Shown: positions 1-64,000 of the stretch, in pieces
Position numbering within the stretch: position 1 is the first letter of the stretch
Layout: every line of letters starts with the position of its first letter
Origin: Promethearchaeota archaeon
GTDB taxonomy: Archaea > Asgardarchaeota > Heimdallarchaeia > Hodarchaeales > Hodarchaeaceae
Assembly: GCA_048938105.1 (NCBI GenBank)
Contig: JBHLMN010000005.1
Coordinates: 32,001 to 96,000, forward strand
DNA length: 64,000 nt
Direction of reading: 5' to 3'
Program-made: the position numbers and the translations under genes
The notes under the pieces: generated by a model
What the model was told of the DNA's origin: nothing
Seen by the model: only the letters and a program-made list of their open reading frames with translations
Database searches by the model: none

Positions 1-39
1 GAGTAGGAGGAGAGGGTTTTGAACGAATAAATATTGCAT
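1..39 (-). CDS. 5' end of an unknown gene running off the window (MQYLFVQNPLLLL...)
   Basis: ATG at 39-37 preceded by a GAGG Shine-Dalgarno-like motif; open to the window edge; downstream of cysS on the same strand. Confidence 0.45.
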   Translation of the reverse strand, partial: MQYLFVQNPLLLL

Positions 40-104
40 GTCCTCTTTCTATATTAGAAGAATCTCTAGAACGAATTTCAAATGCTTTTAAGTAGATTAT
101 AAAT

Positions 105-1535
105 TTATTTCTTTATTTTCCAAATTGTCCCTTCTGGTTTGTCTTCAAGTTGAATACCTATTTCCAATAGTTCAGCTCTAATCTGATCAGAGAATTCATA
201 TTGTTTAGCTTCACGCAATTTATCCCTCAGAGTTATCATCATATCAACTAAGGCTGAAATAGATACTGTTCCCTGTTGTACTTCTTCCTGAAGAGAAATC
301 CCTAAAATCCCAATTAGTGTTATAATCTTATTTTTAGCTTCATTTAGGAGAGATTTTTCATTATCTAGAGATGCATTCATCTTTTTGATAAACTGCATGA
401 TCGTTTGGAGTGCTCCAACAGTATTCAAATCGTCATCCATTGCTGTAATAAAATCTGTCTCAACTTCAGTGATGAATGTAGACAAATCAGTTTTAGTTCC
501 ACCTGATGCTTGGTCTATAGAAGCAATTGTTGTCCGAATACGATCAAGAAGAGTCTGAGATTGTGTAAGCGCGTCACGATTGAAATCGACACCTTTACGA
601 TAATGAGAATTGATCAAAAATAACCTGATAAGCATAGGATCATATTCATTCAGTAGATCACGTACCAAGATGAAGTTACCTTTGGATTTTCCCATCCGTT
701 CACCGTCAACAGTAAGAAAAGCAGCATGTAGCCAGTAGTTTACAAACTTTTCACCTGTACGCGCTTCAGATTGAGCAATCTCATTCGGATGATGTAGATA
801 AAGATGATCTATTCCCCCACCATGAATATCTAAAGTAGTTCCCAGATATTTTTGAGACATAACACTACATTCAAGGTGCCATCCAGGATAACCAAGACCC
901 CATGGAGATGGCCATTTCATTAGGTGTTCAGGAGGAGCTCGAATCCATAAAGCAAAATCCCTGGGATCTCGTTTTTCAGGATTAACAGCAATCCGAGCAC
1001 CCGCTGATTCCTCAGAATAGCTTGAAGGACTTAATTCTCCGTAGGATGGAAATTTTGTCACATCAAAATAAACTGATCCGTTTGTCTCGTATGCATAGCC
1101 TTTTTCAAGTAAGTCTTTAATAAATTCAATCATTTCTGGTATTTCTGCAGTCGCACGAGGGTAAATATCCGCTCTTTGGATATTCAGAGCATCCATATCC
1201 TCGAAAAACTGCCGAATTTTCCTTTCGACTAAAACCATGGGTTCTAAATTTTTATCCCTTGCTGTTTTAATGATTTTATCTTCACCAGAATCTGCATCGT
1301 CAGTGAGGTGACCAACATCAGTAAAATTTTGAACCCAAAAAACATTATATCCTCTCCAACGAAGATATCTGACTAAAGTATCCCAGTAAGAATAAGTTCT
1401 AGCATTACCGATATGGGCATCCTCATATACAGTCTGTCCACAAGAATAAAAGCGAACTTTTTTATCCTCAATAGTGATAAATTCTTCTTTACGTCGGGTT
1501 AAGGAGTTATATAGCTTCATGAGGATTAATTCCAC
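105..1535 (-). CDS. cysS: cysteine--tRNA ligase (true start probably MKLYNSL at 1520)
   Basis: HIGN (HIGH motif), Zn ligands in CGQT/GWHLEC/HHPNE, RMGKSKGN (KMSKS variant), DDDLNT anticodon-binding domain. Confidence 0.97.
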   Translation of the reverse strand: MELILMKLYNSLTRRKEEFITIEDKKVRFYSCGQTVYEDAHIGNARTYSYWDTLVRYLRWRGYNVFWVQNFTDVGHLTDDADSGEDKIIKTARDKNLEPMVLVERKIRQFFEDMDALNIQRADIYPRATAEIPEMIEFIKDLLEKGYAYETNGSVYFDVTKFPSYGELSPSSYSEESAGARIAVNPEKRDPRDFALWIRAPPEHLMKWPSPWGLGYPGWHLECSVMSQKYLGTTLDIHGGGIDHLYLHHPNEIAQSEARTGEKFVNYWLHAAFLTVDGERMGKSKGNFILVRDLLNEYDPMLIRLFLINSHYRKGVDFNRDALTQSQTLLDRIRTTIASIDQASGGTKTDLSTFITEVETDFITAMDDDLNTVGALQTIMQFIKKMNASLDNEKSLLNEAKNKIITLIGILGISLQEEVQQGTVSISALVDMMITLRDKLREAKQYEFSDQIRAELLEIGIQLEDKPEGTIWKIKK

Positions 1536-1711
1536 TATTTAATACCAAATTCAGCCCCTAGTTCTGAATTTTTCAAACAATAATCTGATGTTTGAAAATT
1601 AAAAACAATCTAATAAGGATTTCAACTAAAATATCTAAATGCATTTACCCATATATAGTTAATAATATTGACAGTTGAGAGAGAATATATATCCTATACT
1701 AGGTAAATTTT

Positions 1712-2515
1712 GTGGGTTTCATAATGGGTTGTTCTGCCAAGTGCTTTGATTGGGCTTCATCCTTTTATGATTATTCACGAGCCATTCCTGAGGATCTAAT
1801 GAAAAAAATTATTGATACTCTGCAAGAAAAGCTGAGGATAGATTCTAGTTCAAAGATTCTTGAAGTTGGGATTGGAACTGGTAGGATAGCAATTCCATTG
1901 ACTGAAAAACTCAATTTAAACATAGTTGGAGTAGATATCTCAAAGAAAATGATACAAAAATGCCAGGAAAAAGTATCTCCAGGTGCCAGAATTCAATTAA
2001 TTGTAGCTGATGGCCTCAGACTACCATTTTCGAATAATCAGTTTAATATCATTTTTACGTGCCATATGCTCCATCTTCTGTCAAATGCTTACCAATTTGT
2101 TGAAAAAATAACTTCTTTATTAGTAAAAAATGGATTTTATATTAATTTGGAGGCATTTGTAGATTATCACCAAACATTACCCTTTAAAATTTACTATAAT
2201 AAATTGACTGAAACAGGTTGGCGTCATATCTTCCTGGGGGATCTTATTCGGCGCGGGCTTATTATCTATTTATCAAGAAAGGGATGGAGCCACACAGAAT
2301 ATATAATTAAGAGTCAGAGAGAAATCTCAATCAATAATCTTGTACTCTTCCTCCGTGAACGCGTTTTTTCTCATCAAAGAACCATCATAGACGATCTACA
2401 TAAACAATCACTAGAGCATCTTTATATGGAATTAGAAAAGAACAATATTGATTTATCAAAAACAGTATCTGCACCAGCTACATCTCGCTTTAGCATATTT
2501 CAACGGAATTATTAA
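1712..2515 (+). CDS. class I SAM-dependent methyltransferase
   Basis: ILEVGIGTGR motif I, VGVDIS, ADGLRLPF. Confidence 0.9.
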   Translation: MGFIMGCSAKCFDWASSFYDYSRAIPEDLMKKIIDTLQEKLRIDSSSKILEVGIGTGRIAIPLTEKLNLNIVGVDISKKMIQKCQEKVSPGARIQLIVADGLRLPFSNNQFNIIFTCHMLHLLSNAYQFVEKITSLLVKNGFYINLEAFVDYHQTLPFKIYYNKLTETGWRHIFLGDLIRRGLIIYLSRKGWSHTEYIIKSQREISINNLVLFLRERVFSHQRTIIDDLHKQSLEHLYMELEKNNIDLSKTVSAPATSRFSIFQRNY

Positions 2516-2526
2516 GATCAAAATTA

Positions 2527-3738
2527 ATGGTGTTCATCATCGTGAACAATGAACAAAATAAAACACAGACACAAGCAGAGGTAGCTAAAGAAGTATCTAC
2601 ACCTAAACCAACATTGGTAACAGAATTCAATCCTGATCGTCGTGAGCTAGCAATTGCGTATACTAGAACCTCTCGTCTTTACAGCATCCGATTGATGATC
2701 ATTTCTTTCGTAATATCTGTTGTTATTCTACTCTCACGAGTAACTGTGTTCTTTCGAGATTTGTTGGGAAATTTAGGTATAAAAGATCCTTTCATGCTTA
2801 CAGGTATTTTTTTTGTTGTTGGTTTTCTTTGTGTAAACATCGCAGAACTCCCTGTTTCTTTTTACCTACATTCTAGATTAGGACGGAAATATGGACTTTC
2901 AAAACTTACAAATCAGAAGTGGCTTTGGAGATATATCAAAGGGAATCTTGTTGGTTTTATAATCAGTTTCCCAATGTTTGAAGGGTTTTATTGGCTGTTG
3001 AGGACTTTTCCAAATTTTTGGTGGATGTGGGCAACAGCTATAATGATTTTATTTACGTTAATCTTCTCAAACTTAGGTCCTATAGTTCTCCTCCCAATTT
3101 TCTATAAATTTGATCCATTAGAGAATAGTCATCCCGATCTAGCCGACGAACTCGTAGAAATGGCAAAACAAATTGGCTTAAAAACCACGAAAGTTTTCAT
3201 ATGGCACATAAGCGAAATGGTAACCACATCAAACGCAGCTCTGTTAGGACTTGGTAATACCCGACGAATCATCATTGCAGACACAATGCTTAATGTTTTT
3301 ACCCCAAATGAAATTAAATGGATACTTGCTCACGAGATTGGTCACTTTAAGCATAAAGATTTCTGGAAAAGAATTATTATTGGAAGCTTCACCACATTTT
3401 TAATTTTCTTGTTCACAAATGTGACTTTTTATCCTCTTGCTAATTTTTTTGGTTATTCTTCAATCATTGGTGATGTTAGTGGTATTCCAATTATTGGTCT
3501 ATGTTTTTGGTTAATTTCCTTCGGAATAGATATTCCATCTCTCTGGTATTCAAGGAGACAAGAAGTAGCAACCGATGATTTTGCTTCCTCTATTATTAAA
3601 GATCCAACAGTAGCTAAAAGCCTATTCATTAAGATGGCTGACCAAAACCTCTCAGATATTAATCCCCCATGGTGGGAAAAATTGTTTTTTATGTCTCATC
3701 CATCAATTAATGAACGAATCAAACGCTTAGAAAGTTAA
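2527..3738 (+). CDS. M48 family membrane zinc metalloprotease (Ste24-like)
   Basis: multiple TM helices, NAALLG, LAHEIGH (HExxH), EVATD, SHPSINERI. Confidence 0.93.
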   Translation: MVFIIVNNEQNKTQTQAEVAKEVSTPKPTLVTEFNPDRRELAIAYTRTSRLYSIRLMIISFVISVVILLSRVTVFFRDLLGNLGIKDPFMLTGIFFVVGFLCVNIAELPVSFYLHSRLGRKYGLSKLTNQKWLWRYIKGNLVGFIISFPMFEGFYWLLRTFPNFWWMWATAIMILFTLIFSNLGPIVLLPIFYKFDPLENSHPDLADELVEMAKQIGLKTTKVFIWHISEMVTTSNAALLGLGNTRRIIIADTMLNVFTPNEIKWILAHEIGHFKHKDFWKRIIIGSFTTFLIFLFTNVTFYPLANFFGYSSIIGDVSGIPIIGLCFWLISFGIDIPSLWYSRRQEVATDDFASSIIKDPTVAKSLFIKMADQNLSDINPPWWEKLFFMSHPSINERIKRLES

Positions 3739-3762
3739 GAATTAACCTTATTATTAGATACC

Positions 3763-4521
3763 TTAACTTAACAGGTTCATTAAATGGACAATGTCTGCAT
3801 CTTCTATGTTTATAAATATGGTTCTAATGAGAAACACTGTAATAATGAATGTCAAAGGTGCTAGGAATCCAGCAAATAACACAATAGTTGGCCAAAGTTC
3901 ACCACCAAGAAAAATAATAATCCAATAAAAACCAAGGTCTCCTATAGCACCCATAAATAGAATTATTGCGGTACCAGCTAGAGTTTTTATAAAACCTCTA
4001 TCCTCAGGAGTGAGTTTATCTTCTTGTAAGAGATGAAAAGACCTAAATACAATTTTTATGACGAGGATCAATATTAGGATTAAGGGAGTAAGGAAAGTTA
4101 TTAAGAGGAGTATCGAAAACCATGGATCTGATTCACTCATCCCTAATATAGCAAAAGAAGTTCCAGTGGTAAAACCAAATAGGAATGGAATATATTTTTC
4201 CCAGAGTGTCCGTCTATTCGTAAATGCCGTCACATAAAATAGACTCAATTCAAGGGATAATATCGAGTATGCTATACCAATTACTCTCTTAATTAAAAAT
4301 AAAGTAATATCCGAATCCTGAGTAAACCCTACCATTAACATAACAATGAGAAAATATAAGACCATTCCAGAACTCAACATTCCAACGTGGAATATTGATT
4401 CTTCACGAAATTTTCTCCAAATTCTGAAAAATTTAAAAGCTGCATAAAGAAATAAGCCCGCTAATGAAAGCATGCTAATCATAGCACTAAAGCTAAGTAT
4501 GATTTCAATGACATCAATCAT
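3763..4521 (-). CDS. stand-alone seven-transmembrane protein
   Basis: seven hydrophobic segments, basic loop RIWRKFR after TM1, no soluble output domain; overlaps the upstream RHH gene by 4 bp. Confidence 0.75.
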   Translation of the reverse strand: MIDVIEIILSFSAMISMLSLAGLFLYAAFKFFRIWRKFREESIFHVGMLSSGMVLYFLIVMLMVGFTQDSDITLFLIKRVIGIAYSILSLELSLFYVTAFTNRRTLWEKYIPFLFGFTTGTSFAILGMSESDPWFSILLLITFLTPLILILILVIKIVFRSFHLLQEDKLTPEDRGFIKTLAGTAIILFMGAIGDLGFYWIIIFLGGELWPTIVLFAGFLAPLTFIITVFLIRTIFINIEDADIVHLMNLLS

Positions 4522-4727
4522 TCGCGATCACCTATTATTTCTTTAGAAACATTCTCTGCATATTCCTGTACCCATTCATGCAGCTTGTCTTGTAGCACAT
4601 AAGCGCAGAGTACGGATGGGCGTAGTTTGGTAACCTCAGATAGTCTTTCGATTTCGTGTAAAACCTTTAGCGGAAGTCGCACAGTTATTGTCGATGTTCG
4701 CATGTAGAGCATCCTCTGGAATAACAT
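4518..4727 (-). CDS. ribbon-helix-helix (CopG/Arc/MetJ-like) DNA-binding protein (start may be 4703)
   Basis: beta strand TITVRLP followed by two amphipathic helices (VLHEIERLS; PSVLCAYVLQ). Confidence 0.7.
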   Translation of the reverse strand: MLFQRMLYMRTSTITVRLPLKVLHEIERLSEVTKLRPSVLCAYVLQDKLHEWVQEYAENVSKEIIGDRE

Positions 4728-4737
4728 AAAAGGAGTT

Positions 4738-4752
4738 GTGCACAGTGTACAC
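4738..4752. promoter_or_regulatory. pseudo-palindromic putative operator GTGCACAGTGTACAC
   Basis: immediately upstream of the RHH gene next to an AT-rich TATA-like element; 14/15 identical to the reverse complement of 12465-12479. Confidence 0.6.
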
Positions 4753-4870
4753 GAGAATATTTAATAATGATTGTCGTGAAGGAGTACAAACCTCCCACAA
4801 GTTCATTTGATTCCTGATCTAGTCAAATTATAAAAAAAAAGGAATTATTCCCTAAAAAAAACAGAGATAA

Positions 4871-5290
4871 GTGATAAATATGTCAACTGAAAGAGTAAAA
4901 TATGAAATCAGTCCGATTGGGCCTCGACTCATTGCCCTTATTATCGACCTAATTATTGTGGCGATGTTGACGGTGTTTTGCCAATGGGGCGTCGAGCTGG
5001 AATGGAATATGTTTTGGAAACCAATACTATTCCCGGATATCGAATTTGTTGAAATATATTGGCTAATGCTGTTATTAATGTTGATATTCAGTATCCTCGT
5101 TTATTTCATATTGGTTCCTAGCTTTACAAATGGCCAAACAATTGGAAAAATGATAATGGGTCTCTATGTAGTCTATAATGACAATTCAAGTACCAAAAGG
5201 AAATTTGTGACACATATTAAGCGATTGTTCTTCATGCGAGGAGGAACAAAAGTCGTCAAGGTTTCTGGTGAACGGCCAGAGGGTCTTTAA
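4871..5290 (+). CDS. RDD family membrane protein
   Basis: GPRLIALIID and GQTIGKMIMGL motifs. Confidence 0.85.
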   Translation: MINMSTERVKYEISPIGPRLIALIIDLIIVAMLTVFCQWGVELEWNMFWKPILFPDIEFVEIYWLMLLLMLIFSILVYFILVPSFTNGQTIGKMIMGLYVVYNDNSSTKRKFVTHIKRLFFMRGGTKVVKVSGERPEGL

Positions 5291-5340
5291 GACTCGATGA
5301 ATACGGGAGAGGTGTTTTTACCCTTTTTTTTAATGATGAT

Positions 5341-6087
5341 TTACCAATATAGTTCCTTCGCAGGCATGAATGTTTGGGTATAATCTTCGACTATCTGACC
5401 ATCCGATAGACGGATTACACGATCCCCTAAAGGGCAAATTGCTTCATTATGGGTAACAATAATCACAGTCCGATTCAGTTTTTTTCCTGTCATTGCTTCC
5501 ATAATTTCTAATACTTGTCTACCGATCTTAAAATCTAAATTACCTGTTGGTTCATCCGCTAATAAGATTTCAGGTTCTTTTGACAGTGCTCTGGCAATTG
5601 CAACACGCTGTTGTTCTCCTCCACTTAATTGAGCGGGAAAATGATGGATCCGATCATGAAGACCGACTTTATCAAGATAGTCAATGGCTGTTTGACGAAT
5701 CATTTTGGAATCGAAACTTATTCCACCATTAGTCTTTCTCTTCACTCCTACTAATTCTAAAGCATATTCAACGTTTTCTAAGGCAGTTAACCGTGAAATA
5801 AGGTTGAAGAATTGAAATACAACCCCAACTTTCTTTCGGCGATAAATCGTTAACCATTTATCGGATAAAGTTGAAACACCAATTTCTCCAACAGTCACAT
5901 TACCAGATGTGGGGACATCTAACCCTCCAATCATGTTTAAGAGAGTTGTCTTGCCAGCTCCAGACGGTCCAAAAATAATGACGAGTTCCCCAAGTTCTAT
6001 ATTGACATCAATTCCCCTTAAGGCTGGAATTGTAGTTTCCCCTAGAGTATAATTCTTTTGAATGTTCTCTAATGTGATAAATGCCAT
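5341..6087 (-). CDS. ABC transporter ATP-binding protein (LolD/MacB type)
   Basis: Walker A GPSGAGKT, LSGGEQQR signature, LLADEPTGNLD, VTHN. Confidence 0.95.
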   Translation of the reverse strand: MAFITLENIQKNYTLGETTIPALRGIDVNIELGELVIIFGPSGAGKTTLLNMIGGLDVPTSGNVTVGEIGVSTLSDKWLTIYRRKKVGVVFQFFNLISRLTALENVEYALELVGVKRKTNGGISFDSKMIRQTAIDYLDKVGLHDRIHHFPAQLSGGEQQRVAIARALSKEPEILLADEPTGNLDFKIGRQVLEIMEAMTGKKLNRTVIIVTHNEAICPLGDRVIRLSDGQIVEDYTQTFMPAKELYW

Positions 6088-6100
6088 TTACTTATACCTC

Positions 6101-8638
6101 TTAGACCACTCGCTCCTTTGTTGCTTCTGCGAGATTCAGATTCAAAGCTCTTCTTAAGGGGAAGAATTGGGCCACTAAAACACCTATAAAAGTAAGTCCA
6201 AATGATATTAGAATTGTTTCATTACTCATAAATAGTTTTACACGGAAGAATTCTAGATCCAAAATGATTCTCATGAAGAACCATAACATGAGCCAGCCCA
6301 GGATTAACCCTAAAATTGTTCCAATGATGGTGATAATAAAATTCTCAACAGTAACATTTCGAACAAGGCGTCTGCTTGGTGTCCCAATAGTTAATAGAGT
6401 TGCAATCTCTCGTTCTTGTTCTTGTAAATTGATGTAAATGGTGTTATATACAATTGAACATGAAAGAACAACCGCAAATACTGCAACAATGTAGATGATG
6501 AAGTAAATCAAATTAAGAAGATTTAAGAAATCACTACTCTGCTCTTCCTTAGTATAGATATTTCTAATGTTGTAACTAAATTTTTGATAGATTTCCTTGC
6601 GTATTGAATCCAAATGATCTAGAGTGGGATTATCCACTTTCACTAGAATCGCATTTGCAGGTTGGCCTGGGAATTTACTTACACTGACCAACTTATTCAG
6701 TTCCATATAGGCAACTAGCCCATTAAACTCATCGACAAGTCCTGTAATACGGAACGAAAAATTGACCATATTAAAATGGGCTCTTAATGGAGCTGTACTT
6801 GTGATATTTGTCAAAACAGGTAATTCTAGGTTTACAGTATCATTTTCCCATACTTTTAATTTTTGAGCTACGGGAACACTTAGTACAATACCTGTTGGAT
6901 CCCACCCACCAGCTACATATTCAAATTTATGACCTTTATACCCATTTGAATTATTCACCCCAATTAATTGTACTTGTTTACTCTTATCAGATTTGCTAGA
7001 TGTTACTGTTGCTCCTGAAATGAGATGGTACGTCACATTTACTACACCATCAATTGAGTCATTAATTCCCATAGCAATTTGGGAGGCATTAACTGGAATT
7101 TCTGAATAATCAACGCGTAAATCCCAATCTTCTGCGACATCATACTGATAAACTAGAGAATAAGTCATTGATTCCATCATTCCAAAAACCATACTAATTA
7201 ACGATACCGACACAACAACTGCGAATACAGAGGAGAAGGTACGTCGCTTGCTACGAAAGAAGTTCCTAAGAGGGATTTTGTATCCAGTGACTCTCAGGTG
7301 TATTCGGAGCTTATTCAATATTCTTTCAAATAGTGGTACACGTCCAGTCGTAATATGGAGAGATGGATCAAAACGAAGACTTTCTGCTGGAAGAGGTTGA
7401 ATAGATCCCTTAATGGGCAGATATCCTCCAATAAATCCTGTAAGAAGACCTAACAAAACTCCTACTATAATGATAGGCCATTCGATAGTTACTTTTGGAG
7501 TAAATGGTATTGTTAACATATGAGTATAAAGCGGGCCAAACCATTGCAGAAATAACAATCCTAGGATTGTTCCTAAAATGGTTCCGATGATAGCTACCAC
7601 CATAGCAATACCTAGATATTGTAGGATAATCGTTCTTCTCGAGTAACCAAGGGCTTGAGCTACTCCAATATCTTTTCTTTCTGCAACAACCATCCTCCCT
7701 AAAAGCACGTATAATCCTCCCATTGCCATCGCTAGAATGATTGCTGGCAATACAAATCCAAATTCGCGCGCCTCGTCAATATCTAATTTCAATACATAAT
7801 ATGCTGCTTGTTTATCTCTATCAATGGGATCACTTAACTTTAAATCATGTGTTTCTTCTAGAAATTTCTTTAGATCATCTGCTATTGCTTCTCGTTGTCG
7901 AGGAAAGAGGTCAGGTTTTAACAACACAGAGATTTCATTCACTTTTCCTGGAACACCTAATAACCGTTGTGCTGTCCTTAGAGGTAAGTATATGACGCCA
8001 AAACGTCGTGGACTTGGCATAATGTCTGCATAGGATCCCATATTTATCAAATACTCTGGTGTTCCAAGTGATCCTAGAACTTCAAACGGAGTGTTATCAT
8101 CTCCAACAGCAATATACTCGTGTTGCTTTAACTTCCAATATGTCGCCAAGTGAGTTTCAACAATGCAAACGTTTCTGTATTGACTTATTTCTGAAAATGG
8201 CTCTCCATCTAGAATTTTAAAGCCATTTACTTTAGGTTGAGGTCGATAATCTCCATTTTCGTCAACAGTACTATATGCAACAATTCGACCATTTTGACGA
8301 GTACCTCGGATCTCAAATATTGTATCATCAATAATTCTTAATTCGTAACTGACTACTTTAGATTCCTCCAAGTCCATAAACTCATCCATGTATTTTGTTA
8401 GATTGTTAGTATCAATCCAAGCATCCTCACCCGACCCTCCTGGATTTGCTGTTAGTATTGTGAAACTTGCCATATTATAATCCGTGAATGCTTGGTTATA
8501 TGTCCGATTCATGAGTATAAAAGCAGTGACCATTCCATTGAATGAAGTGATTCCTATGGCAATTACTAATGCAATAGTAAAGAAACGAATTTTATGTGCT
8601 TTTAAAGCACGATAGATATTTTTTGCCGTTTTAGCCAA
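6101..8638 (-). CDS. ABC transporter permease with two FtsX/MacB-type repeats
   Basis: two ectodomain + TM repeats; ERKDIGVAQALG and EREIATLLTIG motifs; TTG start. Confidence 0.92.
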   Translation of the reverse strand: MAKTAKNIYRALKAHKIRFFTIALVIAIGITSFNGMVTAFILMNRTYNQAFTDYNMASFTILTANPGGSGEDAWIDTNNLTKYMDEFMDLEESKVVSYELRIIDDTIFEIRGTRQNGRIVAYSTVDENGDYRPQPKVNGFKILDGEPFSEISQYRNVCIVETHLATYWKLKQHEYIAVGDDNTPFEVLGSLGTPEYLINMGSYADIMPSPRRFGVIYLPLRTAQRLLGVPGKVNEISVLLKPDLFPRQREAIADDLKKFLEETHDLKLSDPIDRDKQAAYYVLKLDIDEAREFGFVLPAIILAMAMGGLYVLLGRMVVAERKDIGVAQALGYSRRTIILQYLGIAMVVAIIGTILGTILGLLFLQWFGPLYTHMLTIPFTPKVTIEWPIIIVGVLLGLLTGFIGGYLPIKGSIQPLPAESLRFDPSLHITTGRVPLFERILNKLRIHLRVTGYKIPLRNFFRSKRRTFSSVFAVVVSVSLISMVFGMMESMTYSLVYQYDVAEDWDLRVDYSEIPVNASQIAMGINDSIDGVVNVTYHLISGATVTSSKSDKSKQVQLIGVNNSNGYKGHKFEYVAGGWDPTGIVLSVPVAQKLKVWENDTVNLELPVLTNITSTAPLRAHFNMVNFSFRITGLVDEFNGLVAYMELNKLVSVSKFPGQPANAILVKVDNPTLDHLDSIRKEIYQKFSYNIRNIYTKEEQSSDFLNLLNLIYFIIYIVAVFAVVLSCSIVYNTIYINLQEQEREIATLLTIGTPSRRLVRNVTVENFIITIIGTILGLILGWLMLWFFMRIILDLEFFRVKLFMSNETILISFGLTFIGVLVAQFFPLRRALNLNLAEATKERVV

Positions 8639-8665
8639 ATATTATTACTCCTTTCATTATTTACA

Positions 8666-10372
8666 TTACCAAGAGATATTTTCTGCAGGAGTGGGAGTCT
8701 GGGTTTCTATAGAATCTATTTCACCAGAGCGTAATCTAATGACTTTATTCCCAATTAATGAGATTTTCTGATTATGAGTGACGAGTATAACTAAGATATT
8801 TGGTCTCTCTTTAATAATTCCTTGAATAACAGCTAATACTTTTTTTCCTTCTTTAACTGAAAGTTCTCCTGTTGGTTCATCACATAGGAGTATATCTGGT
8901 TCCTTAGCAAAGGCACGAGCAGCAGCAACTTGTTGCTGTTCACCTCCAGAGAGTTGAGACGGAAACGAGAAACGTTTCTCCCATAATCCAACTTTCTTGA
9001 TATATTCCTCTGTCTTAGCTAGTACTTCACTCCTGGATATCTTCCTTCTAGAGAGATCTACTGCATATTCAATGTTTTCCATGGCGTTTAAGACTGGTAT
9101 CAGATTAAAGAATTGAAAGATGAATCCACACTTTTCACGACGGTATTTGGTAAGCTTACCTTTACTCAATTTTGTAACTTCAATATCACCTACCTTAATT
9201 GTCCCCTCACACTTATCAATCCCTCCAATGACGTTTAAAAGAGTTGTTTTACCTGAACCAGATGGACCTAGGACTACGACGAGTTGACCACTTGCTAAAT
9301 CTAATGACAGATTCTTTAATGCATATATTTGTTGATTTCCCATCTTGTAAATCCTGTTAACATTTCTTAATCTGACAAATCCATTAACATGATCTATATC
9401 TCGATATTGAGTAGTCACTTGGGAAGATGAGTAATCACTGGTAACCTCTTTTTGCTCAGCTATTTCCTTCATCTTTTTTAAAAGAGGCGAAGACAATGTT
9501 GTTATGAGATCTTGACCTGGATTCATTACTGTGGAAAGGAGAATCTCATTTCGTACATAAACATCATATACTTTATCTAAAGAAGCAATTGATTGCATGA
9601 TTTCTAGAGCTTCATCATTATCAATGAATGATTTCATTTTAAAGGCGTTTGAATTGGATCCAATGAGTCTGGCGAAAGTTTGGAAGGGCTTTTCATCTTG
9701 AATAGCTGTGAAAAACTGTCGCATGGATGATTTGTGACCAATTTCACAGAATTTATTTAGGGGTTTTTTTAGATGATTTGGTAAAGGGAAAAAAGATAAG
9801 ACTCCAAGATTGTCAACTTTTTCAATGATTTTCTCAAGGGATAAATAATCATCTTTTACAACAAAGAACATCCTTGAAGTTATTTTCTCAAGGCTAACTT
9901 GAAAATCATGAGCAAAACTAGCTAAGAGAACGAGAGCAGATTGAATTCCTTCAGCAGCTTTAGGGAGTAGGAACAATGATTGAGAAGGGAAATTAATGAC
10001 TCTGCAAAAGCAATCTAGCTGTGGAAATTCGGCATCATGTATTTTACCCTCTAAGTATTCTTCCATTAATTTCAATACAATTTTCATGATAGGAAGAGCT
10101 CGTTTTGCACTCACATCGATAGGTACAAGTACAATGGCCATAAGTGAAGGAAATTCAGGGTTCTGAGATGCTAGAAATACCATTTTATGATTATCAAATT
10201 TAATGAAGCTAATATGTTCACCTTTCAAAATCTTTTGGGAAAAAAGTGTCAATACATTAGCAAGGGTACCAGATATCTCTGGGCGTTTTGTTAGCTTTCC
10301 CACTCCAGAGCTGAAAATAACTTCATCACGATTGACAATTAAAAGATCAGGAGGAGGATATCTATAGCTCAT
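8666..10372 (-). CDS. longin/DENN-like domain fused to a LolD/MacB-type ABC ATPase
   Basis: C-terminal about 240 aa has [31 protein letters not shown]; N-terminal about 120 aa follows a longin secondary-structure pattern (longin call less certain than the ATPase). Confidence 0.8.
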
Positions 10373-10392
10373 TTCAATACAATCCAGGATAT

Positions 10393-12387
10393 CTAAGAGA
10401 ATTTTCTTTTTTTTCTATTAATTACAAAGCATAATGAAATCAAAGACAATAAAGCAGGTATAATTTCAAATGATGGAATCTCACCGCCACCAGGAATAAT
10501 TGATTTTATATTGGTCATTCGACCTGTATTTATCAGAGCAAAGTATGGGACATAACTTTCATAGGTCGCTTCCCAACTATTAGATACTTCATTGTAAACG
10601 GTAGTAATATTCAACCACTGACTAGACTGATTATCCCAACGCTTCCATTGATACACAGGAAATTCACTTGCGTTGGAAGAGAGCATTAACGTAAGAGTAA
10701 TGAAAATGATTTCATCAGATTTTTCACAATTGAACTCTATTGCATATACCGCATTTTCAGGTAATGAATCTTTTGATATAACAGAAAGATTAAAGAATTG
10801 ATCAATCGATGAAGTTAATGTTAAAATGAACCAAAGGTCATTTGACGCATTTTTGAACCTAATTGTCCGTGGAGAATTAGCTTTTATCTCCCAATTCCAA
10901 TCAAATGCACTAATATAAATTGAAAACGAAATTCTTGTAGAAGCAATATTCTGAGCTTCATCAGTTGCATAAATAAGTAATATATAACTTCCATTCTCAA
11001 GATTTGAATATCTTATTGTATGGTTTTGCAAAGTCTCGATGAAAATACTTTTGATGTTCATATTCAGTAATCTATACGTCAGATTTATGTCCTCAGAAGA
11101 AGTTATTATTATCTCAACATCTCCTTTAATAACTGAGTTGTTTACAAAATCATAGGTTATCTCAGGAGGACTATTATCAACAATCCATATATAGCGAGCA
11201 TTTACCCATAATCCTGAAATTGGACTCTTTACAGAGACATTTAGGATGTGGGATATTTCCAATTCTGGATTCGGAACTGGAATGTACGTATTTTCATCAA
11301 CTGATTCAAAATTTCCTCCATCCCATTGATAAACTATTGTTCCATTTCCTGAAGAGATGAATAGCTGAATCTCTGTTGTCCCTTTAATTTTTGAATTGTT
11401 TCGTGGAGTAAGCAATGAAATCCCTGGCAATGTATTATCAGTAATATATACTAAATGATAGTAGTCGTGAAATCCAACATTATCAAATGCTATAATGAAT
11501 ATTTCATGGGAACCATCTTCCCCAGGTAAGATTACGTTGAAAAAATTCGAAGAAGTCGTTAAATTATTGTCATCATCCCAATGATAGTAAATTACATCAG
11601 TACCATAGGGAGAGGTGAATTCCAGAGAGATTATTGTATTTGAAGCTAATCTTGAATTATTAATGTGAGAAGCTTGCATGATATAGGGGCCTTTGTAATC
11701 TGGGGGTGGTTGGGCAATTTCTGCTTTTGTCAAATTGAACCATATAATATTGGGTCCTAAATCTTCTTTCAAACAGAGGAGTAACCCACTGTCAGCAGCA
11801 TACCAGAATGTTAATATTCCTGCAGCTATTTTCCATGCTTTAAATTCCTGATCGACCTGGGCCATTTTTATTGTGTCAGCAAGAACAGTTACAGTATAAG
11901 TATCAACTGTGAATTGATACTTATCAAAAAAGCCAGTTGTATCAATCCAAAAATCTAGTGAATGACTCGGGTTACCGAATATAATCTCCCAGTAATTGGT
12001 TGCTTCATATCCATGGTTAGTACTTGTTCGATTCACAATAGAATCAAACGATGGTTTATCTAAAGTAGGGATTGAGTAATCAAAATGGATAAACCAATGG
12101 GTTCTATTCAACGATAAAACTGTTGCATTAAAAGAGTCCTGAAATGCTGTTGTTCCTTGTTCATATTCGATATAACTACTTATTGTAAGATTTGTGTTTG
12201 GGAGAATAGTTTTATTAAGATCAAATGTCTGTAGATGTTTAAGAGAAGGATTTTGTAAAGGATAATCATCATTTATATTTGTTGTTGGCATTTGGAGGGT
12301 AGATTCAGATATAATGTTGCTGTTTGGTAAATTCAACATAAAAAATAGCAATATAGGAACGAAATAAGTCTGGTAATGCTTTCTCAT
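10393..12387 (-). CDS. secreted multi-Ig-like cell-surface protein with C-terminal sorting signal
   Basis: N-terminal signal peptide; repeated beta-rich units (DNTLPGI, DNSPPEI); IPSFE + TM + RKKRK tail. Confidence 0.8.
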   Translation of the reverse strand: MRKHYQTYFVPILLFFMLNLPNSNIISESTLQMPTTNINDDYPLQNPSLKHLQTFDLNKTILPNTNLTISSYIEYEQGTTAFQDSFNATVLSLNRTHWFIHFDYSIPTLDKPSFDSIVNRTSTNHGYEATNYWEIIFGNPSHSLDFWIDTTGFFDKYQFTVDTYTVTVLADTIKMAQVDQEFKAWKIAAGILTFWYAADSGLLLCLKEDLGPNIIWFNLTKAEIAQPPPDYKGPYIMQASHINNSRLASNTIISLEFTSPYGTDVIYYHWDDDNNLTTSSNFFNVILPGEDGSHEIFIIAFDNVGFHDYYHLVYITDNTLPGISLLTPRNNSKIKGTTEIQLFISSGNGTIVYQWDGGNFESVDENTYIPVPNPELEISHILNVSVKSPISGLWVNARYIWIVDNSPPEITYDFVNNSVIKGDVEIIITSSEDINLTYRLLNMNIKSIFIETLQNHTIRYSNLENGSYILLIYATDEAQNIASTRISFSIYISAFDWNWEIKANSPRTIRFKNASNDLWFILTLTSSIDQFFNLSVISKDSLPENAVYAIEFNCEKSDEIIFITLTLMLSSNASEFPVYQWKRWDNQSSQWLNITTVYNEVSNSWEATYESYVPYFALINTGRMTNIKSIIPGGGEIPSFEIIPALLSLISLCFVINRKKRKFS

Positions 12388-12464
12388 ACTTATTGAATCA
12401 CCAAAAAAATATTACTGGATTTTAACTCTAAATCAAAACAAAATGCAAGTGAATTAAAAAGTTA

Positions 12465-12479
12465 GTATACACTGTGCAC
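12465..12479. promoter_or_regulatory. second copy of the putative operator (GTATACACTGTGCAC)
   Basis: in the divergent intergenic region upstream of the surface-protein/ABC operon; matches 4738-4752 at 14/15 in reverse complement. Confidence 0.6.
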
Positions 12480-12623
12480 GAAAGCGAATTTCGTAAAAGA
12501 AATTAAAGTTTAAAAGGATTGTACTAAATACCTACTATTAGATCCAAATCTTTCCATGTTTTGAGATTCGTATAGGTTAAAATAAATAATCTTTTATTTA
12601 CAGAAATTCACAGAGGATGAATC

Positions 12624-13274
12624 ATGGCAAGAAGAACCAGAAAGATTCCCAAACAGGATCTTAGTGAGAAACCAGTCTCTAAGGAGGAAGAGCTCGACAA
12701 AGTTCTTACAAGATTAAATTCTATTCATTCAAAACATCATGAAACGTCCCCTAGGGGAGGACCATCCTTTCTTAATAAGAAAGTGATCATGACAAGTTCG
12801 TTTATTATAATTATATCATTAGGAGTTCTTACATTAGGCACTCAATTTATGGAAACTGAGACTATTAGTTCTATCGACTCTCTTGACTTTACAATTCAGC
12901 TCCTAGATAAAAGTGAGGTTCTGTTATCAGATTATAAAGGGGAACCGATTATTCTTGACTTCATGGCTAGATATTGTTCTGCCTGTAAAACCCAAATTGA
13001 TGAGTTCAAACTATTTCAACCAAAATACCCTGAAGTTCGTATCATATCAGTTTCTGTTTCTTCTGACGACAGTATTACTCTGCTAAAGAATTATAAAAAT
13101 AATTATGGCATTTCTTGGACATTAGGGCGAGATATCACCAAACAGGGTGCAAAACTCTTCTCTGTTCAATATATACCCAAAATAGCACTTTTTGATTCAA
13201 AAGGGACGCTCAAACATGAGAATACAGGAGTTGTTAACTACGATACCCTAGTAGAATGGGTCAATGAATTATAA
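12624..13274 (+). CDS. membrane-anchored TlpA/ResA-like thiol-disulfide oxidoreductase
   Basis: single TM helix, LDFMARYCSAC (CxxC), YIP cis-Pro loop. Confidence 0.9.
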   Translation: MARRTRKIPKQDLSEKPVSKEEELDKVLTRLNSIHSKHHETSPRGGPSFLNKKVIMTSSFIIIISLGVLTLGTQFMETETISSIDSLDFTIQLLDKSEVLLSDYKGEPIILDFMARYCSACKTQIDEFKLFQPKYPEVRIISVSVSSDDSITLLKNYKNNYGISWTLGRDITKQGAKLFSVQYIPKIALFDSKGTLKHENTGVVNYDTLVEWVNEL

Positions 13275-13290
13275 CCAAGGTAGATAAATA

Positions 13291-14046
13291 ATGATGATAT
13301 TTGGAATTGAAGTAAACGAGTCGATAGGCCTTCCGCTTTTTTTCCTGATCGGTTTGTATATAGCCCTCTCGCCTTGTCTCTTTCCTATCATGCCTATGAC
13401 AGTCTTTCGTATAATGAGTAGAACAATTACTGACGACTTGGGTGAGGTTCAAACCCCAACTCGTAGAATGGCTCTTCAATGGGTTATTTTATTAACTAGT
13501 GGTATAATGATAACTTTTTTTCTTGCTATTTTGGTCTCTGTTTATGTCTGGCATAACTTAGGTTTCTTTCTTATTGAAAATTTTAATGAAATTACTTTTC
13601 TCTTAGGTCTTCTTTTAATAATTATGGGATTATTTCTTTTATTTCCAGTGTTGTCAAAGTTGACTTTTGCCCGAATTCCCATCCCTCAGAGGGTGACTGA
13701 CTCTTTTCAACGAGAAGAATATCGGCAGTTAGACTTGTTTTTAATTGGTTTTGGTTATTCGATCATCGCATTACCATGTTCATTTCCAGTTTTTCTAATA
13801 TTATTATCCATTATTCCCTATATTGGAAATATTTTCTTTCTATTTGTTGGAATGATCCTTTTCTCAATTGGGTTGCTCATTCCTTATCTTATTCTAGTTT
13901 TGGTTGCTGCAGAAGCAAGAACTCGAGCTGCTTCTTTACTTGCAGAGAAGTTTCGAATTGTTGAGATTATAACAGGGATTCTTGTGATTATATTTGGTAT
14001 ACTTTTCATATGGCCAAGTTTCGGTGGTCCATATGTTTTTCTTTAA
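13291..14046 (+). CDS. ccdA: CcdA/DsbD-family disulfide reductase membrane protein
   Basis: SPCLFP and LPCSFP Cys motifs in a 6-TM protein, adjacent to the TlpA-like gene. Confidence 0.88.
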   Translation: MMIFGIEVNESIGLPLFFLIGLYIALSPCLFPIMPMTVFRIMSRTITDDLGEVQTPTRRMALQWVILLTSGIMITFFLAILVSVYVWHNLGFFLIENFNEITFLLGLLLIIMGLFLLFPVLSKLTFARIPIPQRVTDSFQREEYRQLDLFLIGFGYSIIALPCSFPVFLILLSIIPYIGNIFFLFVGMILFSIGLLIPYLILVLVAAEARTRAASLLAEKFRIVEIITGILVIIFGILFIWPSFGGPYVFL

Positions 14047-14047
14047 T

Positions 14048-15226
14048 CTAGTTGTGTGCTGAATTATGAGTAGATTCAAAAGGAAAATCCATTTTCATGA
14101 GTAAACAGTAGTTTGAAGGGGTCTCATTTTGTTCTATAAATTCATCGAAATCGCAAATAGTGATAATCCCTTGGAAATTATCAACCAAATCTAAAAATTT
14201 TTCAATCCCTTTGAGTTCAGTTCCAGCAAGGCCAATCTCATTTATTACAATCTCGTTTGTCAAAACTAGAAAGAGAGTTTCATACCGAGGATTCAGTTTC
14301 AATTTTCTACCCAATTCTTTGTAAGTATTTCGAGTTTTATTCCATTCAGAAATCTGATCCTGCAGACTGTTTTGTTTCTGAACAGCCCAATCTCGTAAGG
14401 TTTTTGCAGTCCATATTTTATGTTCAAGTAATTGAGAAAAGCTAATTAGGGGAGAAGTAGAAATAAGAAAAACAAAGGGATTCTGGTAGAGATATCTAAA
14501 AACTTGAAATGTAACCTTAAAGTTAAATTTTAGCTCACGATATTCTTTGAGCTCAATCCAGCACTCTTTTCCTTTCCATTGACCGATCATATCAGGTGCT
14601 AATATAATCCCATCAAGATCTTGGAGCTGTTCTTCTGTTACATCTGTTGCTTCTTGTAAGTTTTCGAATCCATTTTTTTCAAGGAATAATCGCAAATTAT
14701 TGATGCTTTTTTCAGAATGGTCACTTTCTGGGGTGTCTAAAATATCATTAACATACCTTCGATTTATAGCTCGCTTAATATAACGATTTAGAATTTCTAT
14801 TTCCTTTGTGAATCGTTTCTTAAAATTTTTTTCAATTTTTTGATGTAATTCCTCAAGATCCTCTATGTGTGGACGTAGTTGTCTTTCTACAGCTTCGTTC
14901 CGATAGAATATTGATGAAAAACGGCCTTTTTTCCGATCTGTTCGCGTTGGCATACCAAAACAAGCCCTTAAAGAGTTGGGAGTGTGGTACAACATTGGAT
15001 ATTCACGGACAAATTGTATTCCAGCTGCTAAAGCAACTTCACGAAACAATTTTCTGTCTGGAACATTCCAACGTAGTGTTTCAATAGGTGAGAACTCATC
15101 AAGGCGTTTAATTAACCCATCTAAGCGATTTTTGTGAATACTCCGAACTCCTTTCAGTTCCTCAGGATGATTACGGAGATAGGACTTTATTCTTCTTAGA
15201 ACCGTTTTCCGGGTTTGGGGGCTCAT
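14048..15226 (-). CDS. hypothetical protein with a putative PD-(D/E)xK nuclease domain
   Basis: FLEKNGF helix followed by PDMIGQWKGKECWIELK (PD-x12-ExK). Confidence 0.55.
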   Translation of the reverse strand: MSPQTRKTVLRRIKSYLRNHPEELKGVRSIHKNRLDGLIKRLDEFSPIETLRWNVPDRKLFREVALAAGIQFVREYPMLYHTPNSLRACFGMPTRTDRKKGRFSSIFYRNEAVERQLRPHIEDLEELHQKIEKNFKKRFTKEIEILNRYIKRAINRRYVNDILDTPESDHSEKSINNLRLFLEKNGFENLQEATDVTEEQLQDLDGIILAPDMIGQWKGKECWIELKEYRELKFNFKVTFQVFRYLYQNPFVFLISTSPLISFSQLLEHKIWTAKTLRDWAVQKQNSLQDQISEWNKTRNTYKELGRKLKLNPRYETLFLVLTNEIVINEIGLAGTELKGIEKFLDLVDNFQGIITICDFDEFIEQNETPSNYCLLMKMDFPFESTHNSAHN

Positions 15227-15789
15227 TTTTCCTCGCTCATCGTTTTCAAATTTGCAAATTCCGTAGCAGAAATATCCATTAATATAATGTCATGATATTG
15301 CCCACTTATAAAATGTGCTTCTCGCTTTCTTCCTGTTTCAACGAAACCGATCTTCTTATAGCACGCTAGAGCTCTCTGATTAAAAGGAAATGTTTCTAGT
15401 TCAATTGTATGCAGGTTTAGAACAGAAAACCCAAAATCAAGTATCAGTTCTAATGCTTCAGTACCAAGTCCCTTACCCCAATACTGTGGATTAAATATCG
15501 CAATTCCTAGAGATCCTCTTTGGGCAATATTATTGATAATTTGGAGTTCTATATTACCGATGTATTTGTTTTTCTCAATAAGGAATATACCAAATATGTA
15601 TGCCTCACCTTTTTGACGTCGTTCCCATGAGTGACGAATCCAATCTATTTCCTCGTCTCGTGATGCGATTAGTGGTCTAGAAAGGAATTGGTGTAATTCT
15701 GGATTATTCCAGTATTTCATAAGCTCGTCTACATCTGAAAGTTCTAATCCTCTCAGTAAAATTTGTGTCCCTTGTAAAATCTCTTTCAA
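15223..15789 (-). CDS. GNAT N-acetyltransferase, RimJ/RimL family
   Basis: YWGKGLGTEA acetyl-CoA motif, NQRALACYKKIGF. Confidence 0.92.
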   Translation of the reverse strand: MKEILQGTQILLRGLELSDVDELMKYWNNPELHQFLSRPLIASRDEEIDWIRHSWERRQKGEAYIFGIFLIEKNKYIGNIELQIINNIAQRGSLGIAIFNPQYWGKGLGTEALELILDFGFSVLNLHTIELETFPFNQRALACYKKIGFVETGRKREAHFISGQYHDIILMDISATEFANLKTMSEEK

Positions 15790-15922
15790 CTCTCCTAATT
15801 AGAGTTATATTGGGTCTCCCAGGTCAATGACTGAAGATCAACCGATTCTGTTATTCTATTATTCACTTGGTCTATTGAGAGTGAATTTTATATAACTTCC
15901 AAAAAGGTTTTGAATCTTCTCA

Positions 15923-17035
15923 ATGAATCTTTCAGCGGTCAGAAAAAAAGTGGTGTCTTCTCCAATGTCATCTCCTTTCTTATTTCAAGAATATCCATCT
16001 TTGGATGGGACTATTCCTTGGATCCCGTTAGTTAACAGTCCTACACCTATAAAACGCCTAGTAAAATTAGAAACCGATTTGAAAACTGACATACAACTTT
16101 GGGTAAAACAAGATAATCTCACATCTCAAGTGTATGGTGGTAATAAGGTACGAAAGCTCGAGTTTATCATAGCTGATGCGCTTCAAAGAAAAAAAGAAAC
16201 AATAGCTACATTAGGAGGTATTGGTACAAATCATGGTTTAGCTACAACGATTTTTGGTAAGGAGAATGGATTAAACACAGTTTTATATTTAATAAAACAA
16301 CCAATTACAAAACATGTGCTTGATAATCTGAAATTAGATTTCCACTATGGGGCCGAGATGAAATATGTGAAAAATTATTTTGGAGTAGGAGTTCAGTTTT
16401 ATTTTCTAGATCGATTAAGACGAAAACAAACCTATTGGCTGCCTGCAGGTGGAAGTACACCGCTTGGAATAATGGGATATGTGAATGCTGCTTTGGAGTT
16501 GAAGCAACAGGTTGAAGAGGGAAAATTACCTGAACCTGAACTTCTTTTTGTTGCTGCAGGTACTACAGGTACAATGGCAGGGATTGAATTGGGGATTCAA
16601 CTTGCTAGTTTAAAAACACAAGTTTTAGGAATTCGCGTAACAGATAGAATGGCTGCCACAACAAGAAAAGTCAAGAATCTTATTAAATCTGCCCTCAGAA
16701 TTCTCCGTAAGGACTCTAAACTAAGAAATTTTCGATTTGTTCCAAAATTTCAACTTATAGATCAATATTATGGGGGGAAATACGGTCAAGTAACTCCTGA
16801 AGGGCAAAAAGCAGTTAATTTACTAAAACAGACAGAAAATATTTCATTAGAAACAACCTATACAGGAAAAACTTTTGCTGCTCTTATAGATTATGTGAAA
16901 AGTGTAGAAATCGCAGGACCAATATTATTTTGGAATACATATAATTCTGTTGATTTATCAGCTGTGGCAGATCGGGTGGAATATCAACAACTACCCTCAG
17001 AATTTCATCATTTATTTGTAGAAAAGGTACAATAA
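15923..17035 (+). CDS. PLP-dependent D-cysteine desulfhydrase / ACC deaminase family protein
   Basis: GGNKVRKLEF PLP lysine motif, GTTGTMAG, ETTYTGK. Confidence 0.9.
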   Translation: MNLSAVRKKVVSSPMSSPFLFQEYPSLDGTIPWIPLVNSPTPIKRLVKLETDLKTDIQLWVKQDNLTSQVYGGNKVRKLEFIIADALQRKKETIATLGGIGTNHGLATTIFGKENGLNTVLYLIKQPITKHVLDNLKLDFHYGAEMKYVKNYFGVGVQFYFLDRLRRKQTYWLPAGGSTPLGIMGYVNAALELKQQVEEGKLPEPELLFVAAGTTGTMAGIELGIQLASLKTQVLGIRVTDRMAATTRKVKNLIKSALRILRKDSKLRNFRFVPKFQLIDQYYGGKYGQVTPEGQKAVNLLKQTENISLETTYTGKTFAALIDYVKSVEIAGPILFWNTYNSVDLSAVADRVEYQQLPSEFHHLFVEKVQ

Positions 17036-17078
17036 AAGGAGTACTTCTTTTTATGTATTTTCTCCCCTTTTTTATAGT

Positions 17079-17684
17079 TTAAGAAGACCTTCTTAGTTTA
17101 ATCTCTTCTTCAACTGCTTGTAGAGTATTTTGAATCATAAGAATAGTTTCTTTAAGCTGCGTTTCTTCCATTTCAAGATCTTCTAAACTAGCATTTTGTA
17201 ACAATTCAGAAAATTCTTCATCAGTAAGCTCTAGTTTGGATTTTATCATCTGTAAATGAGGCCGTGGAGGTGGGCCATGGCGATGTATCCTAAATGCCTT
17301 AGCAAAATCCCTTCGTGCTTGTTCTAATTTTTGTGCAACTTCAACCCCATAATCCGTTAATTGATACTTTTTAATGTCTCGTTTTCCCTTTTTGTCAATT
17401 TCTTTGATTATTCCTTCCTCTTTGAATTCGTTGAGTATTGGATAGATAGATGCTGTTTTGGGCTCCCATCTTTCGTCTGTAAGTTCTTTAATTGCCTTAG
17501 CAATGTGGTACCCGTGGATTTTTTTTCTAAAAGGGCTTTCATCTGGCATTGTACTTTTTGAATGTTGTTTCTCGTGGCTTAAGAGATGTAGAATGAAAAA
17601 ACGTAAACTACCTCTATGGAATCCTTGGATCCATTTCTCTACAAGAGCATCGGCAGTCTTTTTCTTCTCATTTTTTGATTCCAA
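17079..17684 (-). CDS. PadR family transcriptional regulator
   Basis: HGYHIAKAI, SIYPIL, KKYQLTDYG; C-terminal coiled coil. Confidence 0.9.
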   Translation of the reverse strand: MESKNEKKKTADALVEKWIQGFHRGSLRFFILHLLSHEKQHSKSTMPDESPFRKKIHGYHIAKAIKELTDERWEPKTASIYPILNEFKEEGIIKEIDKKGKRDIKKYQLTDYGVEVAQKLEQARRDFAKAFRIHRHGPPPRPHLQMIKSKLELTDEEFSELLQNASLEDLEMEETQLKETILMIQNTLQAVEEEIKLRRSS

Positions 17685-17760
17685 ATGAATGAATCCTCTC
17701 TTTTGATTAATAGTGGAAAGTATTACCTAGATCTTAATCTACAGTTCACTTATTATATAT

Positions 17761-17788
17761 CTAGGAAACCTATATATAGTTTTCCTAG
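17761..17788. promoter_or_regulatory. 28-bp palindrome CTAGGAAACCTATATATAGTTTTCCTAG, putative PadR operator centred on a TATA element
   Basis: 13 of 14 symmetric pairs match; lies between the divergent padR and ABC exporter genes. Confidence 0.7.
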
Positions 17789-17844
17789 CTAATCTAAAAA
17801 ATAGATAATTTGAAAAATAAATCACTTATTCTGGAAGATAGGTT

Positions 17845-19650
17845 ATGCAAGTCCCCCAGACAGTTTCAATTGATGTTCAACAGAGAGCATATTCTCCAGT
17901 GCCAACAGAAAAGTATCGTTCTGCCACTCATTGGTATTTAAGTTTTCTTTGGCGTAGTCCAGGCCTTGTTTTATTAAGTTTGGGAATTTCTTTAATAAGT
18001 GTGTTTTTAACACTTTTTCCCAGTATCCTTCTTGGACAAGCGTTCAGTATTCTCCAATCTGAAGGATTCTCTCAAACATTTCTTCTTGTTTGTCTAGGAA
18101 TAATCATTACTGCTCTCTTAAGCTTTGGAATCACCTTTATTGCAAATTATTCGTGGACTGTAGCTGCATTTAGATTTGAAAGGGATATTCGGCAAGAGTT
18201 TTTCGACATTATTCAGGAACATTCTATGACTTTTCATGATGAGATTGATAGTAGTACCCTGTTATCCATGGCGATGAATGAAATCTCTCAAATGCGGATG
18301 GGTGTTAATCCTAGTATGCGAATGCTCTCTAGTTCATTCCTGAGTATGATATTTATTACAATCATCTTTTTAGCATTCAATCCTATTTACTTTCTAATTG
18401 CTTTACTTGGATTTCCACTCTATCTTCTCTTAGTGGTTCGATATTCTACTATTATCGGGCCAATTCGAGAGGAGCTTGCCTCAAGATTGGCTGTGGTAAC
18501 ACGGGATTCTCAAGAAATTTTCCGTGGTATCGAAGTTGTTCGAAGTTTCAACCAAGAAGATCAAGAAAATAGACGATTTGCTTCTGGAAGTGCTAATTAT
18601 GCAGATATAGTAACAACAGAAGGACGTTTATCTGCATTCTTTTGGCCAGCACTAGTACTGATCGCTCTAACTGCACTGATCTTCGGTTTAGGATTAATTA
18701 ATTTAGCTGATAATCCTTCTACTATTGATACATTTACTTCATCTGTTTCTATGTTGCTATCACTTCAATTCCTTAATTTCATGCTTCCAATGGCAATTTT
18801 AAATATTCGAGCTGGAAAAGCTAATGCAGATCGCATCTGGTCGAAAATGGCCTGGCAAGATCCAGTCCCTGACACAGCTCAGGAAGGAATTGTTCCTGAT
18901 TGGGGTGGAGACATTGTTTTTGAAGATGTTTGCTTTAGCTATGGAAATTCGTCAAAGCCAGCATTAACGAATATCAATCTCACAATTCCTTCTGGTTCAA
19001 GAGTTGCTGTAATCGGAGGCCCAGGATCTGGGAAGTCAACCTTCCTCAAGTTACTCCTACGCTTATATGATCCCACGGCTGGACAGATTAAAATCAATGG
19101 TATTCCTCTAACAGAAATACCTGCTGCTGAAATTCGAAAAGGTGTCACGATGGTTGAGCAGGAGGTTTTTCTTTTTTCCGCCTCGGTAAGAGAGAACATT
19201 GCTTTTGCTAAACCTAATGCTTCAGATGAAGAAATTATCTCTGCGGCAGAAAATGCTCAAGCTTTAAAATTCATTGAAAAGCTTCCCCAAGGATTTGAGA
19301 CGAGGATAGGAGAACGTGGATCAAAGCTATCTGGTGGACAAAGACAGCGAATTGCGATTGCAAGAGCTATTCTAGCAGATCCAAAGGTCTTATTACTTGA
19401 CGATTCTGCTTCTGCGATTGATTCTAAGACTGAGCTTCTTCTTCGTCGGGCACTTGATATGTTGATGGAGAATCGTACGTCTATTGTTGTAACACAGCGA
19501 TTAAGGACTCTGGTTGAATCTGATTTTATTGTTCTATTTGATAAAGGAGAGATTTGTGCTTATGGGCCTCATGAAAAGATGTTGGAATCGTGTCCTCAAT
19601 ATCAAACGATATTTGAAGCACTTCCAGAAGTTGTAGGAGGTCGATTCTGA
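17845..19650 (+). CDS. heterodimeric ABC exporter subunit (TMD+NBD, degenerate catalytic site)
   Basis: 6 TM + GGPGSGKS, LSGGQ, Walker B LLLDD (E to D), H-loop VTQR (H to Q). Confidence 0.93.
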   Translation: MQVPQTVSIDVQQRAYSPVPTEKYRSATHWYLSFLWRSPGLVLLSLGISLISVFLTLFPSILLGQAFSILQSEGFSQTFLLVCLGIIITALLSFGITFIANYSWTVAAFRFERDIRQEFFDIIQEHSMTFHDEIDSSTLLSMAMNEISQMRMGVNPSMRMLSSSFLSMIFITIIFLAFNPIYFLIALLGFPLYLLLVVRYSTIIGPIREELASRLAVVTRDSQEIFRGIEVVRSFNQEDQENRRFASGSANYADIVTTEGRLSAFFWPALVLIALTALIFGLGLINLADNPSTIDTFTSSVSMLLSLQFLNFMLPMAILNIRAGKANADRIWSKMAWQDPVPDTAQEGIVPDWGGDIVFEDVCFSYGNSSKPALTNINLTIPSGSRVAVIGGPGSGKSTFLKLLLRLYDPTAGQIKINGIPLTEIPAAEIRKGVTMVEQEVFLFSASVRENIAFAKPNASDEEIISAAENAQALKFIEKLPQGFETRIGERGSKLSGGQRQRIAIARAILADPKVLLLDDSASAIDSKTELLLRRALDMLMENRTSIVVTQRLRTLVESDFIVLFDKGEICAYGPHEKMLESCPQYQTIFEALPEVVGGRF

Positions 19651-21683
19651 TGGCTCATCGTCGTGGGCGTGGCCCTCATGGGTTCTTCGTCGATACAAAA
19701 TATAAGAAAGCCCGATCCACTAAGCAATTACTTAAAATGTTGTGGGGATATTTAGCTCCTTTTAAGGGGCTTCTTCTTCTTTCAGCACTCTTAATATTTT
19801 CCTATGCTATTGGATCCATCATCTCTCCATTAATAATAAGCGAAGGCTTAGATGCAGCTGTAGAAACAGTAAGTCCTGATATAGATTTTCTTCTTCTTCT
19901 ATTTTTCGTTTTTTTAGCTCTTTCACTGGCAATTTGGTTCTTTAACGCCTTAAACACATATATTCTCGCACGTTTACAAGCCAATATGCTACATAATATC
20001 CGAACTGATGTTTTTGGTCATTTGGTCTCTGCTGATATATCATTTCACAAACAAGAACAAAGTGGGAATGTAACCAGTCGTGTAACCAGTGACACTCAAG
20101 AACTTGCTGTTGGGGTTACTGTTGTTACTAATGCAAGTTCCCAGCTCCTCTTGACTTTTGGTACTTTTTTTCTTCTTTTAGCTACCAGTTGGATTATAAC
20201 TGGTATTGCATTACTCGCGATACCTGTAGCAGCGATTTTAGCCAGTATCCTTGGGACGCTTGGACGAAAAATCATGTATCGTGCTCGAAAATCGTATGGA
20301 GAAGTGTCAGGCCAAATGGCGGAAAGTCTTGCTGGAATTTCAATTGCTAAGTCGTTCAATCGTGAGGAGTGGTCTTCTTCTATTCTTTATGAGCTTAACC
20401 AGAAAACGTACAAATATTTCAAGCAAATGGGTGCCATTTTTAACTTTATGTTCCCTGCAATATCTATGGTTTCCTTGATTCTTGTAGCATTGACTCTTAT
20501 TGTTGGTGGATGGCTACCTGAGTCTTCGATCACTCTTGGATCAATTTATCTCGGAACAATCCTCGTTCAACGATTTTTAAGCCCAATACTTCACATTGCA
20601 ATGTATTACCCACAACTCCAGTCTTCATTAGCTGCAATGGATAGGGTGTCGGATGTTCTAGAGCAAAAACCACAGGTAACAGACTCTTTGAATGCGAAAC
20701 CCCTAGCTTTACAAGATACAAGTGTAACTCTTGATAATGTCTCCTACGAATATGTGAAAGGAACCCCTGTTCTTCAAGCTGTTACTTTCAAGGTTAATGA
20801 GGGAGAAAAGATTGCGATCGTTGGCCACACTGGAGCAGGGAAGACAACGCTAGCAGCTCTTCTCACTCGTTTTTATGATCCCACAGAGGGACAGATCTTA
20901 ATTGGTAATCAAGACTTACGTGAAATCAAGCTAGAAAGCTTACATACATCTATTGGGTTGGTTCCCCAAGAACCTTACCTGTTTGCAGATACAGTCCTAG
21001 AGAACATTCGCTATGGTAATCCAGAGCTGAGTGATCGTGAAATCTACGAATTATGTAAACTCATTGGGGCTGAAGACTTTATTGAAGCCTTACCGAATGG
21101 CTATCAAACAATGCTACAGGAAAGTGGTAAGGGACTGAGTTCAGGACAACGACAGATGATTACTATCGCGCGTACCATGCTTGCGGATCCCAAGATTCTT
21201 GTACTTGATGAAGCCACGTCCCGTCTTGATGCCTATTCCGAGAGTTTAGTACAACATGCACAAATGGCTTTATTTAAAGGTAGAACAACCTTCGTTATTG
21301 CTCACCGATTAACAACTATTCGAGATGTAGATCGTTTAGCTGTTTTTGAAAAGGGAAGGTTAGTAGAGCTTGGCACTCATGAGGAACTTCTTGCCAAAGA
21401 TGGTGTATATGCTGAATTATATCATACCTATTATGCACATCAAGGACTAGAAGAGTTAGCGGAAGTTTATAAAGCTCCTACACCTGAACCAACTTCTATA
21501 CCTGAAGTTCTGCCTAGAGATATGGTAAAAATGATGCAAGCTCATGGTATGAGTCCTGATCGTATGCGTACCATAATGAAAGAAAAGGGAATGGATCCTG
21601 AAGAAATGCACACTATGATGAGAAAAGCGGGATTTAATCCTGAAAAAATGCGTGAAAGGATGAGAGAAAGAGGTTTCAAGTAG
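19650..21683 (+). CDS. heterodimeric ABC exporter subunit (TMD+NBD) with Met-rich C-terminal tail
   Basis: GHTGAGKT, LSSGQ, LDEATS, IAHR; overlaps the partner gene by 1 bp. Confidence 0.93.
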   Translation: MAHRRGRGPHGFFVDTKYKKARSTKQLLKMLWGYLAPFKGLLLLSALLIFSYAIGSIISPLIISEGLDAAVETVSPDIDFLLLLFFVFLALSLAIWFFNALNTYILARLQANMLHNIRTDVFGHLVSADISFHKQEQSGNVTSRVTSDTQELAVGVTVVTNASSQLLLTFGTFFLLLATSWIITGIALLAIPVAAILASILGTLGRKIMYRARKSYGEVSGQMAESLAGISIAKSFNREEWSSSILYELNQKTYKYFKQMGAIFNFMFPAISMVSLILVALTLIVGGWLPESSITLGSIYLGTILVQRFLSPILHIAMYYPQLQSSLAAMDRVSDVLEQKPQVTDSLNAKPLALQDTSVTLDNVSYEYVKGTPVLQAVTFKVNEGEKIAIVGHTGAGKTTLAALLTRFYDPTEGQILIGNQDLREIKLESLHTSIGLVPQEPYLFADTVLENIRYGNPELSDREIYELCKLIGAEDFIEALPNGYQTMLQESGKGLSSGQRQMITIARTMLADPKILVLDEATSRLDAYSESLVQHAQMALFKGRTTFVIAHRLTTIRDVDRLAVFEKGRLVELGTHEELLAKDGVYAELYHTYYAHQGLEELAEVYKAPTPEPTSIPEVLPRDMVKMMQAHGMSPDRMRTIMKEKGMDPEEMHTMMRKAGFNPEKMRERMRERGFK

Positions 21684-21776
21684 TCTCTTTATTTGTTTTT
21701 GAAAATTAGTTTTTACTTAATCAAATAATTTCGATGAAATCAAAAGTAAAATGAGATTGAGAATAGATGATTTCCA

Positions 21777-22687
21777 ATGTCGAGAAAACACAAAATTAAC
21801 CAATTAAAAGTCAAGAAAGAGTTCAGAGAAATTGATGATTTGAAAGAGGTTAATAAAAGTACAATCAAACTGATATTAGAACAGATTAAAACTCAATTGC
21901 GAGAAATGTATTTATTTCCCGAGAAAGTTGATCAGCTTTGTGACGCATTGGATACTGATTATCGAAAACAAGTCTATAATGATATCACTGAACCAGCGAC
22001 ACTTGTTAAAGCCTTAACTAAAACATTACAAAATAATGTGCCAGATAAACATCTCCAAGTTCAACTACCTTCTGAAACATATGGATATCCTGAAAAAACA
22101 CATCCCTTCTATGGTATCGAGAAAGCTGAAATTCTTCCTGAAAATATTGGTTGTATTACTATTAATTCCTTCTTACCATTAGATATATCACAAAATACTG
22201 TTCTTGGCGCAATGCAATTTGTTCGTGACACAGAAGCATTGATAATTGACCTTAGGAAATGTCGTGGGGGTAGTGCGGATTCAGCAAATTTCTTATTGAG
22301 TTATTTCTTCAAAGAAGCTAATACTTTGTTGTTGAAGACATTCAAGTTTGGAGTTGTTGGACTCCATATAAATATGTAAAACCTGTTTATATCTTAATAA
22401 GTAATTTTACGTTTTCAGCAGCCGAGCATTTTGCCTTTGCAATGAAAATTCATAATAAAGCTATTTTAATTGGTTCTAATAGTGGTGGAGGGGCACATCC
22501 AGTCGCTATCAATCTTTTGGAAAGTGGTATTGCTTTAAAGATCCCAATAGGTAGGACATACGATCCAGTCAGTGATTTAGACTGGGAGGGTACAGGGGTT
22601 ATTCCTGATATTGAATGCTCTGAGGATGAGGCCTTAGAAATTACACGAAAGAAAATATTGAAGCACCAATCAGAAATGAGTGAATAA
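21777..22687 (+). pseudogene. frameshifted S41 family peptidase
   Basis: IIDLRKCRGG in the first ORF; after about 22340 another frame reads IQVWSCWTPYKYVKPVYILISNFTFSAAEHFAFAMK and joins the 22442-22687 ORF (GGAHP, WEGTGVIPD). Confidence 0.85.
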
Positions 22688-22807
22688 TCTCAAAAATAAT
22701 AGAGTTCCCCATAGTATTATAGCTCCATGATGAAAAGAGATATGTTATCACGGATGAAATTAGCATTTTTCTAATTTAATAATTTTAAAACAACGGAAAC
22801 GATATCT

Positions 22808-24271
22808 ATGGTTAGAAATCATTCTATTAATACTAAGGATTGCTTTGAAGACAAATTGTGGAGATCTGCTGAGAAGTTACGAAGTAATTTGGACGCTTCA
22901 GAATATCGATCTGTTGTTCTAGGATTAATTTTTTTGAGACATGTTTCAGAGCTTTGTAGTGTTAAGGAAGCTTATAACAAAAGGATTTTAATCCCACCAA
23001 CAGCTCGCTGGGGATATTTAAAAGAAAATATCAATAATTCAGAAATAAGTAAACTCATAGATAAAGCGATGGAAGCAATAGAAAGGGATAATCCCTCATT
23101 AAAAGGAGTTTTGCCTAGGAATTATTCACGTAAGGGTTTAGATGCTCAACGCTTAAGTGAATTAATAATGCTAATTGAGACAATTGAATTAGAATCCGAA
23201 ATAAGTAAGAACAAAGATATTCTTGGTAAAGTGTTTGAATATTTCCTAGGCCAATTTGCTGAAACAGAAGGTAAGAAAGGTGGTCAATTTTATACTCCTC
23301 CTAGTGTTGTAAAACTACTGATAGAAATGATCCAACCTTATAAGGGGAGAGTTTATGACCCGTGTTGTGGTTCTGGGGGAATGTTCGTACAAAGCGATGA
23401 GTTTGTTCAGTTTCATGGTGGTAAAGCTAATGATATTAAAATTTATGGACAGGAATCAAATCGTAAAACGTGGAATCTTTGCAAAATGAATCTTGCGATT
23501 CATGGTATTAATGGTGACATTAAATGGGGAGATAGTTTCTCAAACGATTCACATAAGGATCTAAAAGCTGATTATATCCTAGCAAATCCCCCATTCAATC
23601 TTAAAGATTGGAAAGGGGATCAATTCCGTCAGGATGCACGATGGAAATATGGGGTTCCCCCAATTAGAAATGCCAATTACGCTTGGATACAACATTTTAT
23701 TCATCATTTATCTCCGTCTGGAACCGCTGGTTTTATACTCACGAATGGATCATTAAGTTCAACAACGTCCAATGAGGGAAATATTCGGAAGAATATTGTA
23801 GAGGCCAATCTGGTTGACTGTATAGTGACCTTACCAGATAGACTCTTCTATAATACAAGTATCCCTGCATGTTTGTGGATCATAAAACAAAATGATATGG
23901 TTCGAAGAAAGGAAGTTCTTTTCATAAATGCACGAGAATTTGGTGTGTTAGTAGATAGAATTCACAAACAACTTACTGAAAACGAAATTAAACGCATTTC
24001 TGAGACATATAATTCTTGGAGAACTAGAATAGATGAGTATAGAGATATTCTTGGTTACTGTAAGTCAGTTAAAATAAACCAAATTCGTGAGAATAAATAT
24101 ATCTTGACCCCTGCTCGTTATGTTGGAGTACCCATAATAGATGAAGAAGATGCATCTTTCGAAGAAAAAATGGATCAATTACTGACTGAACTTGCTGAAC
24201 AGTTTAAGGAATCAGAGACATTAATAGAAATAATGAGAGAAAATCTTGGTGATCTTGGTTTTGATCTTTAA
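22808..24271 (+). CDS. hsdM: type I restriction-modification methyltransferase subunit
   Basis: LWRSAEKLR N-terminus, GQFYTP, YDPCCGSGG motif I, ANPPF motif IV. Confidence 0.95.
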   Translation: MVRNHSINTKDCFEDKLWRSAEKLRSNLDASEYRSVVLGLIFLRHVSELCSVKEAYNKRILIPPTARWGYLKENINNSEISKLIDKAMEAIERDNPSLKGVLPRNYSRKGLDAQRLSELIMLIETIELESEISKNKDILGKVFEYFLGQFAETEGKKGGQFYTPPSVVKLLIEMIQPYKGRVYDPCCGSGGMFVQSDEFVQFHGGKANDIKIYGQESNRKTWNLCKMNLAIHGINGDIKWGDSFSNDSHKDLKADYILANPPFNLKDWKGDQFRQDARWKYGVPPIRNANYAWIQHFIHHLSPSGTAGFILTNGSLSSTTSNEGNIRKNIVEANLVDCIVTLPDRLFYNTSIPACLWIIKQNDMVRRKEVLFINAREFGVLVDRIHKQLTENEIKRISETYNSWRTRIDEYRDILGYCKSVKINQIRENKYILTPARYVGVPIIDEEDASFEEKMDQLLTELAEQFKESETLIEIMRENLGDLGFDL

Positions 24272-25625
24272 ACCAGGTACTCAATTCAAAGAAACTGAAG
24301 TAGGTACTATCCCTGTTGACTGGGAAATCAAAAAAATCAAACAAGTAGCTAAGATCAATGAATTACAGATCAATCAATCTTTCATTTATAAAGAAATAGA
24401 TTATATTGATACTTCTTCGGTCAAGGAAGGAAAAGTAATAGGAATCAAAAGGATTTCAACTTCTCAAGCCCCGAGTAGAGCGAAAAGAGTTATCAGAGAT
24501 AATGATATTCTTATTTCTACAGTTAGGCCCAATTTGAAACACTACGCGTTCATATTAAAAAGTTCAGGCCAATTAGTGGCATCTACAGGATTTATAGTTA
24601 TTTCTGCGGTACAGATTGATCCCTATTTCTTATATTATTATTTGACCAGTAAGTACTATACGGACTTTTTGACAGCAATCGCGGATACTCATGCGTCAGC
24701 TTATCCCGCTTTTACCCCCGAGGTTGTTGAAAGGTCAGTTATACCAATACCACCTGTTATTGAGCAAAAAAGAATTGGGATAGTTCTGTCGACATTAGAT
24801 AACAAGATTAAACTTAACTTCAAGATAAATAATACCATTAAATCGATAGGTTATTTATTTTTCAAGTATTGGTTTGAAGAATTTAAGTTTCCTAAAATAA
24901 ATGGCAATTTCCACAAATCTAGTGGGGATTCATTTGTAATTGGAGATAATTCATATAATGATGTCCCAAAAGGTTGGCGAGTAGGTTCTATAGGGGATCT
25001 AGTTCAGGTTCAAGCAGGGTTTGCGTTTAAAAGTAAAGATTTCTTGGAACATGGTACTATCGGTGTCATCAAAATAAAGAATATCTCAGAAGATGTTGTT
25101 AATATTAAAGACACTCAGTATGTTTTAAAAGAAACAGTGTCAACTCTAGATGAAAGATTCTCAATTGATTCTGGAGCTATTCTTATAGCAATGACTGGAG
25201 CCAATGTAGGGAAAATTGGAATAGTTCCCAAAACTAATAGAGAGCTATGGTTAAATCAACGAGTTGGTATGTTTAAAGAAAGAGTAGAAAATGGTTTATA
25301 TTTTATCTTCTTTTTATTGTCCAGCAGAAGGTATCAACGGATTTTAAAGAATATAGCTAAGGGTACTGCCCAACCCAATATTAGCAGTTCAGATATTGAG
25401 TCCATAAAAATCTTTCTTCCTCCCAAAGCCATAATTAAGCAGTTTGGTTGCTTCTTTGATCCATTCTTTCAATATATAATCAATAATCTAGATGAAAATG
25501 AAAAATTCTTTGAATTAAGGGAGAGGCTCCTTCCTAAACTGATGTCAGGGAAAATACGGTTAAGAAACAATAACAGTGAGAATCCAGGAATTGAAGAATC
25601 ACTCAAAAAAGGTTTAGTGATTTGA
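24246..25625 (+). CDS. hsdS: type I restriction-modification specificity subunit (start may be TTG 24261)
   Basis: two TRDs (IPVDW..., VPKGW...), PPVIEQKRI spacer, LRERLLPKLMSG C-terminus. Confidence 0.93.
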   Translation: MVILVLIFKPGTQFKETEVGTIPVDWEIKKIKQVAKINELQINQSFIYKEIDYIDTSSVKEGKVIGIKRISTSQAPSRAKRVIRDNDILISTVRPNLKHYAFILKSSGQLVASTGFIVISAVQIDPYFLYYYLTSKYYTDFLTAIADTHASAYPAFTPEVVERSVIPIPPVIEQKRIGIVLSTLDNKIKLNFKINNTIKSIGYLFFKYWFEEFKFPKINGNFHKSSGDSFVIGDNSYNDVPKGWRVGSIGDLVQVQAGFAFKSKDFLEHGTIGVIKIKNISEDVVNIKDTQYVLKETVSTLDERFSIDSGAILIAMTGANVGKIGIVPKTNRELWLNQRVGMFKERVENGLYFIFFLLSSRRYQRILKNIAKGTAQPNISSSDIESIKIFLPPKAIIKQFGCFFDPFFQYIINNLDENEKFFELRERLLPKLMSGKIRLRNNNSENPGIEESLKKGLVI

Positions 25626-26255
25626 ATGTTTGAATATCAAATAATTGGTCTCTTCTTTGCGATTAATCTAACTATCTATTTAGCTGTATCTCTTCCTTTA
25701 GATTTAGTAACATATCATAGGAATTCCAAAAGTGGAAGAGAACGTTCCGATCAAATTGATATCAAGCCTATGATGATTATTACATTTCTAATTTCTGTTT
25801 ATATGTGGTTAATATTCCTTTTTGTCCCCATTGACGCACTTTTTGCTTTTAATATCATATACATTGCAAATTACGACTTTGATCCTTGGACTTTAATTAT
25901 TCAAATTTTTGGCTTTATTATAGTATTCATTGCCACTTTAATAGCTTCTTGGGGACGGATTTCTCGTGGACGTCGTGCGTTTTCTTGGGGGATTCCCAAG
26001 AACCTTGAAAAAAAAGGAATGTACAAATATATTCGACACCCTCTCTATGCTTCCTATTGTTATTATTTCCTAGGTTTTGTACTAATTCTTCAAAATCTAC
26101 TAATTTTACCTCTCCTAATTGGGATATATGGCTATTATAATTTATCAAAATATGAGGAAGCAATTTTAATTGACCATTTTGACGAAGAATATATTGATTA
26201 TCAAAATAGAGTGGGACGTTTTTTCCCTCGGTTGAGAAGAAGAAACACAACATGA
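25626..26255 (+). CDS. isoprenylcysteine carboxyl methyltransferase (ICMT/PEMT) family membrane protein
   Basis: GMYKYIRHPLY, EEAIL, YIDYQNRVGRFFP. Confidence 0.9.
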   Translation: MFEYQIIGLFFAINLTIYLAVSLPLDLVTYHRNSKSGRERSDQIDIKPMMIITFLISVYMWLIFLFVPIDALFAFNIIYIANYDFDPWTLIIQIFGFIIVFIATLIASWGRISRGRRAFSWGIPKNLEKKGMYKYIRHPLYASYCYYFLGFVLILQNLLILPLLIGIYGYYNLSKYEEAILIDHFDEEYIDYQNRVGRFFPRLRRRNTT

Positions 26256-26286
26256 TCAGGGGGTGTGATTTCACTCATCATGCAAG

Positions 26287-29061
26287 CTAGGGGAGGAAGA
26301 AGGCATCAGGCCATCCCTGATACTCGTTTATCTTATTGTCAATCTCTTCCATCAATATGATTGTTTCTTGAATTACTTTTACTATCTTTCCGAAGAAATT
26401 AACATCATTCTCTGTTAATGTTATGTTCTTGTGGTCTTTTAACCATTTCTGACATACTTGATACCCTCCAATATAAAAACTGTAGACCTCTTTTGGTACT
26501 CCTTTGAAATACTGATTCTCATTTATTCTAATTCTATTATCTGAAGTATATCGCACTCTTTTGATTACTGTGTTTGTAGTATTACCATTTCCTCCTAGTC
26601 TAACCTTGTGATCATTTAATCTCTCTGGCTTCAATAAATGTAGATCTATTAACTCACTTCCCATTTCTTTTAGTTCATAAAATAATTCTAATTTATTAGG
26701 AAAAAGGATTCTTGGGAAGTCGATTTTCAAAAAGTTTTCGTATCTCTTTCGATATTCTTTTGAATGGAGGATGGCATATACATAATAGACAATATCTTTA
26801 GCCGATGGATTGTTATTTATTTTGAATTTTTCTTCTATGAACATCTTAAATCTTTTTGAGAAATTTATCTCTCTCTTAAGACCATTTCTTGTTTTTTTAA
26901 ATAAAAAAAGTGGAAAGATTGGCGCATTATTACCTGGTCGTGTTGCCATGACACCTAACTCTATTATGTCTTCTGTAATCTGAATATCTCTCCAAGGAGC
27001 GGGTCTAGAATTCCTTGATACAATTAAACCTAAATTTTCACCAGTGATCATGTGTTTCATGACTTTATTTCTTGGTCTCTCATGAAATCCTCTTGATTTA
27101 CCCGTATAAAATGTATATCGTATTTCAAATGGTCGATAGTGAATGGGTACGATATTCTTTTCAATGCAATTGCGTAACTTAATCTTAGTCATAGTTTTAT
27201 TTAAGCCATGTTCTCTAAGATCGTAAACAGATTTCTCTAATGCCCATTGTCGTTTGTCTTTCATCAAATTATGTTTTTTTCTGAAACAATCTTCAGGTAA
27301 TAGAATTAGATCTTCAACAATTTCCTTAACTTTTTCTGGGGTATATTGTATTGTGAGCTGATCCTGTCCAGTCATAATTCCTACAGAGTAGATTGGAAAA
27401 ATATCTGTAATTTTCCACCCAGATTTATATTCTACCCATCTTTTCATCTCCAATTGGTAAAACATATACCATGGACTAAATGAATCAATCTTTTTCCAAT
27501 CAATTGTTAAGATATCGTTATTTTTTAGAAATTCATATTTATTTTCTCTTAGTCCCCACAGATCGAATTTGAATATGTCCACATCTCCACTTTTATTTGG
27601 ATTTTTTATGAAAAATGATATGCAAGCTCCTTGTTGGATGTCAAATACATTTTCATCTTTTGATCCATCTGGACACTTTTCTTTCCGTCGTGCATTTCCA
27701 TGAAGATCAAGAATAAAAATATCGGTAAAAGTTCTCATTAGTTGTTGTCTCATACCTCGAAAAGTAGGATTGTCCAGAAAACTGTGGTTAGTAATAAATG
27801 CTAATATACCATATCCTGTCTTCTCTATCCGCCATTGACCAAACCTGATAAACTTTACATAATCATCATTGAGCCACTTAGGATTCTTCTCCCCTAATGG
27901 TTTCCCATCAACCTCAAAATAGTTGGATATCCTAGTTTCATCAGTTACCCTACCTCTTAAAAGATCATCAATCCATTGTGAGTTATTAGCAGAATGACCT
28001 GAATAAGGAGGATTACCTATCACTACAGAGATTGGAAAGTTCATTTTAATTCTATAGGCATCTTCTGCTTCCTTTGAGAAGAATCTAGAAAGTGATGAAT
28101 CCGTGATAAGAGTTTCCCCTCTTTTATAAGAGCCCTCTAAGGTATTAGCTAAATATATTCCTAATCGTGCTTGATTCTGAAAAGTATAACCAGTTTCTCG
28201 TAGTTTTAATCCAAGTTTATAGTGAGCTATTGTGTATGGAGCTATTAATAGTTCAAAGGCAAAAAGCCTTGATAAAAGATTGTTACTAACATAAGAGTTC
28301 CAATTTTGCTGGAATATTTCTTCATTCAAAGTATTATGCTTTTTTTTAAAGAAGTTATATGTTAAGTCAATTATATGGCTTAAAAAAGTACCTGTTCCAG
28401 TTGTTGGATCAAGAATTTGTACTTTCGGTATTTTTTCCCCATTTACAATATTATAAGATTCATCTGCAAGTCCATCCTTACAATTGAAATGTGTTTGAAG
28501 AATCAAATTGACTGAACGAACTATAAATGAAACTACAGTATCCGGAGTATAAAAAACCCCACGATTAATTTTCTGAGATGGATCATAATATTCTAGGAAT
28601 TCTTCATAAAAACGGATTATTGGATCTTCGATATTCTTATTTTTTCCATCTTCCCAGATAACAGAATCAATATCGACATTTTTAAGTATCTGAACTAATT
28701 CATGGATTCCAAGATCTTCTAAACTCATTCTAGGAATTTGATCTTTGCTGAATCTCAATAACCTATTTAGAAAAGGATTGACCTTTGGAATTAAAGATAG
28801 GATTTTATCCAAGCAAAATTCTTTTGATTGGGTAGTTCGCAAAGAAAATAAACCAAGCGTTACCGTCTGAGCATACATGTCTGCAAACGATTCCAACGTG
28901 AGATTATCTGATAATGCGCTTTTTATTTCTTGAAAAATATAGTGAAAATGCCCACTCTCCTCTTCCTTAGAAAATGTTCGGTGTACGTTCCCACGAATAT
29001 TGATAGCAATTTGAGCTAAATTTTTGGAGAGTTCTTGAGAGGTTGTTATAATGTCTTCCAT
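26287..29061 (-). CDS. N6-adenine DNA methyltransferase with type ISP/IIG-like specificity domain; no nuclease or helicase domain evident
   Basis: GVFYTP, LDPTTGTGTF motif I, GNPPY motif IV, DENVFDIQQG, IGGYQVCQKWLKD. Confidence 0.9.
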   Translation of the reverse strand: MEDIITTSQELSKNLAQIAINIRGNVHRTFSKEEESGHFHYIFQEIKSALSDNLTLESFADMYAQTVTLGLFSLRTTQSKEFCLDKILSLIPKVNPFLNRLLRFSKDQIPRMSLEDLGIHELVQILKNVDIDSVIWEDGKNKNIEDPIIRFYEEFLEYYDPSQKINRGVFYTPDTVVSFIVRSVNLILQTHFNCKDGLADESYNIVNGEKIPKVQILDPTTGTGTFLSHIIDLTYNFFKKKHNTLNEEIFQQNWNSYVSNNLLSRLFAFELLIAPYTIAHYKLGLKLRETGYTFQNQARLGIYLANTLEGSYKRGETLITDSSLSRFFSKEAEDAYRIKMNFPISVVIGNPPYSGHSANNSQWIDDLLRGRVTDETRISNYFEVDGKPLGEKNPKWLNDDYVKFIRFGQWRIEKTGYGILAFITNHSFLDNPTFRGMRQQLMRTFTDIFILDLHGNARRKEKCPDGSKDENVFDIQQGACISFFIKNPNKSGDVDIFKFDLWGLRENKYEFLKNNDILTIDWKKIDSFSPWYMFYQLEMKRWVEYKSGWKITDIFPIYSVGIMTGQDQLTIQYTPEKVKEIVEDLILLPEDCFRKKHNLMKDKRQWALEKSVYDLREHGLNKTMTKIKLRNCIEKNIVPIHYRPFEIRYTFYTGKSRGFHERPRNKVMKHMITGENLGLIVSRNSRPAPWRDIQITEDIIELGVMATRPGNNAPIFPLFLFKKTRNGLKREINFSKRFKMFIEEKFKINNNPSAKDIVYYVYAILHSKEYRKRYENFLKIDFPRILFPNKLELFYELKEMGSELIDLHLLKPERLNDHKVRLGGNGNTTNTVIKRVRYTSDNRIRINENQYFKGVPKEVYSFYIGGYQVCQKWLKDHKNITLTENDVNFFGKIVKVIQETIILMEEIDNKINEYQGWPDAFFLP

Positions 29062-29292
29062 TGATTTTTGCTATTCCCCAGTCTTTAAAAAAATAATTTC
29101 CATTCTTAGGATCGACACCTTTTAGAAAGCTACAAAAGATATGAGTGGTATTAAAAAAACACTGTGTAAGAATCCGAAAGTCTCTCCCAATCATTGTTTA
29201 AGTATGGCTTTATCTTGACATAACAATAAAAGAGACTTATATCATTAGTCGTATTACATTTAGAAATATATACCTCATAGAGGCACAAATTT

Positions 29293-30141
29293 ATGGACAT
29301 AAGACATCTATGGCGAGGAAAATCTCGCGGAGTAACACCAGTTGTTGCCACAGTTCTTTTGATCGGTTTGGTGGCGATTGCAGGCATTGCAATCGCTTTG
29401 GTGATATTTGGGACGATAAACTCACCTCCACCGATTGAAGTAAGAATTCTCTCTATTTCTGATTTTGAGACAACAGACACCAATACCTTAATCGACCAGT
29501 TTTCTGTGACCCTTCATAACGTAGAACGTACCAACCTACGTTTAGAAGTTGATTCTTTTACATTGGAGTATAAGAATGGTACAATGATACCTGGATGGGG
29601 TATGGATCCTAAACAATCCGAAATATACCTATCTGCTAGAACAATAGAAACAATTCCTCTGATATGTGATCCAATCGCGGGTATTGAATTACCTCCAGAC
29701 CAAGACGCAATTTATATCGAAGTCACAGTTTTCCCTAAAGATAGTACCAGTCAGCGATCTGCAAGAACATTTCGTTCGAATTTACTTCTAATTGGGAGTA
29801 CACATGGTCCCATATTCTTGGAATACCAAGCTACAACTCTGAATCTGGTTGATACTGGATTGAAAATTAATTTTATAACAATCAATAATGGAAGCAAAGA
29901 TCAAAGTTTCAAACTTGAGCTCTATACCAATTCTCCTGAAAACATTACTTTTACAATAGGTAATATTAACCGTACTACGGTATTATTTTCGATCGCGGGT
30001 TACAACACCACAACTATAAACGTTACTGTCTTCCCGACTGATCGTGTTACTGTTGGTGACTCATATATTGTTGTAGCTTTCCTCTGGAGGCAATCTGATC
30101 TGCAGTTAGTTTCCTCTGTGAGTTTTGTTTTGACTTACTAA
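29293..30141 (+). CDS. archaeal type IV pilin-like protein
   Basis: class III signal peptide KSRG|VTPVVATVLLIGLVAIAG followed by beta-rich domains with N-x-S/T sequons. Confidence 0.88.
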   Translation: MDIRHLWRGKSRGVTPVVATVLLIGLVAIAGIAIALVIFGTINSPPPIEVRILSISDFETTDTNTLIDQFSVTLHNVERTNLRLEVDSFTLEYKNGTMIPGWGMDPKQSEIYLSARTIETIPLICDPIAGIELPPDQDAIYIEVTVFPKDSTSQRSARTFRSNLLLIGSTHGPIFLEYQATTLNLVDTGLKINFITINNGSKDQSFKLELYTNSPENITFTIGNINRTTVLFSIAGYNTTTINVTVFPTDRVTVGDSYIVVAFLWRQSDLQLVSSVSFVLTY

Positions 30142-30298
30142 GATATTACCTTTTACTCAAGTAGTTTCTTCAAGAGATTATATTAAGGAAATCCTACTTT
30201 TAGACTAATTTCTTTCTTGTTGTAACCTTTTTTAACCTTAGAATTACAAATTATTAAGTGAAACATCAAATTGAGGTAATTATTGTCTTTAAATTACT

Positions 30299-32410
30299 CT
30301 AATTTTTCATTTCTTCTTCTAAAATAGCATCAATTCTTTTTATTAAGTCAGGATTATGAGATTTATTAGCTGTTCTTAATTCCTGAGCTAATTCAAGTAA
30401 TCTGTTTTTTGATTTTGTGGATATTTTGAATGGATTTAGGATCAGTGTTTTCATCATCTCTTTTGGTTCTAATTTAAGTGTGTCGCCACCATAACATCTT
30501 CCAGCATTTCTTAAGGAGGTAGTAGTGGTATTAGAATTAAAAATCACCCAAAAAAGTGTCAAAATTTCTTCTGAGAGTTTCTTCTTCATTTTAGGATAAA
30601 TCATAAGAAAAGTATTCAATGGCCTAATTTGTGCTTCATTCAGGATGAATCTCGGTTTTCCACGGCTTAAATAAGTATATAAAAAATATGGAATGGCTCT
30701 TTCTTCAGTTTTGTACCAAAACTTTCTTGTCTTAACTAAGCTACCTTTATGAACATCCTGTTTTAGTCCAAATTTAATGTAATTTTGAAGATCTTGGTCT
30801 TGAATGCTTTTTATTTCTTGTTGGATGTAAAGTAACCAAACCTTTCTATTTTCCTTCTTTAAAAAATTAAAATCTTCCTTTGAAAAGATATATTTTTGGA
30901 CGTAGCGTGTTTTAGTTAAAGTTGGAACAACATACTCAGGCTTAATCTTATGATTCGTTAATTCTTCATTAGTAAATGTAAAAAAATTATTGTTTCCTGT
31001 AGCAATACCTCGCATAACCTTGAAAAAAGATGAAAATTCAACGAGTTTATCATTTCTTTCATAATCTGAGAACGCTTCTGTTCCAGTCCAATTCCGTTCA
31101 GGGTCAAGTTCTGTCTGTTTTTTACTGTGTAATTCTCCATCTGACCATTCAAAGACCTCATTACTTTCAATTTTGAGATAATTCAGAATTTTTTCCTTTG
31201 AGGTCCATTCCTTCAGTATCAAAAGTTTTGTTACATCTGTTTCTTGTGGTTTCTTTCCTTCAATTGTGAAAATACACCCAGCAGTATCAACACCAGGGAA
31301 TACATTTAACGAATGATGAAAAACAATTATATAGGGAATCCTATATCTTTTCTTTAAGATTTTTTTCAAATAATAACTGTTTCGCGACTCAAAAATTATT
31401 GTTGGAGTAATAAACACCATTCGACCATTTTTAATTAAAAGTTTCAAAGATTTAAGGATAAAGTACATGAATAAACTGGAAATTCTATTGAATTTTCCTC
31501 CAAAGTAATTTTCAATTTCATTTCCTATCTCCTCCTTAATTTTTGGAGAGATTACATGATGACGAGAATAGGGAGGATTACACACAATACAATCAAATCC
31601 ATTTAATTTAGATTCTAGATAGGAATCAAGGCCTGAGTTCAAGGCCGAAACATCGTTGATACTATGATTGAAGCTATTTACAGGCTTTGTGAGAAAATCA
31701 CCTTGGATAATTTCTACATCATAGTGTGAATTGTACAAATTAACCTTACATATTTCATATAACAAAGGATGAAGTTCTACCCCAGTTATTTTCCCACGAA
31801 ACTCAGATGATATAGTTTGAAGAGCGTGAATAAAGGTACCTGGCCCGATACATGGATCTAGAATGTTTCGTGGATTGTTTTTTAGTGATAATTCAACCAT
31901 AAATTCTGCTATTTGATTTGGAGTCCAAAATTGCCCTAGTTTTCGCCTATACTTTTGATCTAAAACCTCTAAATATATAGATGACATTAATTCTTGTGAG
32001 TGGTTTTCAAAGTCTTCATCAAATTGGAGTAAAGATTTCGAAATAATAAGAGAACTTAAATTGGCAATAATGTCCAGAATAGAGGAAATAAATGTCTGAG
32101 GGTAAGTTTGTTTGAGAAGGTCAGAGACTGTCTGATAAGTGGCATAAATCGTCTTACTATCCAGTGGACCTGTGCCATAAAAGGCAATAAATCTAAGACG
32201 ATTGAGAATGAGTAAAGCAGCAAGCTTTCTAAAGATATCTAATGATTCTAAAGGAATCTCAGTCAATTTAGAAAAAGATGATAATAGATCTAAATCATAG
32301 TTGCCTAATTTTTCGATAAAATTAACTGGAATGGAATTAATAATGGACTGAAATGTCCTTTCTAGCAATGGCGGAGAATTTTGAGTCATTATTTTCTTGT
32401 TCCATTTCAT
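30299..32410 (-). CDS. N6-adenine DNA methyltransferase (gamma class, Eco57I/BsuBI-like)
   Basis: GQFWTP, LDPCIGPGTF, CNPPY, RGIATGNN. Confidence 0.9.
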   Translation of the reverse strand: MKWNKKIMTQNSPPLLERTFQSIINSIPVNFIEKLGNYDLDLLSSFSKLTEIPLESLDIFRKLAALLILNRLRFIAFYGTGPLDSKTIYATYQTVSDLLKQTYPQTFISSILDIIANLSSLIISKSLLQFDEDFENHSQELMSSIYLEVLDQKYRRKLGQFWTPNQIAEFMVELSLKNNPRNILDPCIGPGTFIHALQTISSEFRGKITGVELHPLLYEICKVNLYNSHYDVEIIQGDFLTKPVNSFNHSINDVSALNSGLDSYLESKLNGFDCIVCNPPYSRHHVISPKIKEEIGNEIENYFGGKFNRISSLFMYFILKSLKLLIKNGRMVFITPTIIFESRNSYYLKKILKKRYRIPYIIVFHHSLNVFPGVDTAGCIFTIEGKKPQETDVTKLLILKEWTSKEKILNYLKIESNEVFEWSDGELHSKKQTELDPERNWTGTEAFSDYERNDKLVEFSSFFKVMRGIATGNNNFFTFTNEELTNHKIKPEYVVPTLTKTRYVQKYIFSKEDFNFLKKENRKVWLLYIQQEIKSIQDQDLQNYIKFGLKQDVHKGSLVKTRKFWYKTEERAIPYFLYTYLSRGKPRFILNEAQIRPLNTFLMIYPKMKKKLSEEILTLFWVIFNSNTTTTSLRNAGRCYGGDTLKLEPKEMMKTLILNPFKISTKSKNRLLELAQELRTANKSHNPDLIKRIDAILEEEMKN

Positions 32411-32871
32411 CAGACAATATAAGGTATCTTTGCAGGTTCTAATCCTAATAAACGAAAATAGACAAGTATTTGGCCTCGGTGTTGGATGCCATGTTCTAAC
32501 ATCTCCAATAAAACTTCTGCCTTAGTAGCTGGATGATTGAAATCCTCTAGTACATCGTTAAGTGCGATTGGCGATATTTCATTGAGATAACTTTTCACTT
32601 TATGTATCACATCTTCATATAAGTTCTTTATGTTTGAAGCTGAACTATAAGTAGTTAAGTTATACGCTAATGGCTCCCAATGATCCGTGATTAACCCTCG
32701 TGAGTAATATTCGAGTGAACGGATAATGTGAAGTACTATCTCGCCTAAAGAACGACCTGATTGTACAGGTTCAGCTAATAGGATATGATCTGTTAATTGA
32801 TCGATGAGTAATCTAGTTTCATCAAAATATCGATCAATTGCCGATTGTAAAAAAGTGTAAACATCATTCAT
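32410..32871 (-). CDS. DinB/YfiT family protein
   Basis: RSLGEIVLHI and EHGIQHRGQ histidine triad. Confidence 0.9.
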   Translation of the reverse strand: MNDVYTFLQSAIDRYFDETRLLIDQLTDHILLAEPVQSGRSLGEIVLHIIRSLEYYSRGLITDHWEPLAYNLTTYSSASNIKNLYEDVIHKVKSYLNEISPIALNDVLEDFNHPATKAEVLLEMLEHGIQHRGQILVYFRLLGLEPAKIPYIV

Positions 32872-32903
32872 GTTACCATCTCACTCTCTTTTCCTTAATC
32901 TCT

Positions 32904-33677
32904 TTACACTTGAAATAATGATTTCGCTACATCTACCATTTTAGCGAACTTTGCGTTTTTCGTTTTCATATAAGAGATCAAACGATCTAAAACGTTAATT
33001 CGATACGCATGGCCAATACAAGCTGGATGAAAGGTATAATTTAGTATTCGGAGATTTGATTGTATGTCTTCCATCTCTAGGATAGCATCAAATTGGCTTT
33101 TCCAAATGTCAAAAGCAACTGTAGGAGATTGTTGATGGTCTTCAAAAATGACCCAATCATCTAGAAACCATTCTACTGGAAATTCAACCATTTTATTTTG
33201 TGATTCGGGAAAACTAAGAAAATATGGATGATCATCTGCCATCAAACTGGAATCATAGATATATCCAGCATCCATAATTAATTTCAAGGTATCTGATGAC
33301 AGTTTAAAGTAAGGTGCACGAAATCCATATACTTTTTTCGCATATTGTTCTAAAATTTTCGTTGTATCATCTATTATGGCTTTCTCCACATCAATTGAGA
33401 GAGTGTCAAAATATTCATGGAGATATCCATGTGCTGCTATTTCATGTTCATTGGCAACAATTTTTTTCGTTAATTCTGGGTATTTCTCGGCCACCCAACC
33501 ACATACGAAGAATGTTGCTTTAATTTCGTGCTTGTTGAGTAAAGAAAGAATTCTTGGGACTCCCCTTCTGATAGCAAAAAGCCCTTTTGAAATCCTTCCT
33601 GGCTCTTCAAGCTGTCTAACTTGAACACTATCCGCATCAAAATCAAACGTTATGCAAACTGTGATTTCATTATTCAA
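32904..33677 (-). CDS. polysaccharide deacetylase family protein (PgdA/PuuE-like)
   Basis: TFDFD, ATFF, HEIAAHGYLH, GFRAP, YDSS. Confidence 0.9.
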   Translation of the reverse strand: MNNEITVCITFDFDADSVQVRQLEEPGRISKGLFAIRRGVPRILSLLNKHEIKATFFVCGWVAEKYPELTKKIVANEHEIAAHGYLHEYFDTLSIDVEKAIIDDTTKILEQYAKKVYGFRAPYFKLSSDTLKLIMDAGYIYDSSLMADDHPYFLSFPESQNKMVEFPVEWFLDDWVIFEDHQQSPTVAFDIWKSQFDAILEMEDIQSNLRILNYTFHPACIGHAYRINVLDRLISYMKTKNAKFAKMVDVAKSLFQV

Positions 33678-33705
33678 CTTTAATACCTCTTAAATCTGGC
33701 AACAA

Positions 33706-34638
33706 TTACTTTTTTCGCAGAATTGGTAGTGTCATACAATGGGGTCCTCCACCACCTCGTGATAACTCTCCTCCTTGGATGGGTAAGACCTCAACACTCC
33801 TTTCTTGTAACTCTCTGATTATACGCTCATTCCACTCGTAAATGACGCATTTTCTTCGATTAAGGCAGACGACATTAGCTCCAAACAGGTATAATTCATT
33901 ATCAGAAATAGAAATCCCCTCTGCAGCATTATAATTCTCTCTGATGAAATCCATTAATGGTAAAAATTCTATTGGTTCATCTTTATGCAGTACTCTTACT
34001 GGAAAAGTCTCTATAGAAGCAGGATGATATAAAAAAAGATCTTTGTCGATAAACATTAAGCCTCCATCTAAATGAACTCGCCATGAAGGTAATGGAATGA
34101 TTACTATTTTGTCTACAATTTTTTTGTCTAAAACTAATCTGGTTATTTGTGAAACTCCTTCCTCATTTGTACGAATTCCGTTGGAACCAATTAGTAAGGT
34201 CTGTTCATCTGGATACACAAAATCACCTCCTTCCAACAACCCAGGCGCATTAATGGATACGAATTGAGGTATTCCGAGCTTTTTTAACGATCGTGCTACA
34301 AGAGTTGGCTCTGGTTTTCTTACCTGATGGGCCATACGCATCTGGATAAAACCTGCGTTGGTAATTGCACCTGTATCGCGAGTATAAACCATGTTTGGAT
34401 CAATAATTGAAAAATCTTGCTCCTCTAAGAGGTTATTGAGTAGAACCACATCCACATTTTCTTGTTGTAAAAGATCACAGAAAGCATCATGTTCTTGTTG
34501 GAATCGTCGCCAGTAAACTACGTCTCTAAAAGTCAGTTCTTGATAAGAGTCTTTTGTAACTTGGTTAACTTCAGTACCAGGACGAAACATTAGGACTTTC
34601 CGTAAAGGATAGTATTCACAAGTTGCACCGAATTCCAA
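33706..34638 (-). CDS. arginine deiminase / amidinotransferase family protein
   Basis: YTRD, LEGGD, HLD, GGGGPHCMT catalytic Cys. Confidence 0.9.
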   Translation of the reverse strand: MEFGATCEYYPLRKVLMFRPGTEVNQVTKDSYQELTFRDVVYWRRFQQEHDAFCDLLQQENVDVVLLNNLLEEQDFSIIDPNMVYTRDTGAITNAGFIQMRMAHQVRKPEPTLVARSLKKLGIPQFVSINAPGLLEGGDFVYPDEQTLLIGSNGIRTNEEGVSQITRLVLDKKIVDKIVIIPLPSWRVHLDGGLMFIDKDLFLYHPASIETFPVRVLHKDEPIEFLPLMDFIRENYNAAEGISISDNELYLFGANVVCLNRRKCVIYEWNERIIRELQERSVEVLPIQGGELSRGGGGPHCMTLPILRKK

Positions 34639-34710
34639 CGAATCACCACATTCAGTACACAGTTAAATATGCAGAAATATTATAAGCTAAATAGTTCTTC
34701 GTGAAATTTT

Positions 34711-34811
34711 TTATGCTATTCTGAGACCATTTGGTACTTTTCGGTCAGGTTGAAGTAGAACAACTTCCTCATTATTTTTCCATTAAAACTCTCAAGATCA
34801 AGACTTCAGAC
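34711..34811 (-). pseudogene. csaA: 3' fragment of csaA
   Basis: reads SEVLILRVLME, then after a +1 frameshift in the A-run at 34775-34779 NNEEVVLLQPDRKVPNGLRIA*; continues the 36215-36447 fragment. Confidence 0.88.
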
Positions 34812-34990
34812 GTCAATTACCACTGAATGAATGCATTCAGTGGTTTGTAGCTAGAACAGTCCCACGAATCAACGAGGAAATTACTATGGTCATGGGAAGG
34901 ACCGCTACATTAGGACTATTGACAGAAGCCCTCCTGATCTCGGACATGCCAAAATCAGATAGGTTACGGGCAGCATTAAGGTCAGCATTC
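34796..34990 (-). ncRNA. predicted omegaRNA (reRNA) overlapping the tnpB 3' end; guide GTCTGAAGTCTTGATC from the flank (5' boundary approximate)
   Basis: established TnpB architecture plus the right-end boundary at 34812. Confidence 0.6.
34819..34844. repeat. right-end subterminal hairpin (perfect 11-bp stem, 4-nt loop)
   Basis: ACCACTGAATG-AATG-CATTCAGTGGT. Confidence 0.9.
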
Positions 34991-36024
34991 AATTGGAAAG
35001 AACAGTTACTACAAACAAAGGACGATTGAAAACGACGATTATTAGCAGAAATAGAACCACAACACGAACACCTCTGCGAAGTATAACGAGGATTGACAAA
35101 TAAAACTGTCTTCCCAACCTTTTCAGCACGTTCAATGATAAATTGTTCGAGTTGGTAATAAGCCCAATTACCAAATTTCCGACGAAGTTTTTTTGAGGTT
35201 CTTTTCCCCTTTTTGCTATCTTGTTTTAACCCACGAATGTTTTCTAATACAATACAATTATTAGGCATATTACAGATCCATTTAGCTAGCTTACGATTTT
35301 CATCAGTCATAAACCGTCTCTCTCGACCACTCACCAACCGTAATTTACGCTTGGCGGATCGAGTGCCTTTGGACTGAAGGTGTTTTCGTAATTGTTGATA
35401 CTTCCACTTCACAGCTAGGATATGATTAGTGGGATAGAATGTATTATTGGAACAAACGGCTATCCGTTTAATACCCCGGTCTACTCCTAGAAAGGAAGAA
35501 GGTTCTTTCACAGGAATATCTGGCAACTCCATTCTTAAATACGCAATGATTTTCCTCCTTCTTTTGTTATAATAGAGTGTTAGTGAAGTGATCCGCCCAA
35601 TAACAAGGTGCTGTTGGAAATATTTAGGGATTACTAACGGATAGTGTTTTCGACCTGCGATTGTACTTAGAGAAATCACCCCTGTTTCTAAGAAGGGGGT
35701 AAACGTACGTTGATTATAACGGATCCCACTTAACAGCTTTTTAATAGGTCGCCTATAGTTGAATTTTTCCCGTTTAAGCATGTCAGCGGCCATATCGCGA
35801 GCGCACTGGACAAGTGATGACTGTAAACAAGGATATCTTTTACGAAGATCCTTATACGTTTCAAAGTGGAGAGTATATTTGTTGAAAGTATTTTTTGACC
35901 ATCCACTATCAATAACATACTGAACTGCTTTGTTATAAGTTTTTATCGTCTCTAACAGCTCATTATCAGCAGGTAGCGGACACTGGATAGTTCGCTGCAT
36001 GACAACTGGATTGGGGTTCACCAA
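34837..36024 (-). CDS. tnpB: RNA-guided endonuclease TnpB
   Basis: RuvC-I LGVDRG, RuvC-II IVLENI, Zn finger CSCC...CSNC, RuvC-III NADLNAA; all three acidic residues present. Confidence 0.95.
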   Translation of the reverse strand: MVNPNPVVMQRTIQCPLPADNELLETIKTYNKAVQYVIDSGWSKNTFNKYTLHFETYKDLRKRYPCLQSSLVQCARDMAADMLKREKFNYRRPIKKLLSGIRYNQRTFTPFLETGVISLSTIAGRKHYPLVIPKYFQQHLVIGRITSLTLYYNKRRRKIIAYLRMELPDIPVKEPSSFLGVDRGIKRIAVCSNNTFYPTNHILAVKWKYQQLRKHLQSKGTRSAKRKLRLVSGRERRFMTDENRKLAKWICNMPNNCIVLENIRGLKQDSKKGKRTSKKLRRKFGNWAYYQLEQFIIERAEKVGKTVLFVNPRYTSQRCSCCGSISANNRRFQSSFVCSNCSFQLNADLNAARNLSDFGMSEIRRASVNSPNVAVLPMTIVISSLIRGTVLATNH

Positions 36025-36214
36025 CTATTTAAGCTTAAATGAGAGTAATATCAAAGTATTTTTGCTTTATAACAGGGTGTATAGGTATTTAACATTTGTG
36101 TTATTTGTAATATTCTATATCATTGTATGTGATGGTGTAATAGTACAAATAATCTTTTTTTCTTTCCCCAATTCATCCGCTGAACGAATTCACATGTTTC
36201 CTTGGGAGTCCTAC

Positions 36215-36447
36215 ATGAAATCCGCAATTTGCTTTGGGGGGAAATTAACAACGGCAATAACTTGTCGATTAATGAGATCATTTTTCGTATATAATTGTGT
36301 GATTTGAGCGGACGATTTTTTTATACCTAGAGATCCAAAATCAATCTTTAACTTATAAGATGCCTTTCTTGCGCTTGGGAAGTCAGTAATTTCAATGATT
36401 GTACCAACTCGCATATCAACTTTCTCAAAATCATGCCAATTTATCAA
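36215..36447 (-). pseudogene. csaA: 5' fragment of csaA (OB-fold tRNA-binding / export chaperone), interrupted by the IS
   Basis: DFEKVDMRVG, YKLKIDFG, KSSAQIT, VVNFPPKQI; a TAG is created at the IS junction. Confidence 0.9.
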
Positions 36448-36478
36448 AACAATGCACTCCTAATTCAATCCAATGTAC

Positions 36479-37348
36479 TTAAGTAGATTGATTTTCAATA
36501 ATTTTTAGGATTATCTGTAACAGTTTGAATCCAACATGAAGAGTTTTATTAGCGATATCTTTCTCTGGATTATAAGCGGTGAGAGCTGCGGCCTTAATCT
36601 GAAAATTTTCACCAATTAGCTTAAGAGCTATCTCCATTTCATCTAGAAGGAGTCCTTCAGATGCAGGAAAGTCAACACCTGGAGCTACAGAAGGATCAAT
36701 CACATCAATATCAATATGGAGATACACATCTTGAGTTTGCGACCGAAGGTCAAGTAACTTAGGTAGAAGGCCATCTTGTATTCCTTTTTCCTTTAATGTT
36801 ACATTCTCAACCACTAGAACCTCGGTACTTTCAAGAAGTTCACGTTCTTCAGGATCAAGGTCGCGTGCTCCAACATGCAGAGTCCAAGATTCTTGAATAG
36901 GGCGCATATTTTCAATTATATTACTTATGTCTTGAAAACATTGACCTGTGGCAATTGCTAACCCCATACCGTCAAGAAATCCACTAGGAGTTGTTTTTGG
37001 AGTATTAAAATCACCATGAGCATCAAACCAGATTATTCCTGGTTTCGGTTCATCAAATCCTGCAAGGGTGCCCAAACAGGTGTTACAATTTCCTCCAAGA
37101 ATGAAGGGAAAAAAGCCATCAATTAATACCTTTTTAACAACCTTTCCTAGAGAATTATTTAAAAAAGCAATCGTTTTCAATTCATCTTTATCTTCTTTTA
37201 GAAGTTGTATCTTCTCAATTTTTACCTGATAACCTAGGTCTCTTAAATTCTGATCAATTCCTGCGTCTAAATAGTGGATTGGTCCCATTCCCATACCAAC
37301 ATTCTCCTTACCCAAGTGAAATGGAACGTAAATGAGAGCGATCTTCAA
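36479..37348 (-). CDS. arginase/ureohydrolase family protein (divergent)
   Basis: GGNC, WFDAHGDFN, HIDIDVID. Confidence 0.9.
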   Translation of the reverse strand: MKIALIYVPFHLGKENVGMGMGPIHYLDAGIDQNLRDLGYQVKIEKIQLLKEDKDELKTIAFLNNSLGKVVKKVLIDGFFPFILGGNCNTCLGTLAGFDEPKPGIIWFDAHGDFNTPKTTPSGFLDGMGLAIATGQCFQDISNIIENMRPIQESWTLHVGARDLDPEERELLESTEVLVVENVTLKEKGIQDGLLPKLLDLRSQTQDVYLHIDIDVIDPSVAPGVDFPASEGLLLDEMEIALKLIGENFQIKAAALTAYNPEKDIANKTLHVGFKLLQIILKIIENQST

Positions 37349-37390
37349 AACTTTGTTACCTCCAATTTTAGTAAAAGCGTATCTATATCA

Positions 37391-38476
37391 CTAAGGTTTT
37401 ATAATAGCTTTCATGACTCGGAGATGCTCAACGTCGTCTAAAGCTTTTGCAGCTTCGTCTAATGAGTACTCATGACTAATTATGTTTTTAAAAGGGTAAG
37501 TAGTTGAATATCGCTTAATTAAATTAACAGCTAAATAAAAGTGGCTTAAATCACTACCCCAAGATCCTTTTATTGTCAAATGTTTCTTATTAATATCCAA
37601 ATGTGGATTGATCTTCACATCCCCTGCATTTGTGTATTGACCAACTATAGTATAAGTTCCCCCATCCCTAGTCATTTCCAACCCTTCTTTAACTGCAGTA
37701 GGAACCCCTGTAGCTTCAATAGTAACATCAGCCCCCCGATTGTGTGTGTGGTTTAGCACTTGCTGGACTCTCGCTTGAGGATCCACATCCATGATGTTAA
37801 TCGTTGTGTCAATCCCAAAATAATTCGCAATCTTCAAACGATGATCAGGACCTCCAATTAAGAAAACTTGAAATGCTCCACTTAATTTCGCTAATAATGC
37901 TGCCATTAAACCAACTGGTCCTGATCCTTGTATAGCAACAGTATCACCGAGATTGATATCAGACCGTTGGATCGCGTGAATTGCAGTGGGTAAACCACAT
38001 CCAGCTGCCATAAATGTTTTCATAAAAGCGTTATATGGAAGCTTGATAATCTTGACTCCAGGTTTTAGATAAATAAATTCAGACCACCCGCCTAGTAGCC
38101 CTTCTTTTGCTGAATATGTTATTCCATATACCTTTCTTTTAGGACAACGAGTACTCGTCTTTGCAACAAGACAATACCAGCAATTATTACATGTTTCATG
38201 TACATCCAGAAATGTTACTGGATCACCCTCTTGGAGATGTACTCCATCAATATCCCAAACATCACCATTTATTTCTTCAATAATTCCAGTAGAGACATGT
38301 CCTGGGATAATCGGATAAGGAACCCCAGCTAGATGGCCTTTCTGAAGATGTACATCTGTCCCGCATACCTCAGAGTAAGCTGTTTTTACTAATACGGCTC
38401 CTGGTTCCAAACTTGGATATGGTTGTTCCTGTAATTCAATTGTTCCGTCTTTTTTCATTATGACCGCTTTTACCAT
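37391..38476 (-). CDS. zinc-binding medium-chain alcohol dehydrogenase
   Basis: CGTD, PGH, CNNCWYC...C structural Zn site, GSGPVG. Confidence 0.93.
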   Translation of the reverse strand: MVKAVIMKKDGTIELQEQPYPSLEPGAVLVKTAYSEVCGTDVHLQKGHLAGVPYPIIPGHVSTGIIEEINGDVWDIDGVHLQEGDPVTFLDVHETCNNCWYCLVAKTSTRCPKRKVYGITYSAKEGLLGGWSEFIYLKPGVKIIKLPYNAFMKTFMAAGCGLPTAIHAIQRSDINLGDTVAIQGSGPVGLMAALLAKLSGAFQVFLIGGPDHRLKIANYFGIDTTINIMDVDPQARVQQVLNHTHNRGADVTIEATGVPTAVKEGLEMTRDGGTYTIVGQYTNAGDVKINPHLDINKKHLTIKGSWGSDLSHFYLAVNLIKRYSTTYPFKNIISHEYSLDEAAKALDDVEHLRVMKAIIKP

Positions 38477-38527
38477 TGATTGTCCACCTGAAAAGACTGT
38501 TGGCTGAAAATCCTTTTAAACGTATTC

Positions 38528-40000
38528 TCATCTCGTTTTGGATGTAGTTTTATCTAATTTTCCATCTGAGCTTCTAAAGTAAGAAATTACAGCACCTAAT
38601 AGTGCAAATAAGGAAAAAATAAAGAAAGTTTGGGCTAAACTAGTGTAATAACTCGAAATAAACATTATTCCTGAAGAAATATTATTTGGATTGTTTATCA
38701 AGAAGAATAAAGTAAACAACGATGAACTGATAGTAGTCCCTAAAGCAAAACCGATATTTCGCGATAGACCAATGAGACCAGTAACAACACTAACATCGCC
38801 TTTAGGGGCTACATTCATAACAGAAGTTCCATTTGAAACAGTAAATGTAGTTAAAGATCCTGCAGTGAATGCTATTAGCGGTACAAGAATAAAAATAATT
38901 TCTTGTGAATTATGAGGGAATATATTGAACAGAACGGCTAAAGTCAATACAAAAAAACTTAATAAGATCGCTCCAAAGGAAGTTGATCGTTTCGCATCAA
39001 TTTTTTCAGCAAAAAAACCTGCGAATGGTCCCATGACTGCCATTGCAAGAGGAGGGGCGACCATTAGAATCCCTGTTTGATCTGGTTCAAATAATAAAAC
39101 CTCCTGGTAATAGAATGGTATGAGGAAAACAACACTGTAATAGACCATATAACACAAAAAAGAAGAAATAATGCCAGTTAAAATTGTTTTATCCTGTAAA
39201 ATGCCAATAGAAATCATTGGTGTTGAGTGATTACTCTCTATATAAATGAAAATAAGCCCACAAACCAAAGCAATCGCAATGAGGATTCCACCAATGAGTT
39301 CCCCTTCAAATAATGTTAAAATTCCTTGAACAAGAGAAAAAGCAGTGATAATAAAAGTAACCATTCCCCCATAATCGAGTTTATATCGTTTTTCTAAGGT
39401 TTCTGGGATGGATAGTTGAACAAGCAATATTCCAACTAATCCGATTGGTATATTTATGAGAAAAATGCTGGGCCAACCAACGTATTTTGTTAAAAAACCT
39501 CCTAAAGCGGGCCCCGTGGAAAGTGCGGATGCAACAACTAACGAATTTACCCCAATAGCACGGCCCCTTACAGATGGGTCAACATATGTTATTACTAATG
39601 CTAATCCATTAGCCATAAGGCCAGCAGCTCCAATTGCCTGAAGGGCCCGAGAAAGAACCAATATCTCCAAGGTGGGAGAAAAAGCACAAAAGAGAGATCC
39701 TAATATAAATAATAACATTCCAAGTTGGAAGGTCTTCTTTCTGCCATAATTATCTCCTAAAGATCCCCCAATTCCAATTAAAGATGATACCATAAGAAGA
39801 TAAATAATTGCAATCCATCTAACTCCTTCCATATTAGTATTTAGTGTATTTGCTATTGTAAATAACGAAATATTGACAATACTTCCATCCATTGCTGACA
39901 TAAATGTTCCGATTGACGTAATAGGGAGAATCATTCTTAATGGAATTATAATAGGGCTTGATGGAGGTATAGTAGAGCCTTTATTGATGCCCTCATCCAT
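38528..40000 (-). CDS. MFS transporter, 14-TM DHA2/EmrB-like
   Basis: MDGSIVNISL, GSLGDNYGRK motif A, GPALGG, WPSIFLINIPIG. Confidence 0.93.
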   Translation of the reverse strand: MDEGINKGSTIPPSSPIIIPLRMILPITSIGTFMSAMDGSIVNISLFTIANTLNTNMEGVRWIAIIYLLMVSSLIGIGGSLGDNYGRKKTFQLGMLLFILGSLFCAFSPTLEILVLSRALQAIGAAGLMANGLALVITYVDPSVRGRAIGVNSLVVASALSTGPALGGFLTKYVGWPSIFLINIPIGLVGILLVQLSIPETLEKRYKLDYGGMVTFIITAFSLVQGILTLFEGELIGGILIAIALVCGLIFIYIESNHSTPMISIGILQDKTILTGIISSFLCYMVYYSVVFLIPFYYQEVLLFEPDQTGILMVAPPLAMAVMGPFAGFFAEKIDAKRSTSFGAILLSFFVLTLAVLFNIFPHNSQEIIFILVPLIAFTAGSLTTFTVSNGTSVMNVAPKGDVSVVTGLIGLSRNIGFALGTTISSSLFTLFFLINNPNNISSGIMFISSYYTSLAQTFFIFSLFALLGAVISYFRSSDGKLDKTTSKTR

Positions 40001-40089
40001 TTTATCATGAATCTCCTAGCCAAAGGTGGTGGAATAGAAAAAATAATTTGCATCAATTAAATTCTTTGTTGCGTTTAACTTAACTTCAT

Positions 40090-40125
40090 CAGAAGTCCCC
40101 TTCCTTCAGGTGGGGGATGAAGGGT
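40090..40125 (+). mobile_element. orphan IS200/IS605-like end (subterminal palindrome), probable remnant
   Basis: CAGAAGTCCCCTTCCTTCAGGTGGGGGATGAAG GC-rich imperfect hairpin directly after TTCAT (40085-40089); no transposase. Confidence 0.55.
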
Positions 40126-40333
40126 GAGACAAAAATGATCTCAAAGACAGAAAAGATGGGAGGGAAAGAATAATCAACTCAGAAAGGGTGAAAGGGGAAA
40201 TAATTGTGGATTAAGTTAGAAAAAGTGGTTCAGAAGACTTATCTAAAGGAATGGACGCATTATATCTCAGGTTGGTGGCATGGTAACACTCACATGGAAG
40301 TTCGTAGTCATTCCTACCTATCAACAGGAATCA

Positions 40334-41293
40334 TTATCCTCGGTTCACTAAAGTTATCCCAGTAATGATTAGTAAAATCGATGAAATATGAATAAGTGGG
40401 TCAAAAATTTCTCCTAAGAGGATAATAGAAAGACCAACCCCAAAAATTGGCACTAAGTTTTGAAAAATTGCGGCACGACTTGCGGATAATCTCTTAACTC
40501 CCTCAAGATAAAACCAATACCCTAAAATTGTAGATATATATGCTAGGTATGCCACTCCGAACCAAACTCTTTCAGGAACTTGAAAATAGAGGATTGGGTT
40601 AATATACTCAGGATTTATAATTAACGACACAGGAATGGTAGTTAAAAATCCGAAAAACGATACCCATGTAATGATATACAATGAAGAGGGCTGGAAGGAA
40701 TCATTTTCACATTCATTCAAGAAAAACCGGGAAGTAACAATGTATACTGCATAGAAAATTGCACCAAGAAAAATCAGAATATCACCCAAAATTCGATCAG
40801 GGACATCGACATTAGGAGAGAAGCCAAAAATCAATAATATTCCTGAAAAAGATAATAATGTTCCAAAAATTCTCATTTTGTTCAATTCTTCCATTTTTAA
40901 TATCAAACTTGCTAAAATCAAAACGATCATCGGATGACTGCTTACAATGACAACAGCATCACTAGCAGAGGTGAAATACTCGCCTATTAAGTAACCTGCT
41001 TGATAAATGGTGACAGAAGTTAATCCCATAAAGGCAAAGATTTTCCAATGATTCTTCATAAAACTAATGTTTAAGTTCCCCTCTCTAATCTTGAGTATGA
41101 GAAAAAAACAAGGAATCACAAGTGAATATCGGAGACTGGCTATAATCATTGGGGGAATTGTTTCTCCACCCACTTCGGGGGATACCAACCAGCGACCTAA
41201 TGGCCATGTGAAGGCCCAAATGAGAGCTGTTGCAAGTAGCAAAAGATATGCCACTATTTCATACTTTCTTTCTATAGTGATCTCCACAAACAA
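40334..41293 (-). CDS. DMT/EamA family transporter
   Basis: 10 TM in two EamA repeats; LIWAFTW, GVKRLSASRAAIF, LLGE. Confidence 0.92.
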   Translation of the reverse strand: MFVEITIERKYEIVAYLLLLATALIWAFTWPLGRWLVSPEVGGETIPPMIIASLRYSLVIPCFFLILKIREGNLNISFMKNHWKIFAFMGLTSVTIYQAGYLIGEYFTSASDAVVIVSSHPMIVLILASLILKMEELNKMRIFGTLLSFSGILLIFGFSPNVDVPDRILGDILIFLGAIFYAVYIVTSRFFLNECENDSFQPSSLYIITWVSFFGFLTTIPVSLIINPEYINPILYFQVPERVWFGVAYLAYISTILGYWFYLEGVKRLSASRAAIFQNLVPIFGVGLSIILLGEIFDPLIHISSILLIITGITLVNRG

Positions 41294-41484
41294 TCCTCAT
41301 TTTTCGATAAAATACTATTTTTTGCCTAATAGATTAATATGTCTAAGTTTTTCTACATAATTCTAACAGTTGTAATACAAGTTCAAGTAGATGGGCTGCT
41401 TATAAGTTAAGTGTAGGTAAGAAACTAGCGAAAACCAACTTATAAGGGTAATTTAACAGCCAAAAAGGTTCTTCTGAGTCGTTC

Positions 41485-44028
41485 TCAAAGTTTTTTCTTA
41501 TATCTCTTAATTGTACCGATAGTTATTACCGAGATGAGAATAAGTACAAAAGGAGAGTAGGAAGCATAAGCATCAGTAATTAGCGGGGGACTGTTATCGA
41601 TGTAAAATTCTCCCCTTTCTTCCCTATAAGATGAAATTAAACCATGAGAACATGTAACGTTTATCATTAAATAATAATAGCCATCTATTAGGTTTGTTGT
41701 ATCCCAATCATAAGAAGTAGTTGATAACTCCGAGGTGATTTCAGTCCAGTTCTGCTCATCCCAACCACCTCCAACCTGTAAATAATAGAGTGAATAAGTG
41801 ACTTTATGATCTTTAGTATCAAGGGACTCGAGCCACTGGATTGTGACAGTATGATTAATTTTGGTTTGTCCCCATTCTTCTGGATTTGTTGGATCCCAAT
41901 TAGTGGGAAAGGTGATTATTGGGCTTGTTAGATAATGAATAGAACTATAGTCGTTGCAAGGTGTTGTATGTGGATTCTCATCATAATTGTATTCCTCCTC
42001 ATAACCGTATTGCACTGTCCCAACTTTTAATTTATAGTCAACAATATTATCGTTATTCTCATCTGGGAATCGATAATTATCCCAGAAATTATGATCAAAC
42101 TGATAACTGGGACCATCACAATGTGCTTGGTAGAATTTATCTTCGTAAAATTCTCCCCATAAATAGCTATTTCCAATAAAATCATTCAGGTTAATAATAT
42201 TATTTTCTAGAACTAGGTTACCAGATTCAATCGAATAATGACCAGAAATACCATATTCTCTGTTATAATAAACAATATTATTAGAAATTATATTCCCAGC
42301 TGAATAACTAATGTCAATTCCAGTTTCATTATTGTTATATATCATATTAGATGTGATTGTTGAGTCGTTTACATTATCGATACTAATCCCAAATTCATTT
42401 GAAAAAACGGAATTAGAAGTCAGGTTACACTCATTCGATCCGCTATGAAGATAGATTCCATAATCATTACCCCAATAAGATCGGTTACCATTATTAAAAA
42501 TATTATTACTTACAATCGTGATATATGGAGAATTATCAATCTCTATTCCATTTCTATCGTTATTATAGATGTCACTGTTTGAAATAGTTGAATTTTGGAT
42601 GTTATTAAAGTAAATTCCAAGTCCGTGGTTAAAAGAACTGTTTATATTAGTAATGGTGTAGTTATAAGGTCCAGAATACCCATAAATAATTAAACCAGAG
42701 TATTTATTGCCTGTTGTCTTTATGTTATGAATTAAGGTATGATTACAATCGTCAAGATATAATCCATTTCCATAATTATCGAAGGTAACAATGTCAGATA
42801 GAACACTATTCCCAGAAGAACGAATAGAAAGCCCACTTCCGATATTTTCAAAGCAAGTTATTTTTGAGAAAGTACTATTCCTGCATTCATCAAAGTAAAT
42901 GCCATCTCCATCATTTTTAAAGCAAATAATGTTAGAGAAGGTGCTATTCCCAGAATCTGAAATATAATTTGCCTGATCTGAAGAGTATTCATATTGGTTG
43001 TTCTCAGTGCTATTAACATTTTCCATCACACAATTGGCACAGCTCCAAAGATAAAATCCGTCTTCCATATTATTATAGATGGTAAGATTTGATAATGTAC
43101 AATATTTAGATTGTCCCATTGCGATGCCATTTCGATCATTGTTAAAGATAATATTATTCATTATTAAATTATTTTCAGATATAATAGAATAGATTCCATA
43201 ATAATTATTGTAAATAACATTATCTGTAAAAGTGCAATTACTTGAGTCGTCAATATCTAATCCAGCCCTATATCCATTATTATATATACTATTATCGGAA
43301 ATAGTGCAATTTCTTGATTTCGAAATTGCCACTCCCTCCGAACTTGCATTACAAACTATATTAGAAATTATATGAATATTTTCTGTCTGTTCGAGTTTGA
43401 TTCCCATTTCCATGCGGGTTATATTTACAAGATTTGAAGAAATAATATTGTTACTTGAATTGCTTTGAAGGACAATCCCGTAAGTATTATTAAAAATAAT
43501 ATTATTGTAAATATATCCGTGACTTACATTTTCGAGATAAATTCCCCTAGTACCATATTGTAATAAGCAATTGGTAATATTGAAGTAGACATCAGTATTT
43601 CTAATATCTATTAAGATTTTAGTGGGGTCTGTAATATTTTTGTTATCAATGCTGTACGGCTTTGTTGGACTTCCATCTCCAGGAAAGGCATCAAAACCCG
43701 TATTATTGTTGATGATTATAGGGGAGGAAATTTCGTAAGATGTTGGTGCACTGATAGAAACAACTTTAGAATATGGTCGTTTTACCAAATACGATTTAAC
43801 AATTTGAACGTCTTTTTTTCCAAAAATATCTTCAGAGGAAGACTCAGGATTTTCTTCACTCTTTGCTAAATAATGATAAAATTGGTTGGGTTGAGTCGTT
43901 TGAGCGAAGTTAACAACCCACATCCCAGAGCTAAAAACAGGAATTACAAGTTGTAGAAACAAAAGCCCCCCTATTGCAAAAAGATGAATTCTAGTGGAAC
44001 ATCTTCTACTTTGAGTTAAAGAATACAT
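41485..44028 (-). CDS. surface protein with right-handed parallel beta-helix (NosD/pectin lyase-like) repeats and C-terminal anchor
   Basis: many Asn-rich 'IYNNxxGI' repeats of about 22-24 aa, GDGSPTKPY, NFWDNY, YDWDTT Ig-like domain, TM + KRYKKK. Confidence 0.88.
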   Translation of the reverse strand: MYSLTQSRRCSTRIHLFAIGGLLFLQLVIPVFSSGMWVVNFAQTTQPNQFYHYLAKSEENPESSSEDIFGKKDVQIVKSYLVKRPYSKVVSISAPTSYEISSPIIINNNTGFDAFPGDGSPTKPYSIDNKNITDPTKILIDIRNTDVYFNITNCLLQYGTRGIYLENVSHGYIYNNIIFNNTYGIVLQSNSSNNIISSNLVNITRMEMGIKLEQTENIHIISNIVCNASSEGVAISKSRNCTISDNSIYNNGYRAGLDIDDSSNCTFTDNVIYNNYYGIYSIISENNLIMNNIIFNNDRNGIAMGQSKYCTLSNLTIYNNMEDGFYLWSCANCVMENVNSTENNQYEYSSDQANYISDSGNSTFSNIICFKNDGDGIYFDECRNSTFSKITCFENIGSGLSIRSSGNSVLSDIVTFDNYGNGLYLDDCNHTLIHNIKTTGNKYSGLIIYGYSGPYNYTITNINSSFNHGLGIYFNNIQNSTISNSDIYNNDRNGIEIDNSPYITIVSNNIFNNGNRSYWGNDYGIYLHSGSNECNLTSNSVFSNEFGISIDNVNDSTITSNMIYNNNETGIDISYSAGNIISNNIVYYNREYGISGHYSIESGNLVLENNIINLNDFIGNSYLWGEFYEDKFYQAHCDGPSYQFDHNFWDNYRFPDENNDNIVDYKLKVGTVQYGYEEEYNYDENPHTTPCNDYSSIHYLTSPIITFPTNWDPTNPEEWGQTKINHTVTIQWLESLDTKDHKVTYSLYYLQVGGGWDEQNWTEITSELSTTSYDWDTTNLIDGYYYLMINVTCSHGLISSYREERGEFYIDNSPPLITDAYASYSPFVLILISVITIGTIKRYKKKL

Positions 44029-44467
44029 TAAAATCTCTTCTGTATGTCTCTTTTTCGGCTAAAAGTATTCAACCGAATACCCATCTAAACGAAGATTAAA
44101 AACTTTTTCATTATCTGACAGAGAATCTCTATTCCAATTGCTTATTTGTCATTACACTGCTCAATTAGCTTATCTATTGAAAATGATATTTCATTTAAGT
44201 AAAAATAATAATCAAACCTTATAGAAGTATTTTTATTAGATTTATTTGAACTATTTGTCAGTTTTCTCAAAATATTCATTTAATTTAATGAATTTCGATC
44301 TATAATAACCAAAAAGAATTTTATTTAAGATTTCAAGAGGAATCCCCAGAAATTCTTACTCACATTTATACGGAGAAAAAATTTAAGTAACCTCTAAACA
44401 ATGGTTTGACTGTTGAAAGAACCTGATAAAAAAGAACCGTATTTTCAATAAGAAGAAGTGAATTGCG

Positions 44468-45331
44468 ATGGTTTCTATTTATACCAAAGTGGGCTTGGCT
44501 TTATTTGCTTTAGGGTTTGTCATAATTATTATGACCTCTTTCCTCCATTTTCCAATACCTTTTATCGTTGGGAAATATGGTCAATCCATATCAATGGAAC
44601 CTATCCCAATTAATGGTAGTTATGTTGATATCCAGATTCCTGGGAGTTATTCTCATCCATTCAGTAATATGCAGCTAACTATCAGAAATACTATCTTAGG
44701 CGAACCTGGGGCAGAACTCTGGGGAGATGTTAAATTATTATATTCAGATCCTGGAAAAGGAATATTTGGTGAACTCCCCGCTTGGGGTGATACTAACTTT
44801 TATTTAAACGGTGAGGATGGAGGCAGTGAGCAACAAAGAACTATATATATGTCGCTTAACCAGAAATATGCTTCAAGGAGTTTCAGTCTATATTTACGAA
44901 TTAACTGTGAACCCACAGGGGGGGATCCCCAAAATGAATATACTGGTTCTCTTTATTTGGAAAAGTGTGAAATGGAAGTCATTTATACTCTTTTTGCAAT
45001 GGTTCTCCCTCCAATTACTGCACTTATTGGTTCCATAGTCTGTATTGGAGGTTTTATAATAAATTACAGGAAACTTACTGCCGGACCCAAACCAAGAGAA
45101 GTGCCAGCTGGATGGGAACCATCTTTGAAAATGGCGACAGCATTTGAGGCCAAGGAAAAGAAAGCCCCAAAGATGGCAATAAAGCCTACTAAATCAGAAG
45201 TAAAACCTGCGAAAAAAGTAGCTAAAAAAGCTGTTCCCAAAGGGGGTCCTCAACAGGTTTGTAAATACTGTGGTAAAAATGTTCCCGCCTCTGCTTTTTT
45301 CTGTCCACACTGTTATGGTAAATTACGTTAA
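44468..45331 (+). CDS. membrane protein with C-terminal zinc ribbon
   Basis: two TM helices flanking a beta domain, Lys/Ala/Pro-rich linker, CKYC-x10-CPHC. Confidence 0.8.
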   Translation: MVSIYTKVGLALFALGFVIIIMTSFLHFPIPFIVGKYGQSISMEPIPINGSYVDIQIPGSYSHPFSNMQLTIRNTILGEPGAELWGDVKLLYSDPGKGIFGELPAWGDTNFYLNGEDGGSEQQRTIYMSLNQKYASRSFSLYLRINCEPTGGDPQNEYTGSLYLEKCEMEVIYTLFAMVLPPITALIGSIVCIGGFIINYRKLTAGPKPREVPAGWEPSLKMATAFEAKEKKAPKMAIKPTKSEVKPAKKVAKKAVPKGGPQQVCKYCGKNVPASAFFCPHCYGKLR

Positions 45332-45411
45332 CAGTCTTAAATTCAAAGGAATCGAAGTTTTTATAGACTTATTATAAGGTTATTATAGACATTTATCATC
45401 CTGGTGATTTA

Positions 45412-46233
45412 TTGGGGTGCACAACAGGCGCGAAATTCTTTAATGACGGTCAGACTTTGGTTGTGTTTAAAAATAAGGACTTTAAAGTTAAAAGTCATAT
45501 CGATGAGCTTTCCTTTGACCATTCCCAAGCATTTGGCGTACGGGGCGTGAATCTTCGTAATAAAACTGCAGCTGGATTTTCGATTGGAGTCAATCAACAT
45601 GGTCTTGTGGCTGTGAATTCAAACATATTAGCTACTTCAGATTCCCCTTATGATTTGATAACTGAACGTATTGTTTTGGAAGCCAAGACTGTTGATGAAG
45701 CAATTGAAATCTGTGAACAGGAAGTTAAACGTAGGATAGATTATCAATGGTGTAATATGGTTGTAGCAACTCCAGAACAGCTAGTTGCTATTGAACTTAC
45801 ATCATCAGAGTTAGCTACTACGCAATCACATGATTATTTGGTTCGGACGAATCATCACTTAATTCTGAAGACCAATGAAGCTATAATAGAAGCTGATCCA
45901 GATAAAGAAAAACAAAATATCGAACATAGTGAAATTCGTTTCATTAATACAGATAGAATTCTCAAATTTGCTTCTAATGTCGAAGACATCTTTTCTCTTT
46001 TGAAATCTCACAAGGAAGCTGCTATATGTCGTCATGGACAATCCTCCAGTCAAGATCTATCATATACAACCGTTTACAGCTATCTGATTGTTATCAATAT
46101 CGAGAAAAGTCCTAAAATAGTGTTTAATGTCGCAAAAGGACCTCCTTGTCAACATACCTTTATTAGATTTAATCTGGAATTTCCATTAACAAATGAGAAA
46201 ACCGAACGAATCAAGCAAGATTACCCTTTCTAA
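45412..46233 (+). CDS. Ntn-hydrolase (peptidase C45 / AAT-like)
   Basis: N-terminal CTT nucleophile, FKNKD, GVNQHGL, RTNH, ICRHG. Confidence 0.8.
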   Translation: MGCTTGAKFFNDGQTLVVFKNKDFKVKSHIDELSFDHSQAFGVRGVNLRNKTAAGFSIGVNQHGLVAVNSNILATSDSPYDLITERIVLEAKTVDEAIEICEQEVKRRIDYQWCNMVVATPEQLVAIELTSSELATTQSHDYLVRTNHHLILKTNEAIIEADPDKEKQNIEHSEIRFINTDRILKFASNVEDIFSLLKSHKEAAICRHGQSSSQDLSYTTVYSYLIVINIEKSPKIVFNVAKGPPCQHTFIRFNLEFPLTNEKTERIKQDYPF

Positions 46234-46263
46234 GAATAATATTATCAATTTCTTTAGGATCTG

Positions 46264-47691
46264 TTAATCATAGGCTGGGGGCCATTTATCATAATGAAAA
46301 ATCCGTCCCCGTCCTTTATCAACTCTTTCAAAACCATGTGCTCCAAAATAATCCCTCTGAGCCTGAATTAAATTAGCGGGTAATGAAGGATTTCTATAAC
46401 TATCATAATAAGACAGAGCTGACGATAAGGCCGGTACAGCTATTCCATTCCGCACAGCAAGTGAAACAATATATCTCCAATCTTTTTGATTATTTTTAAT
46501 GATATTAGTAAAATAAGGCTCTAAGAGAAGATTATCAAGATCTTCATTTCGTTGAAAAGCACTTTCGATTTGTTTTAAGAAGTGAGTACGTATAATACAA
46601 CCTTTACGCCATATATGAGCGATGTTTCTAAGGTTTAGTTGCCATTTGTATTCTTCTGAGGCTGCTTGAAGTAGTGAAAAACCTTGTGCATAAGAGCAAA
46701 TCTTGGCAGCAAACAGGGCTTTACGTGCTGCTTCCATTAATAAGCTATTCTCTCTTGAAAATTGAGGAATCGGACCTTCCAATAGTTTGGAAGCTTTAAC
46801 TCTCACATCTTTTTTGGATGAAATATTCCTTGCATATACAGCTTCTGTAATACTTGGTATAGGTATCCCAATCTCTAATGCTTCTTGACTAGCCCACTTT
46901 CCAGTCCCTTTTTGTTTTGCTGTATCTAATATGACATCAATCAATGGTTTTCCTGTTTCAGGATCCTTCTCTGCAAGGATTTTACTAGTAATTTGGATTA
47001 AGTAAGAATTGAGATCCCCCTTATTCCATTCAGCAAATATTTTTGCTAATTCAGATGGTTTTATATCAAGAAGTTTCTTTAGGATAAAATATACCTCTGA
47101 AATTAATTGCATATCAGAGTATTCAATACCATTATGAACCATTTTAACATAGTGACCTGCTCCATCAGAACCAATGTAACAACAACATGGGTCTCCATTA
47201 ATTTTTGCTGAAATTTTCTGAAATAGTTTCTCTACTTGTTGCCAGGCCCTTTTTGATCCTCCAGGCATTATTGAAGGTCCTTTTAAAGCTCCCTCCTCAC
47301 CTCCAGAAATACCCACTCCTAGATAATGAATTCCTTCATTTATAAGTTTTTCAGATCTCCGTATTGTATCCTTAAAAAAGGAATTACCCCCATCAATGAT
47401 TACATCTCCAGATTTTAAAAATGGGAGGAGCCTTGAAATTAATTCATCGACTGGCTTACCTTCTTTTATCATTAATAAGATGATTCGAGGTTGTTTTAAG
47501 GTGTTACAAAGGTTTTTTAAGTTATAACATCCAATTATATTCTTCTGAAGCCCTTTTTTGTTAATAAATTCGTCAATTCTCTTTGTAGTCCTATTGTATA
47601 TCGCAATAGTATACCCATTTCTTTCCATGTTCAAAACTAAATTTTGACCCATTACAGCGAGTCCAATAACACCGATATCCGCTTTTACCAT
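46264..47691 (-). CDS. gnd: 6-phosphogluconate dehydrogenase, decarboxylating (long form)
   Basis: GLAVMG, YNRT, ISGGEEGA, VKMVHNGIEY, KGTGKW, QAQRDYFGAH. Confidence 0.97.
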   Translation of the reverse strand: MVKADIGVIGLAVMGQNLVLNMERNGYTIAIYNRTTKRIDEFINKKGLQKNIIGCYNLKNLCNTLKQPRIILLMIKEGKPVDELISRLLPFLKSGDVIIDGGNSFFKDTIRRSEKLINEGIHYLGVGISGGEEGALKGPSIMPGGSKRAWQQVEKLFQKISAKINGDPCCCYIGSDGAGHYVKMVHNGIEYSDMQLISEVYFILKKLLDIKPSELAKIFAEWNKGDLNSYLIQITSKILAEKDPETGKPLIDVILDTAKQKGTGKWASQEALEIGIPIPSITEAVYARNISSKKDVRVKASKLLEGPIPQFSRENSLLMEAARKALFAAKICSYAQGFSLLQAASEEYKWQLNLRNIAHIWRKGCIIRTHFLKQIESAFQRNEDLDNLLLEPYFTNIIKNNQKDWRYIVSLAVRNGIAVPALSSALSYYDSYRNPSLPANLIQAQRDYFGAHGFERVDKGRGRIFHYDKWPPAYD

Positions 47692-47697
47692 AGTATT

Positions 47698-48981
47698 TCA
47701 CATTTGCATGAATTTTTCTTCAACAGTCCATAATCCCATTGCTGGATTCCGGATGAAAAATATTTCTTCCTTGTCAGGAAGTCGGTTAAATCCTTCAATC
47801 AATTTAGTTGGGTTATAAACATTTAAAGCTTCAAAAAGATCGGAGTATTGATAGTTTATACCTTCAATTTCGTTCTTTTTGATGTGTCCAGGGCAATAAG
47901 TAATGTTAAATCTATTCTCTGAAGATCCATGTATTAAATGAGCAGCTGCTGAAAGATTTTGTTGTAAATCTTCATTTTTCTTTACTGCAGCTATAATTTC
48001 TGTGCTTGTACGGTATCCATAGCGTCTAATTATTTGATCTATTGTGTCATCTTCACCGAATTGTTTCAACCCAGGAGCGAGGATGATAAGATCACCATTA
48101 TCTTCTAACGCCATTCTTGTTCGATAAATTGCCTTATTGCCTAACCAAGTACTTTTAAATTCCTTCGGGTCAAGATAAACTACAATTTTACTTATTGGGT
48201 CTTTTAAAAAGGTTAAATTAATCTTTTGACTTAATTTTGCTGCCTTTTCGAAAGAACGATTGTCATTACTTGTATATAATCCCTTTAAATTCACATTCCC
48301 AGAGTTATTTGCACTTACAACAGTCAGAATATACAATAATGGAATTTCCTTCAGAAAAATTGATTCTGCATATGTAAAAAGGTGTCTGACTGGATTATCT
48401 GTCTTCCCTATCAATCGTTCCATACCATAACAGGCGCTTAAAAAATGACTTTTATTGATCATGTCTCTTCCCCCAACTCCTACTAGAACATTTTTATTTC
48501 CATTTGCCATTCCTGCTACTTCGTGAGGTACAACCTGACCAATTGAGATAATTAAATCGTAATTCTCTTTTACAAATTCTTTATTAATTTCAACATTAAT
48601 TGAATAATTTAGTTTATCTTCCGATAGCTCTTTAATAAATTCAGAGGGTATTGTACCAACTTTCACCACTTCATTACGCCAATCATGGACAATAAAATGC
48701 TTTTTAGGAATTTTGCCAAACATTACTGAAATTTCTTCATCACTTAACGGTGAATGAGTACCCAAAGCTGGTAAGATTTTCTTTTGGCAGTCCTCATTAA
48801 TCAGCTCGAAAAGAATTTGGGTTATTTCTCCTCCATTTGAATGAAAGCGTGTGAAATCAGGTGGGATAAAAAGAACTTTCTTTAAAGAGTCATCAAATTC
48901 ATTTACTATTTCTTCTAAGAAGTCTCTCTTCTGATTGTACGTAATTTGATTATCTACTTGTTCTAAGCTCTTAAAAATGAT
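47698..48981 (-). CDS. lactate racemase (LarA) family 2-hydroxyacid epimerase; the frame extends upstream of the listed 48765 start
   Basis: in-frame upstream PPDFTRFHS and PALGTH; VHDW, VPHEVAG, KAIYRT; no ATG/GTG/TTG in the extension, ATC at 48981 follows GAGG. Confidence 0.8.
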   Translation of the reverse strand: MIFKSLEQVDNQITYNQKRDFLEEIVNEFDDSLKKVLFIPPDFTRFHSNGGEITQILFELINEDCQKKILPALGTHSPLSDEEISVMFGKIPKKHFIVHDWRNEVVKVGTIPSEFIKELSEDKLNYSINVEINKEFVKENYDLIISIGQVVPHEVAGMANGNKNVLVGVGGRDMINKSHFLSACYGMERLIGKTDNPVRHLFTYAESIFLKEIPLLYILTVVSANNSGNVNLKGLYTSNDNRSFEKAAKLSQKINLTFLKDPISKIVVYLDPKEFKSTWLGNKAIYRTRMALEDNGDLIILAPGLKQFGEDDTIDQIIRRYGYRTSTEIIAAVKKNEDLQQNLSAAAHLIHGSSENRFNITYCPGHIKKNEIEGINYQYSDLFEALNVYNPTKLIEGFNRLPDKEEIFFIRNPAMGLWTVEEKFMQM

Positions 48982-49010
48982 CTTCGCCTCAATAAATTAG
49001 CTGAATTACC

Positions 49011-50573
49011 CTATCGGTTAATTTCTTCTTCGGAATGGATAATCTGATAACTATTTGGTGCGTTATAAACTTTCATGTATCTACCATAGAGAAAAGAGAG
49101 ACAAGTCTGTATATCACTGTCTTCTGGTAAAATTAAGTCTTGTAAAGATACTTTCGGTATCCGTTCTATTTCATTAATGTAGGTTAAAGCTCTCATACCC
49201 GTTGCCCATGCTATCGATTGTTCAGTTTCCATAACAACGATTTTTTTATTTACTGATAAGGCCAGGAATTGAAGGAATAATCGTGATTTCTGAGCAATTA
49301 GACCTGTAAGTCGAATCTCTCGATAATCATCTGGAGGATCGAGAACTTCTAGATTGTGTTTATACATATTCACAATACCAATTAAAAGTGAAAGATAAAG
49401 ATCAACACAGGAGAAATAAGTTTTCTGGAATATGAAGCCTCCTTTTATCTTTCCTCTTCCATTAGGTCCTCTTGGCTCCCCCTCAATATATGGAAAGTAC
49501 AATGGAAGTTTCAAGATATATGATTTAGAACCTTCATCCTTAAGTTTGTTTTTTGCTTCACTTTCTAATTTCTCAATATTCAATTGGTTCTCTTCAGTTA
49601 AATAATTTTTAAACGTTTTATTGAAATTATTAGCAAGCCAAGTGAAAGAAGTGCCCACATTGTTAAACGGAATTAATTCAACCCACGTCCCTTCATCAAT
49701 TTGACAACATTGAATAAGTCGACTGTTATATTCCTTTTTGGGTGTTTTTCTCAGTCTTCGTAGTGCGCCTGTTGAACTGGCTGAACCAACAATAATGTCT
49801 TCACTTTCCACTCCAGTGGCCCAAAAAGCATCGATGCCATCTATTGCTCCTGTAATCACACGAGTATCTCTAAGCGTAGGTGAGACTTCTTTAAGCAGAT
49901 TCTTGATAGGAAATGTTGTACCTAAAGGAATAATTTTTGGTAAAGTTGAGGGATTCAGTCCTATTATTCGTAGAAGATTCATATCCCAATCACTATTTAT
50001 TAATGAATATAAACCAGTGTAAGAAGCATTAGGAACGGTAGAAAATATCTTTTCTAATGGAAGATCAGTCATTTTCCAAGTAATGTAATCATTAATAGTC
50101 GTAATCTTAAAACAAGATTTTAATAGGCTTTCCTCCTTAATTTTTAGCAATTGAACATAAGGTAACGTCCCACTGAATAAACTTCCGGTTCGTTTTTGAA
50201 AATCTCTAGGCAAATACTTTACATAATCCTGTGCGCCTTGATACGCATAAGTAAAGGCTTTTGTTAATGGTTGAGCATCTTTGGATAGCAATACAAGTGA
50301 AGGGCCAATAGATGAAATTGAAAGTGTTAAGATTCGTATTTTGAGTACATCACGTAATAAAAGAATAAGCTGGTTTTCTATTGTTTCTTCAAGATTGGTA
50401 ACATCTATTCTCATTTCTTCATCCCAAATGCGACAGCCCTGCTCTTTAAGGGTGGTATAGGTAATTATTCGTTCATTTAACTTGCTTCCCATAGTATTAA
50501 GAAGTAATACTCGTATTCCAGAACTACCAAGATCAATACCTATGGTATAACCAGAGGTTTCTGAAGATGTCAT
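49011..50573 (-). CDS. FGGY-family carbohydrate kinase (gluconokinase/xylulokinase-like)
   Basis: IGIDLGSSG, NASYTGLY, GAIDG, PYIEGEPRGP; ATG 50573 preferred because the listed 50678 start overlaps the divergent gene. Confidence 0.85.
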   Translation of the reverse strand: MTSSETSGYTIGIDLGSSGIRVLLLNTMGSKLNERIITYTTLKEQGCRIWDEEMRIDVTNLEETIENQLILLLRDVLKIRILTLSISSIGPSLVLLSKDAQPLTKAFTYAYQGAQDYVKYLPRDFQKRTGSLFSGTLPYVQLLKIKEESLLKSCFKITTINDYITWKMTDLPLEKIFSTVPNASYTGLYSLINSDWDMNLLRIIGLNPSTLPKIIPLGTTFPIKNLLKEVSPTLRDTRVITGAIDGIDAFWATGVESEDIIVGSASSTGALRRLRKTPKKEYNSRLIQCCQIDEGTWVELIPFNNVGTSFTWLANNFNKTFKNYLTEENQLNIEKLESEAKNKLKDEGSKSYILKLPLYFPYIEGEPRGPNGRGKIKGGFIFQKTYFSCVDLYLSLLIGIVNMYKHNLEVLDPPDDYREIRLTGLIAQKSRLFLQFLALSVNKKIVVMETEQSIAWATGMRALTYINEIERIPKVSLQDLILPEDSDIQTCLSFLYGRYMKVYNAPNSYQIIHSEEEINR

Positions 50574-50662
50574 TCTTTTATTCACATGTAACCTTTTTGA
50601 ATCCAAATAAAGCACAATATTAAAAATCATCATACTGATGGAAAAGTTCTTGTGAGTTAAGA

Positions 50663-51679
50663 ATGGTGTGGAGTTCACGAGAAAGAGTGATGGCTGCCTT
50701 TAAACATCAAGAAGCAGATCGTGTACCACTTTTTGAAGCTTGGATTGAATCATCAATAGTTGAGGCTTTAACTATAGATGGGGATTCTTATGTTGCTCGT
50801 GAAAGACTTGGCCTTGATTGTATGCCAATTGGATCATCACATCCAAAGAATACCAAGACATACGGCGATGGAATAGATGAATGGGGTCGTATGTTTAGAA
50901 GTGGTCATTATTATGGAGGAGTGGTGGATTCTGAGGAAAGCTTAGAGAAATATACTGCTCCCACTTCCCACGCAGAAGATTGGTTTCCCTCAGATATGGT
51001 TAATACAATTAAACGAAAATACGCTGAAAATTATGCCTTTTTCTTCGCGTGGCATGATTGCTCTCTAGGATTAGCTTATATGAGTATGGGAATTGAAAAT
51101 TTCTTTATTTCATTATACGATAAACCTGAATTAGTAAAAGCAGTAATTGAGAGGAGTACTGAATGGACAATAGCGTTAGTTGATCAAGCTAACCAAGCTG
51201 AAGTCGATTTCATTATTCTCGGAGATGATGCTGCAGAAAACTCACGACCAATGATATCACCTGATCTATTTCGTAAATTAATCTTTCCTGAATATAAAAA
51301 AATCATAAGAGCATCCGATGTTCCAATAATTTGGCACAGTGATGGTCATATTACTTCACTTCTCCCAATGATCATTGAAGCTGGTTTCGAGGGAGTACAT
51401 TCGTTAGAATCAAAAGCAAACATTGATCTGGCTGAAATTAAAAAGAAATACGGTGATAAACTCGTTTTAGCAGGAAACTTAGATACTACAAATGTGCTTT
51501 GTCAAGGAAATCTGAATCTTGTTAGAAAAGATGTGGAACGCTGTATAAGACAAGGCGCCCCAGGAGGTGGGTATTTATTCTCATCTAGTAACAGCTTATT
51601 TGAGGGCCATAATATCAAAGCCATTTTGGAGGCTTATCGCTATGCGAAGGAAATTGGAGTTTACCCAATTAGTCTCTAA
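50663..51679 (+). CDS. uroporphyrinogen decarboxylase / cobalamin methyltransferase (MtaA/CmuA-like) family protein
   Basis: SRERVMAAF...DRVP, DEWG, GDD, WHSDG, GNLD, GGGYLFSSSN. Confidence 0.88.
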   Translation: MVWSSRERVMAAFKHQEADRVPLFEAWIESSIVEALTIDGDSYVARERLGLDCMPIGSSHPKNTKTYGDGIDEWGRMFRSGHYYGGVVDSEESLEKYTAPTSHAEDWFPSDMVNTIKRKYAENYAFFFAWHDCSLGLAYMSMGIENFFISLYDKPELVKAVIERSTEWTIALVDQANQAEVDFIILGDDAAENSRPMISPDLFRKLIFPEYKKIIRASDVPIIWHSDGHITSLLPMIIEAGFEGVHSLESKANIDLAEIKKKYGDKLVLAGNLDTTNVLCQGNLNLVRKDVERCIRQGAPGGGYLFSSSNSLFEGHNIKAILEAYRYAKEIGVYPISL

Positions 51680-51812
51680 AATTCAAGCTGTTTAGGTTCC
51701 TCGAATATCCTTTAATTTTTCAAGAATTTGGGGGAAATTTCAATAGAAAGAGTGCTTTAATCAAAATAGACTAGTTCGTATGATTTTCACAAATATAGTT
51801 TCATTTAAATTC

Positions 51813-52853
51813 TCAAATGTGAAAGTAAAATTCTCTAGGTTTAAGTTCTTTGATCGTATCAGTCTCTTTTGCAATTTTTCTTCTAATATCAGTACATAAA
51901 TGGCATTTAGAAATATAACCATCAGAATTCTCTTGATAATTGTAATTTTCAACAGAGAAATCATATAGATCTTTCATATTTCCCAAGATGAGATGTCTTA
52001 AAACTGGAAAATCCTCAAGACTAATACCCTCATTACACAAAGAATCTAAATTTCTAATATTACCCCAGGAAAAGCCTCCACAATAGCCAGGAATATAATT
52101 TCCAAAATTATCAAAATGATTATGCCAGTTTCTTATTAATTCTAATTGGCAATTCTCTTTGAAGAAGAAGCTTGACGGGTAATTTCGATATAATTTTTGA
52201 AGTTTATAAGCAGCCCTACCCATTTGAAACAATTCAACTTTTCTCTGCAAATCCTTAATATTAACTAATTTTAAATACTGTTCAATCGAAAGTTTCTCTT
52301 TGATGCCTAAACTTTTGAATTGATAATAGTAATACATTTGATAAATTAGTACATTATTACCGAAAATGTCTTTGCTTATATTTATAGCCCGTTTAATGTG
52401 CTCAAATGGGATATGTTCTAAGATGAAGGGATTAACACTAATCAAAATGCCTCTTAGGCCATTTTCTCTTAATTCCATCAATTTTTCTAAAGTAGATTCA
52501 TCATTTTTACACCAATGACAATTAGTTTCTACAAAGAGGGAGGGAATTTTAAATTCACTAGCAAATTGTACACTTTTCAATAGAACATCGTAATTTAGGA
52601 ACGGTTCACCACCAGTTATATGAAGACCATAATTCAGGCTTACATTTTCAGACCCATAAGGTGAAGGTTTAATGAATTCAGATAATTTTTCTAAAGTAAT
52701 TTCTAAATCTTTCTCATTGATCCAAGTATTCTCCCATTTTGGTGAACAAAAATACATACAATGTTTACACTCACAGCTACATCGATAAGAAAGAATTAAT
52801 CCCCCAGATATTGGTTTAGGAACTAAAAATTTCTTCATTGTCATGCTTCTCAA
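51813..52853 (-). CDS. radical SAM protein
   Basis: CSCECKHC (CxxxCxxC), TGGEPF, ETN; extra C-terminal Cys residues. Confidence 0.92.
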   Translation of the reverse strand: MRSMTMKKFLVPKPISGGLILSYRCSCECKHCMYFCSPKWENTWINEKDLEITLEKLSEFIKPSPYGSENVSLNYGLHITGGEPFLNYDVLLKSVQFASEFKIPSLFVETNCHWCKNDESTLEKLMELRENGLRGILISVNPFILEHIPFEHIKRAINISKDIFGNNVLIYQMYYYYQFKSLGIKEKLSIEQYLKLVNIKDLQRKVELFQMGRAAYKLQKLYRNYPSSFFFKENCQLELIRNWHNHFDNFGNYIPGYCGGFSWGNIRNLDSLCNEGISLEDFPVLRHLILGNMKDLYDFSVENYNYQENSDGYISKCHLCTDIRRKIAKETDTIKELKPREFYFHI

Positions 52854-52942
52854 TAAGAAATCAAATGTATAAAATAAAGATTATCCTCAAAAAAAGATGA
52901 ATAGAAGCAAGAAATGGAAAAAAAAGAGGGAGAAAGGAAAAA

Positions 52943-54040
52943 TCATTTTTTCCTTTTTGATTTCATCAGAATCGCAGTAAAGGCAAAAATTAGGGGAAGA
53001 ATCATGAATCCAGGTGTACTACTTGATGTTTCACCTGAAGTCTCCTCAACATCCTCTTCTGCAATTGTCCAGAGACTAAAATGAGTTGTGTTGCAATAAA
53101 GTGTGTCTCCTTCTAACCATTGATGTTTTGGTGTTTCCCATGTCTTAGAAGATTCATCATAAAACATGAACTTAAGTTTTTCCATGTTTTTGACGCCTAA
53201 TTCCTTCTGTATTTGATTTGTGAACTCATAGGAAAAATTCGCTTGAATCTGAGCTGAATTATTCATCTCAATCGCAATTGTTTGTGTCCGAATTCGATGT
53301 TGTTTCTGATTCATCGCTTGAGGAGATTTCTCATACTCTGTTACTATTATCTCTGAACTCTGATTTAATTTCAGTTGAAGAGAAAAGCCACTTTGTGTAT
53401 GTATCTGGTACCTATGACCAGCCTGAACGGCAAATCCTGTTCCATTTTGGCAATTAAATGGCGTTCCTGGAGTAGGATTACGATCAAGACTTTCATCGCT
53501 TTCAGTCGCAAGAATGGTCCAAATACTGAAATGTGGCGTATTGCAAAAAACAGATGCCCCATCAGACGTTATTTCAACCCAATTTTGATGAGCATATTGC
53601 CATTGAAACCTTGAAGTGTTGTAAAATGCCCATCGGAAAGTTGAAACATTACCAAGACCAGCAAGTTCATTATTGGTATAGTTTTTGTACATCGTTGCGT
53701 TCATGGCACAGGTACCATTTAGTTCAATATGCATGTACCGATTTACAGCGCGAGTTTGGTTTGGTAACGGGCCTGCAGGGTTCGTTTCTGATTCATTGAT
53801 TCTAAGTCTGGCACTTTCATTTGTACGGATCCTGATGTGGTTCCCGGACATAGTTCTTACTTGAGTTCTATTTCCAGCCGTAATATTGATTTTCTCTCCA
53901 TTACCTGCAGTTATCCAAGGTTCATCTGGGGGACCAGCTGTAATTAAACTTGTGTCAGCTGCCACAGGAACTGAAAAGTATACTCCAAGCAGACCGAGAG
54001 TCAATACGAAATAAATTAAGTTTTTTATTCTCATGATCAT
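52943..54040 (-). CDS. surface protein with two repeated domains ending in CNTxHFSxW and a PGF-CTERM-like anchor
   Basis: signal peptide, internal duplication, Ser/Thr linker, TPGF + TM + KSKRKK. Confidence 0.8.
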   Translation of the reverse strand: MIMRIKNLIYFVLTLGLLGVYFSVPVAADTSLITAGPPDEPWITAGNGEKINITAGNRTQVRTMSGNHIRIRTNESARLRINESETNPAGPLPNQTRAVNRYMHIELNGTCAMNATMYKNYTNNELAGLGNVSTFRWAFYNTSRFQWQYAHQNWVEITSDGASVFCNTPHFSIWTILATESDESLDRNPTPGTPFNCQNGTGFAVQAGHRYQIHTQSGFSLQLKLNQSSEIIVTEYEKSPQAMNQKQHRIRTQTIAIEMNNSAQIQANFSYEFTNQIQKELGVKNMEKLKFMFYDESSKTWETPKHQWLEGDTLYCNTTHFSLWTIAEEDVEETSGETSSSTPGFMILPLIFAFTAILMKSKRKK

Positions 54041-54358
54041 TCACCAATTAATGAAATTAATAGGTTGATTAGCTTCAATCAGCTTATATTTAATTTCTTT
54101 GAGGAACACTTTTTTGGGAGGCTAATTAATTGAAATAGAGTTTCTTTCCCCTTGTAAATTTATATTACCTATTAATTCTCAAATTAATTGATTTTTAATC
54201 TAGTAAATCAAAAACATCCCTTATTTCTCAATTGAAATTTTGAGACTTAAATCCAATCAAGAGGTCATCTTTTTTTAGAAAATTCATCTAAAGAGAAAAT
54301 TAATATTAAGAAAAAGGCTTTAAAAGATCTAAAAATGCGATTAAACTCATTAAACAAT

Positions 54359-55867
54359 TTAATTTGTTTTACTACGTCTTTTAATTGCTTCAATTAACAC
54401 TTTATATTTGGTAGGATTGAGAAAATATCGTTCACCTTTGAGCTCTATTAATTTAATCCTTTGAAATTTCTTTGTATGATAACGAATTGACTCTTTTGAA
54501 GATCCTAAATAGTCTGTCAACGCATTGAGATCCCAAGAATTCATTTCTTGGAAAGCTTTTGCGACTCTAAAGCCTACTCCAGAGATTATAGCAAAATAAA
54601 GTTCTAAGAAATCGGGAGTAGGTTCATTTCTTAGCAAATAAAAGATTTCATACTGACCAAAGACTTTTCTTTTAATTATCCTGAAATCTTCTAATACTTG
54701 TAAATGCCATCGAAGGCTTGAAATTCCTATTTGCAATTCCCTTTTCAATTCACGGAAGTGTAGGAAGTCTCGGTTTTCGAGTATTGCAATTATTTGATTG
54801 CGATATTGATTTTCAAGAACATCATATTCATCTATTCTTCTAACAACTGGAGGATAAAGTATTTGGCCTATTAATAAAAGGGGTGAAAGGAAAATAATTG
54901 AAAACCAATCACGATCTTTAGGAATTTCTAGATCTTTAGAATTAAATACCCATTTAGTAATTAAATAGGCTAATCCAAGGAATAAAGATGTTACAGTGAT
55001 GATAACTAAGCCTGTTTGGACTGTCTCTTCGGAAATGTTGAACAGCGGCAGTAATGGGGGATTAGAAGATTGTTTGACTTCTGAGCTTGATTGAGACTGT
55101 GAAATTTTAGATAATTCGATTCCAGATGTAATAACTGAGGTTAAAAATTGATTAAAAGAAGTAAATGATGAGTTATACTCCTTTAGCGATAAAGGAATAG
55201 CGAAGACAAATCCTGCCTGTTTCATAAATCCTGTGATTGATGTTTTACCTTCAGGAGTATTTTGACTTGTAGCAATACTATAAGAATCATCAATAGTAGT
55301 AGCAATACCAAGATTACCTTGAACTTCTAAGGTTGAATTTTCGTTGAACTGAAACGGAACTTTGGTGAAAGTGTCATTCATTATCGTTAGAGTTATGTTT
55401 CCGACTTCATTACCAGATGGCCATTCTTTTTGACCAGAACTTATATGTAGGCCTAACATAGAATGGAATGGTGTTGGAAATCGCCAAATCTGAGGGGAGA
55501 TAATTACAAAAACACCACCCTCTCGGACGAATTTTTCGATACTCTCAACAACTGTCTCATTAAACGGAGAGGTTACTTTACTTAAAATCATTATTATTTG
55601 AGAGTAGGTATTTAGGTAGTTTTGGTTAAAAAATAAATTATTTAAGTCTTCAGAAGTCTGAATGTCAATAAGCTCGCTGTTTGAGTTCAGAGATTGGTTT
55701 AAAGCAGTTGCTAAAGCATAATCAGAATTACTTTCCGCTAGAAAGAGGGTTAACTCCCTTTGATTAGAATTACCTGATACCGAAGTAGGCTGGGTCTCAT
55801 TGAATAGAAAGAGGAGAATAATTACCATCAATAACATGTAATTCATTGCGATATTCCGAAATTTCAC
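54359..55867 (-). CDS. membrane-anchored transcriptional regulator (extracellular domain, TM, tandem winged HTH)
   Basis: signal peptide, alpha/beta ectodomain (IEKFVREGGVFVII), TM, LHFRELKRELQIGISSLRWHLQVLE and a second HTH SKESIRYHTKKF. Confidence 0.8.
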   Translation of the reverse strand: MKFRNIAMNYMLLMVIILLFLFNETQPTSVSGNSNQRELTLFLAESNSDYALATALNQSLNSNSELIDIQTSEDLNNLFFNQNYLNTYSQIIMILSKVTSPFNETVVESIEKFVREGGVFVIISPQIWRFPTPFHSMLGLHISSGQKEWPSGNEVGNITLTIMNDTFTKVPFQFNENSTLEVQGNLGIATTIDDSYSIATSQNTPEGKTSITGFMKQAGFVFAIPLSLKEYNSSFTSFNQFLTSVITSGIELSKISQSQSSSEVKQSSNPPLLPLFNISEETVQTGLVIITVTSLFLGLAYLITKWVFNSKDLEIPKDRDWFSIIFLSPLLLIGQILYPPVVRRIDEYDVLENQYRNQIIAILENRDFLHFRELKRELQIGISSLRWHLQVLEDFRIIKRKVFGQYEIFYLLRNEPTPDFLELYFAIISGVGFRVAKAFQEMNSWDLNALTDYLGSSKESIRYHTKKFQRIKLIELKGERYFLNPTKYKVLIEAIKRRSKTN

Positions 55868-56047
55868 CTAAGAACCTCAGAGATCTACTCTCACATATTC
55901 ATCTAGTCTTGAATTTTATGAATATTTTTGATTATTGGATCACTTTTTTTGGGGTCATGTTAAGGTATGATTTAATATGGTGTAATTTTACCAGGCAATA
56001 ATAGATTTTACTTATTATGAATAAGGCGTTTTTTAGAAAGAAAAGAG

Positions 56048-57259
56048 TTGATTATTCTGGTTAAAAAATACGATGTGGTAGTAGTAGGTGCTGGCCCAGC
56101 TGGTAGTGTAGCTGCCATGAAAGCTGTTGAAGGAGGAGCTGAAACACTAATTTTAGAGAGGTATAGTCTCCCTAGATTTAAACTCTGTGGGGGTGGGGTG
56201 GCAAATTGGGTTGTCAGGCGTTTGAATATACCTAAAGAAATACTCCAGAGAAGGTACGATATTCTATCCTTCTTCACCCCTCCTGATTATGAGCGTCATG
56301 ATATTGAACTCGGAACAACAAGTTATTTCGGCGTATATAGAGATGAATTTGATCATTATCTGACAACATTGGCTATTAAGAAAGGTGCAAAATTGAGGGA
56401 AAAATCAAGAGTTATCGGAGTGATTAAAGAGGAAGGACAAGTAAAGGGAGTTGTAACTTCCACAGGAGAAGAAATTCTAGCTGATGTGGTTATTGCATGT
56501 GACGGAGCCTCCTCAAGAATATCAAAATTATCTGGGATGTGGACTAAATGGTCGAAAGATGTGAGAGTGAAATGGCAAGATCAGATGAGCTATTGTGTCG
56601 GTATTGAAGTGAAATTGGGCCAAAAAGTTATTAGTGAAAGATTCGGTAATTCTTACATGATTTTCACTGGAAAAGAGATCGCACCATTAGGTTATGCTTG
56701 GTTGTTTCCAAAATTCGAGAATGTTTCAGTTGGGTTAGGATCGATGGCAAAAACTTTAGAAAAGAAGCCAATGGATTATATGAACAAATTTTTGACCAAT
56801 AATCCAGTAGCTTCCAAGCTACTGAAAGGAGGAGAAAGGGTGTTGTCAAGAGGAGCTTGGTTGCCTGCATGGAAACCAGGTGGAAGTGTCTATAAACCCA
56901 GTTTCGATGCAGGTTTGCTAATAGCTGGTGATGCTGCAGGCATGGTTTCTTCAATTACTGGTGAAGGGATATATTATGCAGTTCGTGCTGGGATCGAAGC
57001 AGGTATTACAGCAGCAGAAGCAGTTTTTGAAGGTGATTTTTCAAAAGAGTTTCTTTCAAGATATCAAGAGCGATGGAAAGCATCAATTGGTGTTGCCTTG
57101 GATTTTCAAGATCAAATTTTTCACGAGACTGTTGGTAAAATTCTCACTCTAAAGGATGAAAAGAAACGTGAAATTCAATATGAGAGGGGTTTCATCCAAG
57201 CATTCAAGATGTTGATCGAATTCGTCCAAGAATATGCCAAACAGAAAAAAAGGGCTTAA
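56048..57259 (+). CDS. geranylgeranyl reductase family flavoprotein
   Basis: GAGPAG, KLCGGG, ACDG, PLGYAWLFPK, GDAAG, TGEGI. Confidence 0.9.
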   Translation: MIILVKKYDVVVVGAGPAGSVAAMKAVEGGAETLILERYSLPRFKLCGGGVANWVVRRLNIPKEILQRRYDILSFFTPPDYERHDIELGTTSYFGVYRDEFDHYLTTLAIKKGAKLREKSRVIGVIKEEGQVKGVVTSTGEEILADVVIACDGASSRISKLSGMWTKWSKDVRVKWQDQMSYCVGIEVKLGQKVISERFGNSYMIFTGKEIAPLGYAWLFPKFENVSVGLGSMAKTLEKKPMDYMNKFLTNNPVASKLLKGGERVLSRGAWLPAWKPGGSVYKPSFDAGLLIAGDAAGMVSSITGEGIYYAVRAGIEAGITAAEAVFEGDFSKEFLSRYQERWKASIGVALDFQDQIFHETVGKILTLKDEKKREIQYERGFIQAFKMLIEFVQEYAKQKKRA

Positions 57260-57335
57260 AAGAGGTCATTTGGATATAAAGACTAAAAGCAATTTAGTCA
57301 AGTTAATTTGTTTCAGAAATATTGATGGATAAACG

Positions 57336-58967
57336 ATGTCATTAGGAAAAAATAACACAACAAGAATAGTTGTCTTTTCTGATCTACATATTAGTAAATT
57401 TTCTGGCTATTTTCATGAGGAAGCGTTTACGAATGGTATTATGAGTATCGCACAAGAGATTAGGACTAATCCTGAAACCATTATATTAAACCTGGGAGAT
57501 ATTACTGATCAAGGTACTATTGAAGACTATAATTATGCTAATGCGTTGATCAAAGGAACATTCGCTACACATGGGGTAGAACAACCCGTTATCCATTATA
57601 TCCCAGGAAATCATGACTTTCGGAATATTGGTAGAGAAATTTGGCATGATTTATATGGCCCACGCCATTTTTTTATTGATACAACAAAAACTGGTGGTAA
57701 TCTTGTCATTCTTGGAATAGATTCCGTCGAACCAGATGCTAATAGTGGACATATAGGTTCACGGGGGCGAGATGAGATATTTGCTAGGCTTTCTTCTTAT
57801 CCAGATGAAGTAGTGAAGATCCTTACATTTCATCATCATTTATTACCCATTCCTAATACAGGTCGCGAACGAAGCATGATTCGGGATGCAGGTGATGTTC
57901 TCCCTGCATTGTGGGACGTTGGTGTCGATATTGTTATTGTGGGGCATCGTCATTTCCCAAATTGCTTTAGTATTTCCAATGGAAAAAGAAAAATGTTATT
58001 AATTAACAATGGAACCTTTTCTAGTCATAAAACCCGAGGAAAAGCTGGCCATGTATATTTATCTTTAGAGGTTTCAAATCAACAAGTACAAGTCCAATTT
58101 CATGGCATTGATAGGTATTCCATTTTTCAAAAGCCCACAACTTCAATTCATCCTTTGAAAAATGGGGTTTTGACTTCTTACTCCTTACCTCAACCTTCTG
58201 AGCAGATTCTTGCCAAAATTTGTCACATGGGTTGTATCCATTTCACAGAGGGAAAAGATTTCCAAAGAGATATTTTTGATAAGGGCATTGAAATGGTTTT
58301 TGAAGAAAAACCATCTCTAATCGTTGATTGTGGGGGATTAACTAATGATTCATATGAAGAAGACTACAATATGGCTAAGAAATTTCTTGATACTCTAAAA
58401 GTGAAAAAAACTCCAATAGTTTTAGTACCAGGAACAAGAGATCTACAACCTTTTGGCCAAAAACTTTGGTATAACCAAATAGGGGCTTTAAATCCTATTT
58501 ACGATGATGAAAGAAATCATATTCATGTTTTTGGAATTAATACAGGGCCTGAACAGAATGGGCTTATCGGCAGACATAATTTGAAATTGTTAAAAGATGA
58601 TTTTGATAAGTTTAAAGACAATAGAATCTTTATTATGTTAATGCATCACTCCTGTATGCCCGTACCTCAAACAGCATTTGAGCGAACCATAAAAGACGCA
58701 GGTGACGTCCTTGAATTTTTTACTGAACAAAAAATTCCCTTAATTTTATCAGGATTAGGCCACTCTGCAGGCGTGTTGCAAGTGGAGGAAAGTGTTTTTA
58801 TTAATGCTGGAACCTTTTCTTCTAGAAAAATCCGATCAGAGAAGAGGAATACATACAATATTCTAACTATCTATAGTAATAAAGTTCTTGTTGTAGAGGA
58901 AGTTGAAATTCATAGCTCTAAAAGACACCACCTAGGTAGTTTTCGAATTCCTATTCCTGAAGTATAA
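57336..58967 (+). CDS. tandem metallophosphoesterase (Icc/CpdA-like), second domain degenerate
   Basis: domain 1: SDLH, GD, GNHD, HHH, GHRH; domain 2: GCIH, GG, GTRD, HH, GLGH. Confidence 0.88.
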   Translation: MSLGKNNTTRIVVFSDLHISKFSGYFHEEAFTNGIMSIAQEIRTNPETIILNLGDITDQGTIEDYNYANALIKGTFATHGVEQPVIHYIPGNHDFRNIGREIWHDLYGPRHFFIDTTKTGGNLVILGIDSVEPDANSGHIGSRGRDEIFARLSSYPDEVVKILTFHHHLLPIPNTGRERSMIRDAGDVLPALWDVGVDIVIVGHRHFPNCFSISNGKRKMLLINNGTFSSHKTRGKAGHVYLSLEVSNQQVQVQFHGIDRYSIFQKPTTSIHPLKNGVLTSYSLPQPSEQILAKICHMGCIHFTEGKDFQRDIFDKGIEMVFEEKPSLIVDCGGLTNDSYEEDYNMAKKFLDTLKVKKTPIVLVPGTRDLQPFGQKLWYNQIGALNPIYDDERNHIHVFGINTGPEQNGLIGRHNLKLLKDDFDKFKDNRIFIMLMHHSCMPVPQTAFERTIKDAGDVLEFFTEQKIPLILSGLGHSAGVLQVEESVFINAGTFSSRKIRSEKRNTYNILTIYSNKVLVVEEVEIHSSKRHHLGSFRIPIPEV

Positions 58968-59080
58968 TATCTTGAAGATTATGGTAAAGAAGTATATACA
59001 CTCCGATCCATGTTGGGATTATTGATAGAAAAAAGAAAAAGGGAATGAAATGGTTATATAGGGTGGTTTGGGATTTTAAA

Positions 59081-59356
59081 TCATTTTTGCATTTTTTGAT
59101 ATGCTTCGACGACTTTAGCAACCTCAAAAATCGGTGTAAAAGTGAATTCCATCTCTGGAGCATAATATAATGCCAGATTGGTTAAATGTTCTGGGTTATC
59201 TGTCTCATATAATTGAAAACCCCTGAACTCTCCACCTAATCCAAAACCATCAGTTATTGACTCTGGGAAATCAGGCCAAGACTCTTGATCTAAATATTTT
59301 TTCAGGACTTTGTCGAAGTCTTTGGGATCAAACTCCCAAAATCCAATATATTTCAT
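59081..59356 (-). CDS. small ferredoxin-fold protein (DUF3303-like)
   Basis: MKYIGFWEF...GFQLYETD...FTPIF pattern. Confidence 0.6.
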   Translation of the reverse strand: MKYIGFWEFDPKDFDKVLKKYLDQESWPDFPESITDGFGLGGEFRGFQLYETDNPEHLTNLALYYAPEMEFTFTPIFEVAKVVEAYQKMQK

Positions 59357-59623
59357 CTTTTTATCTCTCCATTACTCATTTGTACTTCAATGCTTTGTCA
59401 TATAGATAAGTTGAGAAAGCATAATGAAAAGACATAAATTTTAACTTAAATTCTTTTGCACTAGAATTCAATCTAATCTTCAACCACGAATTATTTGTCT
59501 AAGACTCCCCAAAACGGAATTTCCTGACACTTTCCATTTATCAAAAAGCATAATGCGGATATTTTTTTTAGATTCTCTTTTAAATTTCTGTGAACTCATC
59601 AAACCTCGAGGTGAATACTTAGT

Positions 59624-59947
59624 ATGACCTTAGAGAAGATGAGTTCAACACCGAAGAAAATAAGTTTCAATGTACCTACATACTTAGAATTTCTTCCCCC
59701 GTTGAAATCCTTACAACTAAGTCCCACAGAACAGAAGTTATACCTCCAGCTGTCATTAGAATTTCAGATTGTAATGGATCACGCTCCTAGTTTTCAGGTG
59801 GGGGCCTATAAATGGAATAAATTGCTTCCTGAACGGTTAGCTATGTATGGGATAACTTCTGAGGAGTGGGAAAGAATCTCTACCATTGGTGACAATAATG
59901 ATGAGATTCAAGACCAACTCGTTGAACTTGTTGAAAGACTTAATTAA
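59624..59947 (+). CDS. hypothetical protein
   Basis: 107-aa ORF preceded by GAGGTGA Shine-Dalgarno. Confidence 0.65.
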   Translation: MTLEKMSSTPKKISFNVPTYLEFLPPLKSLQLSPTEQKLYLQLSLEFQIVMDHAPSFQVGAYKWNKLLPERLAMYGITSEEWERISTIGDNNDEIQDQLVELVERLN

Positions 59948-59993
59948 GTCACATAATTTGGACTTCTTCGAATGTCTTTTCTCGAATAATAAA

Positions 59994-61172
59994 TTAGTTG
60001 TACTTTAGCTTTTTTAAGTAACAGCTAATGACTACTATACTGATTATCGTCATTATAAATGCATATGGTGTGCCTCTAGATTCGGATGTTGTAGAACTCT
60101 GAGTTGTTTCGGTTGCAGTACTTGAGCTAATAGTCGTTTCAGTTGTTGATTTAGTTGTCTCTGGTAGAGGTGTGAGAATTTGAAATGAATCAGCTAGAGT
60201 TGTTGTCTTGTTACTTTCGTGAAAAATTAGTGTATCAACGTTGACATTCAAATTTCCTTCGATAATAGTCACTGTAATATTGCAATAGTGATACTTAGAG
60301 AAATAAACATCTCCCTCCTGCCATTCAGAGAGATCGTTATTAGCATACAGGTCTGCACCAGCTCCACCCGTCGTTACATAAACAACATCATTACGGAGAG
60401 TACGATAATAATAATGGTCATGGCCAGAAAATGCTAAGTCTACATCATACTGTAGAAAGATCGGTTCGAGAACACTACGGATTTTTTGAGCATCCTCAAC
60501 ACGACCAGTATCGCGAATCGAGTAACACGGACGGTGGAACACCACTACCACGAAATCGATGGTATTATTTTCAAGATCATCGATAAGCCATGATTTTTGG
60601 TCAGGAGTGATACTAAAATCTCCATCCCAATATTCCTCTGTGTTTATGATTACAAAGTGTATTTGATTTTTATAATTAAAGCTATAGTATCATTCATTTC
60701 CAGGTAGATTAACATTTGCTAGATATGCAGAAAAATCATCATCATAGGAACCCCAGTTTCCAGGCCCTTGAGCATAAGTATATATTTCATGGTTTCCTAC
60801 AGCATAATAGAAAGGAATATTGTTTTTTGTAGAATTTTCAATATCTTCAAAATATCTGTCCCAGTCATCTTGCTCTCCTCCCGACGAGACCATATCTCCA
60901 GTATGTAAAATGAACTCTACATTTGGATTATCCTCAACAATTGAGGTTATCAATGCTGCTCGAATTGGATTACTACTATTGTCATGAGAATAATGACCTA
61001 GCGAATCATTCCAGTATCCGAATTGCTGTCGACTATCTCCTAATGCAATAAAATACCATGTGTTCGTATCATCTGTACTCATCGTAACTTTATAACTGTT
61101 TATAATTGAAATAATTCCCAAAGAGAAAATAAAAATGGCTGAGAAAACCAGTAGAGCTTGTTTTAACTTCAT
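59994..61172 (-). pseudogene. secreted purple acid phosphatase-like metallophosphoesterase with a single in-frame TGA (60690-60692)
   Basis: GDSR, TGD, GNHE | PGNE*YYSF | FHRP, GHDH; the two listed ORFs share a frame (1179 nt); C-terminal anchor. Confidence 0.85.
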
Positions 61173-61302
61173 TTTTTTCTCTCTTTACATATGTTCTTAT
61201 ATTTAAAAATTCTAGATTTTTAATTATTGAATTATCTTTATTTGAGGTGTAAGAAGTGTAATTCTTTGTCTGGAGTTAATTCTTATAAGTCATTAATTTA
61301 TT

Positions 61303-61767
61303 TTGTCTATTATTTTAATTTTTCGATTAATCGCTAATAGAGGTAAGATAAATTTGAAAAAATTCACAGATGATCGTTATTTAAAGATAGCATTCTTGAT
61401 TGGTGGAATTTATGACATAGTACTTGGTTTACCAATGTTATTTCTTCCTGATTTGACTACCACCTTGCTAAACGTCTCAAAACCAGAACCAATAATTTGG
61501 GTTCAAACCATCGGGGTATTTCTAATTATCATTGGATATTTTTTGTTAATTGCTACCCAAGATGCACGAAGGTTTGCCTTTATTGGAGTAGGTTCAGCTG
61601 TGATTCGCTTAGGCTATGCAATACTGACACTTTTATCATGGATAACGATTGGAATTGAAATGGGGTACATGTTCGTAGCTATGACTGATACACTAACAGC
61701 CATCATACTGTTGGTTCCCTTAATATTAACTGAGGATGTGTCTTGGAAAAGTATATGGCAATTGTAA
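61303..61767 (+). CDS. small four-TM membrane protein (start probably about 61333)
   Basis: four hydrophobic helices; GGIYD motif. Confidence 0.7.
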   Translation: MSIILIFRLIANRGKINLKKFTDDRYLKIAFLIGGIYDIVLGLPMLFLPDLTTTLLNVSKPEPIIWVQTIGVFLIIIGYFLLIATQDARRFAFIGVGSAVIRLGYAILTLLSWITIGIEMGYMFVAMTDTLTAIILLVPLILTEDVSWKSIWQL

Positions 61768-61843
61768 TATGTATTAATATTTAATATCAAAAGAGTAGAT
61801 TTGCTAGTGTGAGTAAACTAAAAACTCCTCACTTAAGAACGAG

Positions 61844-62686
61844 ATGAGAAAAGAAATGAAACACTCAGAAGACTATTTAGTTGCGACTGATGGAACAAAA
61901 TTATATTATCAGGTGTGGAAGCCTGACACTACGCCTAAAGCTATTATCCAACTAGTACATGGTCTGGCAGAGCATACCTCACGCTATATGAATGTTGTTA
62001 ATGCCCTCATCCCAGCAGGATTTGGGATCTATGCCAAGGATCATAGAGGCCATGGAAAATCGGAAGGAGTAAGAGGTTATATTAATGCGTTCAATGATTT
62101 TATTGAAGATGAAAGCATTTTTACGAAGCTTATTCAAGAGCAAGAGAAAGACATTCCAATCTTTCTATTAGGCCATTCACTTGGATCAATGATTTCCATA
62201 TTTTATGCGTCGGAACATTCTGACTATTTTACAGGTATAATTCTATCAGGTACAGGTTTTCCAGCTACTAGTAAAGTGAATCCGCTAGTTAGAATGATGG
62301 CACAGATATTATCAAAGATTTGGCCAAAAGGAAAACTCAAATTAGAATTATCGGATGAAATCAGTCGTGATCCAAAAGTAGTTGATGCCTATGTGAATGA
62401 TCCTCTTGTGTTTAAGCATATAACGTATCGATTTGGAGCAGAAATGCTAAAAGCAAATAAAAAACTAGTAAAAGCTAGTTCAACTATTACTATCCCTGTT
62501 TTAGGTCAATCAGGAAGCTCTGATATGCTTATGCTGACCCCATATGAATTATTTTCGCTGATTTCATCATCTGATAAAGAACTTAAGATTTACACTGATT
62601 TATATCATGAAGTATACAATGAACTTGAATTGGATCGTAATCAGGTATTAAATGATTTAAAAGAATGGCTTGAAGCTCATATCTGA
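61844..62686 (+). CDS. alpha/beta hydrolase, monoacylglycerol lipase / lysophospholipase family
   Basis: HGLAEH, DHRGHGKS, GHSLG nucleophile elbow, YHEVYNE. Confidence 0.93.
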   Translation: MRKEMKHSEDYLVATDGTKLYYQVWKPDTTPKAIIQLVHGLAEHTSRYMNVVNALIPAGFGIYAKDHRGHGKSEGVRGYINAFNDFIEDESIFTKLIQEQEKDIPIFLLGHSLGSMISIFYASEHSDYFTGIILSGTGFPATSKVNPLVRMMAQILSKIWPKGKLKLELSDEISRDPKVVDAYVNDPLVFKHITYRFGAEMLKANKKLVKASSTITIPVLGQSGSSDMLMLTPYELFSLISSSDKELKIYTDLYHEVYNELELDRNQVLNDLKEWLEAHI

Positions 62687-62709
62687 TTTCTCTTCACATT
62701 TCTTTACTA

Positions 62710-63066
62710 TTAATTTGTAGTAAGATTCGATGTTCCCATCGCAACAAGCTCTTCAACAGAGTTAATGTTTTCGATAGAGCGCTTTAAAAGAATGACTTCT
62801 TCTGAAGTAACCACTTCCTTTTTTACAAGTAAATCAAGAATGAAAATCAGACGTTTTTTAGCATGAGGAAAGTCTATCTTTGTTTCTGGAATAGAAGTGA
62901 GAGCAAATGCCAACTTCTCTTTCAGATTTGCATTTGGTACTCTTAAAGCATTAGACACTGTTTGGACAAAAATCTCGTCCTCAGTTAATTTGTTAGCAAT
63001 TTTATTTCTCTTTTTAGCAACCTCTGAAGCGTGAGTCACTTTAGATTTTACCTGTTGTTTTTTCAC
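62710..63066 (-). CDS. hypothetical helical protein
   Basis: 118-aa ORF with GTG start. Confidence 0.6.
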   Translation of the reverse strand: MKKQQVKSKVTHASEVAKKRNKIANKLTEDEIFVQTVSNALRVPNANLKEKLAFALTSIPETKIDFPHAKKRLIFILDLLVKKEVVTSEEVILLKRSIENINSVEELVAMGTSNLTTN

Positions 63067-63149
63067 TCATAATACTTCCAAAGTTTATTTCATTTAGAAT
63101 ACCACATTTATAGCTTAAGAACATACTTTTTCTCTTTCTATAAAAGATT

Positions 63150-64000
63150 CTAAGACATGTAGGTAATATTTTTCCTTTTTTTCTTTGTTATCAACAAAAC
63201 AAAGATAATAAACAGCCAAATTTGAGGAAAAGGAGTTGATTTAGCCGAAGTTTCATAGGATATCTCTGGTATAGTTGTTGGAATGTTTTCTACCCCTTCT
63301 TGATGCGGAAGATAATTGATTTTGGAAATAGTTAATGTTAAGTTGTTTAGCTCATTTGAAGATACTGGGAGAGTGATTACACCTTCATTATTTGTCTTTC
63401 CCCGCCAATAATATGTAGAGTTTGATAATGTCGTAGCAACTTGATTGATTGGTTCATCATTACTAAATACCTCTAATATTGTTTCATTTTCCACATTTAA
63501 AACAGTGTGTTCAAGACTTGAAGGGATCATTGTCCAAACAGGAACCTCTGGATCCCCCATTAAGTTATATTGAATAAGAGTCTTTTCTGTACCTTCTTTC
63601 TTCCCATCCAATCTTTTGTAATCGTTGACATAATCAAGCTTAGCCTCAATGAATGCTTTTCCTGGTTGATTATTCCCTTTTTTGAAGAATTGTTCCCAGA
63701 ATCGTGATGATAAACCTTGTGTATACCAACCTCCATGTGTTCCATTATACCAATCTGAATCATAGTATGCCGAACCCGAACTAGCAATACATCCAATACT
63801 TGATGTTCGAAGAAGAAATTCAGAAAGACAATCTCTTGAATATTTAAAAGTGCCTGTTGCACATGCACACAGAAAATAAAAGCCATATTTTCCTTCAGAA
63901 TTAATAGCTGATGATGTACTAATTATACGTTCTGAGGAACTCTTATCAGATCCATAGTCAAATAATGAATCGTTATCAGAGTCAGTTTTGAAAATCATTC
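63150..64000 (-). CDS. C25 (gingipain-like) cysteine peptidase, C-terminal part; begins beyond the window
   Basis: ACATGTF catalytic Cys region, CLSEFLL, IGCIASS, YNLMGDP, TISKINYLP, C-terminal TM + KKKRK. Confidence 0.85.
   Translation of the reverse strand, partial: MIFKTDSDNDSLFDYGSDKSSSERIISTSSAINSEGKYGFYFLCACATGTFKYSRDCLSEFLLRTSSIGCIASSGSAYYDSDWYNGTHGGWYTQGLSSRFWEQFFKKGNNQPGKAFIEAKLDYVNDYKRLDGKKEGTEKTLIQYNLMGDPEVPVWTMIPSSLEHTVLNVENETILEVFSNDEPINQVATTLSNSTYYWRGKTNNEGVITLPVSSNELNNLTLTISKINYLPHQEGVENIPTTIPEISYETSAKSTPFPQIWLFIIFVLLITKKKRKNITYMS

Follow-up and report, generated by a model that had tools for sequence, protein, structure and literature searches.

The window analysed here, a 64,000-nucleotide stretch of a Hodarchaeales genome of 5.85 Mb and 35% GC, contains two minus-strand operons whose upstream regions share a 15-bp motif. 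The first encodes a putative 61-amino-acid ribbon-helix-helix (RHH) regulator (4518-4703, with a revised start) and a seven-helix membrane protein (7TM; 3763-4521), the stop codon of the regulator gene overlapping the 7TM start as ATGA. The second comprises four genes, which encode a 664-amino-acid surface protein with a weak Pfam match to Y_Y_Y (10393-12387), an ABC ATPase extended at its N-terminus by about 330 residues (8666-10372; Pfam ABC_tran at residues 352-501), an 845-amino-acid MacB/FtsX-type permease (6101-8638; two FtsX and two MacB_PCD stretches in Pfam) and, as its last gene, a second ABC ATPase (5341-6087; ABC_tran, E 3.5e-33), the latter two being syntenic across relatives. The surface protein has hydrophobic stretches at both termini, the C-terminal one with a basic tail, and its orthologues are present in 19 of 20 congeners; the ATPase extension is restricted to the window's clade and genome G015. 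On the plus strand lie genes for an M48 (Ste24/HtpX-like) membrane peptidase (2527-3738; assigned by Pfam), a conserved neighbour that adjoins the 7TM gene wherever the contig extends far enough, an RDD-family membrane protein (4880-5290; Pfam RDD, E 3.5e-14), and a TlpA-like thioredoxin with a CcdA/DsbD-type membrane protein (12624-14046), which were identified by Pfam and belong to the cluster by synteny. The RDD open reading frame is listed from GTG 4871, and ATG 4880 is preceded by a Shine-Dalgarno-like GTGAT. Pfam returned no HisKA, HATPase or Response_reg match for any cluster protein.

The start of the regulator gene at ATG 4703 (MRTSTITVRLP...) is conserved among relatives, whereas the listed open reading frame start at 4727 is not. 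Its N-terminus follows the pattern M(R/K)TSTIT(V/I)RLP, in which T3, T7, R9, L10 and P11 are invariant. In the AF2 monomer model (pLDDT 86), residues 1-11 are extended and residues 12-25 and 29-60 form helices, which fits the superfamily layout of an N-terminal strand region followed by two helices within about 45-60 amino acids; the strand itself is unformed in the model, as it would be expected to pair only in the dimer. Nearly all the Foldseek matches listed were RHH proteins, namely CopA_SO, CopG, ORF56, Arc, PutA, omega and AmrZ, at weak E values of 0.16-2 and TM scores of 0.54-0.67 on target length. Pfam RHH_1 matched three of 16 orthologues below its gathering score (best E 0.0089), no curated RHH profile in Pfam scored above threshold, and a profile search of the PDB yielded nothing relevant. 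A long open frame in G007 had suggested an RHH-7TM fusion, which was rejected when the two matches proved to lie in different frames.

The 7TM gene follows the RHH gene in the main locus of all relatives. In the AF2 model (pLDDT 91), its product has seven long helices and a short further helix at the C-terminus; the C-terminal helix is conserved, with the pattern DxxHxMNxxS. All homologues found came from Asgard (Hodarchaeales) records, and no named family was found for the protein in Pfam or the ESM Atlas. The best VIA-align match was Ost-alpha (Z 13.3), with adhesion GPCRs and designed GPCR-like folds next (Z 12-13), all of which fall within the range that this tool gives for unrelated helical bundles, and Foldseek matches had E values of 0.04 or worse.

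The first copy of the motif, O1 (GTGCACAGTGTACAC, 4738-4752, no strand assigned), lies upstream of the minus-strand RHH gene and consists of two GTRYAC hexamers, GTGCAC-AGT-GTACAC, spaced 9 bp apart. The second, O2 (GTATACACTGTGCAC, 12465-12479, likewise unstranded), reads GTGCAC-AGT-GTATAC on the minus strand and is situated 77 nt upstream of ATG 12387, the start of the four-gene operon. Both 15-mers were verified at the positions given by the initial annotation, including their identity at 14 of 15 bases in reverse complement. That annotation had also placed the motif directly upstream of the RHH gene. It does lie upstream, and counted from the conserved start instead of the listed one, its end is 34 nt away, not 10. 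It had further described a GA following both copies on the plus strand, which is not supported as a feature; in motif-to-TATA orientation, O1 is followed by GAGA and O2 by TAAC.

A structured RNA was rejected. Rfam gave a single sub-threshold match, unrelated to the two sites, and the hairpin that the motif could form has a 7-bp stem with a 1-nt loop, which is unable to fold.

Some pair of 15-mers matching at 14 positions is not rare within 64 kb, as estimated from base composition, and a chance repeat in AT-rich intergenic DNA had to be considered. However, O1 and O2 are the only sites within one mismatch of the motif in the whole 5.85-Mb genome, and the pattern GTRYACASTGTRYAC matches the same two sites only, against 0.14 expected from base composition, in agreement with the earlier impression by eye that no other copy exists. 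Across 21 genomes of the genus, GTRYACRNYGTRYAC has 34 matches, of which at least 22 fall at the RHH-7TM/surface-ABC locus, and the reversed control pattern has 12; this concentration of the excess counts against a chance repeat. A genome-wide scan of G000, the genome of the window, revealed no further sites at consensus that would point to a larger regulon. Looser matches to the motif were seen in G000 at C4:70556, C42:184078 and C18:141648. In relatives, a gene for a 125-aa membrane protein in G015/G009 and an ICMT-like gene in G012 are candidates for additional targets.

Both copies are accompanied by TATA-like boxes. At O1, ATATTTAAT (4757-4765, no strand assigned) lies 4 nt from the motif on the RDD side, and a second TATA-like element, CCTTTTATG (4725-4733, minus strand), lies 5 nt from it on the RHH side. 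At O2, TTTTTAATT (12452-12460, minus strand) is located 4 nt downstream of the motif toward the surface gene, and the RHH-side type of element is absent. The Shine-Dalgarno sequence of the surface-protein gene, GGTGAT (12397-12402, minus strand), is kept before the start codon in most orthologous loci. A genome-wide histogram of the spacing of TATA-like words before Shine-Dalgarno-supported starts was flat, and boxes could not be assigned to genes in this way.

The initial annotation had named phylogenetic footprinting as a check on the motif, and we aligned 22 operator modules from 16 genomes. The motif averages 1.72 bits of information per position, compared with 0.39 and 0.35 bits in the flanks, and the A/T-rich box 4 nt away, at 0.83 bits, is kept in all 22 modules. 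A TTWATA-like element recurs at the RHH-side offset seen at O1 in the RHH-side flanks of all clades. Each of the 15 relatives examined has the motif beside its RHH gene, the G010 copy being an interrupted array of three hexamers, and the distance from the end of the motif to the RHH start is 33-35 nt in every one. The distance from motif to surface-gene start is 73-95 nt in most genomes, whether a single site or a second copy is involved, with outliers of 53, 59 and 131 nt among others and a full range of 53-171 nt.

The arrangement of the two operons differs between clades. RHH-7TM stands head-to-head with the surface-protein/ABC operon in G015 and in nine species that are more distant within the genus, with one copy of the motif between the two operons. 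In the window's clade (seven species, here termed A-type), the surface/ABC operon has been inverted away and a second copy is found beside its promoter; a copy at the place of O2 occurs only in these seven genomes. The 7TM, RHH, RDD, two ATPases, FtsX permease, surface protein, TlpA, CcdA and M48 peptidase genes stay together in both arrangements wherever the contig spans the locus. The RDD gene occupies three different positions within the cluster. TlpA/CcdA run in the same direction as the operon tail where the arrangement is of the ancestral type; in the window's clade, TlpA is preceded by a conserved proximal promoter block of its own. In the A-type intergenic alignment, conservation is limited to the motif, the TATA box and about 30 nt; on the O2 side, TAACTTTTTAATT is near-invariant in six of the seven species and its flanks are unalignable. 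The motif is thus retained at both promoters across relatives, as a single copy where the operons are divergent neighbours and as one copy per promoter where they are split, in line with the shared operator that had been suggested. That the motif stayed with both promoters through the inversion indicates a real shared control site, and this cross-species conservation with fixed geometry, together with uniqueness in the genome and the genus-wide excess over control, refutes the chance repeat, to which we attach virtually no probability.

The same rearrangement raises a different explanation, in which the copies are inverted repeats that arose from, or mediate, inversion of a 7.7-kb segment and have no regulatory role. 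They do bracket exactly the RDD-to-surface-gene segment whose orientation is reversed compared with other species of the genus, and staggered-break inversions can create inverted duplications at their breakpoints. Against this, genomes that lack the inversion have just one copy, at the same promoter, which is not the behaviour of a paired recombination site; all seven A-type species share one segment orientation; and Pfam detected no recombinase domain in the cluster. A neutral relic is excluded by the near-intact state of the copies beside unalignable DNA, in species whose surface proteins have diverged to 48-64% identity. An invertible element or a neutral scar is therefore ruled out as the present function by the single-copy genomes and the near-intact copies, and we regard this explanation as a whole as very improbable. 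An origin of the second copy by inversion-type duplication is nevertheless plausible. A single-step inversion from a G015-like order does not reproduce the RDD orientation, and at least two events are needed.

Collectively, these comparisons lead us to read the 15-bp element, with high confidence, as a conserved cis-regulatory site common to both promoters, and the conservation of both copies beside unalignable flanks suggests that selection maintains them. The site could be the operator of another transcription factor encoded elsewhere, of which the RHH gene is merely a target, and the weak sequence evidence for RHH family membership would leave room for this. We consider it improbable, however, as the site is all but confined to this locus in G000, is invariably found next to the RHH gene at a constant spacing, and has a related hexamer counterpart in the same position at two paralogous RHH genes, a pattern typical of autoregulators.

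These paralogues belong to three further RHH-7TM modules in G000 (C63, C41 and C27). The C63 and C41 modules carry GTRYAC-type hexamers with 9-bp spacing, 19-24 nt before the RHH gene, and the C63-type site is kept in three other genomes with TATA-N4-GTGTAC; the C27 paralogue has a different repeat, TGTAAG...CTTACA, instead. The C63 and C27 modules face MacB/FtsX ABC operons. We tentatively raise the idea, which we hold to be somewhat less probable than its converse, that RHH and 7TM constitute a kinase-free, Hodarchaeales-specific two-protein transmembrane signalling module in which a receptor-like 7TM directly controls an RHH repressor, with four paralogues per genome, three of them with their own MacB-type exporter and three with a palindromic repeat of their own next to the promoter.

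For the locus itself, we favour a joint model, at a probability of roughly 0.7, in which the operator is shared, the RHH protein likely represses both its own and the export operon, and the 7TM protein serves as sensor. In the older arrangement, the one operator in the divergent promoter region would serve both RHH-7TM and the surface/RDD/ABC/FtsX/ABC(/TlpA/CcdA) operon; in the window's clade, the export operon has moved away by inversion and the operator-plus-TATA module is present in two inverted copies, one per promoter. The 61-residue RHH protein most likely binds the GTRYAC hexamers as two dimers and, lying beside the TATA box or boxes, would keep the pre-initiation complex from assembling and so repress both operons. 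As the operon structure suggests, the co-translated 7TM protein may provide the signal input, for example by holding RHH at the membrane or releasing it. On this view, the system would sense the envelope and locally switch a MacB-type exporter together with its surface protein. The different repeat of the C27 paralogue and the interrupted site of G010 speak against the model.

Regulation may differ in sign from one promoter to the other. At the surface operon, the sole conserved TATA box is preceded by the operator, and archaeal regulators in that position often activate, whereas those bound downstream of BRE/TATA repress (PMC4158304). A dual regulator would accordingly repress its own operon from an operator between TATA box and start, and activate the surface/ABC operon from an operator at the BRE position; the sole conserved TATA-like box at O2 does lie downstream of the operator toward the surface gene, and such position-dependent activation and repression is known for archaeal TrmBL1/Tgr, Ptr2 and TFB-RF1 (PMC4158304). 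Nonetheless, with only 4 nt between operator and TATA box, the protein would sit on the BRE itself, where it would more often block TFB. Most characterised small RHH regulators, aCcr1 among them, are repressors. We therefore judge a dual role unlikely.

Asgard archaea are the closest prokaryotic relatives of eukaryotes, and to our knowledge almost no regulator-operator pairs have been described in them. The present case assigns an Asgard cis-element with high confidence from sequence alone, with evolution supplying the control experiment: one shared site when the operons adjoin and two after an inversion has split them. It offers a small and directly testable system of one 61-amino-acid protein, one 15-bp site and two promoters, and it draws attention to a recurrent and previously undescribed pairing of a seven-helix membrane protein with an RHH protein beside MacB-type exporters. 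If confirmed, this pairing would represent a new archaeal way of coupling envelope sensing to transcription.

Several known systems resemble the proposed one in part. CopG, Arc and MetJ are autoregulated small repressors whose dimers place a two-stranded sheet in the major groove and, as dimers of dimers, recognise short palindromic, pseudopalindromic or tandem subsites at distances of 8-11 bp. Our RHH protein has CopG and Arc among its top structural matches, albeit with weak scores, and its TITVRLP segment resembles the CopG-type strand; it differs in its archaeal TATA/BRE context, its membrane partner and its longer C-terminal helix (residues 29-60). The small archaeal RHH transcription factors aCcr1 of Sulfolobales and CdrS of Haloarchaea regulate the cell cycle, act on several or many targets and have no membrane partner. 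By contrast, the regulon proposed here is confined to one locus with two promoters, the regulator gene is translationally coupled to that of a seven-helix protein, and control is predicted to extend to an ABC exporter and a surface protein. Repressors whose activity is set by recruitment to the membrane or to a membrane protein are exemplified by the RHH domain of PutA and by Mlc-PtsG; the PutA domain is among the structural matches found here, although PutA is a large enzyme that contains an RHH domain and ours is a protein of 61 residues. In the Bce modules of Firmicutes, the BceRS two-component system lies beside the BceAB FtsX-family transporter and controls it, and several paralogous cassettes occur per genome. 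The likeness to our locus is one of logic only, in that a candidate membrane sensor and a regulator stand beside a MacB/FtsX transporter in several paralogous cassettes per genome; the histidine kinase and response regulator are absent, the candidate sensor is a seven-helix protein without an output domain, and the regulator is an RHH protein.

Two 15-bp elements, GTGCACAGTGTACAC (O1, 4738-4752) beside the gene for a ribbon-helix-helix-like (RHH) protein and GTATACACTGTGCAC (O2, 12465-12479) beside a surface-protein gene, match in reverse complement at 14 of 15 positions. The initial annotation had proposed them as one operator common to the RHH operon and the surface-protein/ABC operon and had seen no further copy; indeed, zero other sites within one mismatch were found in the whole assembly (5.85 Mb, 35% GC; the window is C39:32001-96000), and scanning with the proposed degenerate pattern GTRYACASTGTRYAC returned exactly these two matches, compared with 0.14 expected from base composition. 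The element consists of two GTRYAC hexamers separated by 3 bp, giving a 9-bp period, and can also be read as a 7-1-7 pseudo-palindrome. In the genus (21 genomes), GTRYACRNYGTRYAC occurred 34 times, versus 12 for the reversed control pattern, and at least 22 of the 34 occurrences fell at this same locus. The strict pattern was missing from one congener (G010) because an interruption turns its site into an array of three hexamers, GTGTAC-AGT-GTGTTT-TTT-GTGCAC (L047:11745-11768), with 18 bp between the outer hexamers.

The locus comprises an M48 peptidase gene (2527-3738, + strand), a seven-helix membrane protein (7TM) gene (3763-4521, - strand), the RHH gene (listed as 4518-4727, - strand), an RDD gene (4871/4880-5290, + strand), an operon encoding the surface protein, a long ABC ATPase, an 845-aa double-FtsX/MacB permease and a second ABC ATPase (12387-5341, - strand), and genes for a TlpA-like thioredoxin and a CcdA/DsbD membrane protein (12624-14046, + strand). 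We rejected the listed RHH start at ATG 4727, eight codons further upstream, as it is not conserved in relatives; the conserved start, ATG 4703 (TTG in four species of arrangement B, described below), yields 61 amino acids beginning MRTSTITVRLP. The C-terminus of the surface protein (10393-10500) reads PGGGEIPSFEII, then a hydrophobic helix and finally the basic tail RKKRKFS, and looks like a membrane anchor or sorting signal.

A search for homologues covered 40 related genomes. Of 20 congeners, 19 have a clear orthologue of the surface protein and 17 have the 7TM protein; outside the genus (19 genomes), the 7TM protein had no match at all and the surface protein no orthologue, with weak, partial matches to its repeat domains only. 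Annotated by tblastn, fifteen retrieved loci together with the window show two arrangements. In arrangement B, found in nine more distant species, the RHH-7TM operon and an operon running surface protein, RDD, ABC, FtsX, ABC, TlpA and CcdA are divergent neighbours. In arrangement A (the window, G003, G007, G009, G011, G012 and G014), RHH-7TM diverges from RDD, and the export operon is turned round, so that it reads towards RDD, its surface-protein gene diverges from TlpA-CcdA and its start now lies 7.7 kb from RHH. G015 resembles B, but its RDD gene lies behind the second ATPase and its first ATPase carries a long N-terminal extension. This extension of ~330 aa (first ATPase, 8666-10372; loci L046-L055), the "longin" part of the initial annotation, is confined to the A-type clade and G015, and the orthologue in the nine B-type species is plain, ~240 aa, with the RDD gene directly upstream.

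Phylogenetic footprinting placed a motif copy beside the RHH gene in 15/15 relatives, with 33-35 nt between motif end and RHH start in every case. B-type genomes and G015 have a single copy, within the intergenic region common to both operons, and all seven A-type genomes carry a second one, ahead of the surface-protein gene. Most genomes have 73-95 nt between motif end and surface-gene start, for the B-type single copy and the A-type second copy alike; outliers are 53, 59 and 131 nt, the first due to an in-frame start that comes earlier (77 nt if counted to the conserved MRKHY start), together with a large insertion in G012. The motif is 4 nt away from a TATA-like box, and in most loci the surface-gene start codon follows a GGTGAT Shine-Dalgarno sequence. 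In an information profile anchored on the motif (22 modules, 16 genomes), the motif averaged 1.72 bits per position, the TATA box 0.83 and the flanks 0.35-0.39. Between the surface and TlpA genes of A-type genomes, the DNA does not otherwise align (mean column identity 39%), conservation being limited to the motif, the TATA box, ~30 nt and one block beside the TlpA start. This block (12540-12623) contains a TATA-like AAAATAAATAA, an GATTCGTAT-like element and a Shine-Dalgarno sequence, and looks like TlpA's own promoter, possibly with a separate regulatory site, so TlpA/CcdA may or may not answer to the operator. With a copy at each promoter, conserved at fixed spacing and in genus-wide excess over the control, a chance repeat is ruled out, as is neutral inheritance of the copies by the motif footprint kept amid unalignable flanks. 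Both copies thus appear to be under selection, and the surface-operon promoter, once away from RHH, would need its own. From these comparisons we assign the element, with high confidence, as a conserved operator that abuts TATA-like boxes and is common to the RHH-7TM and surface/ABC transcription units.

The adjacency, the fixed spacing and the sites before RHH paralogues make RHH the putative binder, probably in the form of two dimers that occupy the two hexamers. The protein had no Pfam match above threshold; 3 of 16 orthologues matched RHH_1 below threshold (best E 0.009). Its AF2 model (pLDDT 86) shows an extended N-terminus and two helices, its best Foldseek matches are almost all RHH proteins with weak E-values, and T3, T7, R9, L10 and P11 are invariant. 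Bound RHH would repress, since archaeal regulators prevent formation of the pre-initiation complex when they bind at TATA or downstream of it (PMC4158304), as the archaeal RHH protein aCcr1 does via palindromic boxes. O1 is flanked by TATA-like elements on both sides; O2 has one on the surface-gene side only, which puts the operator upstream of the TATA box there, and for the surface operon it may instead activate. A genome-wide analysis of TATA-to-start spacing yielded no typical value. The 7TM protein, whose start overlaps the RHH stop (ATGA), is the putative signal input. Its model (pLDDT 91) has seven long helices and a short C-terminal helix, its likeness to GPCR-like bundles is at helical-bundle background level, and homologue searches returned no named relatives. 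The record names of its homologues place the organism in the Asgard archaea, Hodarchaeales.

Three further RHH-7TM pairs are encoded in the same genome (L066-L068). The C63 pair (C63:134597-135534, RHH then 7TM) and the C27 pair (C27:204963-205985, order swapped) are each divergent from their own ABC ATPase and a double-FtsX permease (817 and 827 aa, respectively), and the C41 pair (C41:187172-188151, RHH then 7TM) adjoins a UbiA prenyltransferase. The C63 site reads TATA-N4-GTGTAC, followed by GCGTAC-ATT-GTACAC, whose end is 19 nt upstream of the RHH start; C41 has GTGTAC-AAC-GTTTAC ~24 nt before the start, and C27 has TGTAAG-N14-CTTACA, an inverted repeat of another kind, next to a TATA-like box. 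The C63-type locus is kept in G003, G011 and G018, and in the latter two its site, GTGTAC-AAA-GAGTGC-AAT-GTACAC, has three hexamers at a 9-bp period, a form common to the G010 main-locus site. A dedicated site before most of the RHH paralogues, of the GTRYAC type at C63 and C41 and another repeat at C27, is an autoregulator signature.

Elsewhere, two species encode orthologous multi-pass membrane proteins (125 aa, 77% identical) that have GTGTACATTGTACAC (L058:1525, G015) and GTGTACAACGTACAC (L065:1540, G009), respectively, 77-120 nt upstream, and one of the RHH paralogues may have them as an extra target; tblastn found no orthologue in the window's genome. Enzymes reminiscent of prenyl-protein processing also recur beside RHH-7TM modules (L062:1514, window 2527-3738, L068:7820-8500 and L067:5277-6236): the M48 peptidase, Ste24-like, adjoins the 7TM gene in every main locus whose contig reaches that far, the C63 locus has an ICMT-family methyltransferase and the C41 module the UbiA enzyme. 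On G012 contig C116 (L062:1514), where the operator 15-mer of that genome occurs exactly for a third time, an ICMT-like gene lies behind it, next to a PadR-like gene.

Full-text literature searches returned no account of the RHH-7TM pairing or of the operator, and RHH-7TM signalling, which we offer as an open idea, would be the more novel part. Although the locus is without the kinase or response regulator of Bce-type sensor/regulator/FtsX-transporter cassettes, its wiring resembles theirs, and its predicted logic is that of CopG, Arc and aCcr1, an autoregulated RHH repressor.
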